Assembly: GCA_965218435.1 (NCBI GenBank)
Contig: CBDCKW010000009.1
Location: 3,456,001-3,520,000, forward strand
Origin: Truepera sp.
GTDB taxonomy: Bacteria > Deinococcota > Deinococci > Deinococcales > Trueperaceae
Length of the DNA stretch: 64,000 bases
Direction of reading: 5' to 3'
Position numbers and translations under genes: made by a program. The notes under the pieces are model-generated. The model was not told where the DNA came from. It did no database searches and was given only the letters and a program-made list of their open reading frames with translations. This document shows, piece by piece, positions 1 to 64,000 of the stretch (within the stretch, counting starts at the first letter, position 1; every line of letters starts with the position of its first letter).

Positions 1-60
1 CCGAGAACTATTCTGAATTGAGCACTAGAATGGGCTTGCCTGATCTTCGGGGTCACTTCT

Positions 61-91
61 GAGCGACGCACTTGTTGCGGTGCGTCGCTCT
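61..91 (-). terminator. hairpin downstream of lipoprotein gene
   Basis: GAGCGACGCAC-N-GTGCGTCGCTC 11-bp stem 18 nt past the stop at 109; no clear U-tract. Confidence 0.5.
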
Positions 92-108
92 CCGGTTTCG
101 GCGGGTCG

Positions 109-1878
109 TTAGAACCCTGGGGCTACAGGTTCGCTATTTCGATATGCTTCGAACTGCGGATTTCTATCGAACCACTCCGAACGTTTCTGATGCCAAAGGT
201 TAATCAGACTGGTTCTGCTAACTGTAGACGTTGGATATTTGACTGTAAAGCATCCGGCAGGGAGATCAGCAACGTCCGAGTTAAGCCTATTGATATAGGT
301 TTGATCGCTGCCTAAGTAGATGACAAGGTTGTTGCGGCAACCAGTTTCGTCAAAAGCATCCCACGATGAGGCATAAGTGGTATTGCCGTTTTTCTCGGTA
401 TTAATATGACCACTATTTTCCTTCGTTATAAGAAAAACATTATCTTGCAGCGTAAGGCGACAACCTTTTCTAGCGTAGTAGGTAATTGTTCCATCATTCT
501 TCTTCGTATCCTGATTCCACTTAAAAAGTTGATAGTGTCCAGGCGTGCCTTTAGTCGGGTCTACGTTGGACTCAGTTGCTGTACCGTGTTGCGGCCTGAG
601 TGCCAGCAAGCTATTTTTGATAGTGAAGGGCACGTTCGCTTCTACAGCCGTAGTCCCTTTGCGGCAGGAGAAACCTGTATAGGCCCAGTCAACGAGAACA
701 TTGTCCACCACACCGGCGTTAAAAAAGTCGCTTTCGACGGCATCATCACCCGCATGTCTGACATACGAGTCTCTTACCGTCCATCCGCTCGTATCCCTCT
801 TGATAGCAAAGGCGTCCCCAGTTGTGCCTATAGCAACATTCTCAATTGTGGTATTTTTGCTACCACCAGCACTGAGGTCGCCGAAGTTTGGAACGCCAAC
901 TAAGATGCCGTTTCGTGCGTGGAACGCCCCATCTTTTGAACATTTCGCTTTTTCTGCATCGGTTGCGTTAAGGTAGCTGCAATCCCAAACGGAGTTGTCC
1001 CCATTAGCAAGATTAGGCGCATAGAACCCACTGGAAAGACATAGATAACCCGCCGGATTTCCAACAATCTCTAGTCCTTGCACCCCACTAAATCTAGACC
1101 CCTTAGCGTTGACACCCGTTTTAGCAGGCTGTCCGGTCAGTTTTTTCCCGGTGTAGGTTTGATTCATCCAGTTCACTATGTTGGTTGAGCCGGTTAGACA
1201 TGATGCTCCGGTAGTCGTTGGTAAGGCATATATAACCTCGAGCGCAGGCTTACTACCAGGCGTTCCCTCGAACGACTCAGCGATGCGGCTGCCCGTGCCT
1301 TCAATCGCAAATGTGAGTGAATCAACTGCACCGTTGTTAATTAGCGGCTGAACCAGCGAGCTCAGGTCGGGCGACTTGACTTCGGGACTCTGAAGCGTCA
1401 TTGTCGTCTTCCATGACGGCACAGCCCAAGAGACGAATGTGTTGGTGAGGGAGCGTGAGGTGATGTCCTTGTTGGTTGTCTTAAAGGTATTCGACGTATA
1501 GCTGCTATGCATCCGAATTGACATCGTTGCAGAGCCGTTACTATCGGCTCTTGGCAAGAAATATAAGTTAGCCGACTTTATAACAGCACCTTTTGGAATA
1601 CCCAAGTTCGTAAATCTAACGCCGACAGCAGTGCTACCACTCGCGTTCGAACCGAGATCGAGGTCGGTGCTATCTAATACCATCGTGCCTGTACTCAACG
1701 TTTCTTCAGCATCGTCGGTGGCTATAGCTATTCTTTGCCACGCTGTTGAGTCTGCTTGGGAGGTAAGTTCAGGTTCCTGAATTCCTGGCGAAGTTTGAAG
1801 ACCGCTACTACACGCCGCTAAGATGAGAATCGCGGAGAATGCGGTGCCTAGAGTAGTTCCATCTTTACGCTTCAACAT
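109..1878 (-). CDS. lipoprotein: N-terminal 'DDAEE..GxRF..IPKGA' beta-sandwich + C-terminal right-handed beta-helix (pectin-lyase-like) domain
   Basis: lipobox LAAC; GAGAGGA RBS; repeats such as IENVAI, VRDSYVRHAGDDAVESD, VDNVLVDWAY; paralog of the neighbouring gene. Confidence 0.75.
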   Translation of the reverse strand: MLKRKDGTTLGTAFSAILILAACSSGLQTSPGIQEPELTSQADSTAWQRIAIATDDAEETLSTGTMVLDSTDLDLGSNASGSTAVGVRFTNLGIPKGAVIKSANLYFLPRADSNGSATMSIRMHSSYTSNTFKTTNKDITSRSLTNTFVSWAVPSWKTTMTLQSPEVKSPDLSSLVQPLINNGAVDSLTFAIEGTGSRIAESFEGTPGSKPALEVIYALPTTTGASCLTGSTNIVNWMNQTYTGKKLTGQPAKTGVNAKGSRFSGVQGLEIVGNPAGYLCLSSGFYAPNLANGDNSVWDCSYLNATDAEKAKCSKDGAFHARNGILVGVPNFGDLSAGGSKNTTIENVAIGTTGDAFAIKRDTSGWTVRDSYVRHAGDDAVESDFFNAGVVDNVLVDWAYTGFSCRKGTTAVEANVPFTIKNSLLALRPQHGTATESNVDPTKGTPGHYQLFKWNQDTKKNDGTITYYARKGCRLTLQDNVFLITKENSGHINTEKNGNTTYASSWDAFDETGCRNNLVIYLGSDQTYINRLNSDVADLPAGCFTVKYPTSTVSRTSLINLWHQKRSEWFDRNPQFEAYRNSEPVAPGF

Positions 1879-1988
1879 GTTTATCCTCTCAAGTACTCTC
1901 AGCCAAAAGTTATGGAAGACTTTGAGTCTGCTGTCAGCACAACCTGAACATAAGTGAGTGAAGATAAATCAAGCCAACTTGCTGTAGA

Positions 1989-2020
1989 AATCAAGAGGCA
2001 GTATATGCTGCCTCTTGATT
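1989..2020 (-). terminator. intergenic hairpin (terminator or mRNA stabiliser)
   Basis: AATCAAGAGGCAG-TATATG-CTGCCTCTTGATT perfect 13-bp stem. Confidence 0.6.
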
Positions 2021-2037
2021 AATCTCGAGTTTCACGT

Positions 2038-3657
2038 TTAGTTTACTCCTGGCTCCTTCAGGTTCTTGTAGGAGAAAATTTGTGAGTTTCCACTATGCCT
2101 ATCGAACCAAGCCGTGCGTTTCTGCTGCCAGAAGCTAGTTGCGGTAGACCCTTGCACAAGCTTGAAACAGTCTGAACCAAACCTGCTTCTCAAAGCTGCA
2201 AGCCTACTTGCGCTAGTCTTATTATTAGTGTTGTAGTCACCGCTACCTGTATAGACTAGAGTAACATTGCTACACTCGGTGACATAATCAGTTGGGCTCT
2301 GAGTTGATCTGAATACGTCATTGCTGAGTTGCATATAAAAAACGGTGTTTTTGAGACGTAGTTTACAATTGGGCTTGCTATCTTGCTCGAATTTGAACAT
2401 AAAGAGGTGGTTGGGGTTGTTTGGGTTTAACCCTCCAGAAGTACCCACCTGCTTCTTCAGTGCAATTAAGCTGTCCTGAACAGTCACAGTACCGGGAGGA
2501 TTTAGTGACGGATTGCTGTCTCCACGGCATGAAATGCCCATGTATGCCCAGTCCACTAAGACATCATCTATAAGACCATTGTACTTGGGATCGTTTTCTG
2601 CAAAGTCGTCGCCAGCATGTCGAACATACGAATCACGTATAGTCCAATTATTTGCGTTACCTCTATAGCTTTTGAAAGAGAAGGCGTCACCTGTTTGCTG
2701 TATAGCTATATTTTCGAGGATAACGCTGGGCGAATTTACGACTGTGACGGCGAAGTCATTATGATAACCAGGGTCTGCCCATTGGAGGTTATCACTCTCA
2801 CCAGTATCGAATTTTCCTCCCGAAAGGCACAAGTTGGACTTGTTGTCTTGCACGGTGAGAATTGATACGCCTCCATTAGAGTTTGGCCGCACAGTAAAAG
2901 TCTTGCCGGTTGCGCTGACTCGAGCATCAAGGTCTTTGCCTTGAACATAGTATTGTTTACCTGTTGGACTGATGTTATAGATATTGCTCGCGCCTTGTAG
3001 ACAAGAGGTAGAAGGAGGTGGGGGGACATCATAAGTCACAGTCAGCTTAGCAGCGTTGGCGCTGTTACCGTCATAAGAAGAAGCTTTGCGTTGACCAGAG
3101 CCTGCAATAATGAAGGCCATCGCGTTACCTGAAGCCCAGCTTGACTGATTGACCAGTTCTTGCACGACCGACCGAAAGTCAACCGTGCTGTAAGTGTTGC
3201 CACTTGTCCAAGCACCTGGCACCCAGTTGGTTACCGCTGTTGTTTTGGGGCGAGCACTGATCTGCGGATAGCTAGAAGTGAATTCGGGTGCGTTAGCTTC
3301 TTTGTCACCGCGAACAGTCAACGATGTTGACCTAGATGTGTTCGTAACGGCGACGAATTCAAGTTTAGCACCTGTAATGGTTGCACCTTTAGGAATGTTG
3401 ATACCGGTGAAACGAAGCCCTGTTTGTTGAGGTTCGGACTTCTCACCGAGGTCGAGAACTGTGCTGTCGCTATAATAAGGTCCGCTGGACTGCTCTTCTG
3501 CGTCACTAACGGCGTTAGGAACCGTTTTGGTAACTGTAGTAGCTTGGGTAGTCAAAGTAGGCTCTTTGTCTGGAGTATCAGTCTGAAGACCACTACTGCA
3601 CGCCGCTAGGAGAGCCAAAGTTGCCACCAATGAACTAAGTTTCAGCCAAGATTTCAT
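2038..3657 (-). CDS. lipoprotein, paralog of 109..1878 (beta-sandwich + beta-helix)
   Basis: start re-called to MKSWLKL (ATG 3657, AGAAGGGA RBS); lipobox LAAC; shared ACSSGLQT, DAEE, IRDSYVRHAGDD, VLVDWAY motifs. Confidence 0.75.
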   Translation of the reverse strand: MKSWLKLSSLVATLALLAACSSGLQTDTPDKEPTLTTQATTVTKTVPNAVSDAEEQSSGPYYSDSTVLDLGEKSEPQQTGLRFTGINIPKGATITGAKLEFVAVTNTSRSTSLTVRGDKEANAPEFTSSYPQISARPKTTAVTNWVPGAWTSGNTYSTVDFRSVVQELVNQSSWASGNAMAFIIAGSGQRKASSYDGNSANAAKLTVTYDVPPPPSTSCLQGASNIYNISPTGKQYYVQGKDLDARVSATGKTFTVRPNSNGGVSILTVQDNKSNLCLSGGKFDTGESDNLQWADPGYHNDFAVTVVNSPSVILENIAIQQTGDAFSFKSYRGNANNWTIRDSYVRHAGDDFAENDPKYNGLIDDVLVDWAYMGISCRGDSNPSLNPPGTVTVQDSLIALKKQVGTSGGLNPNNPNHLFMFKFEQDSKPNCKLRLKNTVFYMQLSNDVFRSTQSPTDYVTECSNVTLVYTGSGDYNTNNKTSASRLAALRSRFGSDCFKLVQGSTATSFWQQKRTAWFDRHSGNSQIFSYKNLKEPGVN

Positions 3658-3797
3658 ACTTTCCCTTCTACATTCTTGCCGTAACGCCTGCGGACAACGT
3701 TCGTTTGGCGCGGTTGAGCTGTGAATTGCAAAAACACGCCCCCGATCAGCATTCAAGCTGACCCCGTTAGCAACCTCCTTTTCTACTCAACGAAGCT

Positions 3798-3829
3798 AAG
3801 GTAACAAAGCGAAGTTACATAGTCGTTAC
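3798..3829 (-). promoter_or_regulatory. promoter of the lipoprotein genes: 2 GTAAC direct repeats (11-bp period) + -10 TACCTT
   Basis: minus-strand GTAAC at 3829-3825 and 3818-3814, 10 nt, then TACCTT 3803-3798. Confidence 0.65.
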
Positions 3830-3857
3830 TTACCAGCTGGCTGTAGCGCAACTAGTC

Positions 3858-3913
3858 AGGTAACAAAACGGTAATCACCGGGTAACGCTTTGTTAACGAA
3901 CACCTGCCAAACT
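3858..3913 (+). promoter_or_regulatory. promoter of the peptide gene: 4 GGTAAC-like direct repeats (11-bp period) + -10 CAAACT
   Basis: GGTAAC 3859, GGTAAT 3870, GGTAAC 3881, GTTAAC 3892; 10 nt; CAAACT 3908-3913. Confidence 0.65.
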
Positions 3914-3949
3914 TGTAATCAGCTAGGACAATAAAGAAGGGGTGAACTG

Positions 3950-4102
3950 ATGAGCAAAATAGGTAGGGTTTTGCTAAGTATTTTACTCTTGACGAGCTTG
4001 GGGCTCTCCATGGCCGCAAATTCTAGCAGTTTAGGTGTGGGAAACGGTTCTAATGTACCTAAGCAAAGTCCGATCGTTTCGGTGTCTGCCAAAAGAAATT
4101 AG
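3950..4102 (+). CDS. 50-aa secreted peptide precursor (putative signalling peptide), absent from the ORF track
   Basis: AAGAAGGGGTG RBS; MSKIGRVLLSILLLTSLGLSMA-ANSSSLGVGNGSNVPKQSPIVSVSAKRN has basic n-region, hydrophobic h-region and SMA signal-peptidase-like site. Confidence 0.75.
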   Translation: MSKIGRVLLSILLLTSLGLSMAANSSSLGVGNGSNVPKQSPIVSVSAKRN

Positions 4103-5829
4103 ATATCGAGTTCTAGCCGGACTCGAGCACGCCTGCCCGCTGCGACACTGCGGCGAGGGTCTTCTGCCGGAAAACGCTGCGTCAGCTCTTCCCACAGTTC
4201 CAGGTCAAAAGGCATGATTTGCGCCAGTTCCCAGATAGCTTCTATATTTCCAGAGTCGGTGACAGCGGTATGAAGTTCGGCTTCTAACAGCCCTCTGAGA
4301 TGAACGATCTCCGGGGCGGTTGACTGCGGGAGCAGGGGACCTCGATACATCTTTATCGCGTCATAAAACTTTCCTTGGCCGAGATAAGTCTCGAGTTCGG
4401 CGACGTCCGACCATACGGATGACATAAGCCGGTACGGGCGCGAGCTTATCTCCACCCCTGCTTCTTTGCGTAGTCGGTGCAACTCGACTCTTAACGATGC
4501 TGTTTGTGATTCTCCGTAGAGTGCTTCACTTAAAGCCTCAGCGTCGTAACCGCTGGGCCGTAGCGCGAGTAAGGTCAGCAGTTCCAGACTGCGGCTTCTA
4601 ACCGTTATAGGGCTGCCTTGGAGATAGAGTTCAGCCCTGCCTAGTGTAAAAAGACGAAGTGAGCGGACGCTCGCAAGCGTAGCTTGTGATTCGCTAAAGG
4701 CTGCTCCGGCCAGTAAACGTATCCCTGTAAGGGTCAGTAAGGTTTTTGCATTGTCTATTGCGGCTCTGATAGATGTTCTGGCACTGTCGTTCTGAAAATC
4801 TAAGGGGTCGAGGTACAAAGCTGACTCTGTTGCCAATAAATTGTTTCTACCCTTGCCGGCAAAAAACTGGTGGGCGCTGAGGAGGTGCCCCACGGCTTCT
4901 TCAGAAGGCCATAGTGAGATGCCTAGGGCTAACCGAGCACGTTGCTGATGATATTCAGAGAGAGAATCCGTCACTGAAAGTGTTGCCTCAGCTTGTCTCT
5001 GCGCCTCTTCCGGCCGGTTCAGCGCATATAGCGCCCTTACATAACCGTGAGTCAGCCAAGACCTCAGAGCCCTGGGAGCTTGCGCAAGTTCCTGCTGGTA
5101 AACCCGTAAGGCGTCGTCATAACGTTCGGTCGCTTGATAAAGGTCTGCTAACGTTGATCTTAGTAGTGCTTTCTGCCGTGAATGAGCTGAGTTGCCCACC
5201 GCTTCGTCGGCTTTTATGAGTTCTTCCTCAAGCCCCTCAAGGCTACCGGTCAAGATTTGCAAGTAGGCTTGGAAGTTGACGATGATCAGCGTCAAGCCCG
5301 GATGCGCTGTTCTGTCCCTCGCAAACTGGAGCCACCCCAAAGCTTTTTTGAAGCTTCCCATATCCGTATAGGCGGTAGCAAGGGCGGCTGCATTTCTGGC
5401 TTCGGCGTAGACGTCGCCTACCTCTTCAGCGGCTATCAAAGAGGCTTGCAGTGCTCGCAAACGAGCCTGAGGATCGGCAGAAGCCAAGCCCAAATGATAC
5501 ATCGTGTGCGCAGTCGCGCGTAACTTGGTCGCCGCTACCGCCTTGCGGTAGTAACCTTCGTCATCCCCCTGGTAGGACTGCAACAGGCCCTCGAGCACGG
5601 TAAGGTCAGCTTTTTCGTCATCACTCACACTAGAAAGTGCGCGGGCAAGGTGTTGACGGGCAAGCATGCTCTGGTCGAGGTTGATAAGCGCCGCTACGAC
5701 ATAAAAAGTTACCCCTTCGGGCCAAGGGGCAGGCAGCTGTCTGCTGAACTCTATAACCTCTTGGTTGAGGCCCCGGGCAAAAAGTTGACGAATAGTTAGG
5801 TAAGCTTTTTGGTCAATAGGCTCTGACAC
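4099..5829 (-). CDS. TPR-repeat protein with C-terminal OmpR/SARP-like winged helix and BTAD-like tail; transcriptional regulator
   Basis: about 370 aa of Ala/Leu helical repeats, then LRLFTLGRAEL...SLELLTLLAL...SLRVELHRLRK...SRPYRL...YRGPLLP. Confidence 0.8.
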   Translation of the reverse strand: MSEPIDQKAYLTIRQLFARGLNQEVIEFSRQLPAPWPEGVTFYVVAALINLDQSMLARQHLARALSSVSDDEKADLTVLEGLLQSYQGDDEGYYRKAVAATKLRATAHTMYHLGLASADPQARLRALQASLIAAEEVGDVYAEARNAAALATAYTDMGSFKKALGWLQFARDRTAHPGLTLIIVNFQAYLQILTGSLEGLEEELIKADEAVGNSAHSRQKALLRSTLADLYQATERYDDALRVYQQELAQAPRALRSWLTHGYVRALYALNRPEEAQRQAEATLSVTDSLSEYHQQRARLALGISLWPSEEAVGHLLSAHQFFAGKGRNNLLATESALYLDPLDFQNDSARTSIRAAIDNAKTLLTLTGIRLLAGAAFSESQATLASVRSLRLFTLGRAELYLQGSPITVRSRSLELLTLLALRPSGYDAEALSEALYGESQTASLRVELHRLRKEAGVEISSRPYRLMSSVWSDVAELETYLGQGKFYDAIKMYRGPLLPQSTAPEIVHLRGLLEAELHTAVTDSGNIEAIWELAQIMPFDLELWEELTQRFPAEDPRRSVAAGRRARVRLELDI

Positions 5830-5835
5830 GTAGTC

Positions 5836-6081
5836 TCACGCTCCTATATCGTCTGAAGCTAGCTCGGTGTGGCCCTCACCCAAGCTCAGCCGAGCGGCAT
5901 ATTCAGACGCCCTTGCAAGTTGACCAAGTAGCGTCGTTTTACCGTAACCGGACGGGGCTGGCAACACTAAAAGATTGGCGTCGGAGGCTCGGATAAGGCG
6001 GTCTAAAAGACTACTGTGCGCGATTTCAGCTTGAAGCGGGCGTAGCCACAAATCTGTGTGATTTTGTAAGCATTTGGTCAT
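5836..6081 (-). pseudogene. N-terminal fragment of a MalT-like STAND ATPase regulator
   Basis: LLDRL...LLVLPAPSGYGKTTLLGQLA Walker A; ends after 81 aa, before Walker B. Confidence 0.65.
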
Positions 6082-6278
6082 ATTCCCCCAATCCGTATGA
6101 TCACAGCTTAGCTAACTTTGTTGCTGCAAAGCAGTTAATTAAGCGTCACTCTAGCGCGGCGAACTTAAGGCTGACTGAAGACTAATTGCCTTTGCTAAAC
6201 AGCTGACGTAACAAGCTGCGTACAAGCGTGGTGCCTGATGAGGCGCAGCTACGTTAGACTTGGGGCCAGAGGTGGTTT

Positions 6279-7238
6279 ATGAAAATGTTGGTTACAGGCG
6301 CGGCAGGATTTATCGGCAGTCACCTAGCTGAGCGGTTAGCGCGGCGTGGCGATACGGTTGTCGGGATAGACAACTTTAACGATTACTACGACCCGGCGCG
6401 TAAACGCCGTAACGCCGAGGCGGTCAGGCAGGCTGGAGTAACAGTTATAGAAGCCGACATCAGGGACCGTGAAAAGATGATGGCGCTGTTTGAACACCAT
6501 CATTTCGACGCCGTAGCGCATATCGCAGCGATGGCGGGCGTGCGTAACTCGGTGGCGAATCCGGCACTCTATATAGACGTCAATCTGGGCGGGACGCAAG
6601 TCCTGATGGACGCCAGCCGCGAGTTCGGCGTGCAGAACTTCGTCTTCGCTTCAACGTCGTCTATTTACGGCGACACGCCGAACATCCCGTTCCAAGAGAC
6701 CGACCCATGCTTGCAGCCGCCGCAACCCTACGCCGCCGCCAAACGCGCCGCCGAACTCCTGGGCTTTACCTATCACAAGCTCTACGGCCTCAACTTTTCG
6801 GCCACGCGGTTTTTTACGGTTTACGGCCCCCGCGGACGGCCCGATATGATGCCGGGGCTCTTAGCCGAAAGCCTCTACTACGGCAAGATGATTCCGCTCT
6901 ATGAAGGCAATATGCGCCGCGACTGGACGTTTGTAGACGACATCGTGTCGGGCGTCGTGCTGGCGCTCGATAAGCCGCTCGGGTACGAGATTTTTAATAT
7001 CGGGCGCGGGGAGCCGCAACCCTTGGCTGACTTTATCGGGGCGATAGAGGCGGTGTCGGGCCGCAGGACGAGGCTCGAGCCCCAACCTAAACTCGCCGCC
7101 GACGTGTACGTCACCTACGCCGACATCGGCAAAGCGCGAAAACTTTTGGGCTTTGAACCCAAAGTCTCGATCCGTGAGGGTATCGAGCGGTTTTGGCGTT
7201 GGTACGAAGACGAGCAGCGTGAATTAACCCCCAGCTGA
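6279..7238 (+). CDS. NAD-dependent epimerase (UDP-glucuronate 4-epimerase-like)
   Basis: TGAAGFIG, HIAAMAGVR, YAAAK, RFFTVYGPRGRPDM. Confidence 0.9.
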   Translation: MKMLVTGAAGFIGSHLAERLARRGDTVVGIDNFNDYYDPARKRRNAEAVRQAGVTVIEADIRDREKMMALFEHHHFDAVAHIAAMAGVRNSVANPALYIDVNLGGTQVLMDASREFGVQNFVFASTSSIYGDTPNIPFQETDPCLQPPQPYAAAKRAAELLGFTYHKLYGLNFSATRFFTVYGPRGRPDMMPGLLAESLYYGKMIPLYEGNMRRDWTFVDDIVSGVVLALDKPLGYEIFNIGRGEPQPLADFIGAIEAVSGRRTRLEPQPKLAADVYVTYADIGKARKLLGFEPKVSIREGIERFWRWYEDEQRELTPS

Positions 7239-7738
7239 TGCCAATTTCTGACTATATCAAAGATCTGCGTGTATCTATCGGTCACAAACCGCTGCTGACG
7301 CCCGGCGTAGACGCGATAATTCATAGTGACGCCGGACACCTGCTGCTCATCAAACGAAGTGACACCGGGCTCTGGGGCTTGCCGGGGGGACAACTCGATC
7401 CGCTCGAGCCCCCCGCCTTGGGTCTTATCCGTGAGGTTTTTGAAGAGACCGGACTAAAAGTTGTACCCGAGTCGCTGCTCGGCATTTTCGGCGGCAACGA
7501 CGCCTTTCATGTGCGTTATCCCAATGAGGACGAGGTTGACCCTATCGTGTCGCTGTTCGGTTGCCGCGTGGTTGGCGGAGAGTTGCGAAACCGTGACGGT
7601 GAAGCGACTGAAGTAAGGTTTTTTCCGCCGGACGACGTGCCGAGTGAGCTTACGTCCATCACAGGTTATTTGCTGAACTGCTTAGAACAAAATAGCCTTT
7701 TCGAGTGGGACGAACGCTGGCTGGATACGCTCAGCTGA
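7238..7738 (+). CDS. NUDIX hydrolase
   Basis: GGQLDPLE...REVFEETG Nudix box; TGATG coupling to the upstream gene. Confidence 0.9.
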   Translation: MPISDYIKDLRVSIGHKPLLTPGVDAIIHSDAGHLLLIKRSDTGLWGLPGGQLDPLEPPALGLIREVFEETGLKVVPESLLGIFGGNDAFHVRYPNEDEVDPIVSLFGCRVVGGELRNRDGEATEVRFFPPDDVPSELTSITGYLLNCLEQNSLFEWDERWLDTLS

Positions 7739-8226
7739 TGCCGATTTCTGAGTACCTTGAGGGACTCCGGGCACGGATTGGGCATGACTTGGTGCTCAAC
7801 CCTTCGGTTGCTGCCATCATCCGTGACGAAGCTGGAAACGTGCTTATTCATCAGCGTAGCGATAACCAAAAATGGGAAATTCCTGCTGGAGCCGTTGACC
7901 CTGATGAAGCGCCCGCGCAGGCCGTGGTGCGAGAAGTTTTTGAGGAGACGGGGCTCAAGGTTCGGCCGCTACATGTCGTTGGCGTATTTAGTGGAAACAC
8001 GGTCACGCATCCAAATGGCGATAAAACCCAGCCGCACTGCACCTTATTCGAGTGCGAAACCCTAGGTGGGACGCTCGAGGCCCGTGACGGTGAGGCTTTA
8101 GCCTTTAGGTACGTCTCTCCTGCTGAGGTGCCGAGGCAGTTTGACTCGCCGCCGAATATCTTTGAGGCCGACTTTACCGGAACATATTTCGCCTGGGATG
8201 AACGCTGGTTAGAGACGCTCGAGTAA
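7738..8226 (+). CDS. NUDIX hydrolase (tandem paralog)
   Basis: start re-called to MPISEY at 7738; AGAVDPDE...REVFEETG. Confidence 0.9.
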   Translation: MPISEYLEGLRARIGHDLVLNPSVAAIIRDEAGNVLIHQRSDNQKWEIPAGAVDPDEAPAQAVVREVFEETGLKVRPLHVVGVFSGNTVTHPNGDKTQPHCTLFECETLGGTLEARDGEALAFRYVSPAEVPRQFDSPPNIFEADFTGTYFAWDERWLETLE

Positions 8227-8461
8227 TCTCGAGGCTTTGCCCAAGGTGTCTATAAATAGATAGGCTACGCCGGACATAACAGATTTTCTAGCGAAACAGT
8301 TTATGAGGGTGACGAGCCTAAGTAACATATCAAATCTCAGTATGAGCTGCGCCGTGGCTGACCCTTCACGCCGTGCGTGCCGCAGAGTAAAAAAAGCCCC
8401 TCACCCCGAAGTTATCCCGAACCGCTACCCAAACCCCCTACTTGTGTGCTACACTCAAATA

Positions 8462-8641
8462 AGACGAGTTGAAAGGGAGCGTGAAAGTTTCAAGACAGCC
8501 CTAAAGTGTGAGTAGACCAAGTGAAGCCAAGTTGGTTTCGGGAGGCGCAAACTCTCGCGTAAAGGTTGTGGAGAAGCAAAAGCCACAAAGGGACTGGATA
8601 CCAGGTAGAAACCTATAAAACTTGGCACAACCCCTTCGTCT
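8462..8641 (+). ncRNA. candidate ~180-nt structured non-coding RNA, family unassigned
   Basis: extended -10 TGcTACACT at 8447-8455; ends pair (AGACGA/TCGTCT); nested stems GCCAAGTT/AACTTGGC, GGTTTC/GAAACC, TTGTGG/CCACAA. Confidence 0.5.
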
Positions 8642-8710
8642 GCCCTTGTTTTTCTACAATATACGAACTCATACCCGGTTTTTCAGGGTGTCGTCCGAGA
8701 ACGTATCGTT

Positions 8711-9442
8711 ATGGCAGGCTCATATCTAGCAGAGAGCCCGGTCGCGGAGAAATATCAGCCGCAGTACCGGGTGGTGCAAGTCGGCGCAGAACACGGTCAA
8801 AGTATTCACGAAGTGGTGTGTTACGCCAACAAATTTCCGGTAGGCACCAAAGGGTGCATCAGTCAGAACAATATTGAAGAGATTATTCGACGTTTTCCCG
8901 AGGGACAGTTTGTGGTTGTTACTGACACTGCTGAAGGGGAGAAGGTTGTCGGCCTGGCCCTCGCCATGAGGACAGCTTATCCGCCGTCGGCGCGGCCTCT
9001 AGGGTGGCTCGAGATGATCGGCGACCTCGGCTTTTCTAAGCATGACCCTAAAGGTGCATGGCTTTACGGGGTTGAAAAAGCGGTCCATCCTGACCACCAA
9101 GGGCGCGGCGTGGCGTCGGCACTCTATAAGGCGCAGTTCGCGCTTGCCGAGCAGCTCAAACTCAAGGGGATGTACGCGGGCGGGATGCTTAAAGGCTACG
9201 AAGCGTACCGTGACCGCTTGTCAGTCCGTGAATACGCGGGCCGGGTGATGCGCGGCGAGGTCTTCGACCCGACGGTGAGTATGCAGATGCGGCGCGGTTT
9301 CAGGCCCTGTACGGTGATTGAAAACTACGCCTGGGACCGGCAAGCTGACCACACCGGGATGCTGATCGTCTGGGAGCGGCCCGAGTTGGCGAGCCCGGAG
9401 CTGATTTCCGATAGCTTAGCCTTAACGCGTTTGCAGCGGTAA
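8711..9442 (+). CDS. GNAT N-acetyltransferase
   Basis: FPEGQFV, AVHPDHQGRGVASALY, FDPTVSMQMRRGF; -10 TACAAT at 8655. Confidence 0.85.
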   Translation: MAGSYLAESPVAEKYQPQYRVVQVGAEHGQSIHEVVCYANKFPVGTKGCISQNNIEEIIRRFPEGQFVVVTDTAEGEKVVGLALAMRTAYPPSARPLGWLEMIGDLGFSKHDPKGAWLYGVEKAVHPDHQGRGVASALYKAQFALAEQLKLKGMYAGGMLKGYEAYRDRLSVREYAGRVMRGEVFDPTVSMQMRRGFRPCTVIENYAWDRQADHTGMLIVWERPELASPELISDSLALTRLQR

Positions 9443-9468
9443 TAAGGAGCCACAGTGCAGGTTCTGGT

Positions 9469-10758
9469 ATGAACGTTTTAGTGCTCGGGGCAGGGATGGC
9501 AGGACTGGCGGCGGCTAGGGCGCTGCAAGACGCCGGTCAGCAGGTCAGCGTGTTAGAGGCCAAACACCGGCTCGGTGGTCGCGTCTATACCAATCACAAC
9601 TTTGCTGAAGTGCCCGTCGAGTTCGGCGCGGAGTTCATCCACGGTGAAGGGGCTGTAACGTGGGCGCTGGTACGTGAGCTGGGTTTAGAAACGGTCCACT
9701 GGAACAAACTGGACGATTCGTTGGTGAGGTTAGAGGACGGTGCGTGGCTGACGATGCAGGAAGCTAGAGCTGATTATCCCGACTTCGACCAGACCCGTTC
9801 GTGGAGCCTGCCCGACGTAGACGCGCTGCCCAGCGAAGACTGGGGGGGTTACCTCCGACGCATTGGCTTTAATCATCAGCAACTTCGTTACGCCGAACGC
9901 TCGTTTGCCAACGCGTGCGGCGAAGCAATGCGTTTTTTAAGCGCCGAGGCGGTGCTCGAGGGGCTCCGGGCTGAAGACGAAGGCGGCAGGGATTACCGGA
10001 TTCTGGGTGGGTATGACGCCCTCGTCAATGCTTTAGCTAAAGGTCTCGACATCTACAGTGATGATCCGGTCAATGAACTGATGTGGGGCGCAGATGGTGT
10101 GCGCGCTTTGACGCTCGGCGGTGAAGTTTACGAAGCGGACGCCGCCGTGATTACTGTACCGCTCGGCGTGCTCCAAGCCGACGCAATTCGCTTTTCCCCG
10201 GCACTTCCCGACAACAAACGCTCGGCGCTCTTGGGTCTGCGAATGGGGCCGGTGATTAAGCTTGTTTACAGCTTTGAGGACGCGCCGCTCGACCCTAGCA
10301 TCATGGCCGTGTACAGCCGCCTCAACCCGCCGATGTGGTGGTCGCCGTCTTATGGGTATAAGACCAACGCGCACGTCTGGACAGCGTTCGCTTCCGGAGA
10401 CTGGGCCGCCGAACTGCTCGCTTTGGGTGAAGAGGGGGCGCTTGAAGCGGGGCTCGAGTCCCTCCGTCAAGAGCTAGACAGCCCTGATTTAACCGCAAAG
10501 GCGGCGCGGCTCATCAACTGGCCTGATGACCCTTACGCACGTGGCGGCTATTCGTTCGTGTTGCCGGGACAGACGGGCGCACGCGAAAACCTAGCAGCGC
10601 CCACGCCACCACTTTTTTGGGCGGGCGAAGCGACGGCACCTGAACCCCAGGCCGCGACGGTTCACGGGGCGCTCTTAAGTGGGCGGCGGGCGGCAAGTGA
10701 AGTGCTGAACTACGAAAAAGCCGCGTCAGCTGCTGAGATGAAGTCAGAGGTAGCTTAG
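9469..10758 (+). CDS. flavin-containing monoamine/polyamine oxidase
   Basis: GAGMAGL..EAKHRLGGR, GAEFIHG, WPDDPYARGGYS, AGEAT..TVHGALLSG. Confidence 0.9.
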   Translation: MNVLVLGAGMAGLAAARALQDAGQQVSVLEAKHRLGGRVYTNHNFAEVPVEFGAEFIHGEGAVTWALVRELGLETVHWNKLDDSLVRLEDGAWLTMQEARADYPDFDQTRSWSLPDVDALPSEDWGGYLRRIGFNHQQLRYAERSFANACGEAMRFLSAEAVLEGLRAEDEGGRDYRILGGYDALVNALAKGLDIYSDDPVNELMWGADGVRALTLGGEVYEADAAVITVPLGVLQADAIRFSPALPDNKRSALLGLRMGPVIKLVYSFEDAPLDPSIMAVYSRLNPPMWWSPSYGYKTNAHVWTAFASGDWAAELLALGEEGALEAGLESLRQELDSPDLTAKAARLINWPDDPYARGGYSFVLPGQTGARENLAAPTPPLFWAGEATAPEPQAATVHGALLSGRRAASEVLNYEKAASAAEMKSEVA

Positions 10759-10762
10759 CTCT

Positions 10763-11503
10763 ATGAAAGCTGTCGGCCTCGTACAAGAAATTAATCTCTA
10801 CCCGGTGAAGTCGATGCGGGGCGTCTCTGTCGCCCACGCAGAACTCTACTGGTACGGCCTAAACGGTGACCGTAAGTACGCCTTTGTGCGTTCCGACGTG
10901 CGTTCGGGGTTTCCGTGGTTGACTGCGAGAGAGTTGCCCGACATTTTACGGTATAAACCCCGGTTTCTTACGCCGGACGAACCGATGACTTCGGACGTTG
11001 ACGTTTGCACACCTTCCGGGCAAGCTTTACCGCTCGAGTCAGGGCAGTTAGGGCAGTCCCTCACGTCTAGCTACGGTGCGCCTGTCTCGCTCTTGCATCT
11101 CAACCGGGGCACCTACGACTGTATGCCTGTTTCGCTCATCACTGACGCAACGTTTGCGAGTATTCAAAGCAGTTTGAATGAGCCTTTAGACCGCCGCCGC
11201 TTCCGGTCTAACCTCGTGATTCAAATAGATGCTGACACAGCTACCGGTGGAGAACCTGAAAAAGCGTGGCTCGGCGCGCTTCTTACGTTTGGCGAACGCC
11301 CGGATTCTGCACGTATAAATATCAACTACCAAATCAAGCGGTGCGTCACGGTCAACTTGGAGCCTGACAGTGGGGAGAATAGTCCCAAAGTTTTGAAAAC
11401 TGTTGCCGAAAACTTTCAAGCGTGTGCGGGCGTTTACGGCGCGGTCTCGAGGCCGGGAACGATTAAGCTTGGAGATACGGTTTATCTGGAGCATCATGCG
11501 TAA
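10763..11503 (+). CDS. MOSC domain protein (YcbX/mARC-like)
   Basis: YPVKSMRG, GDRKYA, RRFRSNLV, RCVTVN, GVYG..PGTIKLGD. Confidence 0.9.
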   Translation: MKAVGLVQEINLYPVKSMRGVSVAHAELYWYGLNGDRKYAFVRSDVRSGFPWLTARELPDILRYKPRFLTPDEPMTSDVDVCTPSGQALPLESGQLGQSLTSSYGAPVSLLHLNRGTYDCMPVSLITDATFASIQSSLNEPLDRRRFRSNLVIQIDADTATGGEPEKAWLGALLTFGERPDSARININYQIKRCVTVNLEPDSGENSPKVLKTVAENFQACAGVYGAVSRPGTIKLGDTVYLEHHA

Positions 11504-11546
11504 AGCAGTCGCGGCAAAAGCCAACAGTTCAGCGAAAGAAGGTCCT

Positions 11547-12821
11547 ATGGTTACGCAGCATTTGTCCCCCGTCTGGTCACACCTGACCACCTTCGAGCCG
11601 GTCAGAGGCGAAGGTATTTACCTTTATGACGCAGCAGAGAACCGGCTGACCGACTTCACCTCGGGTATCGGCGTCACCAACGCGGGGCACGCGCACCCTC
11701 GAGTCGTCAAGGCGATTCAAGCGCAAGCTGAGGCGCTGATCTTTGCTCAGATCAACTGTGTGGTATCCCCTACAGCAGCTGAGCTGGCCGACCTCCTAGA
11801 CCGTATTACGCCCGAAACGGTGGACACCTTCTTTTTCTCCAACAGTGGCGCGGAAGCCGTCGAAGGCGCGGTCAAACTGGCGCGGCATGCGACCGGACGA
11901 AACAATCTCATCGTCTTTCAAGGCGGTTTTCACGGACGAACGGCGCAGGCGATGGCGATGACAACGGCGAAAACGGGCTACCGGCACCGTTACGGGCCAC
12001 TTCCGGCGGGCGTCTTCGCGGCACCGTTTCCTTATAACTATCAGTACGGTTGGAGTGAGGCGGAGACGGTAGACTTCTGCCTCAAACAGTTGGAGCTCGT
12101 GTTCAAAACCCAAACTGCCCCGGATGAAACAGCGGCGGTGTTCCTCGAGCCCGTCCTCGGTGAAGGCGGCTATGTTCCGGCTCCGGCAGCATTTTTGCAA
12201 GCTTTACGAGAAGTTTGCGACGCGCACGGTATCTTGCTCGTTTTGGACGAAGTGCAGACCGGCTTTGGACGTACCGGCAAGCTGTTCGCGTTTGAACACG
12301 CGGGCGTGACGCCGGACATCTTAGTGATGGCGAAGGGTCTAGGCGGCGGGTTGCCGATCAGTGCGGTGGGCGGGGGCCACGCCCTGATGGAACGTTGGGA
12401 GTCAGGGACGCACGGCGGGACTTACGGCGGTGGCAGCGCGGTAGTGCTGGCGGGTGCGAAAGCCAACGTAGAGGTAATTTTAGACGAACGGCTCGCTGAG
12501 AATGCAGCGGTGAGGGGCGAACAGCTGACTCGAGGTTTACGTGAGTTACAGCGGCGTTTTCCAGTGATCGGTGAGGTGCGCGGGCCGGGGCTGATGGTAG
12601 CGACGGAATTTACCGATACTCACGGACAGCCTGACAAAGAAACGTGCAAGCGGGTTCAAAAAGCGTGTTTAGCGTCAGGGTTGATGCTTTTAACGTGCGG
12701 CCCATTTGAAAACGTCATCCGCTGGATTCCGCCTTTGGTCGTAACCGAGGCGCAGATTGACGAGGCGTTGGGAACTTTTGCGGGGGCGCTCGAGGCCACT
12801 ACTCAACCTGTACCTGCTTAG
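11547..12821 (+). CDS. class III PLP aminotransferase (GABA/diamine transaminase-like)
   Basis: start MVTQHL with AAGAAGG RBS; FSNSGAEAVE, GGFHGRT, DEVQTGFGRTG, AKGLGGG. Confidence 0.9.
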   Translation: MVTQHLSPVWSHLTTFEPVRGEGIYLYDAAENRLTDFTSGIGVTNAGHAHPRVVKAIQAQAEALIFAQINCVVSPTAAELADLLDRITPETVDTFFFSNSGAEAVEGAVKLARHATGRNNLIVFQGGFHGRTAQAMAMTTAKTGYRHRYGPLPAGVFAAPFPYNYQYGWSEAETVDFCLKQLELVFKTQTAPDETAAVFLEPVLGEGGYVPAPAAFLQALREVCDAHGILLVLDEVQTGFGRTGKLFAFEHAGVTPDILVMAKGLGGGLPISAVGGGHALMERWESGTHGGTYGGGSAVVLAGAKANVEVILDERLAENAAVRGEQLTRGLRELQRRFPVIGEVRGPGLMVATEFTDTHGQPDKETCKRVQKACLASGLMLLTCGPFENVIRWIPPLVVTEAQIDEALGTFAGALEATTQPVPA

Positions 12822-12830
12822 GAGTGAGCT

Positions 12831-13196
12831 ATGATTCAAAAGATCAATTTAGCGGACAAATTTGCGTCGTTCAGCGATCAGTGGTCGCCTAGGGTTATCG
12901 GTGAAGTGAACGACGCGGCGGTTAAGTTAGCCAAACTTGAAGGCACCTTTGAGTGGCATCAGCACGCGCAAGAAGACGAGCTGTTTATGGTCGTCAAGGG
13001 TCAACTGGTTATCAAATTGCGCAATCAGGACGACATCATGCTGAACGAAGGTGAATGTGTGATCATTCCCAGGGGCGTCGAGCATCTTCCCGTTGCAGAA
13101 AAAGAAGCGCATGTACTTCTTTTTGAACCCAAAACAACGCTTAACACGGGCAATGTCGAGAGCGAACGCACCGTGCATGAATTAGAAAGGCTCTGA
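12831..13196 (+). CDS. cupin domain protein
   Basis: FEWHQHAQEDELF...IPRGVEH. Confidence 0.9.
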   Translation: MIQKINLADKFASFSDQWSPRVIGEVNDAAVKLAKLEGTFEWHQHAQEDELFMVVKGQLVIKLRNQDDIMLNEGECVIIPRGVEHLPVAEKEAHVLLFEPKTTLNTGNVESERTVHELERL

Positions 13197-14542
13197 TGGC
13201 TGTCATCAGTCTCAAAACTGACATCCCCGGCCCGAAATCTTTGGCACTCGTCGCCCGCCGCGAAACTTCGACGCCGAGGGGCGCAGCCAAGCTGACACCG
13301 CTCGCCTTTACGCACGCGCGAGGCGCGGCTATCACAGACGCTGACGGCAACACGCTCTTAGACTTCGCGGGCGGCATCGGGATGCTGGCCGTCGGGCACA
13401 ACCACCCCCAGGTCGTCGCTGCGATCAAAGCCCAAGCCGATCAACTCATCCACCCGTGCGCCATTGTCGGAAGTTATGAGCCTTATGTCGCGCTGGCCGA
13501 AAAACTGACTGAGATTGTGCCTATCTCCGGCGCAAAGAAGGCGATTTTACTCAATAGTGGTGCGGAAGCTGTTGAAACCGCCGTAAAAATCGCCAGAGCA
13601 CACACCGGACGTGCTGGCATCGTCGTCTTTGAGGGTGCGTATCACGGACGCACCAACTTGACCCTCGCCATGACGAGCAAATACGGGCTTTTCAAAAAGG
13701 GCTTTGGGCCGTTTGCGCCGGAAGTGTACCGGTTGCCCTTTCCAAACGTCTACCGCCGCCCTGCAGGAATGAGTGAAGATTCGTTCTTAAATTACGCCGT
13801 CGGTGAGCTCGAGCACGCCATGACCGCGCAGATTGACCCTTCCGCGATTGCGGCGTTTGTGCTCGAGCCCGTTCAGGGTGAAGGCGGCTTTGTGCCGATT
13901 TCAGGGCGGTTTTACCGGCGTATCCGCGAACTCTGCGACGCGCACGGTATCGTCTTGGTCGCTGATGAGATTCAGTGCGGGATGGGACGTACCGGCAAGC
14001 TGTTCGCCTCGGAGCATTACGGCGTCGAGCCCGACCTCATCACGGCAGCGAAGTCGCTCGCCGCAGGGATGCCGATTTCAGCGGTCGTCGGCAAGGCGGA
14101 CATTATGGACGCGCCGCATCCGGGGGGCTTGGGCGGAACCTACAGCGGCAACCCGCTCGCGTGTGCGGCGGCGTTGGCGGCGGTAGACATCATCTCCGAC
14201 CCGGATTTTCTAGCTCGAGCAACCGAACTCGGGGAGCAGCTCGAGACCCACCTCAAAGCCTTTCAACGTGAGTTTCCAGCGATTGCCGACGTACGCGGAC
14301 TGGGGCCGATGTTGGCGCTCGAGTTCGCTCAAGATGGTGTTCCTGACCCGGAGACAACGGCGAACGTCATCGGTGAGGCGTTAAAACGCGGTTTGATTGT
14401 CTTACGCGCCGGGTTGTACAGCAACTGTTTGCGCTTTTTGCCGCCGCTGAATTTGACGGACGCTGAGCTGGACGAAGGTATGGATGTGCTGTACGAGGCG
14501 CTCACTGCGGTGTTGGCTCGAGAGGTCGTTGCCGGTGACTGA
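13196..14542 (+). CDS. gabT: 4-aminobutyrate--2-oxoglutarate transaminase
   Basis: DFAGGIG, NSGAEAVE, YHGRTNLTLAMTSK...GFGPFAPEVYR, DEIQCGMGRTG, GGTYSGNP. Confidence 0.85.
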   Translation: MAVISLKTDIPGPKSLALVARRETSTPRGAAKLTPLAFTHARGAAITDADGNTLLDFAGGIGMLAVGHNHPQVVAAIKAQADQLIHPCAIVGSYEPYVALAEKLTEIVPISGAKKAILLNSGAEAVETAVKIARAHTGRAGIVVFEGAYHGRTNLTLAMTSKYGLFKKGFGPFAPEVYRLPFPNVYRRPAGMSEDSFLNYAVGELEHAMTAQIDPSAIAAFVLEPVQGEGGFVPISGRFYRRIRELCDAHGIVLVADEIQCGMGRTGKLFASEHYGVEPDLITAAKSLAAGMPISAVVGKADIMDAPHPGGLGGTYSGNPLACAAALAAVDIISDPDFLARATELGEQLETHLKAFQREFPAIADVRGLGPMLALEFAQDGVPDPETTANVIGEALKRGLIVLRAGLYSNCLRFLPPLNLTDAELDEGMDVLYEALTAVLAREVVAGD

Positions 14543-15983
14543 ATTTGCACAAGCTGACTTTAAGCAGCTCATCGGCGGGTCGTGGACGGGTGCGTACGGC
14601 GACGGCACTTGGGATTTGCTCGACCCGGCGACTGAAAAATGTATCCAACAGGTGCCGTTCGGGGGCAAAGCCGACGCTGAGGCTGCCGTAAACGCGGCAG
14701 CTGAAGCGTTTACAGCCTGGTCACGCAAAACACCTTACGAACGCGGCGCGGTCTTAATGCAGGCGGCGGCGTGGCTTCGTCCCCTTGCCGATGACCTAGC
14801 CCGTATCACCACCGAAGAATCGGGGAAACCGCTGGCTGAGTCGAAAGCAGAATGGGTGAGCGCGTGCGGGTATCTCGAGTGGTTCGCCGCTGAAGGCGTC
14901 CGCGCGTATGGGCGCGTGATTCCAGCTCGAGTGGCGACGCGGCGCATCGAAGTGATTTACCAACCGCTCGGTGTGGTCGGGACGATTACGGCGTGGAACT
15001 TTCCGGTCTATAACCTCGTGCGGAGCTGGGCGTCGGCGCTCGCGGCGGGCTGCACGGTGGTCGGGCGGCCTTCGGAGTACACGCCGCGTTCGGGGATGCT
15101 GTTGGCGCGTGCTTTGGTCGAGGGCGGCGCACCGGCAGGCGTGATCAACGTCGTCAACGGTGACCCGGCTGAGGTTGCAGGCGTAATGATGCAAGACGCG
15201 CGGGTTCGCAAAGTCGCGTTTACCGGCAGTCCGCGCGTCGGCAAACTGCTGATGGACCAAGCGAGCGAGACGGTGACGCGGTTGTCGCTCGAGCTTGGCG
15301 GCAACGCGCCGGTCTTGGTCTTTGACGATGTAGACATAGAGCAAGCCGCCAAACTGTCCGTAACCTGGAAGACGCGCAACTGCGGGCAGGTTTGTGTGTC
15401 ACCGCAGCGGTTTTATGTCCATGAAGGTATCTACGAAGCGTTTGCGAAACGGGCGAAGGAGCACATGGCGGCGCTTAAGGTTGGGCATGGGCTAGACGAA
15501 GGAACACAGGTTGGGCCGCTGATTAACCAAACGCAACTCGAGCGGGTGGAAGATTTAGTCTCGAGGAGTATAGACGCTGGCGCGAAGCTCGAGACCGGCG
15601 GCCTCCGCAAAGAGGGCCAAGGTTACTTCTACGAACCGACGGTACTGAGCCACGTTGCACCCGGTATCCCTGCGCACAACGAAGAGATTTTTGGCCCGGT
15701 GATGCCTTTAATCTCCTTCGGCAGCACAGATGAAGCCCTGAAACTGGCGAACAGCACCGAGTATGGTCTGGCTGCGTTTGTCCTGACAAATGACCTCAAT
15801 ACCAGTATTTTGGTGAGTGAAGGGCTCCAAGCTGGCATGGTCTGTATCAATGATTGGCTGCCCGCGACGCCCGAAGCGCCTTTCGGCGGCGTCAAAGGGA
15901 GCGGGTTTGGCCGTGAAACCGGGAGTGAAGGATTGCTGGAATACCTCGAGACCAAAACTATCTTTACCGGCGGGGTGGTGTAA
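14535..15983 (+). CDS. gabD: NAD(P)-dependent succinate-semialdehyde dehydrogenase family
   Basis: GTG start at 14535; WNFP, FTGS, LELGGNAP, NCGQVC, EEIFGP, PFGGVKGSGFGRE. Confidence 0.8.
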   Translation: MTEFAQADFKQLIGGSWTGAYGDGTWDLLDPATEKCIQQVPFGGKADAEAAVNAAAEAFTAWSRKTPYERGAVLMQAAAWLRPLADDLARITTEESGKPLAESKAEWVSACGYLEWFAAEGVRAYGRVIPARVATRRIEVIYQPLGVVGTITAWNFPVYNLVRSWASALAAGCTVVGRPSEYTPRSGMLLARALVEGGAPAGVINVVNGDPAEVAGVMMQDARVRKVAFTGSPRVGKLLMDQASETVTRLSLELGGNAPVLVFDDVDIEQAAKLSVTWKTRNCGQVCVSPQRFYVHEGIYEAFAKRAKEHMAALKVGHGLDEGTQVGPLINQTQLERVEDLVSRSIDAGAKLETGGLRKEGQGYFYEPTVLSHVAPGIPAHNEEIFGPVMPLISFGSTDEALKLANSTEYGLAAFVLTNDLNTSILVSEGLQAGMVCINDWLPATPEAPFGGVKGSGFGRETGSEGLLEYLETKTIFTGGVV

Positions 15984-16023
15984 CCATACAAAAAGGCTAG
16001 GCGTCCATCCGGTAAACTCGCGC

Positions 16024-16983
16024 ATGAGCGTTTTACTTTTAGGCTTTGGCGAAGACAACTTTAACGACGAACAAAAAGCGGCGATTCGTGAGGCGGCAGG
16101 GGGGCTCGAGCCGTTTTACAGCACCGACAAAGCCGAGATAGAGGGGCGGCTTGACGACATCGAAGTAGCCGCAGGAAGTTTTCCTCGAGACCTGATGGCG
16201 CGGGCGTCCAACCTGAGATGGTATCAGCAGTGGGGCGCGGGCGCGGATTGGCTCTTAAAATATCCTGAGCTGACCCAAAAAGACTTCACGCTGACCAACG
16301 TTTCGGGCATTCACGAAATCCCTATCGGTGAGCAGATTATGGCGTATCTGCTGATGTTTGCTCGCGGCTTTCCCCAAATGATGCGGGCACAGCTGGCGAC
16401 AACTTGGGCTCAGAACGAGAGTAAAACCTTTGAACTCGCTGAAAAAACGATGCTGGTTTTGGGCACAGGGGCCATCGGCACGTACACTGCGAAACTTGCT
16501 GAAGCGTTTGGTATCAAGGTTGTCGGTGTACGGCGCAACCCAGGAAAGCAAGTTGAACATATCAGTGAAATGGTCGCACTAGATGATCTGCACACGGCAC
16601 TACCTGACGCGGATTTTATCGTCCTGACGTTGCCACTGACCAACGACACGCGCCACCTCATCGGTGAGGCCGAACTGCAGGCGATGAAACCCACGGCGAT
16701 TTTAGTCAACATCGGGCGCGGTGGGCTGATTGACGAATTTGCGTTGGTGCAGGCGCTTCAAGAGGGCAGGCTAGCCGGGGCCGGGTTAGATGTGTTTGAA
16801 ACGGAGCCTTTGCCCAAAGATTCGCCGCTATGGACGATGGAAAACGTCATTATCACGCCGCATATGGCGGGGAATACACCGCACTATGACGAGCGGGCCT
16901 TGGAGATTTTTCTCGAGAATTTGCGCCGCTATACCGCGGGCGAATCGCTGACGCACGTGGTAGACAAGCAAGCCGGCTACTGA
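16024..16983 (+). CDS. D-2-hydroxyacid dehydrogenase
   Basis: start MSVLLL; GTGAIG, NIGRG, LDVFETEPLP, TPHMAG. Confidence 0.9.
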   Translation: MSVLLLGFGEDNFNDEQKAAIREAAGGLEPFYSTDKAEIEGRLDDIEVAAGSFPRDLMARASNLRWYQQWGAGADWLLKYPELTQKDFTLTNVSGIHEIPIGEQIMAYLLMFARGFPQMMRAQLATTWAQNESKTFELAEKTMLVLGTGAIGTYTAKLAEAFGIKVVGVRRNPGKQVEHISEMVALDDLHTALPDADFIVLTLPLTNDTRHLIGEAELQAMKPTAILVNIGRGGLIDEFALVQALQEGRLAGAGLDVFETEPLPKDSPLWTMENVIITPHMAGNTPHYDERALEIFLENLRRYTAGESLTHVVDKQAGY

Positions 16984-17077
16984 GGTTGATACGCCTTAAA
17001 TCCGCTCGAGGCAGTTGCAGCGTGCCAGGTAGAGGAAGTAAGACTTCAGAACAAGGAATCTAGAAGTTGTTCGTGTC

Positions 17078-17524
17078 TCAACCGGAAAGCTTTGCTGTGA
17101 TGACTTCTTTGAGCTGCGCCATCAGCTCCGCGTCCCGCTCAGGGTCAAACTGTGGGGCATTCTCGCGGTTGTAAAAGGCTGGTGGGCCACACCGCAATTT
17201 TTCGGGCTCACTGTCATATCTCGGGGTAATGTGCGCGTGCAGCGCGGCGTCGCTGTTGCCAAAAATCGAATAGTTGATCCTAGCTGCGCCGGTCACCTCT
17301 AGGAGCGCGTCACCGACGAGGGCCATGTCGAGCAAAAAGCGGGTGCGGTCGGGCGTATCCAGTGCGTTCAGATCAGCTACCACCGGGTCGGGGAGCAGCA
17401 GCGAATAGCCGCGTAAAAACTGCGTATCGCCCAAAACAGCCCAACCCGAAGGCATACGGCAGATGAGGGTCGGATTCTTGCCCTCTCTAGTCTGTTCAAC
17501 ACGTTCATGAATAAGTGTTGTCAT
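17078..17524 (-). CDS. HIT family protein
   Basis: GGAGGAG RBS before MTTLIH; RINYSIFGNSDAALHAHITPRY. Confidence 0.85.
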   Translation of the reverse strand: MTTLIHERVEQTREGKNPTLICRMPSGWAVLGDTQFLRGYSLLLPDPVVADLNALDTPDRTRFLLDMALVGDALLEVTGAARINYSIFGNSDAALHAHITPRYDSEPEKLRCGPPAFYNRENAPQFDPERDAELMAQLKEVITAKLSG

Positions 17525-17546
17525 CTGCTCCTCCCAGCTCTGCAAA

Positions 17547-18281
17547 CTATACCGAAATATACGTCCCTTCGTCCTCACCCTGGCAGATACGCGCCGCCGC
17601 GCCGGACTCAAGAATGTCGAACACGTGCAGCGGTAAGTTGTGTTCTTTTGCCAGAATAAACGCCGCCGGGTCCATCACCCGCAGGTCGCGCCTGATGACT
17701 TCAGCAAAGGTGAGAGCTGAAAAGAACTCGGCGTCGGGGTCGCGGTTCGGATCACGGTCGTAAACTCCTTTGACGCCACTTTTGGCGACGAGGAGCGCGT
17801 CACAGTCGGTCTCGAGCGCCCGCTGTACAGACGGGTAATCGGTGGTGACATACGGCTGACCGTTGCCGCCTGCGAAAATGACCAGATACCCTTTATCGAG
17901 ATGTTGAAGGGCTTTGAGGCGGATGTAGGGCTCGGCAACGCTCGAGATTGTCATCGCCGTCATCACCCGCACCTCCCGGTCGGTACGGTTTTGCAGTGCA
18001 TTTTTCAGTGCGCCGCGGAGCATCAGGCCGTTAATCACCGTGCCCAACATCCCGATGTTGTCGGCCTCGGTGCGTTCGACACCCCAACGTTCGGCGGTAC
18101 TGCCGCGCAAAATGTTGCCGCCCCCGATGACCACGCCGACCTCGAGCCCCAAAGCTACCAGCGACAAAACCTCAGTAACGAGGTGCTCCAACCTTTCGCC
18201 ACTAAAGCCGAACCCGCTTTCATCTGCCAACGCGCCGCCACTGAGTTTAAGCATCACCCGGTTGTACTTCACCCTGTTCAT
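17547..18281 (-). CDS. pyrH: UMP kinase
   Basis: LKLSGGAL, GGGNILRG, ADNIGMLGTVIN, GVYDRDP, VMD. Confidence 0.9.
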   Translation of the reverse strand: MNRVKYNRVMLKLSGGALADESGFGFSGERLEHLVTEVLSLVALGLEVGVVIGGGNILRGSTAERWGVERTEADNIGMLGTVINGLMLRGALKNALQNRTDREVRVMTAMTISSVAEPYIRLKALQHLDKGYLVIFAGGNGQPYVTTDYPSVQRALETDCDALLVAKSGVKGVYDRDPNRDPDAEFFSALTFAEVIRRDLRVMDPAAFILAKEHNLPLHVFDILESGAAARICQGEDEGTYISV

Positions 18282-18349
18282 AAAAACTGGCCCCCATAAA
18301 AAAAGACGCCGTAAAAGCGTCTAGGATCACTTCAACTTGGTCAAGCTGT

Positions 18350-18715
18350 TCATATGCTCGCCCCCGAACCATAACGTGCCGCGCGTACCCGCTGCACGAC
18401 GGCTTCCGGGTCTCTTACGTCTACGACGATACGGGTATAAGGCAAATCCTCGAGTTCAAAGACGACACTTCGGCCCGTAAAGTGAACGCACCAAAACTCG
18501 CGCGTACCTTGCCAGACATAGGTGCCTGCTTGAATGAGGCCGGGAATGCTGGTGCCGGGGAGCCGAAGTCCTTTGGGGCGGGTTACGGTTGGGTCGGCGT
18601 AAATGCTGCGGATGCCCGCAATAGGAAAGGTAAGGTTGCCTTTAAGCGACCAGAGAATATCTAAACCGGTCAGCTCGAGCCTCACATAATTTGGGCTTAC
18701 CATCACCTCGACCAT
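18350..18715 (-). CDS. hypothetical protein (PH-like fold possible)
   Basis: GLRLPGTSIPGLIQAGTY...FW motif typical of a conserved small family. Confidence 0.7.
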   Translation of the reverse strand: MVEVMVSPNYVRLELTGLDILWSLKGNLTFPIAGIRSIYADPTVTRPKGLRLPGTSIPGLIQAGTYVWQGTREFWCVHFTGRSVVFELEDLPYTRIVVDVRDPEAVVQRVRAARYGSGASI

Positions 18716-18755
18716 GCCTAAGAGTATAGCTGCTAAACAAGTAGGGCCAGAGAGA

Positions 18756-18785
18756 TTGACAAATATAAATATATTGATGTAGAGT
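18756..18785 (+). promoter_or_regulatory. ars promoter with AT-rich ArsR-operator-like spacer; leaderless
   Basis: TTGACA-N18-TAGAGT, ATG 6 nt later; spacer AATATAAATATATTGAT. Confidence 0.65.
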
Positions 18786-18791
18786 CGCTAC

Positions 18792-19106
18792 ATGGATGAG
18801 TTCTCGAGCCAACTTAAAGCTTTAGCCGACCCGGTGCGACTAGCGATTCTCGAGTTTTTGCTCGATCCTATCCCAACGTGTTGTGTTCAGGAAGAGGGCG
18901 TGTGTGCCTGCGACTTTGAAAATGTTCTCAGTCTTTCGCAGCCCACCGTCAGCCATCACATGAAAATCCTCGTGCAAGCCGGGTTTGTTCGCCCTAAAAA
19001 ACGTGGGCGCTGGGTCTACTATCACCTCAATCCGGTTGCCTTTGAAAAGGTCCGTGAAAAGCTGACCCCGTTCGCCCACGCGCCGCAGGAGGCTGCCCGT
19101 GTTTGA
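18792..19106 (+). CDS. arsR: ArsR/SmtB metalloregulator
   Basis: LKALADPVRL, CC..GVCAC, LSQPTVSHHMKIL, GRWVYY. Confidence 0.9.
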   Translation: MDEFSSQLKALADPVRLAILEFLLDPIPTCCVQEEGVCACDFENVLSLSQPTVSHHMKILVQAGFVRPKKRGRWVYYHLNPVAFEKVREKLTPFAHAPQEAARV

Positions 19107-20229
19107 CGACCTGAAGCCGCTCGAGACCGTTCGACAAAAGGTAAGAGAGTATTACGGGGAGCGCCTTACCCATAACCGAGGCTGTTGTAGCGCCGAAGCC
19201 GACACAGAAAGTATTGGGTTGCTTGACATTCCCACTTATGGTTGTGGTACCCCGACCGACTTTGCCGCCCTAAAGCTGGGAGAAACGGTGCTCGATCTGG
19301 GCAGTGGCGCGGGCCTCGACGCGTTCCGGGCGGCAGAACGGGTAGGCGCTAGCGGTCACGTCATCGGGGTAGACATGACTCCGGCGATGCTGGAGCGCGC
19401 TCAAGCTGGGGCTGCGCAACTCGGCGTTACGAACGTCGAATTTTGTCACGGCTATATCGAAGCGTTACCGGTTGCTGCGGCGAGCGTTGACGCCATCTTG
19501 TCAAACTGCGTCATCAACCTCTCCGGCAACAAAAGCGCCGTGCTGCGCGAAGCCTACCGGGTACTCAAACCGGGCGGGCGGCTGGCGGTGAGCGACATCG
19601 TGCGTGTGGGCGAAGCTCCGGCCCAAACTTCGGACGAGGGCTGGTGCGCGTGCAGCGACGGCGCAGAAACGGTCTCCGACTACCGGGCACGGCTGCAAGC
19701 TGCTGGGTTTGCCGCTATCTCTTTTATGGGCAACCCTCCAACCGAAGGCACCTATAGCGCACAGCTTCAGGCCGTCAAACCTGCCATTCGTGACGCACTT
19801 CCGACTGACCGGCAGACCATCGAAACTGTGCTCCAGGAGGCTGACTTACCGACGGAAGGCGTAGAGGACACCGAACTGCTGGTTTTAGAAGAGGACGGTG
19901 CGATCGTCGGCGTCGTCGGCTTTGAACCTTATGGGGATGCGGCGCTGCTACGTTCGCTGGCGCTTAAACCGGCGTGGCGTGGTTTGGGTTTGTCACGGGC
20001 GCTGCTGGTCGCGGTATTTGACCGACTACGGGTCAAAGGCGTCACAACTGCTTATGGACTTACAACGACCATCCCGGACTTGCTCCTCGAGCTTGGTTTT
20101 GCCGAGATTGGCCGGGGCGAATTACCGGGAGCGTTGACGGATTCAGCGCAGCTGCAAGGGCCGCAAGCCTGTCCTGATACGGCTCGAGTTTTTCAACTAT
20201 CTCTTTTACCGGTGCTAGAAGGGAGGTGA
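19099..20229 (+). CDS. arsM: arsenite methyltransferase fused to C-terminal ArsN2-like GNAT
   Basis: VREYYG..CC, YGCGTP, LDLGSGAGLD, SNCVINL, WCAC; then ALLRSLA..RGLG..LTTT...ACPDTA. Confidence 0.85.
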   Translation: MFDDLKPLETVRQKVREYYGERLTHNRGCCSAEADTESIGLLDIPTYGCGTPTDFAALKLGETVLDLGSGAGLDAFRAAERVGASGHVIGVDMTPAMLERAQAGAAQLGVTNVEFCHGYIEALPVAAASVDAILSNCVINLSGNKSAVLREAYRVLKPGGRLAVSDIVRVGEAPAQTSDEGWCACSDGAETVSDYRARLQAAGFAAISFMGNPPTEGTYSAQLQAVKPAIRDALPTDRQTIETVLQEADLPTEGVEDTELLVLEEDGAIVGVVGFEPYGDAALLRSLALKPAWRGLGLSRALLVAVFDRLRVKGVTTAYGLTTTIPDLLLELGFAEIGRGELPGALTDSAQLQGPQACPDTARVFQLSLLPVLEGR

Positions 20230-20233
20230 AACC

Positions 20234-20323
20234 ATGCAAGAAATTACTGTGCTAAACGGGTGCGACTGTGACGTTTGCGATTGCGACGAAGGCTGCAGCT
20301 GCGACGCGTGCGCCTGCTGCTAA
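20234..20323 (+). CDS. 29-aa Cys-rich metallothionein-like peptide, absent from the ORF track
   Basis: GGAGGTGA RBS; MQEITVLNGCDCDVCDCDEGCSCDACACC (9 Cys); lies before the operon terminator. Confidence 0.8.
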   Translation: MQEITVLNGCDCDVCDCDEGCSCDACACC

Positions 20324-20340
20324 GGTATCTCAGCTAGTCT

Positions 20341-20387
20341 AAAAAGTCACGCGCTTACCTCAGAGCAGGTAAGCGCGTGGCCTTTTC
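20341..20387. terminator. bidirectional intrinsic terminator
   Basis: AAAAAG..CACGCGCTTACCT-CAGAGC-AGGTAAGCGCGTG..CTTTT between convergent genes. Confidence 0.8.
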
Positions 20388-20400
20388 TGCTCTAACGAAC

Positions 20401-21753
20401 CTAGACAAACGCGCTGTACCCCGTAATCGCCCTTCCTACTACCAGTGAATTGATCTCGTTCGTGCCTTCGTACGAATAGATCGCTTCGGTGTCAGAAAAG
20501 TAACGGGCGACGTGGTACTCCAACAAAATCCCTTTGCCGCCGTGCAGCTCACGGGCCAAGGCGACCGTTTCACGGCAGCGTTTGGCGGTAAAAACTTTGG
20601 CCAAAGACGCTTGCTCGTCGCGCATCGTGCCTGCGTCTTGGAGTTGCGAGAGCCGTAAACACAGCGTCTGCATCGCGGTGACGTTGCCGAGCATCTGTAC
20701 GAGTAAGTTTTGCACGAGCTGAAAACCGGCAATCGGTCGGCCGAACTGCTGGCGTTTTTGCGCGTAAGCCAACGACTTTTCATACGCGCCCATCGCGCAA
20801 CCGACCCCTTGCCACGCAACCCCGGCCCGGGTCGCGCGGAGCACGTCGGCGGTGGTGCGAAACGAGTTGGCATTTTGCAACCGGTCGCTTTCGGCTACGC
20901 GGCAGTCGGTCAGGGTGATGTGCCCGTTTTCCACGGCGCGTAAAGCGATTTTGCCCTGAATTTTTTCGACGCTAAACCCGGGCGTCTCTTTACGGACGAT
21001 AAAGCCTTTGACCTGGCCGTCAGCTTCGTCTTTGGCCCAGATAATCGTAAAGTCGCTAAAGGTCGAGTTGCCGATCCAGTATTTTTGGCCGTTTAAGACC
21101 CAGCTGTCCCCGTCACGGCGGCAGGTCGTCGTCATCCCTTGTGACACGGCTGAACCCACATCGGGCTCGGTCAAACCGAACGCCCCGATGACCTCGAAGT
21201 TACGCATTTTCGGCAGCCACTCACGTTTTTGCGCTTCGGAGCCGCCTAGATAAATTGACCACATTGCCAGACCTGAATGGACGCCGAAAAACGTTGTGGT
21301 CGAGACGTCAATCCGGGCCATCTCCATCCCGATAATGCCCTCTAAGACGCTCGCGTCGGGTCGCCGTTCGCCGTTATCGTCAAACAGGGCGCTGATAATG
21401 TCTAAATCTCTGAGCTTGCCGATCAGCTGACGCGGAAACTCGTCGCGTTGCCAGTATTCGTTGGCAATCGGCTCGACCTCTGTTTCCATAAAGTGCCGGA
21501 CTTTCAGCTGCACCTCGCGTTGCTCGGGGGTCAAGAGCGCAGCAATATCAAAAAAGTCGCCGTCAACTTCGGGCAGAACTTTGGGCTTTTTGGGCGCAGC
21601 GAGTTTTATCATCCCCTGCAAAGTGCGTTCGTCCATTGAAGACACCATGCTTAAAAGCTGATTTAGATCAACCTTTTCGGACAATTTGGCAACTTTAGCC
21701 ATGTCCACTTTGCTGGCTAACGCCATGATTTTGGTCATATCTTTGATTGCCAT
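20401..21753 (-). CDS. acyl-CoA dehydrogenase (glutaryl-CoA DH/ACX4-like) with N-terminal extension
   Basis: [37 protein letters not shown]. Confidence 0.9.
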
Positions 21754-21755
21754 CT

Positions 21756-23657
21756 TTACCTCTCTTGTATCTCTAGAATACGCTCGGCGCTGCTACCGCT
21801 GCCGGATTCCGTACCATGCTTGACGTTTCGCTGAGTATCGTGCTCAAAAAGGCTCGAGATTTGCGCCTCAAAATGCTCGAGCACCTTGTTACGTTTAACC
21901 TTAAGCGTCGGGGTTAAAAGGTTGTTTTCGGGAGTCAAAGTGCCGGTTAAAAGGACTGCACGTTTGGCTTGTGACCATTCGGGTAAGGCGCGGTTGGCCT
22001 CTTGCACAGCGTATATCAGCTCGTCTTTGACCGTTTGAGGATCTTTTTCCGGTACTAAAAAGAGGAGCGCCGCGCAGTATTTTTCGCCTTCACCGACGAT
22101 AAGGGCGTGTTCGATCGAGGGGTGGGCCTCGAGCGCCTCCTCTAAGGGTTGCGGCATCACAAATTTGCCGGTTGAAAGCTTAAAAACATTTTTCGAGCGC
22201 CCGGTAATCTTGAGAAAGCCGTCTTCGGAGATTTCACCTAAGTCGCCGGTACGAAACCAGCCGTCGGGGTTGACTGCTTCGGCGGTCGCTTCAGGGTTTC
22301 CTAGATAACCACGCATCACCTGTGGGCCGCGCACGAGCAGTTCACCGCTTTTAGAGAACCTGGCTTCTGTCCCCGGCAACAGCTCACCGACCGTTCCGGG
22401 ATGGTTACGCTCCGGCCGGTTATAGGCGATAATCGGACTCGTTTCGGTCAGGCCGTACCCCTGTAAGACCGACACGCCCGCCGCTCCAAAGACCCGGACG
22501 AGTTCGGGGCGGAGCGCAGCCCCACCGACAATCACGAGCCCCAACCGTCCGCCCAGCGCCTCACGCCACCGGTCAAACACGAGTTTGGCGGCGGCGCGGT
22601 GCTGCGTGCTGTAAAGCGTGTTGCCAAGAAGCGTGCCCGTGTCACCGCCGGGTTCAAAACGCCGCGCGAGGGCGAGCGCCCAATCAAAAATCGGTTTTTG
22701 TACCCCGCTCAGCTCAGCCCCGGCTTTTAAGATGCCCTCAAACACCCGCTCTAAAACCCTCGGGACGGTCGCAAAGGTCGTCGGTTTAACCTCTCGCAAG
22801 TGGTCACGCACGCTATCCGGGGTCGTAAAATAAACTGCCGTGCCCCACGCCATATAGCCGTAGTGGAGCGTCCGGGCAAAGATGTGCGTCAGCGGCAAAA
22901 ACGACAGGGCCACCTCTTGCCCGCGTTTAAGCTGCGGAATCCCGGTAAAGGCGGCCATCACGTTTGACGAGATGTTTTCGTGCGTGAGCATCACGCCCTT
23001 AGGCGTGCCCGTGGTCCCGGAGGTGTAGATCACGGTGGCGAGGTCGTCTGCTTGAACGCTCCGGCGGAGGGCGCTCGCGGCGTCCGGCGACGTTTGCAAA
23101 AGTGACTCGCCCCGGCTCAGCAAGGTTGCAAAGGTGACGAACTCGAGTCCTTCAGGAGGCTGCGCCTTTTCAGAGTCATGGACGACGACGGTACGAACAG
23201 CAGTGTCTTCTAACAGCGGCGCAACAATCTCTAGTAGCTCAGCGTCCGAAACAACCACGGCCTCAGCTGCGGCGTCTTGCAAGATAAAGCGGATGGTATC
23301 GGCGTTTTGCGTCAGGTAGATCGGCACGCTGACCAGCCCCGCCATCAAGCAGGCCATATCCGGCAGGCAAAACGAGAGGTCGCTGTGGGTAAAAAAAGCG
23401 ACGTGCGTCCCTGCCGCTAGCCCCAAGTCGCGCAGGGCGAGGGCTAAGGCTTCGGCTTGGGCGCGGAAGTCTGTGCTCGAGACGCTCCGCCAACCTGTTT
23501 CGGTCGCCTCGTTAAACGCCTTCTCGTTGGGGTTATTGAGGCACGCTTCGTCTAACAGCGACGGGAGCGTCCGACCCAAAACGACCCGGCCGCTGGGGGC
23601 TGTATAGACGGGCTGAACAGACGGAGGCGTCGCCGCGTTGAGAGGGGCTACAGTCAT
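21756..23657 (-). CDS. long-chain fatty acid--CoA ligase
   Basis: [41 protein letters not shown]. Confidence 0.9.
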
Positions 23658-23764
23658 GCTTGTCTCCTTTGGTTATCTCCTCGGACCAGGCGTGAGCACA
23701 AGTGTAGCGCAATTTCCCCCGGACAACTGTAGATCATCAGAGCTAAATACTCCTGAGCCGGGCG

Positions 23765-25030
23765 CTAGCGGCTCCAAAAGGGCATCTCGCCAGCGGCTAA
23801 AACGTTGGGTTTACCGGAGAGCGGGACAACGACGACTTTGGGACCGTCAGGGCTTTGCAGCGGCAGCACGAGGGCCGTGGAGTCCGGCGACCAGACCCGG
23901 TGACTGAGCGCGTACTGATCGAAAAAGGGTAAAAACTGGTCTACAAATAACGGTGTAGGGGTAAAGGGCAAGAGCAACCGGTCGTTGCCGGTTTTGACGT
24001 TGACGACCCTGAGCTCGAGCAGCGGAACTGCTTGGATGTTAGTAGCGTCCGGCGCTGCATCCGACTGAGCTGTATCCAACTGTGTGCTGGCAGTTCTCAA
24101 GCTCGGCGCACGTAATGATTGCGTCACCTGCCCGTCGTTTTGACGGCGCGGCGCGATATAGGCGAGATGTTTGCCATCCGGCGACCAAAAAAAGGCGATG
24201 GCGGTGGTGTTGACCAGCGGCGTCAGGTCGCCCGTTTGCGCGTCGAGCAGACGAACCGGGCCGTAGGGTAGCCTGACCGCAGCGGGCGGGTTCATGATGG
24301 CGAGCTGGTCGGCGGCGGGGCTCCACGAGAGGGCGGCGAGCCCTTCATAGGGGACTTCGCGGCGCAGCTTAGCATTTTTTTCGGTGTTGCCGCGCAGGAC
24401 GATGCGGGTAGTGCCGCTGTTCAGCTCGGCGTAAGCGAGGTAGCGCCCGCTGGGTGACAGCCCCGGCGCGTTAAAGAGTCCTGGCGTGCCGAGCGGTTGA
24501 CCGCTTCGTCCATTCAGCGTGTAAAAGGCGATTTCACTCCCCTCTAAAACGCCCGTGTGAACGAGCAGCTTCTGCGAGTCGCGGCTCCACTGCCAGTAGA
24601 GCGGGTTGCCCGACGTGACTTTTTGGGTATCTGCCGCACCGGAACCGGCGACCTGAAGCTCGAGCCCCCCCTCACCACTCGCCAAAAACCCGACTTTTTT
24701 ACCGTCCGGTGACCAGTAAAGGTAGATAGGCCCTGCCGGACCCTCATAAAGCGTTTGAGGTTTGGCTCCGGCGCGGTCTTTCACGGTAAAGACGCCGCCC
24801 CCCGTAGGCCCCGAGCCGATCACGGCCAGCTCATCACCTGTAGGTGACCACGCCGGAAACTGATAGCGGCGTGTCGGCGGCGTCAGCACGCGTTCACTTT
24901 TACCGTCCGGCGCGGCGGTAACGAGCTGACCCTGAGGGTTGATAAACGCGATACGCTGTGCCCCGGCAAAGCTGGCTACGGCGGCGCTGAGTATGACTAG
25001 ACCTAACGCTCGAGAAAATATGTTGTTCAT
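23765..25030 (-). CDS. secreted TolB-like (PD40) beta-propeller protein
   Basis: signal peptide; repeated WSPDG-type motifs. Confidence 0.85.
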   Translation of the reverse strand: MNNIFSRALGLVILSAAVASFAGAQRIAFINPQGQLVTAAPDGKSERVLTPPTRRYQFPAWSPTGDELAVIGSGPTGGGVFTVKDRAGAKPQTLYEGPAGPIYLYWSPDGKKVGFLASGEGGLELQVAGSGAADTQKVTSGNPLYWQWSRDSQKLLVHTGVLEGSEIAFYTLNGRSGQPLGTPGLFNAPGLSPSGRYLAYAELNSGTTRIVLRGNTEKNAKLRREVPYEGLAALSWSPAADQLAIMNPPAAVRLPYGPVRLLDAQTGDLTPLVNTTAIAFFWSPDGKHLAYIAPRRQNDGQVTQSLRAPSLRTASTQLDTAQSDAAPDATNIQAVPLLELRVVNVKTGNDRLLLPFTPTPLFVDQFLPFFDQYALSHRVWSPDSTALVLPLQSPDGPKVVVVPLSGKPNVLAAGEMPFWSR

Positions 25031-25061
25031 ATACTAGAGTAGCAGCGCCTGGGCAAAGAAA

Positions 25062-25460
25062 CTAGGGGCTGGGGCTTAGGTCTCTGGGGCACAAGAGCAG
25101 TAGTTCGTCACTTACATAGAGAAGCGTTATTTGCCGGTTACTTTGTCTAAAGCGAAACACGGTCTTAATAACCTCCACGGGTTCATTTCCTAGCCGTAAC
25201 GTTACGATGTGCCACAGCTCTGAAATGCTACTCGAGTCAAGCAAATAAGGTCCAACGGCTTCCTTAAAGTCGAAAAAGTCTCTGTACCCATGCCGATAGC
25301 AAAATGCTTTTGGAAATTTTGCGCCGAGTTGCTTGGGACAAGGAGCCTGGACGACGCGCAGGCCGTAAGCAAAGTTAGTTTGAAAGGCCCGAAAGCTGTT
25401 TTCCTGTGCCCGAACAGCTACACAAAGAAGCAGGGCTAAAGTCAACCCAAGTTTTCTCAC
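25062..25460 (-). CDS. hypothetical secreted protein
   Basis: MRKLGLTLALLLCVAVRA signal-like N-terminus. Confidence 0.6.
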   Translation of the reverse strand: MRKLGLTLALLLCVAVRAQENSFRAFQTNFAYGLRVVQAPCPKQLGAKFPKAFCYRHGYRDFFDFKEAVGPYLLDSSSISELWHIVTLRLGNEPVEVIKTVFRFRQSNRQITLLYVSDELLLLCPRDLSPSP

Positions 25461-25479
25461 AACGCGGATTGTAGCCTTT

Positions 25480-26310
25480 TCAGGGCGCGTCTGCCAGCGG
25501 GTCGGGGTAGAGAAAAGTAAACCCCAGCGTATCTACCAGCGCCTCGCTACTCACAAGCTTGTAACCCTGCATATGCGGCTCTACAAAGTGCGGTGGGGCT
25601 AACCCCAGATGTTCGGTCTGCCGGGTATAGACCTCGCGCCGGGTCGGATGCTGCGGGGCGCACACATTCAAGGTTACGCCTTTGATACCTTGCTCGAGCA
25701 CTCCTACCACAGCCCTAACTACATCATCACGGTGAACCAGATTGACTCTAGCCTCGCCCCCGGAAACGTCCCTTCCGGCGAGGCGGCGGCCCGGTTGCCG
25801 GTCGTAACCGTAAAGCCCGGCAAGGCGGAGCATCACACCGTTTCTCTCCCGTAAAAGTTTTTCGGCAGCCAAAATAGCCCGCCCCGACGCGCTGATGCTG
25901 TTTTCAGCGTTGCCGCCTGCGTCGGCTTCGGTGACGGTGCAGCCCGAATCAGGGTAGACCGAGGTCGAGCCGGTCAAAATAATCTGCGTGCCCTCCGGCG
26001 TCTTTGCCAGAGCGGCAGCAATTTGCGCCGGGTAGCGCGTCTCGACGTCCGGTTTACGGCGTCCGGGCGGCAGCGTGATAATCAGCGTGTCAACGTCGAA
26101 AAATCCGTCGGTGTCACCCTCTGGGGTGGGGGAGAGCTCGAGCCTTTGCCCCCGAACCCCTGCGGCTGAGAGCGCCCCCAACTTGTCCGCGTGCGTGACT
26201 GAACCCCGGACAAAGCAGCCGCGCCGGACGAGTTCTGCGGCGAGTGGCAAACCCAACCAACCGCACCCCAGCACGCTGACGTTCATCTCTGATAGGTTGT
26301 TTTCAGACAC
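25480..26310 (-). CDS. atypical SDR / NAD(P)-binding protein (YeeZ-like)
   Basis: GCGWLG, STSVY, LRLAGLYG, NLVHRDD. Confidence 0.85.
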   Translation of the reverse strand: MSENNLSEMNVSVLGCGWLGLPLAAELVRRGCFVRGSVTHADKLGALSAAGVRGQRLELSPTPEGDTDGFFDVDTLIITLPPGRRKPDVETRYPAQIAAALAKTPEGTQIILTGSTSVYPDSGCTVTEADAGGNAENSISASGRAILAAEKLLRERNGVMLRLAGLYGYDRQPGRRLAGRDVSGGEARVNLVHRDDVVRAVVGVLEQGIKGVTLNVCAPQHPTRREVYTRQTEHLGLAPPHFVEPHMQGYKLVSSEALVDTLGFTFLYPDPLADAP

Positions 26311-26327
26311 GCTCTTAATCTAACCGA

Positions 26328-27635
26328 TTACACCTCATCCGGCAATTCCTGCTCGAGCCGCCGCACCGAAGGGAGCAGGTAAGTCATGGCCGTCGTCACG
26401 ACGATCAGGGAACCTGTCATAACGGTCAGCAAGCCCATCCCGCGCCCTTCCCCCACGCCTAAGACTTGGCCGACCGACCCAGCTAAACCGCCACCGGGCA
26501 TAAGCAGCGGCCTGAACACAAACTCTGCTAGCGGCCCGACCAACAGGTAGGCAAAGGGCTCGCCAACGAAGGCTAAGGTTTGTTTCGTGGCAAACACCCG
26601 CCCTTGCACCTCAGGTGCGACCTTGCGCTGGAATAGGGCGCTGCCTGCTGCACCAGCTACCGCGAAGGAAAAGTAGAATACAAATAGCCCCGCAGCGATA
26701 AGTGCAGGAGAGGGTCTAAGCCCGACCAACACGATGCCGACGCCGCTTACCAGCAGAAAGCCGAGGTTGACCTTAATAAGACGGTTTGAAGGCCCCCACG
26801 TCGCCATAAAGAGGCCGCCCAACACCATGCCCGAGCCGCCTATAGACAGCACTACTCCCAGCACCTTGGAAGTTGCAAACGATAATATGAGGGGCGTTGT
26901 TAAGACCAACCCAAAGTTGTTGAGGAAGTTGTAAAGCATGTAGAACAGCTGGAGCTTAAAGAGGCCACGCCGACGGGTGAGGTAGCGCCAACCGGTCAGC
27001 AGGTCATGCCAGACAGTTCCTAGTTCCTCCGTCTTCTTCTCGAGCCGGGGAAAACGCACCAGCAGCAACGTTGCTAGGGCGACCGTGAAGGTTGCTAGGT
27101 CTACAGCAATGACCCCTTCCAGCCCCATTACAGCTAACAAGAAGCCCGCTGCTACCGGCGCGACCAGGCGGCCCGAGGCTCCGCTGAGCTGAACGAGACC
27201 GTTTGCACGACCGAGTAATGTTTTAGGTACAAGTAGACTCACGCTGGCGCTGTAGGCCGGACCCTGAAATACGTTTGCGACCGAGTTGAAGAGCGTAGTG
27301 AGGTAAACGTGCCAGACCTCGAGCCTTCCTGCTAAAAGTAAAACCAGGAGAAGTGCGGAACTGAGAGCGGCCACTGTATCGCTCAAGACCATCACGCGCC
27401 TGCGGCTGTACCGGTCAACGACGACCCCAGCAAAGGGCGAGAGCATGACAAAGGGCAGAACCTCGAACAGCACGGTGAGTGAAAATTGAGTGGCCGAACC
27501 GGTGCGCTCGAAGACCCACCAGGCCGCAGCGAACGCGGTCAGGCTCGAGCCGAGGGTAGACACGAATTGACCGGTCCACACGACCAAAAACGTGTTCCAG
27601 GTCGTTCCAGAAGTTACGCTTGTCGTCCTAGCCAC
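26328..27635 (-). CDS. MFS transporter (DHA3/macrolide-efflux-like)
   Basis: GQFVSTLGS, GVVVDRYSRRRVM, QGRVFA; about 12 hydrophobic segments. Confidence 0.9.
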   Translation of the reverse strand: MARTTSVTSGTTWNTFLVVWTGQFVSTLGSSLTAFAAAWWVFERTGSATQFSLTVLFEVLPFVMLSPFAGVVVDRYSRRRVMVLSDTVAALSSALLLVLLLAGRLEVWHVYLTTLFNSVANVFQGPAYSASVSLLVPKTLLGRANGLVQLSGASGRLVAPVAAGFLLAVMGLEGVIAVDLATFTVALATLLLVRFPRLEKKTEELGTVWHDLLTGWRYLTRRRGLFKLQLFYMLYNFLNNFGLVLTTPLILSFATSKVLGVVLSIGGSGMVLGGLFMATWGPSNRLIKVNLGFLLVSGVGIVLVGLRPSPALIAAGLFVFYFSFAVAGAAGSALFQRKVAPEVQGRVFATKQTLAFVGEPFAYLLVGPLAEFVFRPLLMPGGGLAGSVGQVLGVGEGRGMGLLTVMTGSLIVVTTAMTYLLPSVRRLEQELPDEV

Positions 27636-27681
27636 CTTGATAAAGCCTCATGGCTCAAGCATGTAGAGTAGGCTTATTCAA

Positions 27682-28356
27682 ATGGAACCCCAAGTTTTGA
27701 AAAAGACCTGGCACGTGGTTGAAGACGCCGATGCAGCGCAGGCGCTGACCGACCCGAAAGAGCAACGCTACTTACTGCCTTTTATCCGCGAGGAGCTGTC
27801 ATTGAGCGAGGCGGCGAGCCGCTTAGGGGTCAAACCCAACGCACTGCTCTACCATGTCAACAAGTTGCTGGGGCTAGGACTACTCGAGGTTGCTCAAATC
27901 CGGCGGCGTAAGGGGCGCGCGAGCAAGCTGTACAGGGCGAGCGCAGAGCGGTTTTTTATCCCCTTCTCGCTGACCCGAGCCGATACGGTGGAGAGCCTCT
28001 CTACGGAGACGAGCGTGCGGTCTGAGCGGGCGTTCCAACGAGATTTGATAGCTGCTGAAATAGGGGTCGGTGACGATTGGGGCGTCGCCATTTACGTCAT
28101 GGCAGATGGCAGTCTGAGCATCGACCTAATCGCCTCGCGAGAACACCCCACCGAAGACACGGCGTTTATCTTAAATGCCCACCACCCGGCGGTCTGGTCG
28201 AGTTGGCTCGAGCTAAACCTCGGCTTCGAGGAAGCGAAAGAGCTTCAGAGCGAACTTGTAGACTTGTGGAACCGGTACAAACAGCTGCGTAATCATGACG
28301 AGCCGAGCTACACGCTGCGCTTGGGGCTCGCTCCGGTCAAGGAAGCCGTTCCTTAA
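27682..28356 (+). CDS. winged-helix (ArsR-like) regulator, divergent from the MFS gene
   Basis: LSEAASRLGV..LLYHVNKLLGLGLL..RKGRASKLY. Confidence 0.8.
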   Translation: MEPQVLKKTWHVVEDADAAQALTDPKEQRYLLPFIREELSLSEAASRLGVKPNALLYHVNKLLGLGLLEVAQIRRRKGRASKLYRASAERFFIPFSLTRADTVESLSTETSVRSERAFQRDLIAAEIGVGDDWGVAIYVMADGSLSIDLIASREHPTEDTAFILNAHHPAVWSSWLELNLGFEEAKELQSELVDLWNRYKQLRNHDEPSYTLRLGLAPVKEAVP

Positions 28357-28422
28357 GCCTCAGCGACGATAAAAGTGCCAGCCGATGCGCCGTCCCACTA
28401 TCCCCAGGTGGCTGGACAGTAC

Positions 28423-28773
28423 TCAGCTGCGCCGCGCTTCGGTCTTGGCCGCTTTTTCGGCAAACTCGCGGGCGAAGTGCTTGATGTCCGACATCAGCTC
28501 GTCGTTGTTGGTGGCATTTTTGTAGGTGTCGGCGAGCGTCAGCAGTGTTTGAAAAAAGAAGTCGTTCATATCTTCGACGCTCATCTCTTTCGTCCACAGG
28601 TCAATGCGGAGCGAGTTGCGCTCCTGCGCGTCCCACAGGGCTAAGATCATCGCCCGGGCGTCTTGCGCACCGGGCAGCGGCGCGTCGGTGGCGCTCCAGC
28701 GGATGGTGTGGATGTCGTCATGGGCGTCACGTTGGACGCGAATATGAATGTCGGCAGAAGGGTTCTGACTCAT
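28423..28773 (-). CDS. gldC: GldC-like protein
   Basis: I.WSATD...AMILALWD...SLRIDLWTKEMSVEDMNDFFFQTLLTLADTY..AT matches the GldC signature as recalled. Confidence 0.75.
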   Translation of the reverse strand: MSQNPSADIHIRVQRDAHDDIHTIRWSATDAPLPGAQDARAMILALWDAQERNSLRIDLWTKEMSVEDMNDFFFQTLLTLADTYKNATNNDELMSDIKHFAREFAEKAAKTEARRS

Positions 28774-28826
28774 AAGCGCATCATACTAGGCCACCGTTTT
28801 TGAGCCTGTCTATTAGACTGAGCTGC

Positions 28827-30095
28827 ATGACCGCAGACGAAGCTGTCACGCTTTTGCACGGCGCGTTTCAGGTCGCGTTAGACGCAGCGAACCCGGCGCA
28901 TACGCTCCCTGAGTATCTGCCGCCGCCACCTCGAGGCCGGTTGGTGATCGTCGGTGCAGGTAAAGCGGCGGCGGGGATGGCTCGAGTAACGGAAGCGTTT
29001 TATAAGACACAGTATCCGAAAGTAGGGCTCGAGGGCCTTGTTATCACCCGTTACGGTCACCTCGATGTACAGGGTGCCCCAACTGGGCAGATTAGAGTCG
29101 TAGAGGCGTCGCACCCGGTGCCTGACGCGGCGGGCGTCGCGGCTACCGAACAGATTTTAGTGTTGGCTGAGGGTCTCGGCAAAGATGACCTGCTCGTGTG
29201 CCTGCTTTCGGGCGGCGGTTCGGCGCTCTTGTGTGCGCCGGACGGCGTGACGCTCTCCCAAAAGGCAGCGTTGACCGGGGCGTTGCTACGCTCCGGCGCG
29301 GATATTACCGAGATGAATACGGTAAGAAAGCATCTCTCGAGGGTCAAAGGGGGCGGACTGGCGCGGGCCGCGTTTCCTGCCAGGGTCGTATCTCTGATTG
29401 TCTCAGACGTTGCCGGTGACGACCTCAGCGTGATTGCGTCGGGGCCGACCGTACCCGACCCCAGCACCTTGGCTGAAGCTAGAGCGGTTTTAGAAAGGTA
29501 CGGGCTCGAGCCTCCCTCTCACCTCAGCAGCGCCTCTGAAACCCTCAAACCGGGTGACGCTATCTTTAAGCGAGTCCAAAACCACCTCATCGCTTCAGCG
29601 CAGGGGATGTTGGAGGCCACGGCCACGTTTTTTCGTGAGCACGGCGTAACACCGCTGATTTTAAGTGAATCGGTTACTGGCGAGGCGCGCGAGATTGCTA
29701 AAATGCACGCAGCCATCGCGCGGCAGGTGCGGATGCACGGGGAACCGCTCGAGCCGCCTTGTGTGCTGCTCTCCGGTGGTGAAACGACCGTGACGGTACG
29801 GGGCAACGGGCGGGGCGGGCGTAACTGTGAGTTTGCGCTGTCGTTGGCACTTGCGTTGGGCGGGCTCGAGAGAGTTTACGCGCTGGCTGCCGATACCGAC
29901 GGGATTGACGGCACCGAAGATGCTGCGGGCGCGCTCATCACGCCGCGAACTTTGTCTCTCGTAGGCCGCGCCGAAGCGCAACGTTACTTAGATGACAACG
30001 ATGCTTACAGCTTTTTTGAGCGGGCCGGTGGGCTTATCTGCACCGGCCCGACGCTGACGAACGTCAACGATGTGCGAGTAATTTTAGTGCTCTAA
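28827..30095 (+). CDS. glycerate 2-kinase / hydroxypyruvate reductase (MOFRL family)
   Basis: GAGKAA, SGGGSAL, RKHLSRVKGG, SGGETTV..GGRN, DTDGIDG, TNVND. Confidence 0.9.
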   Translation: MTADEAVTLLHGAFQVALDAANPAHTLPEYLPPPPRGRLVIVGAGKAAAGMARVTEAFYKTQYPKVGLEGLVITRYGHLDVQGAPTGQIRVVEASHPVPDAAGVAATEQILVLAEGLGKDDLLVCLLSGGGSALLCAPDGVTLSQKAALTGALLRSGADITEMNTVRKHLSRVKGGGLARAAFPARVVSLIVSDVAGDDLSVIASGPTVPDPSTLAEARAVLERYGLEPPSHLSSASETLKPGDAIFKRVQNHLIASAQGMLEATATFFREHGVTPLILSESVTGEAREIAKMHAAIARQVRMHGEPLEPPCVLLSGGETTVTVRGNGRGGRNCEFALSLALALGGLERVYALAADTDGIDGTEDAAGALITPRTLSLVGRAEAQRYLDDNDAYSFFERAGGLICTGPTLTNVNDVRVILVL

Positions 30096-30986
30096 AGGGC
30101 TGACCCACGTTTCCAGCGTGTTCAGCAGTCTACTCGTTTCTTTGTGGTTACTCTTGACCAAAAAAGTAAGTGCAAAGAGGGCTGCGTACCAAGAAACGAC
30201 TGCTCGTTTTGTCTCGTCCAAATTATAAGCTCGGCAAAGTTCTTCGACATAATCAAGGTGCTCAGGGCCTACATCTAAGACAATCGCTGCTGCGGTCAGG
30301 CCGAGCGTCCACAGTGGGTCGCCGTAACACATCACGTCAAAATCAACGAGTCCGCTGAGGGTTCCGTTTTGAACGATGACATTTTTGATGGTGAGGTCGT
30401 CTAAAAAGCAGGTGGGCACGACCTGCTCGAGATAGCTTGCAAACATGTCCGTCAGGGCAAAAACACGGTTGCGCCAACAGGTTAGAGGGGGCTCGAGCTT
30501 GACCGGCAAATCTTTACGGGTTTCCGCTAAAACCAGGTCTCGCCAGGTCGTGAAAGGGGCGACCTCACCGATGGACGCGTAGCCAAAGCCAGCTCCTAAA
30601 GGCAACGTCGCTACAGTGCGCTGGTAACCGACAATCTGCTCAGCCAGACGCTTCTTTTGCATCAGGGTCATCGTGCTGAGTTCATAACGCAAATCGCATC
30701 CGGGCAGTTTGTCCAGCACCATATACGCCGCCGAGTAACGCGTTTTAGTCAAGTTTTGGACGACGAGGTTGGATACGGGGAGCCCGAGCCCGCGCAAGAC
30801 GGTAAGGTTGTGCGCCGTACCAGAAAAAACAGCTGAACTTGCGTTGGTCCGCACGATAAGCGCACGACCTGGCAAAGTGACCTCGTAGGAAACGCTGCTG
30901 TGTCCGAAGGTTAGATGGGTCACGGCTGCAGGTGTTTCAGCAAACGTTTCGGTGATAAGCTGCGTGACTTGTTCCGGGGTCATCAA
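30084..30986 (-). CDS. aminoglycoside phosphotransferase-like kinase
   Basis: FLDDLTIKNVIV..GLVDFD..GDP. Confidence 0.8.
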   Translation of the reverse strand: MMTPEQVTQLITETFAETPAAVTHLTFGHSSVSYEVTLPGRALIVRTNASSAVFSGTAHNLTVLRGLGLPVSNLVVQNLTKTRYSAAYMVLDKLPGCDLRYELSTMTLMQKKRLAEQIVGYQRTVATLPLGAGFGYASIGEVAPFTTWRDLVLAETRKDLPVKLEPPLTCWRNRVFALTDMFASYLEQVVPTCFLDDLTIKNVIVQNGTLSGLVDFDVMCYGDPLWTLGLTAAAIVLDVGPEHLDYVEELCRAYNLDETKRAVVSWYAALFALTFLVKSNHKETSRLLNTLETWVSPLEH

Positions 30987-30989
30987 CCC

Positions 30990-32582
30990 TTAGCCGACGC
31001 CCTCTTGGAGTTGCCGCACTGCGCTGGTCGCTCCCGGCGAAACAAGCGCCGTGATTTCGTCACCGGCCTCGAGCACCGTATCGGCCGTAACGACCCGCTC
31101 CGTCAGCGCCCGTTTGAGCGTGACCAAAATGCAGCCGTTGGGGAGCCCCAAAGCCCGCACCGCCTCACCGTCAAAGGGTGCGCCGGGTTGCACCGTCAGC
31201 GTGAGCAGGAGCGCACCTTCGTCGGACACAGGGATCGTATCTTCGGGGACGTCACGGTTGAGTTCGCGGGCCAAAAGCGCGTCGTAAACGGGCGGGACGC
31301 CGAACCCTTCAGCGACGATGTAGGCGCTGAAACACGCGAGCATGAGGGGGAGCATCTGCCCGTAATTCCCGGTCATTTCGACGATTAAAACCAGGCCCGT
31401 CAGAGGTGCCCGGACAACGCCGGTAAAAACAGCCGCCATCCCTACGACCGCGAGCGCCTCGGAGTCAATGCCGAGTTGTGGGAAGCTCAGGTGCGACACG
31501 TCCCCTAAACCCGTCCCGAGCAGCGCACCGAGCACCAAGAGCGGCGCAAAAATACCGCCGGGGGTACCGATGGCGTAGCTGCCGAGGGTCAGCACGTAGC
31601 GGAGCAGCAACAGCGGTACGATGGCAAGCAGCAGGGTATGACCCGCAAGTGTCTGCTCAATCAACCCGTCACCGGCGCTGATACTGCCCGGAAAAAAAAT
31701 TGCGATTACCCCGATGATGCCGCCGACGCCCGCAGCCGTCACGAGCGGGCTCCAGGGAAGCTTGGTTATCCCATCTAAGGTTAAAAGCAGCCCTTGGGTA
31801 AAGGCGACGCTGATCAGACCCGCAAGCACGCCGAGAACCGGGTAGAGGAAAAGCGTGCCGAGGGCGGGCGCGGCGTAAAACGGGATGTCGTAAACGGGTT
31901 GCTGACCGTTAGCAAAACGCGTCACCACGTCGGCGATGACCGAGGCGATGAGGGCCGCGCCGAAGACGTTCGGGGTAAAACCGCGCTGGATTTCCTCGAG
32001 CACAAACACCACACCTGCTAAGGGCGCGTTAAACGCAGCGGCGAGACCGGCCCCGCTCCCAGCGGCAATCAGCGCCAACCGTTCGCCGGGGTTGCTGCCA
32101 AAAAATCTGGCGAGCGCCGACCCGAGTGCGCCGCCCATCTGCACGGTCGGCCCTTCGCGCCCGAGTGCCAAACCGCCCCCGATAGCCAGCACGCCCCCAA
32201 AAAACTTGACCGGTAAGAGCCGACCCGGATGCAGGCGACGCAACCGGTAAAAAACCGCTTTGAGGTGCGGAATCCCGCTGCCGACCGCTTCGGGTGCAAA
32301 CCGCCGAACCAAAAAAACGGCGATGGTTGCGCTGCCCGCACCCCACAACACACTCGGCAGCCAACCCCAAACGTGCTCGTGGGCGTAAGTCCCTAAAACG
32401 GTGCGTAACGCTGCCGCTCCTTCTAAACACCAGCGAAAAGCGAGTGCCAACAAGCCCGTACCAAGACCTAAAAGCGCCGCACGCGGATAGACGCGGCGAC
32501 GCTGTGTCCGCATGGCGAGGTAGGTGCGAATTTCACGGTCGGCGCGCCGAGCTTTGGAGTCTAAAGGGGGCTTTGTGGCCAT
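30990..32582 (-). CDS. clcA: ClC H+/Cl- antiporter with TrkA-C domain
   Basis: GSGIP, GREGP, FNAPLAG, GGIFAP, GVVRAPLT; C-terminal RCK-C. Confidence 0.9.
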   Translation of the reverse strand: MATKPPLDSKARRADREIRTYLAMRTQRRRVYPRAALLGLGTGLLALAFRWCLEGAAALRTVLGTYAHEHVWGWLPSVLWGAGSATIAVFLVRRFAPEAVGSGIPHLKAVFYRLRRLHPGRLLPVKFFGGVLAIGGGLALGREGPTVQMGGALGSALARFFGSNPGERLALIAAGSGAGLAAAFNAPLAGVVFVLEEIQRGFTPNVFGAALIASVIADVVTRFANGQQPVYDIPFYAAPALGTLFLYPVLGVLAGLISVAFTQGLLLTLDGITKLPWSPLVTAAGVGGIIGVIAIFFPGSISAGDGLIEQTLAGHTLLLAIVPLLLLRYVLTLGSYAIGTPGGIFAPLLVLGALLGTGLGDVSHLSFPQLGIDSEALAVVGMAAVFTGVVRAPLTGLVLIVEMTGNYGQMLPLMLACFSAYIVAEGFGVPPVYDALLARELNRDVPEDTIPVSDEGALLLTLTVQPGAPFDGEAVRALGLPNGCILVTLKRALTERVVTADTVLEAGDEITALVSPGATSAVRQLQEGVG

Positions 32583-32631
32583 AGAAGCTCATCATACGGG
32601 GTAAGGCAAGGGACATTTCTCTTTCTCGGGT

Positions 32632-33597
32632 CTAAACCTCACTCGCGTAAAGCCGAACCGTCTTTTGTGCCTGTTCGCAGACTTTGTGCCGGAGTTCGGC
32701 GGGGGCTAAGACCTCTACCGCGGGGCCGAAACTGAGCAGATATTCGCACGCCTCCCACGCGACCTCGAAGAGCAGCTCGAGGCGTACCCACCCAGCTTTA
32801 TCTACCGTTTGCGCCTCACTGATGACGCGCACGTAACGGCCTGAGACGCGCATCCGCTCTACAATCTCGGGTCGAGCCCGCACCGTTACCGGATAGCGCG
32901 GCAAGTTTTCCTTAAACGTCTCTTTCGACCTTTCCCAATACACGGCCAGGTCAAATCCGGCGGGGCGCGTACCGGGAGCGCCCGTAAGCTCGAGCCCTTC
33001 GATACGTGACACTCGGTAAGTACGCAACTCGCCGTCTACACCCGCAATCAAGTACCAGGTGCTGCCCCGTGCGACCAATCCGAGCGGGTCTACCAGGCGC
33101 GTCACAGTTTTGTCGCTCCGAGCGTAGTGCAAACTCACTCGTCGGCCCTGCCACACCGCCTCATAAAGCAGCGGCAAAAAGGGCACCGCGTCTTTACTTT
33201 TTGTCCAACCCGCCGTATCGATATAAAGGTGCTGCTGAGCGTCCCTTGCCTCTGCTTGTGACGGCGTAGGAAGCGACGCCAACAGCTTGAGCTGCGCGGC
33301 GTCAAAGACGTTTGACAAGCCCAGGTCTTTAAGTAACGTAGGTGGTTTGCCAAAAAATAGGGTTTGCAATTCCGCGCTGCTCAGCCCGGTAAGCTGTGTT
33401 TTGTAGTCGTTTAGGAGCGCAACGCCGCCGCTCGGCCCCGGTTCGGCGTAAACCGGCACTCCGGCTGCGGTCAGCGCGTCCAGGTCGCGGTAAATTGTAC
33501 GCGGTGAAACCTCGAGCCGCCGCGCCAACTCACGCGCTTTGATTTTCCCTTCAGTTTGTAACGTCAGTAAAAGGCTCAAAAGACGGTCTGCCCGCAT
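32632..33597 (-). CDS. HTH-WYL transcriptional regulator (YafY/PafB/DriD family)
   Basis: MRADRLL, LEVSPRTIYRD, WYL, RTYRVSRI. Confidence 0.95.
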   Translation of the reverse strand: MRADRLLSLLLTLQTEGKIKARELARRLEVSPRTIYRDLDALTAAGVPVYAEPGPSGGVALLNDYKTQLTGLSSAELQTLFFGKPPTLLKDLGLSNVFDAAQLKLLASLPTPSQAEARDAQQHLYIDTAGWTKSKDAVPFLPLLYEAVWQGRRVSLHYARSDKTVTRLVDPLGLVARGSTWYLIAGVDGELRTYRVSRIEGLELTGAPGTRPAGFDLAVYWERSKETFKENLPRYPVTVRARPEIVERMRVSGRYVRVISEAQTVDKAGWVRLELLFEVAWEACEYLLSFGPAVEVLAPAELRHKVCEQAQKTVRLYASEV

Positions 33598-33618
33598 ATG
33601 TTTAGCGTAACAAAACGT

Positions 33619-33650
33619 TGACAGCAGGTGTCATAGATACTCGTTACGCT
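33619..33650 (+). promoter_or_regulatory. putative WYL-regulator operator/promoter
   Basis: TGACA-GCAGG-TGTCA palindrome; TGTCAT-N10-TACGCT. Confidence 0.7.
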
Positions 33651-33667
33651 GGATGCAGGAGGTCAAC

Positions 33668-34576
33668 ATGGAGACTGAGATGACGTTAGCGGGTAAAGTG
33701 GCGGTCGTCGCCGGAGCAACGCGAGGCGCAGGTCGCGGCATCGCCGTAGAACTCGGCGCGGCAGGCGCAACCGTTTACTGTACGGGCCGCAGCGTGCGCG
33801 GCAACCCGTCGGATATGAACCGGAGTGAAACCATTGACGAGACCGCCGAGCTGGTCACCCAAGCAGGCGGTCGCGGTATTGCAGTGAGGACCGACCACAC
33901 GAAAGAGGCGGAGGTCAAAGCTCTTTTTGAACGCGTCAAAGCGGAGCAAAACGGGCAGCTCGATATTCTGGTCAACGATGTCTGGGGCGGCGAATCGCTA
34001 ACCGAATGGAAAGTGTTTTGGAAACTCGAGCTGAACAAAGGGCGAGTGATGCTCGAGCGGGCAGTCTTTTCTCACATCGTCACGAGCCGTTACGGAGTGC
34101 CGCTGATGATAGCGAACGGGCGTGGCCTCATCATTGAAATCACCGATGGCAACACCTTCAACTACCGGGGCACACTCTTCTATGACCTCGCTAAAGTCGC
34201 CGCTATTCGTCTAGCTGCGGATATGGCCGCTGACTTCCGCCGAGCCGACCTCGAGATTACGGCGTTGGCACTAACCCCCGGCTTCTTGCGTTCGGAAGAG
34301 ATGTTAGGCCACTTTGGCGTTACGGAAGCGAACTGGCAAGACGGCGCGAAAAAAGACCCGTACTTTATTGCGTCGGAAACCCCTTTTTATACAGGAAAAG
34401 CGGTCGCAGCATTAGCAGCCGACCCAAGTGTATACGAAAAGACAGGCAAAGCTTTTTACACGGGTAATTTGGCAATCGAATACAATTTTACTGACACAAA
34501 CGGAACCCGACCGAACTTCCAAACTTTTTTCAAAGAAATAAAGAGCAAAGAAGCGGCCCAAGAGCAGGGTGAATGA
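33668..34576 (+). CDS. SDR oxidoreductase (DHRS1-like)
   Basis: CAGGAGG RBS; AGATRGAGRG, LVNDVWGG, YDLAK, TPGFLRSE. Confidence 0.9.
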   Translation: METEMTLAGKVAVVAGATRGAGRGIAVELGAAGATVYCTGRSVRGNPSDMNRSETIDETAELVTQAGGRGIAVRTDHTKEAEVKALFERVKAEQNGQLDILVNDVWGGESLTEWKVFWKLELNKGRVMLERAVFSHIVTSRYGVPLMIANGRGLIIEITDGNTFNYRGTLFYDLAKVAAIRLAADMAADFRRADLEITALALTPGFLRSEEMLGHFGVTEANWQDGAKKDPYFIASETPFYTGKAVAALAADPSVYEKTGKAFYTGNLAIEYNFTDTNGTRPNFQTFFKEIKSKEAAQEQGE

Positions 34577-35406
34577 GACCGCTCGAGCACAAAGTTGCTG
34601 TTGTCACCGGAGCGAGTCGCGGGGCCGGACGCGGAATCGCCTTGGTTTTAGGTGAAGCGGGCGCAACATTTTACCTGACCGGGCGCAGCGTGCGGGGGGC
34701 GCAGACAAGTGAGCTGGCAGGAACGACGTTGGAGGACACTGCTGACCTGATGGCCGCGCGTGGTGGCGTCGGCATTCCGGTTCGCACCGACCACACCCAA
34801 GACGAAGAAATCGAAGCACTTTTTGCACGTGTTAAAGACGAATATGGACGGCTTGACCTGCTCGTCAACAACGCCTGGGGTGGTTATGAAGAGATGGGGG
34901 ACACCTTCGGCGCACCCTTCTGGGTAGAACCAATGGCACGTTTTGACCGGATGTTCTCAGCGGGCGTACGCTCGCACCTCGTAACGGCGCGGGCGGCGCT
35001 GCCTCTAATGACGGCGCAAAACCGTGGGCTAATCATCAATACGACGCTCGAGATGGACCCTACGTTTTACGATGAAGCCCTTTTTTACCGCACTTCAAAA
35101 CTTGCTATCAACTATTTGACCTTTGGCATGGCGCACGACCTGCGCGTCCGGGGCGGCTACGATTTAGCGGCGATTGGCGTAGCGCCGGGGTGGACGCGTA
35201 CAGAAGCCGTGATGGAAAACTTTCGTAGCGGGCTTCACCAAGAGAGTGACCTCGAGCAGACTGAATCCGTTGAATATATCGGTCGGGCCATTTTAGCCCT
35301 CGCTACGGACCCTGACGTGATGGCTAAAAGTGGGCAGATACTCAGAACCAGAGACCTCGCCCACGAGTATAGCTTTACCGACGTAGACGGCAGACAACCT
35401 GCTTAG
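34573..35406 (+). CDS. SDR oxidoreductase (DHRS1-like paralog)
   Basis: TGASRGAGRG, LVNNAWGG, YRTSK. Confidence 0.9.
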   Translation: MRPLEHKVAVVTGASRGAGRGIALVLGEAGATFYLTGRSVRGAQTSELAGTTLEDTADLMAARGGVGIPVRTDHTQDEEIEALFARVKDEYGRLDLLVNNAWGGYEEMGDTFGAPFWVEPMARFDRMFSAGVRSHLVTARAALPLMTAQNRGLIINTTLEMDPTFYDEALFYRTSKLAINYLTFGMAHDLRVRGGYDLAAIGVAPGWTRTEAVMENFRSGLHQESDLEQTESVEYIGRAILALATDPDVMAKSGQILRTRDLAHEYSFTDVDGRQPA

Positions 35407-35410
35407 CGGG

Positions 35411-35779
35411 CTACTCGAGTTCCTCCCGCGTCAACCACTCGGCTTCCGGCTCGACTTGCTCAGCTATTGCGGGGCCGGTGTCGCCCCAGTCTTGATTTTC
35501 CAGGGTCATGAGCGCCGACACATCCATCTCGTGCTCGCACAAAATCTGGCACGACAACCTAAAGTCGGGCTCTACGCCGGGTTCGAGCCCCAGCTTGGCA
35601 AATTCGGCTTTGGTGTACGTGTCCGGCTCGCCCAGAGAAAAGGTGACGCGGCAGGTGGTGCAGCGGCATTTGCCGCCGCAGCGGTGCCCGATGTCAATCC
35701 CTGCGTCTTCGATAGCTTGGGTTAGCCGCGTACCTTTGGCAACCTCGAGGTGTCGCCCGTTGACTTTAACTGTTGGCAT
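35411..35779 (-). CDS. 2Fe-2S ferredoxin
   Basis: HRCGGKCRCTTC...RLSCQI. Confidence 0.9.
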   Translation of the reverse strand: MPTVKVNGRHLEVAKGTRLTQAIEDAGIDIGHRCGGKCRCTTCRVTFSLGEPDTYTKAEFAKLGLEPGVEPDFRLSCQILCEHEMDVSALMTLENQDWGDTGPAIAEQVEPEAEWLTREELE

Positions 35780-35788
35780 GTAACTCTC

Positions 35789-36562
35789 CTAGTCAGACTG
35801 TGAAGCTTGGAGCGCAGCCCCGACGATGCCCGCTTCGTTCAGCAGTTTGGCCGGAACGATGGGCGTTTTGGGTTTTAAGAACTCGAGATACTCTTCGCTC
35901 TTTTTGCTGACGCCGCCGCCCAAAATGAAGAGGTCAGGCGAAAAAATAAACTCGAGGTGTTCCAAGTACGTGTTCACCCGTTTGCCCCACTTTTTCCAGC
36001 TGAGGTCGTCATCTTTACGGACCCTATCCGACGCCCACGCCTCAGCCTCTCTCCCTTTTTTCAAAAATAGGTGGCCGAACTCGGTATTGGGGATAAGTTT
36101 GCCGTTATAAAACATCGCGCTACCGATGCCTGTGCCGAAAGTGAGTAAAATCACGACGCCCTTCTGGTCTTTGCCTGCGCCGAAGGTGACCTCGGCGCGT
36201 CCGGCAGCGTCGGCGTCGTTTAACAGGTGAACTTCGCACCCGGTTGCTTCGGTCAAGAGCTTGTCGGCGTCGAGGCCGATCCAGCCTTTGTCTACGTTGG
36301 CGGCTGAGAGCGTCACGCCGCGTTTGACGATGGCGGGGAAGGTGCAGCCGACCACGCCGGTATAGTCAAAAAACGTCACGATGTCAGTGACCGTCTCGGC
36401 GACGGCCTCAGGTGTTGAGGGCTGAGGCGTGTCTATCCGGTAACGTTCGGTCGTCAGCTCGCCGGTCTCGGGGTTGACGAGCGCCCCTTTGATCCCCGAA
36501 CCGCCGATGTCAATGCCGAGCAGGGGTTGCGTCTTGTCAGAATTTTTCTTTTTACGGGCCAC
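35789..36562 (-). CDS. ppgK: polyphosphate glucokinase (ROK family)
   Basis: GTG start re-called; [32 protein letters not shown]. Confidence 0.85.
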
Positions 36563-36700
36563 AGCGTTATTATGCCCTATTTGACGGCTGGGGCGTCCGG
36601 GTTGTCCGAAAACCGGTTGCTTTTGGGTTGAGCGCCTCGAGTGCAGGGTAGTGCAACGTCTAACACCCGCTAGCCTTGTAGGGTAAGTTTTGGAGGCAAA

Positions 36701-37519
36701 ATGAAACATGTAGAGATTCAAGGCGTAGCGGTTCCGGCGCTGGGTTTAGGAACTTGGGACTTACGGGGCGAGGCGTGTACCGAAGCGGTTGAACACGCCC
36801 TATCGCTTGGTTACCGGCATATTGACACTGCGCAGGGTTACGACAACGAAGAATTCGTCGGGGCGGGGTTGCAAAAATCCAACTTAGCCCGTGACGACAT
36901 CTTTTTGGTGACTAAGGTCAAACCGGACAACTTTGGGCGTGAACAGGTGCTTACGAGCACCGCTGAAAGCCTCGGCAAGCTGCAGACCGATTATGTAGAC
37001 CTGCTCCTGCTGCACTGGCCCAACCCGGAGGTGCCGCTAGCTGAAACGCTGGGAGCATGTTTGGAACTGCAACAGCAGGGCGCGGTGCGGCATATCGGCG
37101 TCAGCAACTTTCCTTCCAAGCTGATGAACGAAGCGCAGGAGATGACCAAGATTTTTGCCGATCAAGTCGAGTATCACCCGTACCTATCGCAAGAGACGCT
37201 GCTGCAGCAGGCAAGAGCCCAAGATTATCTGCTGACAGCCTACAGCCCCATCGCGCAGGGACAAGTCGTGAACGACCCAGTGCTCCAAGAGATCGGCGAG
37301 GCGCACGGCAAAAGCGCCGTTCAGGTCACGCTCCGCTGGCTCGTGCAGCAAGACCACGTAGCCGCGATTCCCAAATCGGCGTCGGAGAAAAATCGGGTGA
37401 ATAACCTGGACATCTTCGACTTTGAACTGTCAGACGATGAGATGGCGCGGATTTTCGCTTTAGAGCGTCGTGAACGGCTCGTTGCGCCGGAGGGTGGGCC
37501 GGAGTGGGATAACAAATAG
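36701..37519 (+). CDS. aldo/keto reductase (DkgB-like)
   Basis: [33 protein letters not shown]. Confidence 0.95.
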
Positions 37520-37595
37520 GTTTGTAAGACATACGGTTCTGCCGCTCAGCTAAGGTGCTAGACTCGAGCCCAGCTCATCATAAAAGGAGGCTGTT

Positions 37596-38039
37596 GTGAG
37601 AACTGACCGAATGCTCAGGGGTTGTGCCGTACTCCTGGTTGCTTTTCTCGTTTCGTGTGCTCAGCCTAACGAACAGTTTCCAGCGGGATTTGCGTTCGGC
37701 GGTACCGCGTGGCAGCTGGGCTCGCTCGGCGGCAGATCACTCTCAAAAGGTACGGCGATAACGCTCGAGTTTAGAGATAAAAATTTTAACGGTTATAGCG
37801 GGTGCAACTGGTACGGCGGCGACTACACGGTGACGGGTATGGCTATCCATTTCACAGACAGCGGCAGTACGGCTCAGCTGTGCCCCACGCCCGTTGGCGT
37901 CATGCTACAAGAAGAAGCCTACGGACGGTTGCTTGCTGAAACCTTTAGCTACCGGGTTACGGGCGACTCTCTCGAACTGCTAAGCGGTGGAGGCACCGCA
38001 TTGACATTTACGCGAGGAGTGAGCGATCTGAAACCTTAG
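37596..38039 (+). CDS. META (HslJ-like) domain lipoprotein
   Basis: LVSC lipobox; W.L..L, GYSGCNWYGGDY. Confidence 0.85.
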   Translation: MRTDRMLRGCAVLLVAFLVSCAQPNEQFPAGFAFGGTAWQLGSLGGRSLSKGTAITLEFRDKNFNGYSGCNWYGGDYTVTGMAIHFTDSGSTAQLCPTPVGVMLQEEAYGRLLAETFSYRVTGDSLELLSGGGTALTFTRGVSDLKP

Positions 38040-38392
38040 TGGGGATTCTCGAGCTTAAGTGGTGCCGGGATTTCTAAATCGGGGCTACGTGAGTCTTGAA
38101 TCACCTGATGAATCTCCAGCACATTGCGCCCGGAAAACGCCTCTCTGGGCAGCGTGCTGCTCTTGGCGTGACCCTCGAGGAACGCCTCGGAACTCGTCCA
38201 CGCTTGAAACTGCTCGTAGGTCTCCCAATAGGTCAGGACGATATATGGCTGACCCGGCGCACTCGGGCGGAGCACCTGGTTAAACAAAAATCCCGGCATC
38301 GTATCAACGAGTCCGGCGCGGTTAGCAAAACGTTCTTCAAACGCTTCGGCGTAGTCGGGGTTGACGAAAATGCGGTTGGCGACGCTGATCAT
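38036..38392 (-). CDS. ABM-domain monooxygenase (IsdG/HmoA heme-degrading-like)
   Basis: ISVANRI..FEERF..R..PGF..W..SEAFLEGH. Confidence 0.85.
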   Translation of the reverse strand: MISVANRIFVNPDYAEAFEERFANRAGLVDTMPGFLFNQVLRPSAPGQPYIVLTYWETYEQFQAWTSSEAFLEGHAKSSTLPREAFSGRNVLEIHQVIQDSRSPDLEIPAPLKLENPH

Positions 38393-38514
38393 CGGGGCCT
38401 CCAGAAGGGTAGCGTAGCACCCTACCCAAAATTATTTATGAAGATTATTCGCGCGATGAGTTAAACGTCCGACGTTGTTTTAGAACAGAGCCGACTCTAA
38501 GCTAAACTGGAGTG

Positions 38515-39492
38515 ATGGAAAGCAAATCTACTTCCACAGCTTGCTGCTCAGCCTCGCGTCAAGCTGTGGGCACTGACGTTTCTGACACTGGAGCTGGCGA
38601 TAACACTTCTGCTGCAAAGATAGAGCCGGGACCGTCAGCGGAGAGCACTGCCGACATGGTGCAGCTTCCGGGTGGGCGCTTTCTGATGGGCAGCGACGAT
38701 AAGAGCTTTCCAGAGGACGGCGAGGGTCCCGTCCGCGAGGTGACGCTCAGTCCCTTTTGGATAGACCGTTACGCTGTTACCAACGCCGCGTTTGCTGCGT
38801 TTACCGAAGCAACTGGGTACGTGAGCGAGGCGGAACGGTTCGGGTGGTCGTTCGTTTTTTACGGGCTTTTGCCTGGAGACTTTCCACCGACTCGGGGCGT
38901 TGCCCAAACTCCCTGGTGGCGGCAGGTCTATGGTGCAAATTGGGCACATCCCGAAGGGCCGCAGTCAGATGTGAGAGGGCGTCTCGAGCATCCAGTGGTA
39001 CACGTTTCGTGGAACGACGCGGCGGCGTATGCCCGGTGGACCGGAAAACGTCTGCCGACGGAGGCCGAGTGGGAGTACGCGGCAAGGGGCGGGCTCGAGG
39101 GCAAACGTTACCCTTGGGGCGACCGCTTGACCCCGGATAAAAAGCACCGCTGCAACATCTGGCAAGGGACGTTTCCCAGCAAGAATACTGGCAAAGACGG
39201 CTTTTTGGGAACCGCGCCCGTAACCGCGTTTGAACCCAATGGGTACGGGCTTTACAATATGGTCGGTAATACCTGGGAGTGGTGCCAAGACTTCTGGAGC
39301 CCGGATTATCACGTGAGCGGCCCCCGCGAAAACCCTTCCGGGCCGCCTGTAGGCGAAGCCAGAGTGATTAAAGGCGGCTCGTACCTCTGCCACGCGTCGT
39401 ACTGTAACCGCTACCGCGCCTCAGCCCGGACGAACAACACGCCGGACAGCACGCTGGGGCACACGGGGTTTCGGCTGGTACGAAGTTTGTAG
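38515..39492 (+). CDS. formylglycine-generating enzyme (SUMF1 family)
   Basis: HPVVHVSWND, RLPTEAEWEYAARGG, GGSYLCHASYCNRYR. Confidence 0.95.
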   Translation: MESKSTSTACCSASRQAVGTDVSDTGAGDNTSAAKIEPGPSAESTADMVQLPGGRFLMGSDDKSFPEDGEGPVREVTLSPFWIDRYAVTNAAFAAFTEATGYVSEAERFGWSFVFYGLLPGDFPPTRGVAQTPWWRQVYGANWAHPEGPQSDVRGRLEHPVVHVSWNDAAAYARWTGKRLPTEAEWEYAARGGLEGKRYPWGDRLTPDKKHRCNIWQGTFPSKNTGKDGFLGTAPVTAFEPNGYGLYNMVGNTWEWCQDFWSPDYHVSGPRENPSGPPVGEARVIKGGSYLCHASYCNRYRASARTNNTPDSTLGHTGFRLVRSL

Positions 39493-39497
39493 GCCGT

Positions 39498-40883
39498 TTA
39501 CTTGGTTAGTTCACGGGCGCGGCTCAGCATCTCTTCGACGCGGGTCAGTTTGACGCGCGGTCGTCCTTGCGCCTTGCCCGCCTCGAGCTCTAACGCGTCT
39601 AACTTGAGCCAGTGGTCAAACGGGAAAAAGCGCACGCCCTTTTCAGTCAAGTACCGCTCGATCCGTGCCGGGTCACAGTCGGCGTCCGTAACGCGGGCCA
39701 ACTCAGGCGCGTCCTCTAAGAGCGACCGCACCGACTCGGCAGCGTCAGCTTTGTTGGTGCCAATCACGCCGGTTGGCCCGCGTTTAATCCAACCTGCGAC
39801 GTACTCACCGGGAACGACCGGGCCACCGACTGATTCGGTCACACGCCCCGCGACGTTGGGAATCACGCCGCGTTTGGGGTCAAACGGAACTTCGGGGAGC
39901 GCGACGCCTTTATAGCCGACTGAACGCAGCACCAACCCGACCGGCAAGATTTCAGTTTCGCCCGTCCCGACGGCTTCTAACCAACCGTCGCGGTCGCGGA
40001 GTTCGTTTTTTTCGGTGCGGAGTCCTTCAACCTTCGTGTCGCCCAAGACCTCGACCGGTGAGCTTAAAAACTTGATATGGACGCGGCGCGGTTTGCCGGT
40101 CAGCGTCCGCGTCGAAAAGTCGCGGAGCACCTCGACGTTTTTAGCGACCGTCCGGTCGTCTGCTAAAGACGCTTCGCTCGCGGCGTCGAGCTCGAGGTCA
40201 CCCGGATCAACGACGACATCGGCATTGGCCAACTCACCGAGCTCACGCAGCTCTTTAGTCGTAAACTTGCCCTGCGCCGGACCACGCCGCCCGAGCATAT
40301 AGATGTCTGTAACGTGGCTCCTCCGCAGCGCGGTGATGGCATGGTCGGCGATGTCGGTCGTGTTCAGCTCGTCGGCGGTTTTGGCTAGAATCCGTGTCAC
40401 ATCAACCGCGACGTTGCCCATCCCGATTACAGCAACGCTCTTTACCGAAAGGTCGGGGCTTAGGTCGGCAAAGTCGGGGTGACCGTTATACCAGGCGACA
40501 AATTCGGTAGCGGACAAGCTGCCAGGGAGTTTTTCACCGGGAATCCCGAGAGGCCGGTCGGAGGGTGCACCCACCGTATAAAAAATTGCGTCGTAAAAAC
40601 GGCGGAGTTCGTCTAAAGAGAGGTCTGAACCGTACGAGACGTGCCCGAAAAAACGTACCCGTGGGTCGTCAAGCGTCTTTTGGTAGAGCTTGGTGACGCT
40701 CTTAATCTTCTGGTGGTCAGGCGCGACGCCGTAGCGGATCAAGCCGAAGGGTGTGGGCAAACGGTCGAAAAGGTCAACGGCGACCGGCAGGTCTTGCTTA
40801 AGTAAGGCGTCGGCGGTGAAGAGCCCGGAGGGACCCGCGCCGACGATCCCGACGCGTAAGGGGCGTTCTGAAGTGTAGGTCAT
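39498..40883 (-). CDS. ferredoxin--NADP+ reductase (FprA/adrenodoxin reductase-like)
   Basis: start MTYTSE; GAGPSG, PFGLIRYGVAPDH, GNVAVD, GWIKRGPTGVIG. Confidence 0.9.
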   Translation of the reverse strand: MTYTSERPLRVGIVGAGPSGLFTADALLKQDLPVAVDLFDRLPTPFGLIRYGVAPDHQKIKSVTKLYQKTLDDPRVRFFGHVSYGSDLSLDELRRFYDAIFYTVGAPSDRPLGIPGEKLPGSLSATEFVAWYNGHPDFADLSPDLSVKSVAVIGMGNVAVDVTRILAKTADELNTTDIADHAITALRRSHVTDIYMLGRRGPAQGKFTTKELRELGELANADVVVDPGDLELDAASEASLADDRTVAKNVEVLRDFSTRTLTGKPRRVHIKFLSSPVEVLGDTKVEGLRTEKNELRDRDGWLEAVGTGETEILPVGLVLRSVGYKGVALPEVPFDPKRGVIPNVAGRVTESVGGPVVPGEYVAGWIKRGPTGVIGTNKADAAESVRSLLEDAPELARVTDADCDPARIERYLTEKGVRFFPFDHWLKLDALELEAGKAQGRPRVKLTRVEEMLSRARELTK

Positions 40884-41193
40884 AAGTGAATTCCTTTGTA
40901 AAGCACTATACAAACACTGTATAAATATAGCGGCGCAACCATGCTGGTGTGAACATGTATTTGACGAAGGAGTTCTGCGAGCGGTCACTAAGACCCGCTG
41001 CTATCTTTACCATAACGCAGCTGAACTAACCAGCAGGCTCGAGAGCTCAGACCACTGTTATGCAAAATTGTAAAGCAGGCAATAGAGGTTTTAGGTGTTC
41101 TATACGTTCCGTGAGCAGCAGGAAGACCGCACCGTTGTTACTGGCGCGGCCATTTTGCCCTAGGGTTTAGCTACCGGGTTTTACGGTAGCTAA

Positions 41194-41808
41194 CTATTGT
41201 GGGGTAACGTTTAGATACGCCCAGCTAAACGCGAGGGTGCTGTTACCCAGGCTGTCGGTGACCATCGGACGGAACGCGTAGGCGGTTTCGCCCGCTTGGT
41301 TGATGTCTTGCGCGTCGGGTGCCACAGCGACCGTAACCGTGCAGCTAAGCTGCGTGGGCGCTAAAGCGACCGCAGTTTCGCAGTCAGACGAAGCGACGCT
41401 GAAGGGGCCGGTCGGCAGGGTGCTGGCGGCGTCCGAATTGCGCAGTTCGACCTGGGTAGCAGTAATGCCGTCGGGATCGGTAAAGTCGAGTTTCAGGTAG
41501 AAGGTGCCGCCGGCTGGAACAGTGACCGGGTTGACTTCACCTGAGCCGCTGGTAACAAAGGTGATGTCGTCGGTGCTGATACTTATCTCACCTTGCGGGT
41601 TGGGATTCACAACTTCGCCCCCAGCTCCGCCGGACGCTGTACCACCAGAAGCGAGCACCGAAGTGATCGTTACAGCGGGCTCGGTAGCATCAGGTGCAGC
41701 CGGAGTCATGACCTCCGGGGTGACGGGCTCGAGGTCAGTCTGCTGCGGTCCCGGCGCACACGCGGCGAGGAGCAGGGCAAGAGCGGGGTAAACGAGATAA
41801 CGGTTCAT
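41194..41808 (-). CDS. hypothetical lipoprotein with low-complexity linker and Ig-like domain
   Basis: GGAGG RBS; LAAC lipobox. Confidence 0.8.
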   Translation of the reverse strand: MNRYLVYPALALLLAACAPGPQQTDLEPVTPEVMTPAAPDATEPAVTITSVLASGGTASGGAGGEVVNPNPQGEISISTDDITFVTSGSGEVNPVTVPAGGTFYLKLDFTDPDGITATQVELRNSDAASTLPTGPFSVASSDCETAVALAPTQLSCTVTVAVAPDAQDINQAGETAYAFRPMVTDSLGNSTLAFSWAYLNVTPQ

Positions 41809-41838
41809 CTAAACCTCCCTTAGTACGGCACTCTAACA

Positions 41839-42642
41839 TCAGCGGTCAGCCGAGTTTTGCGCATCTGAACGTTTAGCCTTATCTGCCTGGGTCAGGTCTT
41901 CTCGGGTCAGTCCCGCCTCGAGCCGCGCACGCCCGTAGTTGCAGATAGCTAGTGCCGGACAACCGCTACAACGCGGCGCGTTAAAGGTGCAGACGCGCTG
42001 CCCGTGTAAGAGGAGCGCGATGTGAAAATTGTAAAGCAGGTGTGGGTCGTGTGGTAAGAGCGCAAAAATCGGGGCGTGCGCCGCCGTAGAGGTCTTGACT
42101 TTGGCGCTGATCAGGCCGACGCGCTGCGACACTCGGTAGACGTGCGTATCCACCGGCAAGATAGGTTTGGCAAAGCAGAAGAGTAGGACCAGCGAGGCCG
42201 TCTTGACGCCGACACCGGGCAGGTCGGTCAGCCACGCCATCCCCTCGTCGGCACTTAAGTCAGCTAAAAAACCCAGGTCGGTACTGCCGCTCCGCTCGAG
42301 AATCCGCGTGATCGTCTTTTGAATCTGCGGCGCTTTGGCGTCGGCAAAGTTTGAGGGGGCAATGGCTTTCGCCAAATCTTTGGTCGGCGCGTCCCGCACC
42401 GCTTCCCACGAGCCGAACTGGGTCCACATCCGGGTGTACGCAAGTTCTTCGTTTTTCCAGGTGGTGCGCTGCGACAAAATCGTCGAGATGAGTTCGTGCA
42501 TCGGGTCGCGCCGAGGTTTAAGCTCGCGTTCGCCGTACGTCCCCACCAAAATGCGGTAGAGCTCGAGGGCCTTGTCTTTAAGCGCCTCGTCTTTGGATAC
42601 CCCGTCTCTAAGTGCCCCGTCTTTAAGCGCCGCGTCGTCCAT
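41839..42642 (-). CDS. endonuclease III-like HhH-GPD DNA glycosylase
   Basis: ILSQRT, LPGVGVKTA, PVDTH, C-X6-C-X2-C-X5-C. Confidence 0.9.
   Translation of the reverse strand: MDDAALKDGALRDGVSKDEALKDKALELYRILVGTYGERELKPRRDPMHELISTILSQRTTWKNEELAYTRMWTQFGSWEAVRDAPTKDLAKAIAPSNFADAKAPQIQKTITRILERSGSTDLGFLADLSADEGMAWLTDLPGVGVKTASLVLLFCFAKPILPVDTHVYRVSQRVGLISAKVKTSTAAHAPIFALLPHDPHLLYNFHIALLLHGQRVCTFNAPRCSGCPALAICNYGRARLEAGLTREDLTQADKAKRSDAQNSADR
42571..42639 (-). repeat. degenerate 15-bp tandem repeat at the glycosylase N-terminus
   Basis: DAALK-DGALR-DGVSK-DEALK-DKAL; GTCT every 15 bp on the + strand. Confidence 0.7.
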
Positions 42643-43047
42643 ACTGCCCAGTCTGCGGGTTTGCCGCCCTGAGAGACAATAAGACAGCTCGCCTTTGGTG
42701 CGTTTTTGGCTCGAGACTCGGTTCTGCGTCTCACGTAGATAACTCTTCGCAAAAATCTAAACGGCGTTTTTCAGACATCTAGACGCTTTTATTTGCCTTT
42801 TCCATTATTGAGCTCTCCTTTCTATACGGAGCACGGAAGTCAATAAAAGGCAGTAATGTACTTGCTCCAACCAACCCCGTAATAATTTGCTTCAAAGCGG
42901 TTGGACTTGTCAGCCGATAGCAGCGGCGGCGATACAGGTCGGCTGAGCTTTATGCGTGTAACGGGCCGGAAGACCGCACAAGTTCTGTACTCCGATAAGC
43001 CACAAGAGAATTGTGCACTGGCACGCTCTGGGTGATCAAGGCACCTA

Positions 43048-43236
43048 GAGAGCATTTGAAAATCACATCGACCTGAAAACAGGCATCGAACACCCAGCTA
43101 AGTGCTTGGTCATAAGGTCGACCATGACTAGGTAGATGAAGGCTTCACTCGTCTCGGGCAGTACCTCGTAGTCCTTGCTCAAGCGCCGACTGTTGCCGAG
43201 TCAAGCTAGAGTATGCTTGACGACCCACCACGCTTG
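43048..43236 (-). mobile_element. IS5-family (IS1031-like) remnant: transposase C-terminus + terminal inverted repeat
   Basis: minus-strand translation WVVKHTLA*LGNSRRLSKDYEVLPETSEAFIYLVM; end TA-GAGAGCATTTGAAAA. Confidence 0.8.
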
Positions 43237-43420
43237 TACTTGGAGACCCTGCACCGCTGAGTTTCAAGACCTGACGCATCAACCACAAAACTTTCGTAAG
43301 TGCTATTGACTACGCAAATTCGGTGAAAAACGCAGTTGCGTCTTGCCTTGTAAAGAGGAGAGCGGCGGCGTAAAGTGCCGGGCCGAACATGGGGAGGGTG
43401 AAAACGGTTGTTATCGGCCC

Positions 43421-44461
43421 CTAAACCTCTAGCGGCTTAAGCCTTGCGACCAGGCCGCGCTTGTGCCGTTTGGCCAGCAGCTCGAGTTCACCCTCTATCG
43501 TCTCACTCCACATCTCCTTGGCGCTCTGGTGCTGCCAGCCCAGTTCGCGTTTGGCCTTGTCACTTATGTAGAACAGGCTGGTGGTAGCGGCCTTGACGGT
43601 TTCCCTCGACATAAACGCTGGCAGGCCTGCGCGCCGTTGGAGCGGTTCGAGCGGCGCGAACAGAGACGCCATCACAGCTGGAGGCAGATAGGCCCGCACC
43701 CGACCTCTGCCCGTCTTGACTGCCCACAGCTCTAGATGCTCGGCGAAACTCAAAGGTTCACCGCAGAGCAGATAGATTTCACCGGCCCGTCCCTTCTCGA
43801 CGGTCAGCACAACGCCCCGTACGAGGTCGTTTAGCTCAACGAGGGAGAACATCGACCGGGGCGACCAGGAGACGGGCGGCTTAAGCCGGTTGAGGTAGAG
43901 CCGCAGCGTGTACCCCCAAACCGAGTGGTCGTTAGGACCCATGACCCCGTTAGGGCAGACGACAATTAGCGGCGTCCCGTCCTGCTGGTACCTCAGCGCC
44001 AGCTCGTGAGCCTCGGTTTTGGTCTGTTCGTACCAGGTACCGCAGGGCGCGCGGCGGATGAACGTCTCGTCACGGGGTTGTCGCCCCGAGTCACCGTAAG
44101 CCGCAACGGTCGAGACATATACCGTCTTGGTCACGTTCAGTGCTCGCGCCGCACTCAGCACGTTGTCGGTGCCGTTCACGTTGACCGCTCTCATTCGTTC
44201 CCGGCCTGCTGTGTCCACACCGTATTCATAGTGCCCGGCATTGTGGATGACCAGCTCCGCACCTCTCATTGCGGTCTCTACCGAGTTGCGCGAAGTTACG
44301 TCACCTGCGACACAACGAACACCAAGTTGGGCAAGGTTAAGAGCCTCTGGGCTATCCAAACGGCGCACAAGGGCGGTGACGTGCCAGCCGCATTCAAGAA
44401 GCGCCCGAGTCAAGGGCCGACCAATGTAGCCTGTGGCCCCGGTAAGGAAGACCTTCATCAA
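43421..44461 (-). CDS. NAD-dependent epimerase/dehydratase (dihydroflavonol-reductase-like)
   Basis: TGATGYIG, HNAG, YVST, YEQTK. Confidence 0.9.
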   Translation of the reverse strand: MMKVFLTGATGYIGRPLTRALLECGWHVTALVRRLDSPEALNLAQLGVRCVAGDVTSRNSVETAMRGAELVIHNAGHYEYGVDTAGRERMRAVNVNGTDNVLSAARALNVTKTVYVSTVAAYGDSGRQPRDETFIRRAPCGTWYEQTKTEAHELALRYQQDGTPLIVVCPNGVMGPNDHSVWGYTLRLYLNRLKPPVSWSPRSMFSLVELNDLVRGVVLTVEKGRAGEIYLLCGEPLSFAEHLELWAVKTGRGRVRAYLPPAVMASLFAPLEPLQRRAGLPAFMSRETVKAATTSLFYISDKAKRELGWQHQSAKEMWSETIEGELELLAKRHKRGLVARLKPLEV

Positions 44462-44846
44462 AACACCCCTTTGGTTCGGTATAGCGGATGACTATGCTGC
44501 TAACAGCCTTTGCCTAGAGATTACTGCGCGCAGCGTGTGGATGTCAAAGCTGACCTGAGCACCGTTTGATAAGGCGATTTAGCAGCTTCTTAGCACCAAG
44601 AATTGCAAACTAAGTACGTCCAAGCCAAAAGTTCAGCTTAATGGTCTGGAGCGTATCTCAAAAAGCATCGTTGGGCGGGATAGCTGCACAAAGTCAAGGG
44701 ATCGAGTTAAGACGCTATCCGAAAATCAGAAAAACCGTCCCAGACCTATCTTCTTCGCCTCGAGATTAAGCAGCTTCCTAATATGAACCGTTTATTTGAA
44801 GTAAACTCCCTCAACTCCGCGTGGCCTGCGTAACCCCTTCAGCGTG

Positions 44847-45227
44847 TTATGCCGACACAACCCGCATAACTTCGTCGAGCACCTCAGGGTTACGCATCCT
44901 CAAACGGTTGGGAAGTGATTGATGATTAACCAAACGCTCCAGAGCAAGCGCCATAATCCTGCCACCACGCGTTATCGGCAAACTGGAAAGTTGGTAAACC
45001 CGGCAGAGGCTCACGTCTACGCTGCTCGTTTCGGCTAGAAGCGTAGCCAAATGAACCTTTAAGTCCTCGCCAATTTGCAGCTGATCTCGCATAATGACAA
45101 ACAACCAAATTTCATCACTGGTTATAAGGTACCTGTTTACAGCAAGCGCAGCTTCAACTTCTGGCAACGCTTCAAGCTTTTTATGGAATCGGTCTCGCAC
45201 AGAATCTGAAATAGCTCTCTCCTCCAC
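44847..45227 (-). CDS. stand-alone protein resembling the C-terminal lid domain of acetoacetyl/acetyl-CoA synthetases
   Basis: LEALPEVEAAL..LFVIMRD...LPITRGGRI...MRNPEVLD; GTG 45227 follows a TATAGT -10. Confidence 0.6.
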   Translation of the reverse strand: MEERAISDSVRDRFHKKLEALPEVEAALAVNRYLITSDEIWLFVIMRDQLQIGEDLKVHLATLLAETSSVDVSLCRVYQLSSLPITRGGRIMALALERLVNHQSLPNRLRMRNPEVLDEVMRVVSA

Positions 45228-45237
45228 GGTCCGAGCA

Positions 45238-45272
45238 ACTATAAACCCTGTAGCCCGACCGCCTCCCGACCA
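45238..45272 (-). promoter_or_regulatory. GGTCGG-repeat promoter 1
   Basis: TGGTCGG-gagg-CGGTCGG-N11-TATAGT. Confidence 0.75.
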
Positions 45273-45324
45273 AGTCGAACAACGCATAGACAATGAGAGG
45301 AAAATTAAGGTAAAATGTGAAACT

Positions 45325-48300
45325 GTGCTAAGAACGCTTGGTGACCTGGTACTCGAGGGGACATCCCTACATCGTCCCAAACCTCTACTGCTGCTGGCCT
45401 ATCTGGTGCTCGAGGGTTCCACCCCGAGACGCAGACTGTCCGAGCTGTTTTTTGGCGACACCAAAGATCCCAACGATGGTCTCACCACCGCACTCAAATA
45501 CCTCAAGCAGCACCCGTCCACCATGCTCGAGGTGGGTCCAAACATAGTCGCAACCGGTGTCGGGTGCGATGTCACACTGGTGTTTGCCAAACTGAAACAC
45601 GGTCTCGTCGCTGAAGCCGCAAGTCTTTACCAGGGGGCTTTCCTAGCGACACTCAAGCTGAATCTAGGTGAGGAGCTGGAAGATTGGGTTTACACCCAGC
45701 AGGACCTGATAGCGCAGCGCTTCCGGCTGACATTAATGAACCACGTCGAAACGCAGACTGATCCGCGTAAGATGGTCAGCTTCGTCGAGCACATATGGCA
45801 CGTAACCAAGGAGCAGGAAATCGACACCGATACGCTGGGGCGGCTTTACCGTTTGTTGGACGCCAGTGGGAGTTCACTTACGCATGAGGTGAGCAAGCAA
45901 GCTGCCGAGTACGGTATTCCCTTGGTGCGTCATAGCAGCGCAGCACGAGAAGCGTCGCAGGGACCGCAGGGGACCGCACGAAACGTTGTCCCAGCTTATG
46001 TTCCCAGCCTAGTCCAGCAACTCGAACGTTTGCGGGAGAGCCCTGAAGGTCTGGCGTTATGCATCTGGGGAGCACCCGGTATCGGCAAGACCTGGACAGT
46101 CGAGCGGCTTAAAGACACCCTGTCGTTCCCCGTTTATAGTGTGATGGCCGCTGTTTCCCCAGCCCAGCTGCCCCGGAGCCTGCCCCGCGCCGCCGGACTA
46201 CCCGCATGGGCCAGAACAGTTCTCGGAAACCTTCAGGACGACAGGCTCACCGGAGGACAGGAGCTGGTCGACGCCGTCGCTGCGATCTTAGCCGCCCACG
46301 CACCGGTGGTGCTGCATGTCGAGGATTTTCATGAAGCCAGCGAACTGGCGCAGACGCTATGGTCGGCATTGGCCCTCTCGGTACAGAGGAGCCCCGGCGT
46401 AGGTCTGCTTGTTACGAGTCGGCAGCCGTCCCCGGCAGGCTTCACTCCCGACCCACTACCGGCGCTTACACGAGCTGAGATTGCGCGCGTGCTCGAACAC
46501 GTTACGGGCGCAGCGTTACCAGCTGAGGCTACCGACTGGATCGAGGACCGCGCTTTAGGGAACCCCTTGTTCGCTCTGGAGTTTTACCGCTACCTTCGTA
46601 AACGAGGCAACCTCTGGCACGATGGTAGCAGCTGGCGCTGGCGTGTTCCCACCAGCACCCACCTCCCCGACAAACTCGAAACGCTCGTCTCGCATATGTT
46701 CCAAGAGCTGGCACTCGAAGAAGGTGCAAACACGTTTGTGCAGTTAAAAGCCCTTCTACCTACCGGGACTTCCGAACAGCTCCTCGCTCAAATTGCCGGT
46801 TTGAGCGACAAAGAGATTCAAGGGGTCAAAAATACCTTGAAACAACAGGGGATATTAGGTGAACAAGATTTTGTTCATCCCCTCTACCGAGAGGTTCTGG
46901 TGGCTGGTCTTAACCGCCCGACGAAGCGTGAGTTAGCCCGGCGCATCGTGACCGTTCTAGAGGAGGCAAATCCCGAACAAGCAGCTCCATTCGTCGCCGA
47001 TGCAGGCTTGACGGATCAGTGCGCTGTGAAACTTTTGCTTCGCGCCGCAGATCACGCACGGTTGCGTGGCCTGACCAGGCAGGCTGGCGAGCTTTTGTCC
47101 CGAGCAGCGGGACATACCCAAGGTAGGCAGCGAAGCGAGCTGCTTTTGCAAGCTGCGAATGCCCTGCAAGACAACCAACCTGCTCAAACCCAACGACTCG
47201 CCGAGCGCGTCCTGGAAGCCGAACCTGCCAACGTCGAAGCGACGCTGCTGTTAGCACGCTGCCTCGTCGTGCAAGGGGAGGGTGAGCGTGCAGACGCAGT
47301 TATGCAAAGGCTCCCCCAGGCTGTCAGGCCCCGACAAGCGTGGCTCGAGCAGCTCATTCATCTGCGTACCGAAAGAAACGACTACGCGGGTGTTATTGAA
47401 CTGTGGCAGGGTGCCGCGGACCTTCACGGCACACTCGATCCGTCAGCTAAGCGTGACGTCGCCCTGTCGCTGGTCTATCTGGGAAAACTCGACGAGGCAG
47501 CCCGGTTGCTCACCCAAACCCTGGCCACCCCGGGCGTTCCCGACGAGGCCCACGCCGCCCTCCTGGAAGTGCGAGCGACCCTAGCGTTCTATACCGGGAA
47601 CTATGCGGAGGCGCTCGCCCTACTCGACGAGTCCGTCGCACTTCTGCGCGCCGCGCCCAAAACCTTACCCCTGCTAAATCGCCTTTTCCAGGCGCTTCGT
47701 GTTCGGGCGATGTGCTACTGGGGTCTGGGCGAAAACCGCTTGGCGATTGGTGATACCGAAGAAGCCATGAGTTTTGCAGGCGAGCTCGGTAGTGGCCGCG
47801 ACTACGCGATTGCTCAGACGTACATAGGCGTTCCCCTGACCGAGCTTGGTGCGTTCGCACGGGCTGAAGAGATGCTGCTCGAGAGCCGCGAGGTCCTGAG
47901 GCGCGCCGATGCCCGCGAGCACCTGGCTGCCTGCGAGGCGATGCTCAGCCACGTCTATATGGAGTGGCAACCACAGGACGCAGCAATAAAGGCTTTGCGG
48001 CACGCCCACACGTCAGTCGAGATCGCCAGAGAATTGCAGGCCCCCGTACTCCTAAGTCAAGCGACGTTTTACGCTTCCTGGGTAGAGACGACCTTCGGTC
48101 AGGGCGAGAAAGCCCTTGCGCTGGCGCAGGAAAGCCTCGAGCTGGCAACCAATTTGGGTCAGCAGCGAAACGTTGCCATCGGGTTGTGGGCGCGGGGCAG
48201 GGCGCTGGAAAAGCTTGGGCAGCCCGACCGAGCCCTAGCAGATTACCTGAAAGGGGAAGGGCTCTGCCGTGGGCTCCATTTCTTGACGTACGCGGCCCTG

Positions 48301-48459
48301 ATCGGTCTCGAGATCGACCGGCTTAAAGACGACGAGAACGCCGCCAGGGTGCGCCTCGAGTACCTGAGCGCACGCGGCGTACGCAGCATGATGCTGAGCG
48401 CACGCGAGCACTTCGCCGCGTTGTTTGGTGAGTTCGGGAGTCTGCGGCTGGACCCTTGA
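45325..48459 (+). CDS. SARP-like regulator: N-terminal wHTH/BTAD + AAA ATPase + TPR
   Basis: start re-called to GTG 45325 (TAAAAT at 45311, leaderless); LRTLG..KPLLLLAYL, LYQGAFL, GAPGIGKT, LHVEDFH, GNPLF, TPR tail. Confidence 0.85.
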   Translation: MLRTLGDLVLEGTSLHRPKPLLLLAYLVLEGSTPRRRLSELFFGDTKDPNDGLTTALKYLKQHPSTMLEVGPNIVATGVGCDVTLVFAKLKHGLVAEAASLYQGAFLATLKLNLGEELEDWVYTQQDLIAQRFRLTLMNHVETQTDPRKMVSFVEHIWHVTKEQEIDTDTLGRLYRLLDASGSSLTHEVSKQAAEYGIPLVRHSSAAREASQGPQGTARNVVPAYVPSLVQQLERLRESPEGLALCIWGAPGIGKTWTVERLKDTLSFPVYSVMAAVSPAQLPRSLPRAAGLPAWARTVLGNLQDDRLTGGQELVDAVAAILAAHAPVVLHVEDFHEASELAQTLWSALALSVQRSPGVGLLVTSRQPSPAGFTPDPLPALTRAEIARVLEHVTGAALPAEATDWIEDRALGNPLFALEFYRYLRKRGNLWHDGSSWRWRVPTSTHLPDKLETLVSHMFQELALEEGANTFVQLKALLPTGTSEQLLAQIAGLSDKEIQGVKNTLKQQGILGEQDFVHPLYREVLVAGLNRPTKRELARRIVTVLEEANPEQAAPFVADAGLTDQCAVKLLLRAADHARLRGLTRQAGELLSRAAGHTQGRQRSELLLQAANALQDNQPAQTQRLAERVLEAEPANVEATLLLARCLVVQGEGERADAVMQRLPQAVRPRQAWLEQLIHLRTERNDYAGVIELWQGAADLHGTLDPSAKRDVALSLVYLGKLDEAARLLTQTLATPGVPDEAHAALLEVRATLAFYTGNYAEALALLDESVALLRAAPKTLPLLNRLFQALRVRAMCYWGLGENRLAIGDTEEAMSFAGELGSGRDYAIAQTYIGVPLTELGAFARAEEMLLESREVLRRADAREHLAACEAMLSHVYMEWQPQDAAIKALRHAHTSVEIARELQAPVLLSQATFYASWVETTFGQGEKALALAQESLELATNLGQQRNVAIGLWARGRALEKLGQPDRALADYLKGEGLCRGLHFLTYAALIGLEIDRLKDDENAARVRLEYLSARGVRSMMLSAREHFAALFGEFGSLRLDP

Positions 48460-48579
48460 CCGGGCGTCAGCACAAACCGCAGTGAAGGTGAAAAAATCCC
48501 TGTTCACCCCTTGCCGATTTAGTCCATATACGCACGAAGTTGATCACGAGACGCGCTCTACGCCAGCCTCCACGTTGGC

Positions 48580-48625
48580 CGGTCGGAGGTCGGTCGGAGG
48601 TCGGTCGGAAGCAACCGTGTACCGT
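48580..48625 (+). promoter_or_regulatory. GGTCGG-repeat promoter 2
   Basis: CGGTCGG at 48580, 48591 and 48602, N11, TACCGT. Confidence 0.75.
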
Positions 48626-48701
48626 GATGGCGTAGCGGACGTGAGAAGATCCAAAGCTGTTGGAAAAGCCAAAAACGTCGCGCTGTCGAGGGGGAAAACA
48701 T

Positions 48702-49937
48702 ATGTTTCGCAAGCCCTTGTCGCACACTCTGCCACTTTCCGCTATCGTACTGTTTTCTCTGCTAGCGCCGTGTAGTCAGGCCCCGGTCAACGAAGCTTTA
48801 CCTTTAGTAACGGGCGAGCTGACGACGGCGGCAACGGTCCCCCCGCAGGGCACCCGACCAGCGCATATTCGCTGGCAGGGCGGCAGCCTGACCCTCGAGG
48901 GCTGTGCCTGGCGAGGGGTTGACCGGAAAGCCTCCGCCTTTCGTTCTCTCTATCTGGAAACGGCGCGTCCCCCTGGGCACCTGATGGTTTATGACGGTCG
49001 CCGCGACCGCTACTTCGTTTTCCCTGAGCGCGGCGGTCAGTCGTACTGGCGTAACGCTTCGAGTTCGTTATGGTTCACCTTCCGCAGGGTCGAGCCGTTC
49101 TCGCTGCCGCCCAAAAAATTTACCTACACCGCCTTTTCCGGCACGGACTACCAGCGTTCGCTGTGCCCGGGCAAGCACGTGTCGTTGCTGCTGGCTCCGC
49201 GCCCCACAAGGGAGCTGCTGACGACGGCTCGAGTCGTCCCGGCCCTCGACGCGGCTTACGAGGTCTACCACAGCTTTACCAAACGCGAGCCGCAACCTCA
49301 CCGTCTCGTTTACAACCGCCTGCCTATCGCCGAAATTCCGGACGGCGGTACCTGCGGTGCGGGGTGCGGATACCTCGGCTTTACCGGGATCGAGATCACA
49401 AGCCCGTTTGTAGACAGCCTGATCGGTGGGATCAGCGCCCGCAACGAATACGACCAGGTGGTCTTTTACGAACTGGGCCGGAACTTCTGGTTTTACGGCG
49501 AGCAGCTCGGCGCGCTCGACCCGTTCGTTACCGGCTTCGCTATCGCAGGTCGGTTTATCTCGCTGAAAGAGGCGGGCCTACAGGGCAGCCCGTTTAATGG
49601 GCTGGCGTTTGCCACCTTTCGCAAGGCTGTCACGGACGACCTGCTGGTGACGTTTTTGGCCGACGACAACCTGACCTGGCGGAACACCTTGGGCGAGGGG
49701 CGAGCGCCACCCAATCCTTACCAGCTCAGTGCCAGCGACCTGGCCGGGGCGATGTTCTGGCAGGTCTACAGAGACTACGGCCTGGCAGGGTTGACGCGTT
49801 TTTTTACCGAACTTTACGCCCGTCCCTACGCCGCTACCCCGAAGCGGGCTGTCACCAACTTCGTGGCTGCCGCGTACGCGGCGACCGGCAAAGATTACCG
49901 TTACCTCTTCAAAGACGGGAGCTTGCGCCTGCGGTAG
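48702..49937 (+). CDS. exported protein with M60/zincin-like domain lacking the His ligands
   Basis: GAGGGG RBS; signal peptide ending LLAPC; CGAGCGYLG..GIEI...FYELGRNFW. Confidence 0.7.
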   Translation: MFRKPLSHTLPLSAIVLFSLLAPCSQAPVNEALPLVTGELTTAATVPPQGTRPAHIRWQGGSLTLEGCAWRGVDRKASAFRSLYLETARPPGHLMVYDGRRDRYFVFPERGGQSYWRNASSSLWFTFRRVEPFSLPPKKFTYTAFSGTDYQRSLCPGKHVSLLLAPRPTRELLTTARVVPALDAAYEVYHSFTKREPQPHRLVYNRLPIAEIPDGGTCGAGCGYLGFTGIEITSPFVDSLIGGISARNEYDQVVFYELGRNFWFYGEQLGALDPFVTGFAIAGRFISLKEAGLQGSPFNGLAFATFRKAVTDDLLVTFLADDNLTWRNTLGEGRAPPNPYQLSASDLAGAMFWQVYRDYGLAGLTRFFTELYARPYAATPKRAVTNFVAAAYAATGKDYRYLFKDGSLRLR

Positions 49938-50100
49938 CGCCTTAGCCAACTGAGCTCGAGCGCGTAACGGGGCCATAGTATGGCCCTGACGCAACCTGCA
50001 CACCCCGACCACCTGTACACTCCGACCACGAGAAGCGCGCGGCGCGCCCCCTACCCGCCTCCGTGCGACCGGAAACAGCGTGGTACCCAAGACACAGGGC

Positions 50101-50135
50101 CGGTCGGAGGTTGGTCGGGCTGCACTGTGCATACT
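50101..50135 (+). promoter_or_regulatory. GGTCGG-repeat promoter 3
   Basis: CGGTCGG-aggt-TGGTCGG-N11-CATACT. Confidence 0.75.
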
Positions 50136-50358
50136 TACGACTACGTGCTGGGAATGTTGCACAGCGCTCACGACGCGGGGTTTGGGCCGAAGATAGAACG
50201 GCCCGCCACCGTCGTGGGGTAGCCGGTCGGGGAGAAATCCCCAGCCGACGGGGTACACCGCAAGCACGCGCGAAGGGCGCAGGGAGCCGGGACGAGACTC
50301 CAAGTCTACTTGCTGATGGTCCAGCCCTGTCGTTCCAGGGTTGGAAGGGAGAGAAGAG

Positions 50359-53300
50359 ATGAAAAGGTATATGTGGCTCGTCGCCTTCGTTCTGGGGGCC
50401 TGCAATCTGGTACCGCAGGGCGCGCCGGAGGGCGTCACCACGATAGAACCCACCGCCGGACACGCCTACGATTTTGTCTTGAAGTGGGGAACTAAAGGCG
50501 ATGGTAACGGGCAGTTCCAGCTACCACACGGCGTCGCTGTAGACGGTAGCGGCAACGTGTATGTGGCGGATCAAAGCAACAACCGCATCCAGAAGTTCAA
50601 TTCAAGCGGCGACTTCATCACCAAGTGGGGAACTGAAGGTAGTGATGACGGGCAGTTCCAAATCCCACGGGGCGTGGCTGTAGACGGTAGCGGCAACGTG
50701 TTTGTGGCGGATAGTAACAACAACCGCATACAGAAATTTGCTCCTGCCAAAGACAAGGACCCGCAGACCATAACCTTCGGCGAGTTGGCGGGCAAGACCT
50801 ACGGCGGTGCACCCTTTACCGTCACCGCCACGGCCTCGTCCGGCTTGCCCGTAGCGTTCGCTTCGGACACCCCCGGCGTCTGTACGGTCTCGACGACCTC
50901 AGAGGGCGGTACCGTGACCCTGGTGGCGGCGGGGACTTGTACCGTGACCGCCTCGCAAGCCGGGAACGACGACTATGGGGCTGCCGCACCCGTCTCCCGG
51001 AGCTTCGCCGTCGCTAAGGCGAACCAGACCGTAAGCTTTACCAGTGCGGCTCCGGACGGGGCTACGGTGGGCGGCTCGTACCCGGTCGAAGTCGGTGTCA
51101 GCTCAGGCTTACCGGTGGCGCTGAGCGCGGGTCCCGAAGCGGTCTGTACCCTAGACGAGAGCACCGTCACCTTTGTCGGTGCGGGCGAGTGTACGGTGCG
51201 TGCGAACCAGGCCGGAAACGCCAACTACAACGCCGCGCCGGAGGTTACGCAAACCCTCAGTGTCGTTAGGGCGACCACACCCTCCATCCTCACGGCGGTG
51301 TCGGGCTCGGGAACCTACGGAGACAGCGCCACCCTGCGCGCCACCTTGCAGGCGAATGGGGACGCAATTAAAGGCAAAACCGTGAGCTTTACGCTGAACG
51401 GTACCCCAGTCGGAGATGACGTCACCGACGACGACGGGAACGCCACCCTCACGGGCGTAGACCTCACGGGTGTGGACGTAGGTACTCAGACGGGCGCGGT
51501 GACGGCGAGCTTTGCGGGCGACGACGGCATCGGCGGGAGCAGCGAGAGCGGCGACTTGACGGTAGCAAAGGCGGATCAGACGCCCGCCTTTGCCGAGGGC
51601 ATCCCAACGACAGCTGAGCGGGGCAGCAGCGCCACGCTCGAAGTCAGCTCGGCTACGGCCACACCGATCACCTTGAGCAGCGCGGGGAGCGCCTGCACGG
51701 TTTCAGGGCTCGAGGTGTCGTTCGTCGAAGTCGGTAACTGCACCCTGACGGCCGTGCAGGCCGAGACCGCCAACTACAACTTCGGGACGGCCACCCACAC
51801 GGTTGAGGTGGTTCAGACGCTCACCGATACTACCCTGACGAACGTCTCCGGCTCGGGAACTTACGGAGACAGCGCCACTCTGCGCGCCACCTTGCAGGCG
51901 AATGGGGACGTAATTAAAGGCAAAACCGTAAGCTTTACGCTGAACGGTACCCCGGTCGGGGATGACACGACCGATGCGAACGGGGACGCCACCTTGGCGT
52001 TAGACCTTACAGGTGTAAACGCCGGGACGTATACCGACGCGGTGTCGGCGAGCTTTGCGGGTGACGATGAGGACGCTTTAGCTGCGAGCGAGGCGCTCGG
52101 CACCCTGAACGTGACCAAGGCCGACCAGACCCTCTCGTTCAGCTCCGAACCACCGACGAACGCTCGAGTCGGCGGCAGCTACACCGTGAGCGCGGACGCC
52201 ACCTCCGGCCTGCCGGTGTTTTACCGCTCGGCGACCCCGGCGGTGTGTACCGTCCTGGCGAGCACCGTAAACTTCGTGGGTGCCGGGGAGTGCGTAGTAG
52301 CGGCCAACCAGCCGGGAAATGGGAACTACAACGCCGCTCCGGAAATTACCCAGCGCACCACCGTCGCCGCTTCAACAGACGGCACAGCCCTCAGCGTCTC
52401 CGGTGCGGGTACCTACGGCGGCGCGGGCACGCTTACAGCGACGCTCACCACGGGCGGCACACCGCTCTCGGGCAAGTCGGTCGCTTTTACGCTCAGCGGC
52501 AACGCTGTAGGCAGTGCGACGACGAACGGCAGCGGCGTGGCGACCCTTAGCGGGGTGGGTCTCGGCGGTGTGGACGCGGGCAGCTATGCGGACGCGGTCG
52601 GCGCGAGCTTCGCGGGCGACGGTACTTTTGACCCGACCCTCGGTTCGGGTACCTTGAACGTGAACAAAGCCGCTCAGAGCGTCTCGTTTACCTCCACGCC
52701 CCCGTCGAGCGCCGAAGTGGGCGGTAGCTACACCGTCGCAGCGACGGCGACCTCGGCGCTGCCCGTCTCCTTCTCGTCGGACTCGAGCGCCTGTACCGTC
52801 TCGAGTGAGACCGTCACCTTTACTTCGGCGGGTAGCTGCACCGTGCGCGCTACCCAAGCGGGGAACACCAACTACGAGGCCGCGTTCGCAACGCAAAACG
52901 TCACCGTTCAGGAGCCTGCGCCCCCCACGGCTACCAGCGACCTCTACACCGTCACCTTCGACGGTCTCACCCCCGGGCGCATCATCTCGAACGTCGCCTT
53001 GAACCAGGGTATCGTCAGCGCTACGGGCGACCGCACCGACAAGGTGTACGTCTACGCTCGGCGCAGAAATCGGAGCGGCAACGTAGCGATGGTCACGGGC
53101 TCAGACCGGGAACTCCTCATCAGCAAAGACGGCAGGAGTCAGACAAGCTACACTAGGGGCGGATACATCGGCTTCCTCTTTAGAAACTTTGGCGCGGTAG
53201 ACGTGAACACGTTAGAGGTCTCGGGTGTCACCAAAGGTGGCGGGAACGTATCGCTGTTCCGAGGAAGTCGTCGGGTTCGCTCGTTCGCCATTCCCAAAAC

Positions 53301-53415
53301 AGGCGCTTCGGGCAGCGCGACGATCAGTATCGACGCCGAAGACATCGGGCTCGTGGTCGTCACCCTCGGGGGACCCGGTAGAGTAGACGATCTGTCCTTC
53401 GAGGCGAACCGATGA
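50359..53415 (+). CDS. surface lipoprotein/adhesin with 2 NHL repeats and multiple Ig-like repeats
   Basis: MKRYMWLVAFVLGAC lipobox; 2x P.GVAVDGSGNV.VAD..NNRIQKF; repeated SSGLPV..C...GTC.V.A.QAGN.NY and GTYG..ATL.ATL modules. Confidence 0.9.
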   Translation: MKRYMWLVAFVLGACNLVPQGAPEGVTTIEPTAGHAYDFVLKWGTKGDGNGQFQLPHGVAVDGSGNVYVADQSNNRIQKFNSSGDFITKWGTEGSDDGQFQIPRGVAVDGSGNVFVADSNNNRIQKFAPAKDKDPQTITFGELAGKTYGGAPFTVTATASSGLPVAFASDTPGVCTVSTTSEGGTVTLVAAGTCTVTASQAGNDDYGAAAPVSRSFAVAKANQTVSFTSAAPDGATVGGSYPVEVGVSSGLPVALSAGPEAVCTLDESTVTFVGAGECTVRANQAGNANYNAAPEVTQTLSVVRATTPSILTAVSGSGTYGDSATLRATLQANGDAIKGKTVSFTLNGTPVGDDVTDDDGNATLTGVDLTGVDVGTQTGAVTASFAGDDGIGGSSESGDLTVAKADQTPAFAEGIPTTAERGSSATLEVSSATATPITLSSAGSACTVSGLEVSFVEVGNCTLTAVQAETANYNFGTATHTVEVVQTLTDTTLTNVSGSGTYGDSATLRATLQANGDVIKGKTVSFTLNGTPVGDDTTDANGDATLALDLTGVNAGTYTDAVSASFAGDDEDALAASEALGTLNVTKADQTLSFSSEPPTNARVGGSYTVSADATSGLPVFYRSATPAVCTVLASTVNFVGAGECVVAANQPGNGNYNAAPEITQRTTVAASTDGTALSVSGAGTYGGAGTLTATLTTGGTPLSGKSVAFTLSGNAVGSATTNGSGVATLSGVGLGGVDAGSYADAVGASFAGDGTFDPTLGSGTLNVNKAAQSVSFTSTPPSSAEVGGSYTVAATATSALPVSFSSDSSACTVSSETVTFTSAGSCTVRATQAGNTNYEAAFATQNVTVQEPAPPTATSDLYTVTFDGLTPGRIISNVALNQGIVSATGDRTDKVYVYARRRNRSGNVAMVTGSDRELLISKDGRSQTSYTRGGYIGFLFRNFGAVDVNTLEVSGVTKGGGNVSLFRGSRRVRSFAIPKTGASGSATISIDAEDIGLVVVTLGGPGRVDDLSFEANR
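50482..50739 (+). repeat. two NHL-coding repeats, 141-bp period
   Basis: AAGTGGGGAACT.AAGG...GCTGTAGACGGTAGCGGCAACGTG at 50482 and 50623. Confidence 0.85.
51304..51966 (+). repeat. near-identical ~117-bp direct repeat (51304-51420 and 51850-51966)
   Basis: GGCTCGGGAAC.TACGGAGACAGCGCCAC...GGTACCCC.GTCGG.GATGAC present twice, 546 bp apart. Confidence 0.85.
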
Positions 53416-53454
53416 GGTGAAAGAGTCCGCAAGGTAAAACCCGACCGCAGACAG

Positions 53455-53483
53455 AGTGCCGGACGTTCCGGCACTTCTTCTTT
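53455..53483 (+). terminator. intrinsic terminator after the adhesin gene
   Basis: AGTGCCGGA-CGT-TCCGGCACT followed by TCTTCTTT. Confidence 0.7.
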
Positions 53484-53738
53484 GAGCCCTCAAGCAAACG
53501 ACGCTGCGGCCTAGGCAGCGTACATGAGCTCAGCACTTCGCTGACCAGCTACGACGTGGATGACACGACCGACCCCACGCGAGTTCATCTCATGATGCGG
53601 TAGTTAAGAGGCGTCGTCATCAGCTGAAAACCCGTTTTCAGAGCTGAGCTACCCTTTAGACCGGGATTTGCTGCACTGGCCTTAGCAGACCCTATAGGGG
53701 CAGGCTACGCTGACTTAGCTTCCGAAAAAATCTCGGTA

Positions 53739-54572
53739 CTATCCGAGCGACTCAGGAGCGGCCCAGGTGTATAGCGCATTGACAGGGATAGGCGGTCCGA
53801 AGACGCTGCCCTGCTGAACAAGGCAACCAAGGGCGTGAAATTGCTCTAGCTGCCCTTTGGAGTCTATCCCGCACGCTACGACGGTCGTATCGAGTAAAGA
53901 CGCGATCTCGAGCACACTTCTAAGGAGCAGTAGTGGGTAGTGGGGGTTATGGAGGGGACGAGCCAAACGTTTTGCGATAGAAGCGTCCAGCAAGACGGTC
54001 GTAAAGTCGATTTCCTCAAAACACTCGAGTGACGCCTGTTGACCGCCGAAATCACTTAACGCCAAGCCAACACCCCAACGAGACAGGTCTGCAAGCCACC
54101 GCTTTGTTTCTTTCGAGACTACGGCGAGTTCGCTTGCATTTATGGTGAGTTCAAGATGCTGCGGGGTTAAATTGGCCACCATCAAAGCCTGCTCGACAGC
54201 GTTCAACAAGGGTCTGCCAATGTTACAAACGCTTATCGGAAAACAGACGGTGCGCTTTTCTGAGGTGACGACCTGTTTAGCCCCAAGACATGCCTGAATA
54301 AGAAAAGAGGTTGCTATAGCTGTAACGTCGCCAAGAGAAGTCGGCGCTAGCTTAGCTGTTGTCGTTGCAAATTCGTGATCCGATGTAGTGTGACTAAACG
54401 CGAGTTTAACTGCCCTTAAGGTCTCGACATCGACCACAGGCAAGAAATAAAAAATACCCCGTCCGCTCTGAACGGTTTTATCAGGGATTGCCTTACCCTG
54501 CACTGAAGCTGTCTCGTCAGCGTTTCGCAAGTGAACTGCGGCATCTGTAGGGGGATGATCCGGTTTGCACAT
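53739..54572 (-). CDS. degenerate stand-alone EAL-domain protein
   Basis: FLPVVDV, LELTINAS, GVGLALSDFG, VVACGIDS, GCLVQQG; EAL, DDFG and EGVE motifs are all altered. Confidence 0.8.
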   Translation of the reverse strand: MCKPDHPPTDAAVHLRNADETASVQGKAIPDKTVQSGRGIFYFLPVVDVETLRAVKLAFSHTTSDHEFATTTAKLAPTSLGDVTAIATSFLIQACLGAKQVVTSEKRTVCFPISVCNIGRPLLNAVEQALMVANLTPQHLELTINASELAVVSKETKRWLADLSRWGVGLALSDFGGQQASLECFEEIDFTTVLLDASIAKRLARPLHNPHYPLLLLRSVLEIASLLDTTVVACGIDSKGQLEQFHALGCLVQQGSVFGPPIPVNALYTWAAPESLG

Positions 54573-54577
54573 AAAAG

Positions 54578-54612
54578 AGTTTGTCAAACAAGGTCCGACC
54601 AACTCCCGACCA
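54578..54612 (-). promoter_or_regulatory. GGTCGG-repeat promoter 4 (leaderless)
   Basis: TGGTCGG-gagt-TGGTCGG-N11-CAAACT, 5 nt, ATG 54572. Confidence 0.75.
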
Positions 54613-55150
54613 CCCCTCTGGTGCAGTTAGGTTGTCCAAAGTTACAGACTAAGACCACCCGAGAGTAAGCACCATACGCAAGGTATTCCTATGCTGTTTG
54701 ACAAAAAGCTTAGCGGCGTCGAGAGTTTGGGAAAACAGTCCTCTAAAAACAACAGGTTGAGGCTTCGTTTGAAGATGGTACAGGCGCTCAGGGCGATCTT
54801 CTTGTCTGTCGTGACGGTATCTACTCACGCACCCGGAAGCTTGTTTTCCCGAGAGCCCAAAACCTTCGTACCTTAGAATGTGCCAGGTAACTTAGCTGTT
54901 GGACGCTGGGACGCTGACAATTTGCCAGCGAATTGGAAAGAAATAAGGAATCGCTGGGAGGTTTTTCAGGGCTTGCGGTCCTGGTTGTTTCTGCTTGATT
55001 TTGTGCTGTTGTGCTTGGCTATTACGCTGTATTCGTAAAAGTGTGACTCTTATGCGGTAGTTGAGCGCAAATACTGCTGTAGCAATGAGACACCAGGCGA
55101 AAGACGCCTGTAAAGGTCTTTAGTGTACTGAGTATGTTACCCACTAAAAC

Positions 55151-56545
55151 CTAATCAGTAAGCGGTAGCCGCACCGTAAAGTGCGTTTCCCCCGGTTTTG
55201 AGTCTACCCGCACCGTCCCGTGATGCCGTCTCGAGACGATGCGCTCGACAATATCGAGCCCCAAGCCGGTTCCTTCACCGACGCCCTTAGTCGTAAAGAA
55301 CGGCTCAAAGATACGCGCTTGCACCTCCGCGGGAATACCGGGACCGTCGTCGGCCACGTCTACACAGGCGTAGTTGCCGGACGCGTCGAGCGACGCACTC
55401 AGCGTGACGGTGCCGCCCTCGGGCGCAGCCGCAACAGCGTTGTCGAGCAAGTTCGTCCAGACCTGATTAAGTTCTGCGCCGTAGGCCGGGACAGGGGGCA
55501 GCTCAGCGAGTTGTTTAACGAGCTTGAGGTCTTTTTTCTTAAACTTGTATTTGAGGATGGTCAAGGTGTCGTACAGACCTTGTTTAAGGTCGGTCGGACG
55601 TTTTTCTTGCGCCTGATCCATATATGAATACGCCTTCATCGCGCCGACGAGTTCCGAGATGCGCCGCGTACTCTCTAAGAGCTCACCGACTAAGAGCCGC
55701 ATCTCGACGTCGCGGGGAATCCACTCGAGCACATTCTTCGCCTGTTCTTCGGTCACAGCTGTCATAAAGGGCTCGAGCACGTCCCGCGTCAGGCCGCCTG
55801 CGACGAGGGTTGCAGCCGCGTCCCACGGTTTATGAACGCCTTGTTCCTCTAAAAAGTCACCGAGGTCGTCTTCTAACTCACTTTGTTCGACGACGCCCCG
55901 GGCCGGACTCGTTAGGGTCATGACGTCGTAGATGGGGCTGAAAGGGTCACCGCCCAAAGGTCTGGATTTGAATACGACTTCTGCAAGAATTTTAGACGAG
56001 TGTTCATCAAAACTTTGGAGCGTTTCTAACAGCGTTTGCGCCGCGCGGTGCGCCGCCGCTGCCGGGTTATTGAGTTCGTGCGCCAACCCCGCCGACATCG
56101 TACCGAGCGAGACGAGCTTCTCCTGCTGTTCGCTCAGCCGGGTGTACTCGCGTGTCCGGTCGAGCATCAAGCTGATCAGGCGTTCTAACAGCCCCGGCGC
56201 GTGCGCGTGCATCTCGGGAAAGTGGTCGCGGTGCAGGGTGGCACTTTGTAAGGGTAGCGTGGCCCGCCCGACGCCTGCTGAAGCTTTCATCCTCGAGTAC
56301 GGCAAGCGCCCGGTAATTTCGCCCGCCAACACCGAGACGTAAGCGACCTCGCGGCCCCCCTCATAGAGGCTGATCTCCAGCCGGCCCGAGAGGATAATCC
56401 TGAGCGCGTCAATGTCGTCGCCCTGCTTAAAGATAACCGCGCCTGCGTCGTCTTGATGGAGCGTGCAGTGCGCGGCGAGCCACGCTAAATCCCTTTCCGG
56501 TAGGTCGGAAAGTGCTGGGACACCGGCAAAGTCAAATGCCTTCAC
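55151..56545 (-). CDS. cytoplasmic histidine kinase with N-terminal cNMP-binding domain
   Basis: [47 protein letters not shown]. Confidence 0.95.
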
Positions 56546-58200
56546 GCGCCGACCTCAGCCAGATACTGATGGACAAACTGCACCGCAATCGAACCCTCAC
56601 CGACCGCCGAGGCGACCCGTTTCACCGACCCTGCCCGTACGTCGCCAGCTGCAAACACACCGGGAACGCTGGTCTCGAGCAAAAAAGGGGGGCGCTCGAG
56701 CGGCCACGCGCCGATTTTTTGCGTCTGCAAACCCGTATAGATAAAGCCGTTGGGGTCACGCGCCACTTCAGCTGTTCCGGCTGCGCCGCCCAACCAGTCG
56801 GTCCGGGGTGACGCGCCGATAAAGATAAACAGGCCGCTCGAGGCGACCTCCTGTTCATCGCCGTTACAAAGCAGCGTCAGAGACCCCAAGTGCCCGTCCC
56901 CGTGAACGGCTTTGACCTCGGCGCGGAGGAACAAGTGGATATTGTCGGCCGCGTAAAGCTGTTCGACCAAATACTGCGACATCTTCGCGCCTAAACTGTC
57001 TCCCCGCACGAGGAGCGTGACCGAAGCAGCGTAGCGAGACAAGTACAGCGCGGCCTGCCCCGCCGAGTTCCCGGCTCCGACGATATGCACCGTCGCACCC
57101 TCGTACGCCGCCGCTTCAGAGACCGACGAACCGTAGTAAACGCCCGCCCCGGTGAGCGCCTCGGCTCCGGGCAACGTAAGCTTGCGGTATGACACCCCCG
57201 TCGCCACAACGAGCGCGTGGCAGCTCAGCGAACCGCCACCCCCCAAGCTGAGCACCTTGTAGTCGCCCTCGAGACTGAGCTGTTCGACGCCTCTAGGTGC
57301 CACGATCTCCGCGCCGAATTTGCGGGCTTGCGTCGTCGCGCGCCGTGTCAGGTCGCCGCCGGAGAGCCCGACCGGAAACCCTAAATAGTTTTCAATCCGC
57401 GAGCTCGTCCCCGCTTGACCGCCGGGTGCGTCGGCGTCTAAGAGCGCCACTCTGAGCCCTTCGGACGCGCCGTACACGGCGGCGGCTAACCCCGCCGGTC
57501 CCGCGCCGACGATCACGAGGTCGTAAAAGCTTTGTTCGGCCTGCGTCTGCAGTCCCGCACGTTCAGCGACCTCGGCCGTACTCGGACGAGCTAGGCGGGT
57601 ACCGTCTTCTAAAATCACCAGCGGCAGGTCGCTCGGCGCGGCGTTCCCCAAGAGCGCCGCCGCCTCGCCGCCGCTCTCGACGTCGAACCAGCGGTACGGG
57701 ACGCCGTGCCGCGCTAAAAAGTCGCGCAGGGTGTAACCGCCTGCGTCCCAACGTGTGCCGATGATCCGCAGCCCTGAAAAGGCGGGCCGGTAGTCGGCGG
57801 TCCAGTCGTCTAAGAGGTCGTCTAGTACCGGGTAGAGCTGCGTCTCGGGCGGGTCCCACGGTTTAAGCAAATAGTAGTGAATCCGGCTCTGATTGATGGC
57901 GGCGATGGCCGCGCCGGTGTCGGCGTAGGCGGTCAGCATCACCCGTTTGGCGTCGGGGTAGAGCGTCATAGCCTCCTCTAGAAACGCGACCCCGTTCATC
58001 CGGGGCATCCGCTGGTCAACTAAAAAGAGCGCCACGGGGTCGCCCCGGTCTTTAAGGTCTTGCAGCGCAGACAGCGCCGTCTCGCCGCTGTCAGCCCGGA
58101 CGATGCGAAAGTTCTCGCCGTACTGCCGCCGCAGGTCGCGGCTTACTGCGCTCAGCACCTGCGGATCGTCGTCAACGCTCATAATGACGGGTTTAGGCAT
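56542..58200 (-). CDS. receiver domain--thioredoxin reductase-like flavoprotein fusion
   Basis: VDDD, DQRMP, KPW; GAGPAG, IENYLGFP, GAGNSAG, AAGDVR..KRVASAVGEG. Confidence 0.95.
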   Translation of the reverse strand: MPKPVIMSVDDDPQVLSAVSRDLRRQYGENFRIVRADSGETALSALQDLKDRGDPVALFLVDQRMPRMNGVAFLEEAMTLYPDAKRVMLTAYADTGAAIAAINQSRIHYYLLKPWDPPETQLYPVLDDLLDDWTADYRPAFSGLRIIGTRWDAGGYTLRDFLARHGVPYRWFDVESGGEAAALLGNAAPSDLPLVILEDGTRLARPSTAEVAERAGLQTQAEQSFYDLVIVGAGPAGLAAAVYGASEGLRVALLDADAPGGQAGTSSRIENYLGFPVGLSGGDLTRRATTQARKFGAEIVAPRGVEQLSLEGDYKVLSLGGGGSLSCHALVVATGVSYRKLTLPGAEALTGAGVYYGSSVSEAAAYEGATVHIVGAGNSAGQAALYLSRYAASVTLLVRGDSLGAKMSQYLVEQLYAADNIHLFLRAEVKAVHGDGHLGSLTLLCNGDEQEVASSGLFIFIGASPRTDWLGGAAGTAEVARDPNGFIYTGLQTQKIGAWPLERPPFLLETSVPGVFAAGDVRAGSVKRVASAVGEGSIAVQFVHQYLAEVGA

Positions 58201-58405
58201 CAGAAACGCGTACCACTCAAGAGGTCGGGTAGACGCTGCACTTTTGTGGGAGTACCTTGCATAAGTAAGCGTACTCCGTCAGATGTCTCTTTTAGGTTGT
58301 GAGCTTAGCGTTCGGTCAGCTCTGCGGTCAGGCAACCTCGAGTATGCTGGGCTAGGTTCTGCTGCTCGAGCAGGTTTTAGCAGACTCAGTGAGCAGGCAA
58401 ATAAT

Positions 58406-59233
58406 ATGAGCGCAACCAAAACCACACCCAATACCAGCCTTAGCGCCGAACACCTGACCTTGGCGTATGACCAGAGCGCCATCGTCAGAGACCTGGGCGT
58501 GAGGGTTCCGCCGGGAAAGATCACCGCGCTCGTCGGGCCGAACGGGTGCGGCAAGTCAACCCTACTGCGCGGCCTGGCGCGGCTCTTAAAACCTAAAAGC
58601 GGCGCGGTCTATTTAGACGGTGAGATGCTCTCCAAACTTTCAACCAAGGCAGCAGCAAAAAAATTGAGTATTTTGCCTCAAGGTCCGACCGCCCCTGAAG
58701 GGCTGAGCGTACGCGAACTCGCCGTACAAGGGCGGTACCCGCACACCGGGTTTTTCGGCGGCTGGTCGCCCGAAGATGAGGCGGCTGTCGTGTGGGCGCT
58801 CACGACGACGCGGATGTTGGCGTTGGCCGATAGGCCGCTTACGTCCCTTTCCGGCGGGCAACGTCAGCGGGCTTGGATTGCGATGACGCTCGCGCAGGCG
58901 ACGCCGATTCTCTTGTTGGACGAACCCACGACGTTTTTAGATATGGCGCACCAAGTCGAGGTCTTGTCGCTTTTGGACGAACTCAACACCCGCGAGGGCC
59001 GCACTATCGTCATGGTTTTGCACGACATCAACCAGGCGTGCCGTTACGCACATCAGCTAATTGCGCTCAAAGACGGGGCAATCGTAGCGCAAGGCAGCCC
59101 CAGCGAGGTGGTTGACGAGGCGTTGTTAGAGGCTGTTTTCGGGCTCGAGTGCCGCGTCGTTCCCGATCCGGTAAGCGGGACGCCGCTCTGTTTGCCGCAG
59201 AGCTACCCGCAAAGAGCTACCGCTAAAGTGTAA
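58406..59233 (+). CDS. iron-siderophore/cobalamin ABC transporter ATPase (FepC/FecE-like)
   Basis: [31 protein letters not shown]. Confidence 0.9.
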
Positions 59234-59379
59234 ACTCGAGCGGAACTAAGCTGTCTTGGCCTGTTCTTGTCACCACGTTTCGAGCAAGTGAGAGATACGG
59301 GTTTTTTCTCTAAACAAGCACCTTCTGGATACTGACTTTTCCTATAACCGCACGCTGCAATCCAACTGCCTCTAAAAAT

Positions 59380-59907
59380 CTAAGACTCTTTACGCCTCGA
59401 GCTGACCTTCGTCAGTTTCTTTGGCGTCACGTCCGACTTGGGGATGATCGAAATCGTCCCGTTGACCTCTAATACGGCGGTTTCAACGTCACTCAAATCT
59501 GCCACGCCGTGAGCGCGGGCGGCCTCCCCCAAGTCATCTACGCTGATACCCTCATGTCGGAGCTTCTCCTCTGCGACCTTGCCCTGATAGACGAGGATGA
59601 CAGGTTGAGACTCGAGCCGTTTGCGGAGGCCCGGTACACGGGTGCTCACACGGTATAAAATCAGCAGCGTCGCAGCGCCCAAAATCCCGCCCAAGGTGCT
59701 GTCGTCAGGGCCGATCATCGCGTTTTGCACGACGTTCGATAAAAGTAGCAGCGTCACCAAGTCAATGGTTGAGAGTTGGCCGAACTGCTGTCCGCCGCTC
59801 AGCCGCAGCAATACGAGCAGCGCGGTGTAGACGATAGCGACGCGTAAAACCGTAAAGAGGACGGTCAAGCCGTCGCCAGAGAGCAGTTGAAGGTGAGAGG
59901 CGTCCAC
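59380..59907 (-). CDS. DUF421 (YetF-like) membrane protein
   Basis: LRLSG..QLSTIDLV..LLSNVVQN, AVLEVNGTISII. Confidence 0.9.
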   Translation of the reverse strand: MDASHLQLLSGDGLTVLFTVLRVAIVYTALLVLLRLSGGQQFGQLSTIDLVTLLLLSNVVQNAMIGPDDSTLGGILGAATLLILYRVSTRVPGLRKRLESQPVILVYQGKVAEEKLRHEGISVDDLGEAARAHGVADLSDVETAVLEVNGTISIIPKSDVTPKKLTKVSSRRKES

Positions 59908-59926
59908 GGCTTACTCTCCTGCTCTG

Positions 59927-60148
59927 TTACTCAGTTTTTGACTTCGCTGCGTGTTTCAGGGAGAGAGCTGCCAGCTCAGTTTGGGCGTAGTGGAGCTGCC
60001 CGGTCGCGGCCCACGCGTGTGCGCAACCTCTCGGTACCTCGCACTCTCTGAGATGTCCAGCTGTGACGCGTAAATGCTTGGCGGCAGTCTCGAGTTCGGC
60101 TGCCACACTTTCGTACTGCTGGGCTGTCGTCTCAAAGATGTCGGGCAT
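59927..60148 (-). CDS. hypothetical protein
   Basis: GGGAGG RBS before MPDIFE; EVPRGCAHAWA motif. Confidence 0.7.
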   Translation of the reverse strand: MPDIFETTAQQYESVAAELETAAKHLRVTAGHLRECEVPRGCAHAWAATGQLHYAQTELAALSLKHAAKSKTE

Positions 60149-60156
60149 AAACCTCC

Positions 60157-61011
60157 CTACTTTTTGCGGGCCGCTTCTAAGGCGTCCCACTGCTCCGGCG
60201 TCACCTCATCCAAGATATTAAACTCGCCGCCGTTCCACGCGGTTTCGCCGCCGTCTATGGCGATCAGGTCGCCGGTTATAAACGCCGCCGCGTCTGAGAT
60301 GAGGTAGCTCGCTAGGTTCGTAAGCTCGATATGCTCGCCCACGCGCCCCAGCGGAATCTGCTTTTCAAACAGCGCCCCAATCTCCGGCGTCGGCATCAGA
60401 CGGCTCCACGCCCCTTCGGTCGGAAACGGTCCCGGCGCGATGGCGTTTAACCGGATGCCGTACTTGCCCCATTCGGCTGCCAAAGATTTGGTGAGCGCCA
60501 CGACGCCCGCTTTGGCCGCCGCCGAGGGCGCGACGTACCCCGAACCCGCCGCCGCGTAGGTAGTAGCGATATTGAGCACGGTTCCCTTTTGCTCACGCTC
60601 GATCCAGCGTTTACCGAGCTCGAGCGTGCAGTAAAACGTCCCGTGTAAGACGATGTTGAGCACCGCGTCTACAGCTCTAGGCGAAAGCCGTTCGGTCGGT
60701 GAGATAAAGTTTCCGGCGGCGTTATTAACGAGCGCGTCAACCCGCCCGAAATGCGCTTCGGCGGCGTCCATGAGGGCCGTCACCTGATCCGCGTCGCGGA
60801 CGTCGCAGGAAACCGGTAACACCTCGCCGTCCATCTCAGCGGCTGCAGCTCGCAAGACCTCTTCGCGTCGCCCGGTAATCACCAGTTTGGCTCCGAGTGA
60901 CAAAAACCGCTCACCCATCGCCCGCCCGAGCCCGGTGCCGCCGCCGGTAACCACGATGACTTTCCCCTGCAGCAAGGTCTTTGCAAACACATCGGCAAAT
61001 ACTTCTGGCAC
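60157..61011 (-). CDS. SDR, 2,4-dienoyl-CoA reductase-like
   Basis: AGGAGG RBS + GTG; TGGGTGLG, NNAAGNF, SAAAKAG, NAIAPGP. Confidence 0.9.
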   Translation of the reverse strand: MPEVFADVFAKTLLQGKVIVVTGGGTGLGRAMGERFLSLGAKLVITGRREEVLRAAAAEMDGEVLPVSCDVRDADQVTALMDAAEAHFGRVDALVNNAAGNFISPTERLSPRAVDAVLNIVLHGTFYCTLELGKRWIEREQKGTVLNIATTYAAAGSGYVAPSAAAKAGVVALTKSLAAEWGKYGIRLNAIAPGPFPTEGAWSRLMPTPEIGALFEKQIPLGRVGEHIELTNLASYLISDAAAFITGDLIAIDGGETAWNGGEFNILDEVTPEQWDALEAARKK

Positions 61012-61397
61012 CTCGAGCCTCCTGTACCCTGCAGCATATAGCACGGCCGCTAAGAGAGGCGCAGTGCTCAGGTTGACTGCGCTGCTACTGACTAGAAGCC
61101 ATTTCAAAAACCCTTGTAGGCTTCAGCCTTAAAGGGTTTGACTGAGTTAGGTGAGGTAGCTGCGAGTAAGCTACGGTGATCTCGGCCCGAAAAGCCGTTT
61201 TTGCGGTAGGTTCTAGGCTGCTAGACACTGCGACGGAAATCATGACCCCACGTGTATTTTTTTGTTAGGCTGGCTTTTGGTGTGCAAGCTGTTTGGGGCA
61301 GCTCAGCTTCCTAAAAATGTACTGGAAAGTGGTCTCTCAGCGGCTTAGTATTGAGGTAAGGTGCTCGCTCAGGAGCGTGCTGAGCGAGAGGAGGAAG

Positions 61398-61595
61398 ATG
61401 CAAGCGTATAAAGGTGTTTTAAGACATGGTGTGGTGGTTTTGCCCGAAGGCGTGCAGCTGCCCGAAGGTGTCACGGTAACCGTAACCGTCAGCGACGTTG
61501 AACTCTTACGCGCCCGAATGCGTGTGGCGCTGATTCGCAACGCGCCTCGGCGTACTCGAGCCCGCCTGTTACCCGACGGGCTCACCGCCAGTTAA
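61398..61595 (+). CDS. small conserved hypothetical protein (beta-rich, AbrB/AF2212-like)
   Basis: GGAGG RBS; MQAYKGVLRHGVVVLPEGVQLPEGVTVTVTV. Confidence 0.75.
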   Translation: MQAYKGVLRHGVVVLPEGVQLPEGVTVTVTVSDVELLRARMRVALIRNAPRRTRARLLPDGLTAS

Positions 61596-61629
61596 ACCGG
61601 TGCTGGTCGGTAGGGGCTGATAACCTACA

Positions 61630-62430
61630 ATGGCTGAGGTCACGCTCGTTCCTACCCCGATTGGCAACCTCGAGGACATCACCCTCCGCGCCCTGCGCGT
61701 GTTACGCGAAGCCGACATGGTGGCTGCCGAAGACACACGGCACAGCGGCAAGCTTTTAGCGCACTTTGAGATTTCGAAGCCGCTCGAGCGCTTAGACGCC
61801 CACACCATCACCGACCGTGCTCCAGCCTTACTGGAACGCTACGCCCGGATCGCCTTTGTTACCGACGCGGGTACGCCCGGTCTTAGTGACCCCGGCGCAG
61901 AACTCGTCCAGTTGGCGCTTTTGGGTGGGCATAAGCTCGAGGTGCTCCCCGGCCCGACCGCCCTGATTCCTGCCCTTGTGTTGTCCGGTTTGCCGCTCGC
62001 CCGCTTCTCTTATGAAGGGTTTTTACCACGCAAAGGAGCGTCGCGCCGCGAACGCCTTGGGAGTATCGCGCAGAGCCTGCAGACGGTCGCATTTTACGAA
62101 TCCCCCAAACGCTTGGCTGCAACTTTAGACGACTTGATAACCGTGTGCGGCGAGTCCCGTTCGGTCAGCGTCTCTCGTGAACTCACCAAACGTTTTGAAA
62201 CGACCTACCGGGGTACCCTCGCGGAGGTGCGGGCGCAGCTCGGCGGCGACGTCAAAGGTGAATGTGTCGTTGTGGTGGGGCCGCGTGAGACGCTTCAAAC
62301 TGTAGACTTTTCTAGTTTGGCCCAAACCCTCGCCGAGTCGGGGTTGTCGGGGCGCACTTTAAGAGAGGCGCTAACCCAAGCCGGTGCGCCGCGAAATGTG
62401 GCGTATGAGCTGGCCTTGTTACAACGTTAA
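61630..62430 (+). CDS. rsmI: 16S rRNA (cytidine1402-2'-O)-methyltransferase
   Basis: PTPIGNLEDITLRA, AEDTR, DAGTPGLSDPG, YESPKR, RELTKRFE. Confidence 0.95.
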   Translation: MAEVTLVPTPIGNLEDITLRALRVLREADMVAAEDTRHSGKLLAHFEISKPLERLDAHTITDRAPALLERYARIAFVTDAGTPGLSDPGAELVQLALLGGHKLEVLPGPTALIPALVLSGLPLARFSYEGFLPRKGASRRERLGSIAQSLQTVAFYESPKRLAATLDDLITVCGESRSVSVSRELTKRFETTYRGTLAEVRAQLGGDVKGECVVVVGPRETLQTVDFSSLAQTLAESGLSGRTLREALTQAGAPRNVAYELALLQR

Positions 62431-62480
62431 ACCGTAGGTTGCACAGTTAGTATTAGCCTAAATTAGCGTATGCTGTGGTT

Positions 62481-62681
62481 ATGAAGGCTCGAGTAACCGA
62501 AGAAGGCGTTACGATCCCTAAAACGTTGCTGAAGGATGTTGACGTTGTCGAAATTCCCAAAGAAAACGATGTTATTACGGTTATACCTTTCGTAAACGAC
62601 CCTATTCTAGGACTTGGTAGTCAACCTGTTAAGAGCAACGTTACCGACGCTTCAGAAAATCATGACGATCATCTGTACTGA
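62481..62681 (+). CDS. putative AbrB/VapB-like antitoxin
   Basis: MKARVTEEGVTIPK...DASENHDDHLY; TGATG coupling to the PIN gene. Confidence 0.75.
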   Translation: MKARVTEEGVTIPKTLLKDVDVVEIPKENDVITVIPFVNDPILGLGSQPVKSNVTDASENHDDHLY

Positions 62682-63107
62682 TGAAGTCTGTTTTTGTAGA
62701 TACGGGCTACGGGCTATCTACTGGCTTTAGAGCTGCTGGATGACCAACATCATCAGGCTGCACTCTCTTACTGGAACCAAATAAAAACTGCGTTACCAGA
62801 CCTTGTTACGACCTCATACGTTTTTGACGAAGTGGTCACTTTCTTTAACAGCCGAAATTTACACGCTAAAGCTGTAGAGGTGGGTAACCGACTTTTGCAA
62901 AGCCCTTCGGTCAAGCTTATTCACGTTGACGAAGACCTTTTTAGAACAGCTTGGCAGTATTTTCAAAAGCATGAAGATAAAGCCTATTCGTTTACAGACT
63001 GTGTTTCTTTTGTTGCGATGAGAGAGCAGGGCATCCATACTGCCTTAGCGTTTGATAAGCACTTCATACAAGCGGGGTTCGCAACGCTACCTAGCCCTAA
63101 TGTCTAG
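62681..63107 (+). pseudogene. vapC: VapC/PIN toxin frameshifted by a 7-bp duplication
   Basis: MKSVFVDTG then TACGGGC x2 (62701-62714); removing one copy restores VDTGYLLA...VFDEVV...SFTDCVSF...FDKHF. Confidence 0.85.
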
Positions 63108-63340
63108 CGTCTTTGAGCCACAGGTCTATAGCTTCATCATTTTGCATAGTGGGATGGTTTTTCAGCGACCACGAACCGGCAAGTTTCTGCTAAAGCTGAA
63201 CTTTGCTCGGTAAGCTCGAGCTGCTCCCTAACGGCCTCGGTAATAAATGAGCTGCGTTTGCGGCTGGGTACGGTTTCGTTAAGACGCTCGAGCAGCTCCT
63301 TTGGCAGTGTCACGGTAACTTTTTGGTATTCTGTAGGCAT
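63097..63340 (-). pseudogene. ribbon-helix-helix antitoxin-like gene, probably frameshifted
   Basis: KVTVTLPKELLERL..RSSFITEAV; skipping one T near 63181 continues as AGSWSLKNHP..DEAIDLWL. Confidence 0.65.
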
Positions 63341-63439
63341 CTAGCTAGACTTCCTCTAAAACGTCTAAGTTAGCACAGGCTTGATCGGCCCGGTGCGTCA
63401 CGCAATCATTACTTGCTTCCCCGGCACACCTGCTTAGCA

Positions 63440-64000
63440 CTACAGCAGAGACTGCGCCAAAGCCAAATAATGCTGATACTTTCTCGTTGTAGCTTCTTGC
63501 CAATCGCTCGGACGTTCTACCAACCGCTGATCTAATCCCAGGGGAACTTCGTACAAGCTGCGGGCAAAACGAGCTACCCAAAAAGCGACCAAGAACGGAT
63601 AGTAAACCCTTGTGCGCTCCGCTACAGCGTCGTTTCGGCTGAGTCTCGCGTAGGTATGAATGACCCATTCCCAACGCGAACAGGGTACGCCGAGGTACGC
63701 CGGATGCGTCATCAGATTCGCCAGTTCAAAGGCCGGGTCACTCCACCCGCTCCCCTCCCAATCCACCGCGTAAAGCTCGCCTGAGCAGCTGATAAAGTTG
63801 CTGACGTTGGCGTCAATATGGCAGAGCACGCGTTCGTTTTTAGCGTCCGGTGCGGGGACGCCTGCAAGAGCCCCCAACACGTCCCGGAGGCCGTCAGGCC
63901 AAGCGTGTTCCGGGATAAGGCGAGCTTGTCTAAGTGCGAGCCGTTTAGCTTCTGCGGGCGACGCGGCTGCAAAGACGCCCGAGCGAATAGGTAAGGGGGT
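63440..64000 (-). CDS. aminoglycoside phosphotransferase/choline kinase-like protein (5' end outside the window)
   Basis: frame open to 64000; LCHIDANVSNF, VDWEGSGWSDPAFEL. Confidence 0.85.
   Translation of the reverse strand, partial: TPLPIRSGVFAAASPAEAKRLALRQARLIPEHAWPDGLRDVLGALAGVPAPDAKNERVLCHIDANVSNFISCSGELYAVDWEGSGWSDPAFELANLMTHPAYLGVPCSRWEWVIHTYARLSRNDAVAERTRVYYPFLVAFWVARFARSLYEVPLGLDQRLVERPSDWQEATTRKYQHYLALAQSLL

Follow-up and report, generated by a model that had tools for sequence, protein, structure and literature searches.

We report a candidate peptide-signalling locus in a 64,000-nucleotide stretch of the genome of Truepera sp. (the window), in which a gene for a TPR-type regulator stands beside a small gene for a putative exported peptide. 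The two genes probably form a peptide/receptor circuit that is RRNPP-like in its working and built on a MalT/SARP-type scaffold; the circuit is not itself a member of the RRNPP group. The evidence consists of the pairing of the genes, the fold of the regulator, the geometry and conservation of the promoters and the constraint on the mature peptide. The features of the locus are collected in Table 1.

Table 1. Features of the regulator-peptide locus and its surroundings (window coordinates)
Feature	Position	Strand	Details
Second, paralogous lipoprotein	109..1878	-	589 aa, Cys23, LAAC lipobox
Hairpin between lipoprotein genes	1989..2020		16-nt arms; terminator or stabiliser
First lipoprotein, direct candidate target	2038..3657	-	539 aa, Cys20, LAAC lipobox
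Lipoprotein-gene promoter	3798..3830	-	GTAAC boxes ×2, 11 bp apart, 10 nt, -10 hexamer TACCTT
Peptide-gene promoter	3859..3913	+	G(G/T)TAA(C/T) boxes ×4 at 11-bp steps, 10 nt, -10 hexamer CAAACT
Putative signal propeptide gene	3950..4102	+	50 aa, ATG start
Regulator, putative peptide receptor and activator	4099..5829	-	576 aa, GTG start
MalT-like gene relic	5836..6081	-	81 aa, N-terminus with Walker A

The small open reading frame proposed by an earlier sequence-only reading is present, and its Sec-type signal, from the same reading, is predicted by a heuristic n/h/c pattern that is conserved in orthologues. The N-terminus is basic and is followed by an uncharged hydrophobic stretch and by S-M-A at residues 20–22, a slot that reads SVA, SMA or ALA at the same position in the orthologous peptides (loci L031–L034, L040 and L165). 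Residues 1–22 form the predicted Sec signal and residues 23–50 the exported part, which is Gly/Ser-rich at first and then carries a P-K-x-x-P stretch. AAGGGGTG ends 5 nt 5' of the ATG and, as the same reading had stated, the stop codon overlaps that of the convergent regulator gene, by 4 nt. Across the 22 signal codons, compared in 10 pairs, differences at codon positions 1, 2 and 3 number 74, 41 and 94, a pattern that, judged from the sequences, is that of coding DNA. In the clade of the window a conserved signal part precedes a hypervariable exported part, and a contig of a related strain diverges in this region over 4005–4096 only. At locus L035 the peptide is frameshifted, at L037 the boxes and the lipoprotein are kept and the peptide is absent, and one homologous peptide is annotated as a CDS (MF271_RS20590).

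Small signal-peptide genes next to homologous regulators, which the sequence-only reading had led us to look for, were found beside many of them. A fixed peptide filter applied to distances of up to 800 nt was passed by 64 of the 110 Deinococcota family members with both flanks of at least 800 nt (the loci are related and not independent, and a single metagenome assembly supplies six orthologue loci) and by 18 of 681 control genes, these being the ORFs of at least 450 aa in one genome, G000. The peptide gene is thus about 20-fold enriched beside the regulators; 62 of the 64 were judged real by eye, a relaxed filter gave 77/110 against 44/681, and ORFs elsewhere in the same loci passed in 4 of 31 cases. 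The convergent layout did not hold up as a general feature, since the 62 pairs comprise 28 convergent, 26 divergent and 8 co-directional arrangements, and the neighbours of the regulator vary (lipoprotein, EAL, HD-domain, radical SAM and ABC permease genes); from the three layouts and the changing neighbours we conclude that the peptide travels with the regulator and not with the output. On inspection, about a third of the regulators (38/110) lack a peptide gene at a distance of up to 800 nt, among them every short Thermus-type and Meiothermus-type protein with full flanks. The family itself occurs in 150 of 265 Deinococcota genomes (match E 1e-40 or better, a tally that takes in the unpublished genome G115, used for this count alone), and at 1e-30 it numbers 550 clusters of 50% identity.

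The type of peptide follows the clade of the regulator in a FastTree tree. One clade is marked by a C-terminal D-x-G, in which D and G are invariant in 31/31 peptides and the last 13 residues are patterned, and its unit is present in four copies in the propeptides of L090 and L116 and in two in those of L094 and L101; the exported parts measure 7–28 residues. It had been anticipated that the peptide would co-vary with the TPR region. Beyond shared descent no such co-variation was detected: when the winged helix is controlled for, the mature peptide and the TPR region show a partial correlation of only 0.12, against 0.23 the other way round, and we therefore see no sensor-specific co-evolution.

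The regulator consists of a TPR-like helical superhelix (about residues 5–385), an OmpR-type winged helix (about 391–474) and BTAD-like helices (475–573), the last two making up a SARP-like module at 391–573 of 576. This position, together with an Omp85/BamA protein encoded by the host genome, bears out the proposal of a C-terminal winged helix in a diderm host. An AF2 model from a 37-row alignment has a pLDDT of 90.6 and a pTM of 0.74 and is the fold used here; the single-sequence fold had a pLDDT of 45. In the model the sensor scores a VIA Z of 25.2 to MalT domain III (1hz4; regulator residues 30–362, rmsd 4.1 over 332) and 25.0 to Rap-phi3T, and the superhelix of about 360 residues gives Z 22–25 to Rap, 22.0 to NprR and 21.7 to AimR, with identities to the RRNPP receptors of 7–13% in the structural alignments. 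An APC/C subunit also reaches Z 24.5; TPR folds are generic and, in these model comparisons, the scores of MalT domain III and Rap are level to within 1 Z unit. The PDB profile matches of the regulator include no RRNPP sequence. Its Pfam TPR matches are weak and, like Trans_reg_C (E 0.062), below cut-off; the RstA DNA-binding domain profile matches at E 0.004 (profile 397–468), Foldseek matches AfsR (8hvr) with a TMt of 0.50 over 227 columns, and there is no Pfam match to BTAD, a name that the Atlas neighbours do carry. The most variable region is TPR 291–385 (entropy 0.86 vs 0.43 for the winged helix). A complex prediction of TPR residues 1–388 with peptide residues 21–50, made without control pairs, scored 0.02 against a mark of 0.32 and speaks neither for nor against binding.

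Relatives of the regulator are mostly 800–900 aa long, and those of about 815 aa place an extra N-terminal domain before the sensor repeats and the C-terminal DNA-binding part. This domain is at most a degenerate MalT-like P-loop, with the Walker A lysine missing and an hhalign probability of 10.9%. An isochorismatase match to it was considered spurious.

Both promoters of the locus have the same phased architecture. The four boxes of the peptide gene lie at 3859, 3870, 3881 and 3892 of the + strand, with CAAACT at 3908–3913, and the two of the lipoprotein gene lie at 3830 and 3819 of the - strand, with TACCTT at 3803–3798; the 10-nt gap follows the 5-bp core and becomes 8 nt if the repeat is taken as 7 bp. 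In the 4.8-Mb genome a strict box pattern has just two sites, the two promoters themselves; as the pattern was derived from both and shuffles give 0–2, the real support for the boxes is their conservation. The lipoprotein promoter scores 11–13 of 13 in 8/8 clade loci examined, and the geometry of the peptide promoter recurs in orthologues and other clades: at spacing 11/10 a score of 11 of 13 is attained by 9 of the 66 non-seed peptide promoters, whereas each of 24 alternative spacings yields 0–1 and shuffled sequences attain it in 0.2% of cases. Across the genome GTAAC-N6-GTAAC is no commoner than the motif at other spacings (7 vs 6–17), so that no wide regulon is seen by this pattern. The window has 11 copies of the loose GGTAAC-N-CG, with 8.0 expected, which is no enrichment; the strict motif is absent at seven or so paralogous lipoprotein loci, and a scan for sigma-70 promoters and terminators gave no signal beyond the shuffled level and recovered neither promoter. 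Scoring by GTAAC does not work in the D-x-G and Deinococcus clades. Several D-x-G promoters show by eye GAAGC pairs 11 bp apart in place of GTAAC.

Two lipoprotein targets under the shared phased promoter had been claimed, and this stands for the first, which together with the peptide gene lies directly behind boxes. It does not extend to the second: no strict box promoter lies upstream of 109–1878, which on its sequence context would be a target only if transcription passes the hairpin at 1989–2020. The true start of the first lipoprotein is the ATG at 3657, giving 539 aa. The protein probably contains a right-handed beta-helix; its Atlas look-alikes score 0.91–0.92 with PF13229 on 14–88% of members, its N-terminal domain is DNRLRE-like (NF033679, E 7e-5, below cut-off), and homologues occupy the same slot in L031–L035 and L040. 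The second lipoprotein is 33% identical to the first, neither matches a Pfam family, and one contig of a related strain skips 1823–3702.

Comparison with known systems clarifies what is shared and what is not. RRNPPA systems are described as having propeptides of 10–100 aa and receptors of about 250–500 aa (PMC10075063), and the DNA-binding module of RRNPP proteins as an N-terminal HTH (PMC9765709). Like Rap-Phr, NprR-NprX, PlcR-PapR and AimR-AimP, the present system sets a cytoplasmic TPR-like protein beside a small gene for a predicted Sec propeptide, some propeptides repeating the mature unit in tandem, as in Phr (PMC11343458), and has a putative local regulon that includes the peptide gene. 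Its 50-aa propeptide lies within the size range, the TPR nature of the receptor is indicated by the weak Pfam matches, the model and the similarity to Rap, and the two genes are direct neighbours here as in 64/110 family members. In contrast to RRNPP(A), the receptor exceeds the size range, at 576 aa or at about 815 aa with the extra domain; no HTH or three-helix bundle precedes the TPRs, a winged helix and BTAD following them instead; and we find 11-bp direct repeats, a diderm phylum and peptide binding that is only predicted. In SARP promoters, direct repeats with an 11-bp spacing stand shortly before the -10 (PMC10936776); our promoters share this geometry, and binding of the regulator to the boxes is predicted. 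As in AfsR and EmbR, a predicted OmpR-type DNA-binding domain is followed by BTA-like helices; in AfsR, however, this module is N-terminal, before NOD and TPR, whereas here it is C-terminal behind the sensor, with a shorter BTAD part and an exported peptide as partner. The MalT-type STAND proteins offer the best sensor fold match, likewise a superhelical repeat sensor, and the order of NTPase-like domain, sensor repeats and C-terminal DNA binding found in the ~815-aa relatives. The C-terminus of MalT is LuxR-type, unlike the winged helix-BTAD seen here, and the window's protein has no N-terminal P-loop NTPase with Walker A.

From these observations we infer export, processing, import, binding, the sign of regulation and the sensing of cell density as follows. 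The propeptide would be exported by Sec and cut after Ala22, and a shorter piece of the 28-aa remainder would accumulate outside the cell, re-enter through an oligopeptide ABC importer (genome G000 encodes 16 SBP_bac_5 proteins as candidate oligopeptide-binding proteins) and bind in the groove of the TPR superhelix. Binding would switch the winged helix-BTAD module, which would bind over the -35 region, at the GTAAC boxes phased by 11 bp, and, SARP-like, recruit RNA polymerase at two back-to-back promoters, that of the peptide gene giving feedback and that of the surface lipoprotein gene the output. We lean slightly towards activation of the regulator by the peptide (autoinduction); inhibition, as by Phr or AimP, is a serious prospect.

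It is unlikely that the peptide is an output only, the regulator sensing a small molecule by its MalT-like domain and inducing the lipoprotein together with a secreted peptide whose own job, on this equally unlikely account, would be that of an antimicrobial, a surface component or a modified-peptide precursor. Such a reading would suit the best fold match, MalT domain III being sugar-sensing, the position of the peptide gene behind boxes and the regulators that have no peptide; at some loci, moreover, a radical-SAM operon ends with the peptide gene, and at L041 the gene driven by the boxes is a 76-aa secreted ORF, followed by a DUF5819 gene. Against it, other outputs are exchanged and the only constant partner is the peptide, and short exported parts, clade-specific C-terminal motifs and exact tandem repeats suit a ligand better than an effector. 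In Deinococcus sp. KNUC1210 the pair MF271_RS20585/RS20590 adjoins a RiPP cluster; at this plasmid locus the lantibiotic dehydratase has other, separate small ORFs beside it, so that the precursor to be modified need not be the Sec peptide.

The genomic evidence for a ligand fits equally a private loop, in which the peptide is exported to the periplasm only and re-imported by the same cell, reporting secretion, periplasmic proteolysis or envelope integrity and not density. With Omp85 and an outer membrane present, Sec export reaches the periplasm only, and the outputs here are envelope lipoproteins; hypervariable exported parts in close relatives are, however, expected for strain discrimination and less so for a private signal, and outputs elsewhere include c-di-GMP phosphodiesterase-type and RiPP genes, which are typical group traits. 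We regard this possibility as unlikely, slightly more so than the output-only reading. That the small ORF is non-functional, or placed by chance, is very improbable: the signal-peptide call is heuristic, but the enrichment over the control, the ribosome-binding sites, the codon-position pattern, the dedicated conserved promoter and the one annotated homologue all speak against it.

Published accounts of intracellular peptide quorum sensing concern Bacillota and their mobile elements (PMC10075063, PMC9765709). Cell-density signalling in Deinococcus employs small molecules, namely the AHL of DqsI/DqsR and the AI-2 of LuxS, and the review section on it names no peptide system (PMC6300522). The literature searched, chiefly the main text of freely accessible papers, yielded no description of the regulator-peptide family or of peptide-based cell-to-cell signalling in the Deinococcus group. 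We consider it possible, at somewhat under even odds, that these pairs constitute an undescribed, phylum-wide family of peptide quorum sensing in diderm Deinococcota that arose apart from RRNPP, a MalT/STAND-type sensor having turned peptide receptor with its ATPase lost or disabled, and that in it surface enzymes, c-di-GMP turnover and RiPP clusters are under the control of peptide dialects that differ between strains. Such signalling in diderm bacteria, with another DNA-binding module and probably another ancestry, would widen the RRNPP picture and raise the question of how the peptide crosses two membranes. The family offers testable triples of signal, receptor and operator, one of them in the named isolate KNUC1210, where the neighbouring RiPP cluster makes the peptide a possible inducer for silent clusters. 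The RRNPPA phylogeny is presented without a structural outgroup (PMC12700828), which the family could supply if its separate origin is true.

The segment 5836–6081, which had been placed inside the circuit, belongs outside it, being on comparison with relatives the relic of a separate MalT-like STAND regulator gene of about 1000 aa. It matches MalT (PRK04841) at E 5e-7 and is 57% identical over 63 aa to an intact 1016-aa gene in L035. L031 and L035 carry the MalT-like gene whole, L034 has an interrupted copy, and L032 and L033 lack it; the intact gene in relatives led us to reject the segment as a split-off N-terminus of the regulator. A contig spanning 5290–6224 shows 6 differences.

The pairing of this regulator with a small secreted-peptide gene is real and conserved, and it is apparently undescribed so far. 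The four genes proposed for the cassette by the sequence-only reading are all present in the window. We fetched 120 regions around regulator matches, mostly the best-scoring rows of two match lists (198 and 248 matches), passing over some close duplicates, short contigs and one further genome (G115), so that the set is a sample; with nine metagenome loci and two from the host genome this gave 132 distinct regulators of at least 150 bits, 110 of them with both flanks of at least 800 nt. Peptide genes were called by one set filter, which asked for 35-70 aa, initiation at ATG or GTG, a Shine-Dalgarno match, a basic n-region followed by an h-region free of charge, a cleavage site with small residues and a hydrophilic rest. 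It found a peptide within 800 nt of 64 of the 110 regulators, against 18 of 681 long ORFs of the host genome. On inspection two of the 64 were judged false and ten, too short or too long for the filter, were added by eye, leaving 38 of the 110 without a peptide; a relaxed filter, applied alike to both sets, gave 77/110 against 44/681. These counts carry no P value because the loci are kin and not independent. Peptide-bearing regulators occur in many clades, in three layouts, and in Trueperaceae and other families: the adjacency expected of homologues was found, while the expected convergence is not a general rule.

Coordinates of the features discussed (G000:C9, contig of the host genome; unprefixed positions, the window, G000:C9:3456001-3520000)
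Feature	Position	Remark
Peptide ORF, 50 aa	3950-4102 (+)	converges with the regulator gene; 4 bases common to both stops
Regulator, 576 aa	4099-5829 (-)	
First lipoprotein	2038-3657 (-)	start at 3657
Second lipoprotein	109-1878 (-)	
81-aa ORF	5836-6081 (-)	upstream of the regulator
NAD-dependent epimerase, then two ORFs	6279-8226	
Paralogous regulator/peptide pair	G000:C9:1753489-1756405	outside the window
1006-aa regulator	G000:C9:3810221-3813727	faces two small ORFs
Orthologous regulator and outputs	L041:2309-4381	

The short-form clade of the regulator tree comprises ten loci. In six of them (the window, L031-L034 and L040) the convergent peptide gene is intact and encodes 43-50 aa. The peptide gene is frameshifted in L035, the sequence of L036 ends 130 nt beyond the regulator, L037 has no peptide gene, and in L041 the boxes are followed by a secreted ORF of 76 aa that runs in the direction of the regulator; L031-L035 and L037 come from a single metagenome assembly. 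Peptide and lipoprotein genes also occur with boxes, read by eye, in L165, an additional partial locus. The signal parts of these peptides are conserved and the exported parts strongly divergent, with Gly residues and a K-P or P-x-P stretch in common. The orthologous regulator of L041 would drive the 76-aa ORF together with a DUF5819 gene and a gene for a membrane protein, an arrangement that may resemble the Bacillus sdp operon. GC content is lower in the cassette than around it, at 0.46-0.49 for positions 1-4100 and 0.54 for the regulator, versus 0.57 for the contig. The epimerase and one of the two ORFs that follow it, both of these putatively Nudix-like by motif, also border the cassette at several of the orthologous loci.

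Between the peptide and first lipoprotein genes lie four boxes toward the former, at 11-bp steps, and two toward the latter, with a -10-like hexamer exactly 10 nt after each set in both directions. A strict form of the pattern occurs twice in the host genome, both times at the cassette promoters, a count that taken alone proves little because the pattern was derived from these two sites and shuffles yield 0-2. A promoter score (maximum 13) for a pair of GTAAC cores at 11-bp spacing, with TAnnnT following after 10 nt, reached at least 11 in 14 of 72 peptide upstream regions, versus 0.2% of shuffles; when the seed loci, six in number, were dropped, the 11/10 spacing gave matches in 9 of 66 regions, against at most one at each of 24 other spacings. 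The matches include the paralogous pair of the host genome. The shared phased promoter claimed earlier was borne out on both sides of the cassette and on the output side of 8/8 loci examined (score 11-13), but the GTAAC fit is absent in most other clades among the 72 regions, some having other pairs at 11 bp. SARP activators use the same geometry, with repeats 11 bp apart and 8 bp between the final repeat and the -10 (PMC10936776), a likeness that leads us to think that the regulator probably activates its own peptide gene together with one output promoter. In the paralogous pair, an 815-aa regulator is followed 353 nt downstream by a co-directional 38-aa Sec peptide, with GTAAC/GCAAC boxes 11 bp apart, TACAGT 10 nt later and a same-family lipoprotein about 5.5 kb upstream.

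The AlphaFold2 model of the regulator (pLDDT 90.6, alignment of 37 homologues) consists of helical hairpins up to residue 385, a winged-helix strand-helix pattern at 391-474, and helices thereafter. The best structural alignments of the repeat region are a tie between MalT domain III (Z 25.2) and Rap of phage phi3T (Z 25.0), followed by an APC/C subunit (24.5), NprR (22.0) and AimR (21.7). For the C-terminal part the matches are weaker, to AfsR (Foldseek) and RstA (profile), with Trans_reg_C scoring under the family cut-off; it also matches the N-terminus of the 1006-aa regulator of the same genome. That protein has an N-terminal winged helix (AfsR-like order), and the small ORFs facing it have signal-like starts, one being 50 aa with a Pro/Cys-rich tail; this is possibly a third pair, with a different receptor architecture. 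Relatives of the regulator mostly measure 800-900 aa and carry an additional N-terminal domain weakly resembling a MalT-type P-loop that lacks the Walker A lysine. Its named homologues belong to Truepera and Thermus, and most Atlas clusters fall in Deinococcota; we accordingly place the host in this phylum, probably in Trueperaceae. The circuit had been drawn as far as 6081, a span that must be shortened: judged by its sequence, the 81-aa ORF is the stump of a separate MalT-like gene of ~1000 aa, intact in L031 and L035.

We consider it reasonably probable that the cassette is a peptide/receptor circuit, in which the peptide, predicted to be exported, would be re-imported and bind a putative groove of the TPR region, and this binding would gate the winged helix-BTAD activator; activation is slightly favoured over inhibition as the sign of the signal. 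That the small ORF is non-functional is very improbable. It is fairly unlikely that the peptide is a mere output of a small-molecule sensor. We also hold it to be unlikely that the peptide serves a private loop through the periplasm of a cell bounded by an outer membrane. Omp85 and 16 binding proteins of the oligopeptide type are encoded in the host genome. Weighing against a ligand role, the mature peptide, which had been expected to co-vary with the TPR domain, tracks it no better than it does the winged helix (partial r 0.12 vs 0.23).

By analogy, the peptide/receptor circuit would work like RRNPP systems, although we do not class it among them. Of the five signature criteria in PMC10075063, it agrees in three (propeptide size, receptor TPRs, gene neighbourhood), the Sec signal of the propeptide fits by heuristic only, and the regulator lies outside the range of receptor length; RRNPP receptors carry an N-terminal HTH or helix bundle (PMC9765709), whereas this regulator has neither. 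Words in 'Deinococc-' are absent from the main text of PMC9765709, PMC10075063 and PMC12700828, section 46 of a Deinococcus review names only AHL and AI-2 systems (PMC6300522), and no published description of this peptide/regulator family was found in the literature searched.

Regulator clade predicts peptide type. In the divergent clade 31/31 peptides, a set chosen by that ending, end D-x-G, with strong residue preferences across the last 13 positions. Four propeptides (L090, L116, L094, L101) contain 2 or 4 tandem units of 12-13 residues ending D-V-G, which likely define the mature signal. Duplicated Phr pheromones (PMC11343458) parallel these repeated units. In another group the signal is followed by just some seven residues: in the clade of L113, L115, L150-L153 and L155, the 33-aa peptide lies upstream of, and in the same direction as, the regulator, with a nearly invariant signal start and an exported end of Q-R or R-R. 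L067 has similar tandem peptide genes (39 and 42 aa) 1.4-1.6 kb from the regulator.

Among 34 neighbour proteins tested, hand-picked from 132 candidates, EAL proteins were confirmed in 4/4 cases in the divergent clade, HD-domain proteins in 5/5 and radical SAM enzymes in 3/3; an ABC permease and lipoproteins are further outputs. EAL genes follow the peptide gene in L064, L068, L083 and L100, and HD_5 genes adjoin it in other clades (L042, L046, L047, L052, L053), neighbours that may link the family to c-di-GMP turnover. The cassette lipoproteins, which combine a DNRLRE-like domain with a probable beta-helix, may be polysaccharide enzymes; their family is expanded on the host contig, at about eight other places without Pfam hits. 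Two named Deinococcus plasmids, L162 (NZ_CP092194.1) and L160 (CP029777.1), carry a regulator with a convergent 53-57-aa peptide, together with radical SAM and LLM oxidoreductase genes, and L162 in addition encodes a lantibiotic dehydratase as well as small ORFs.
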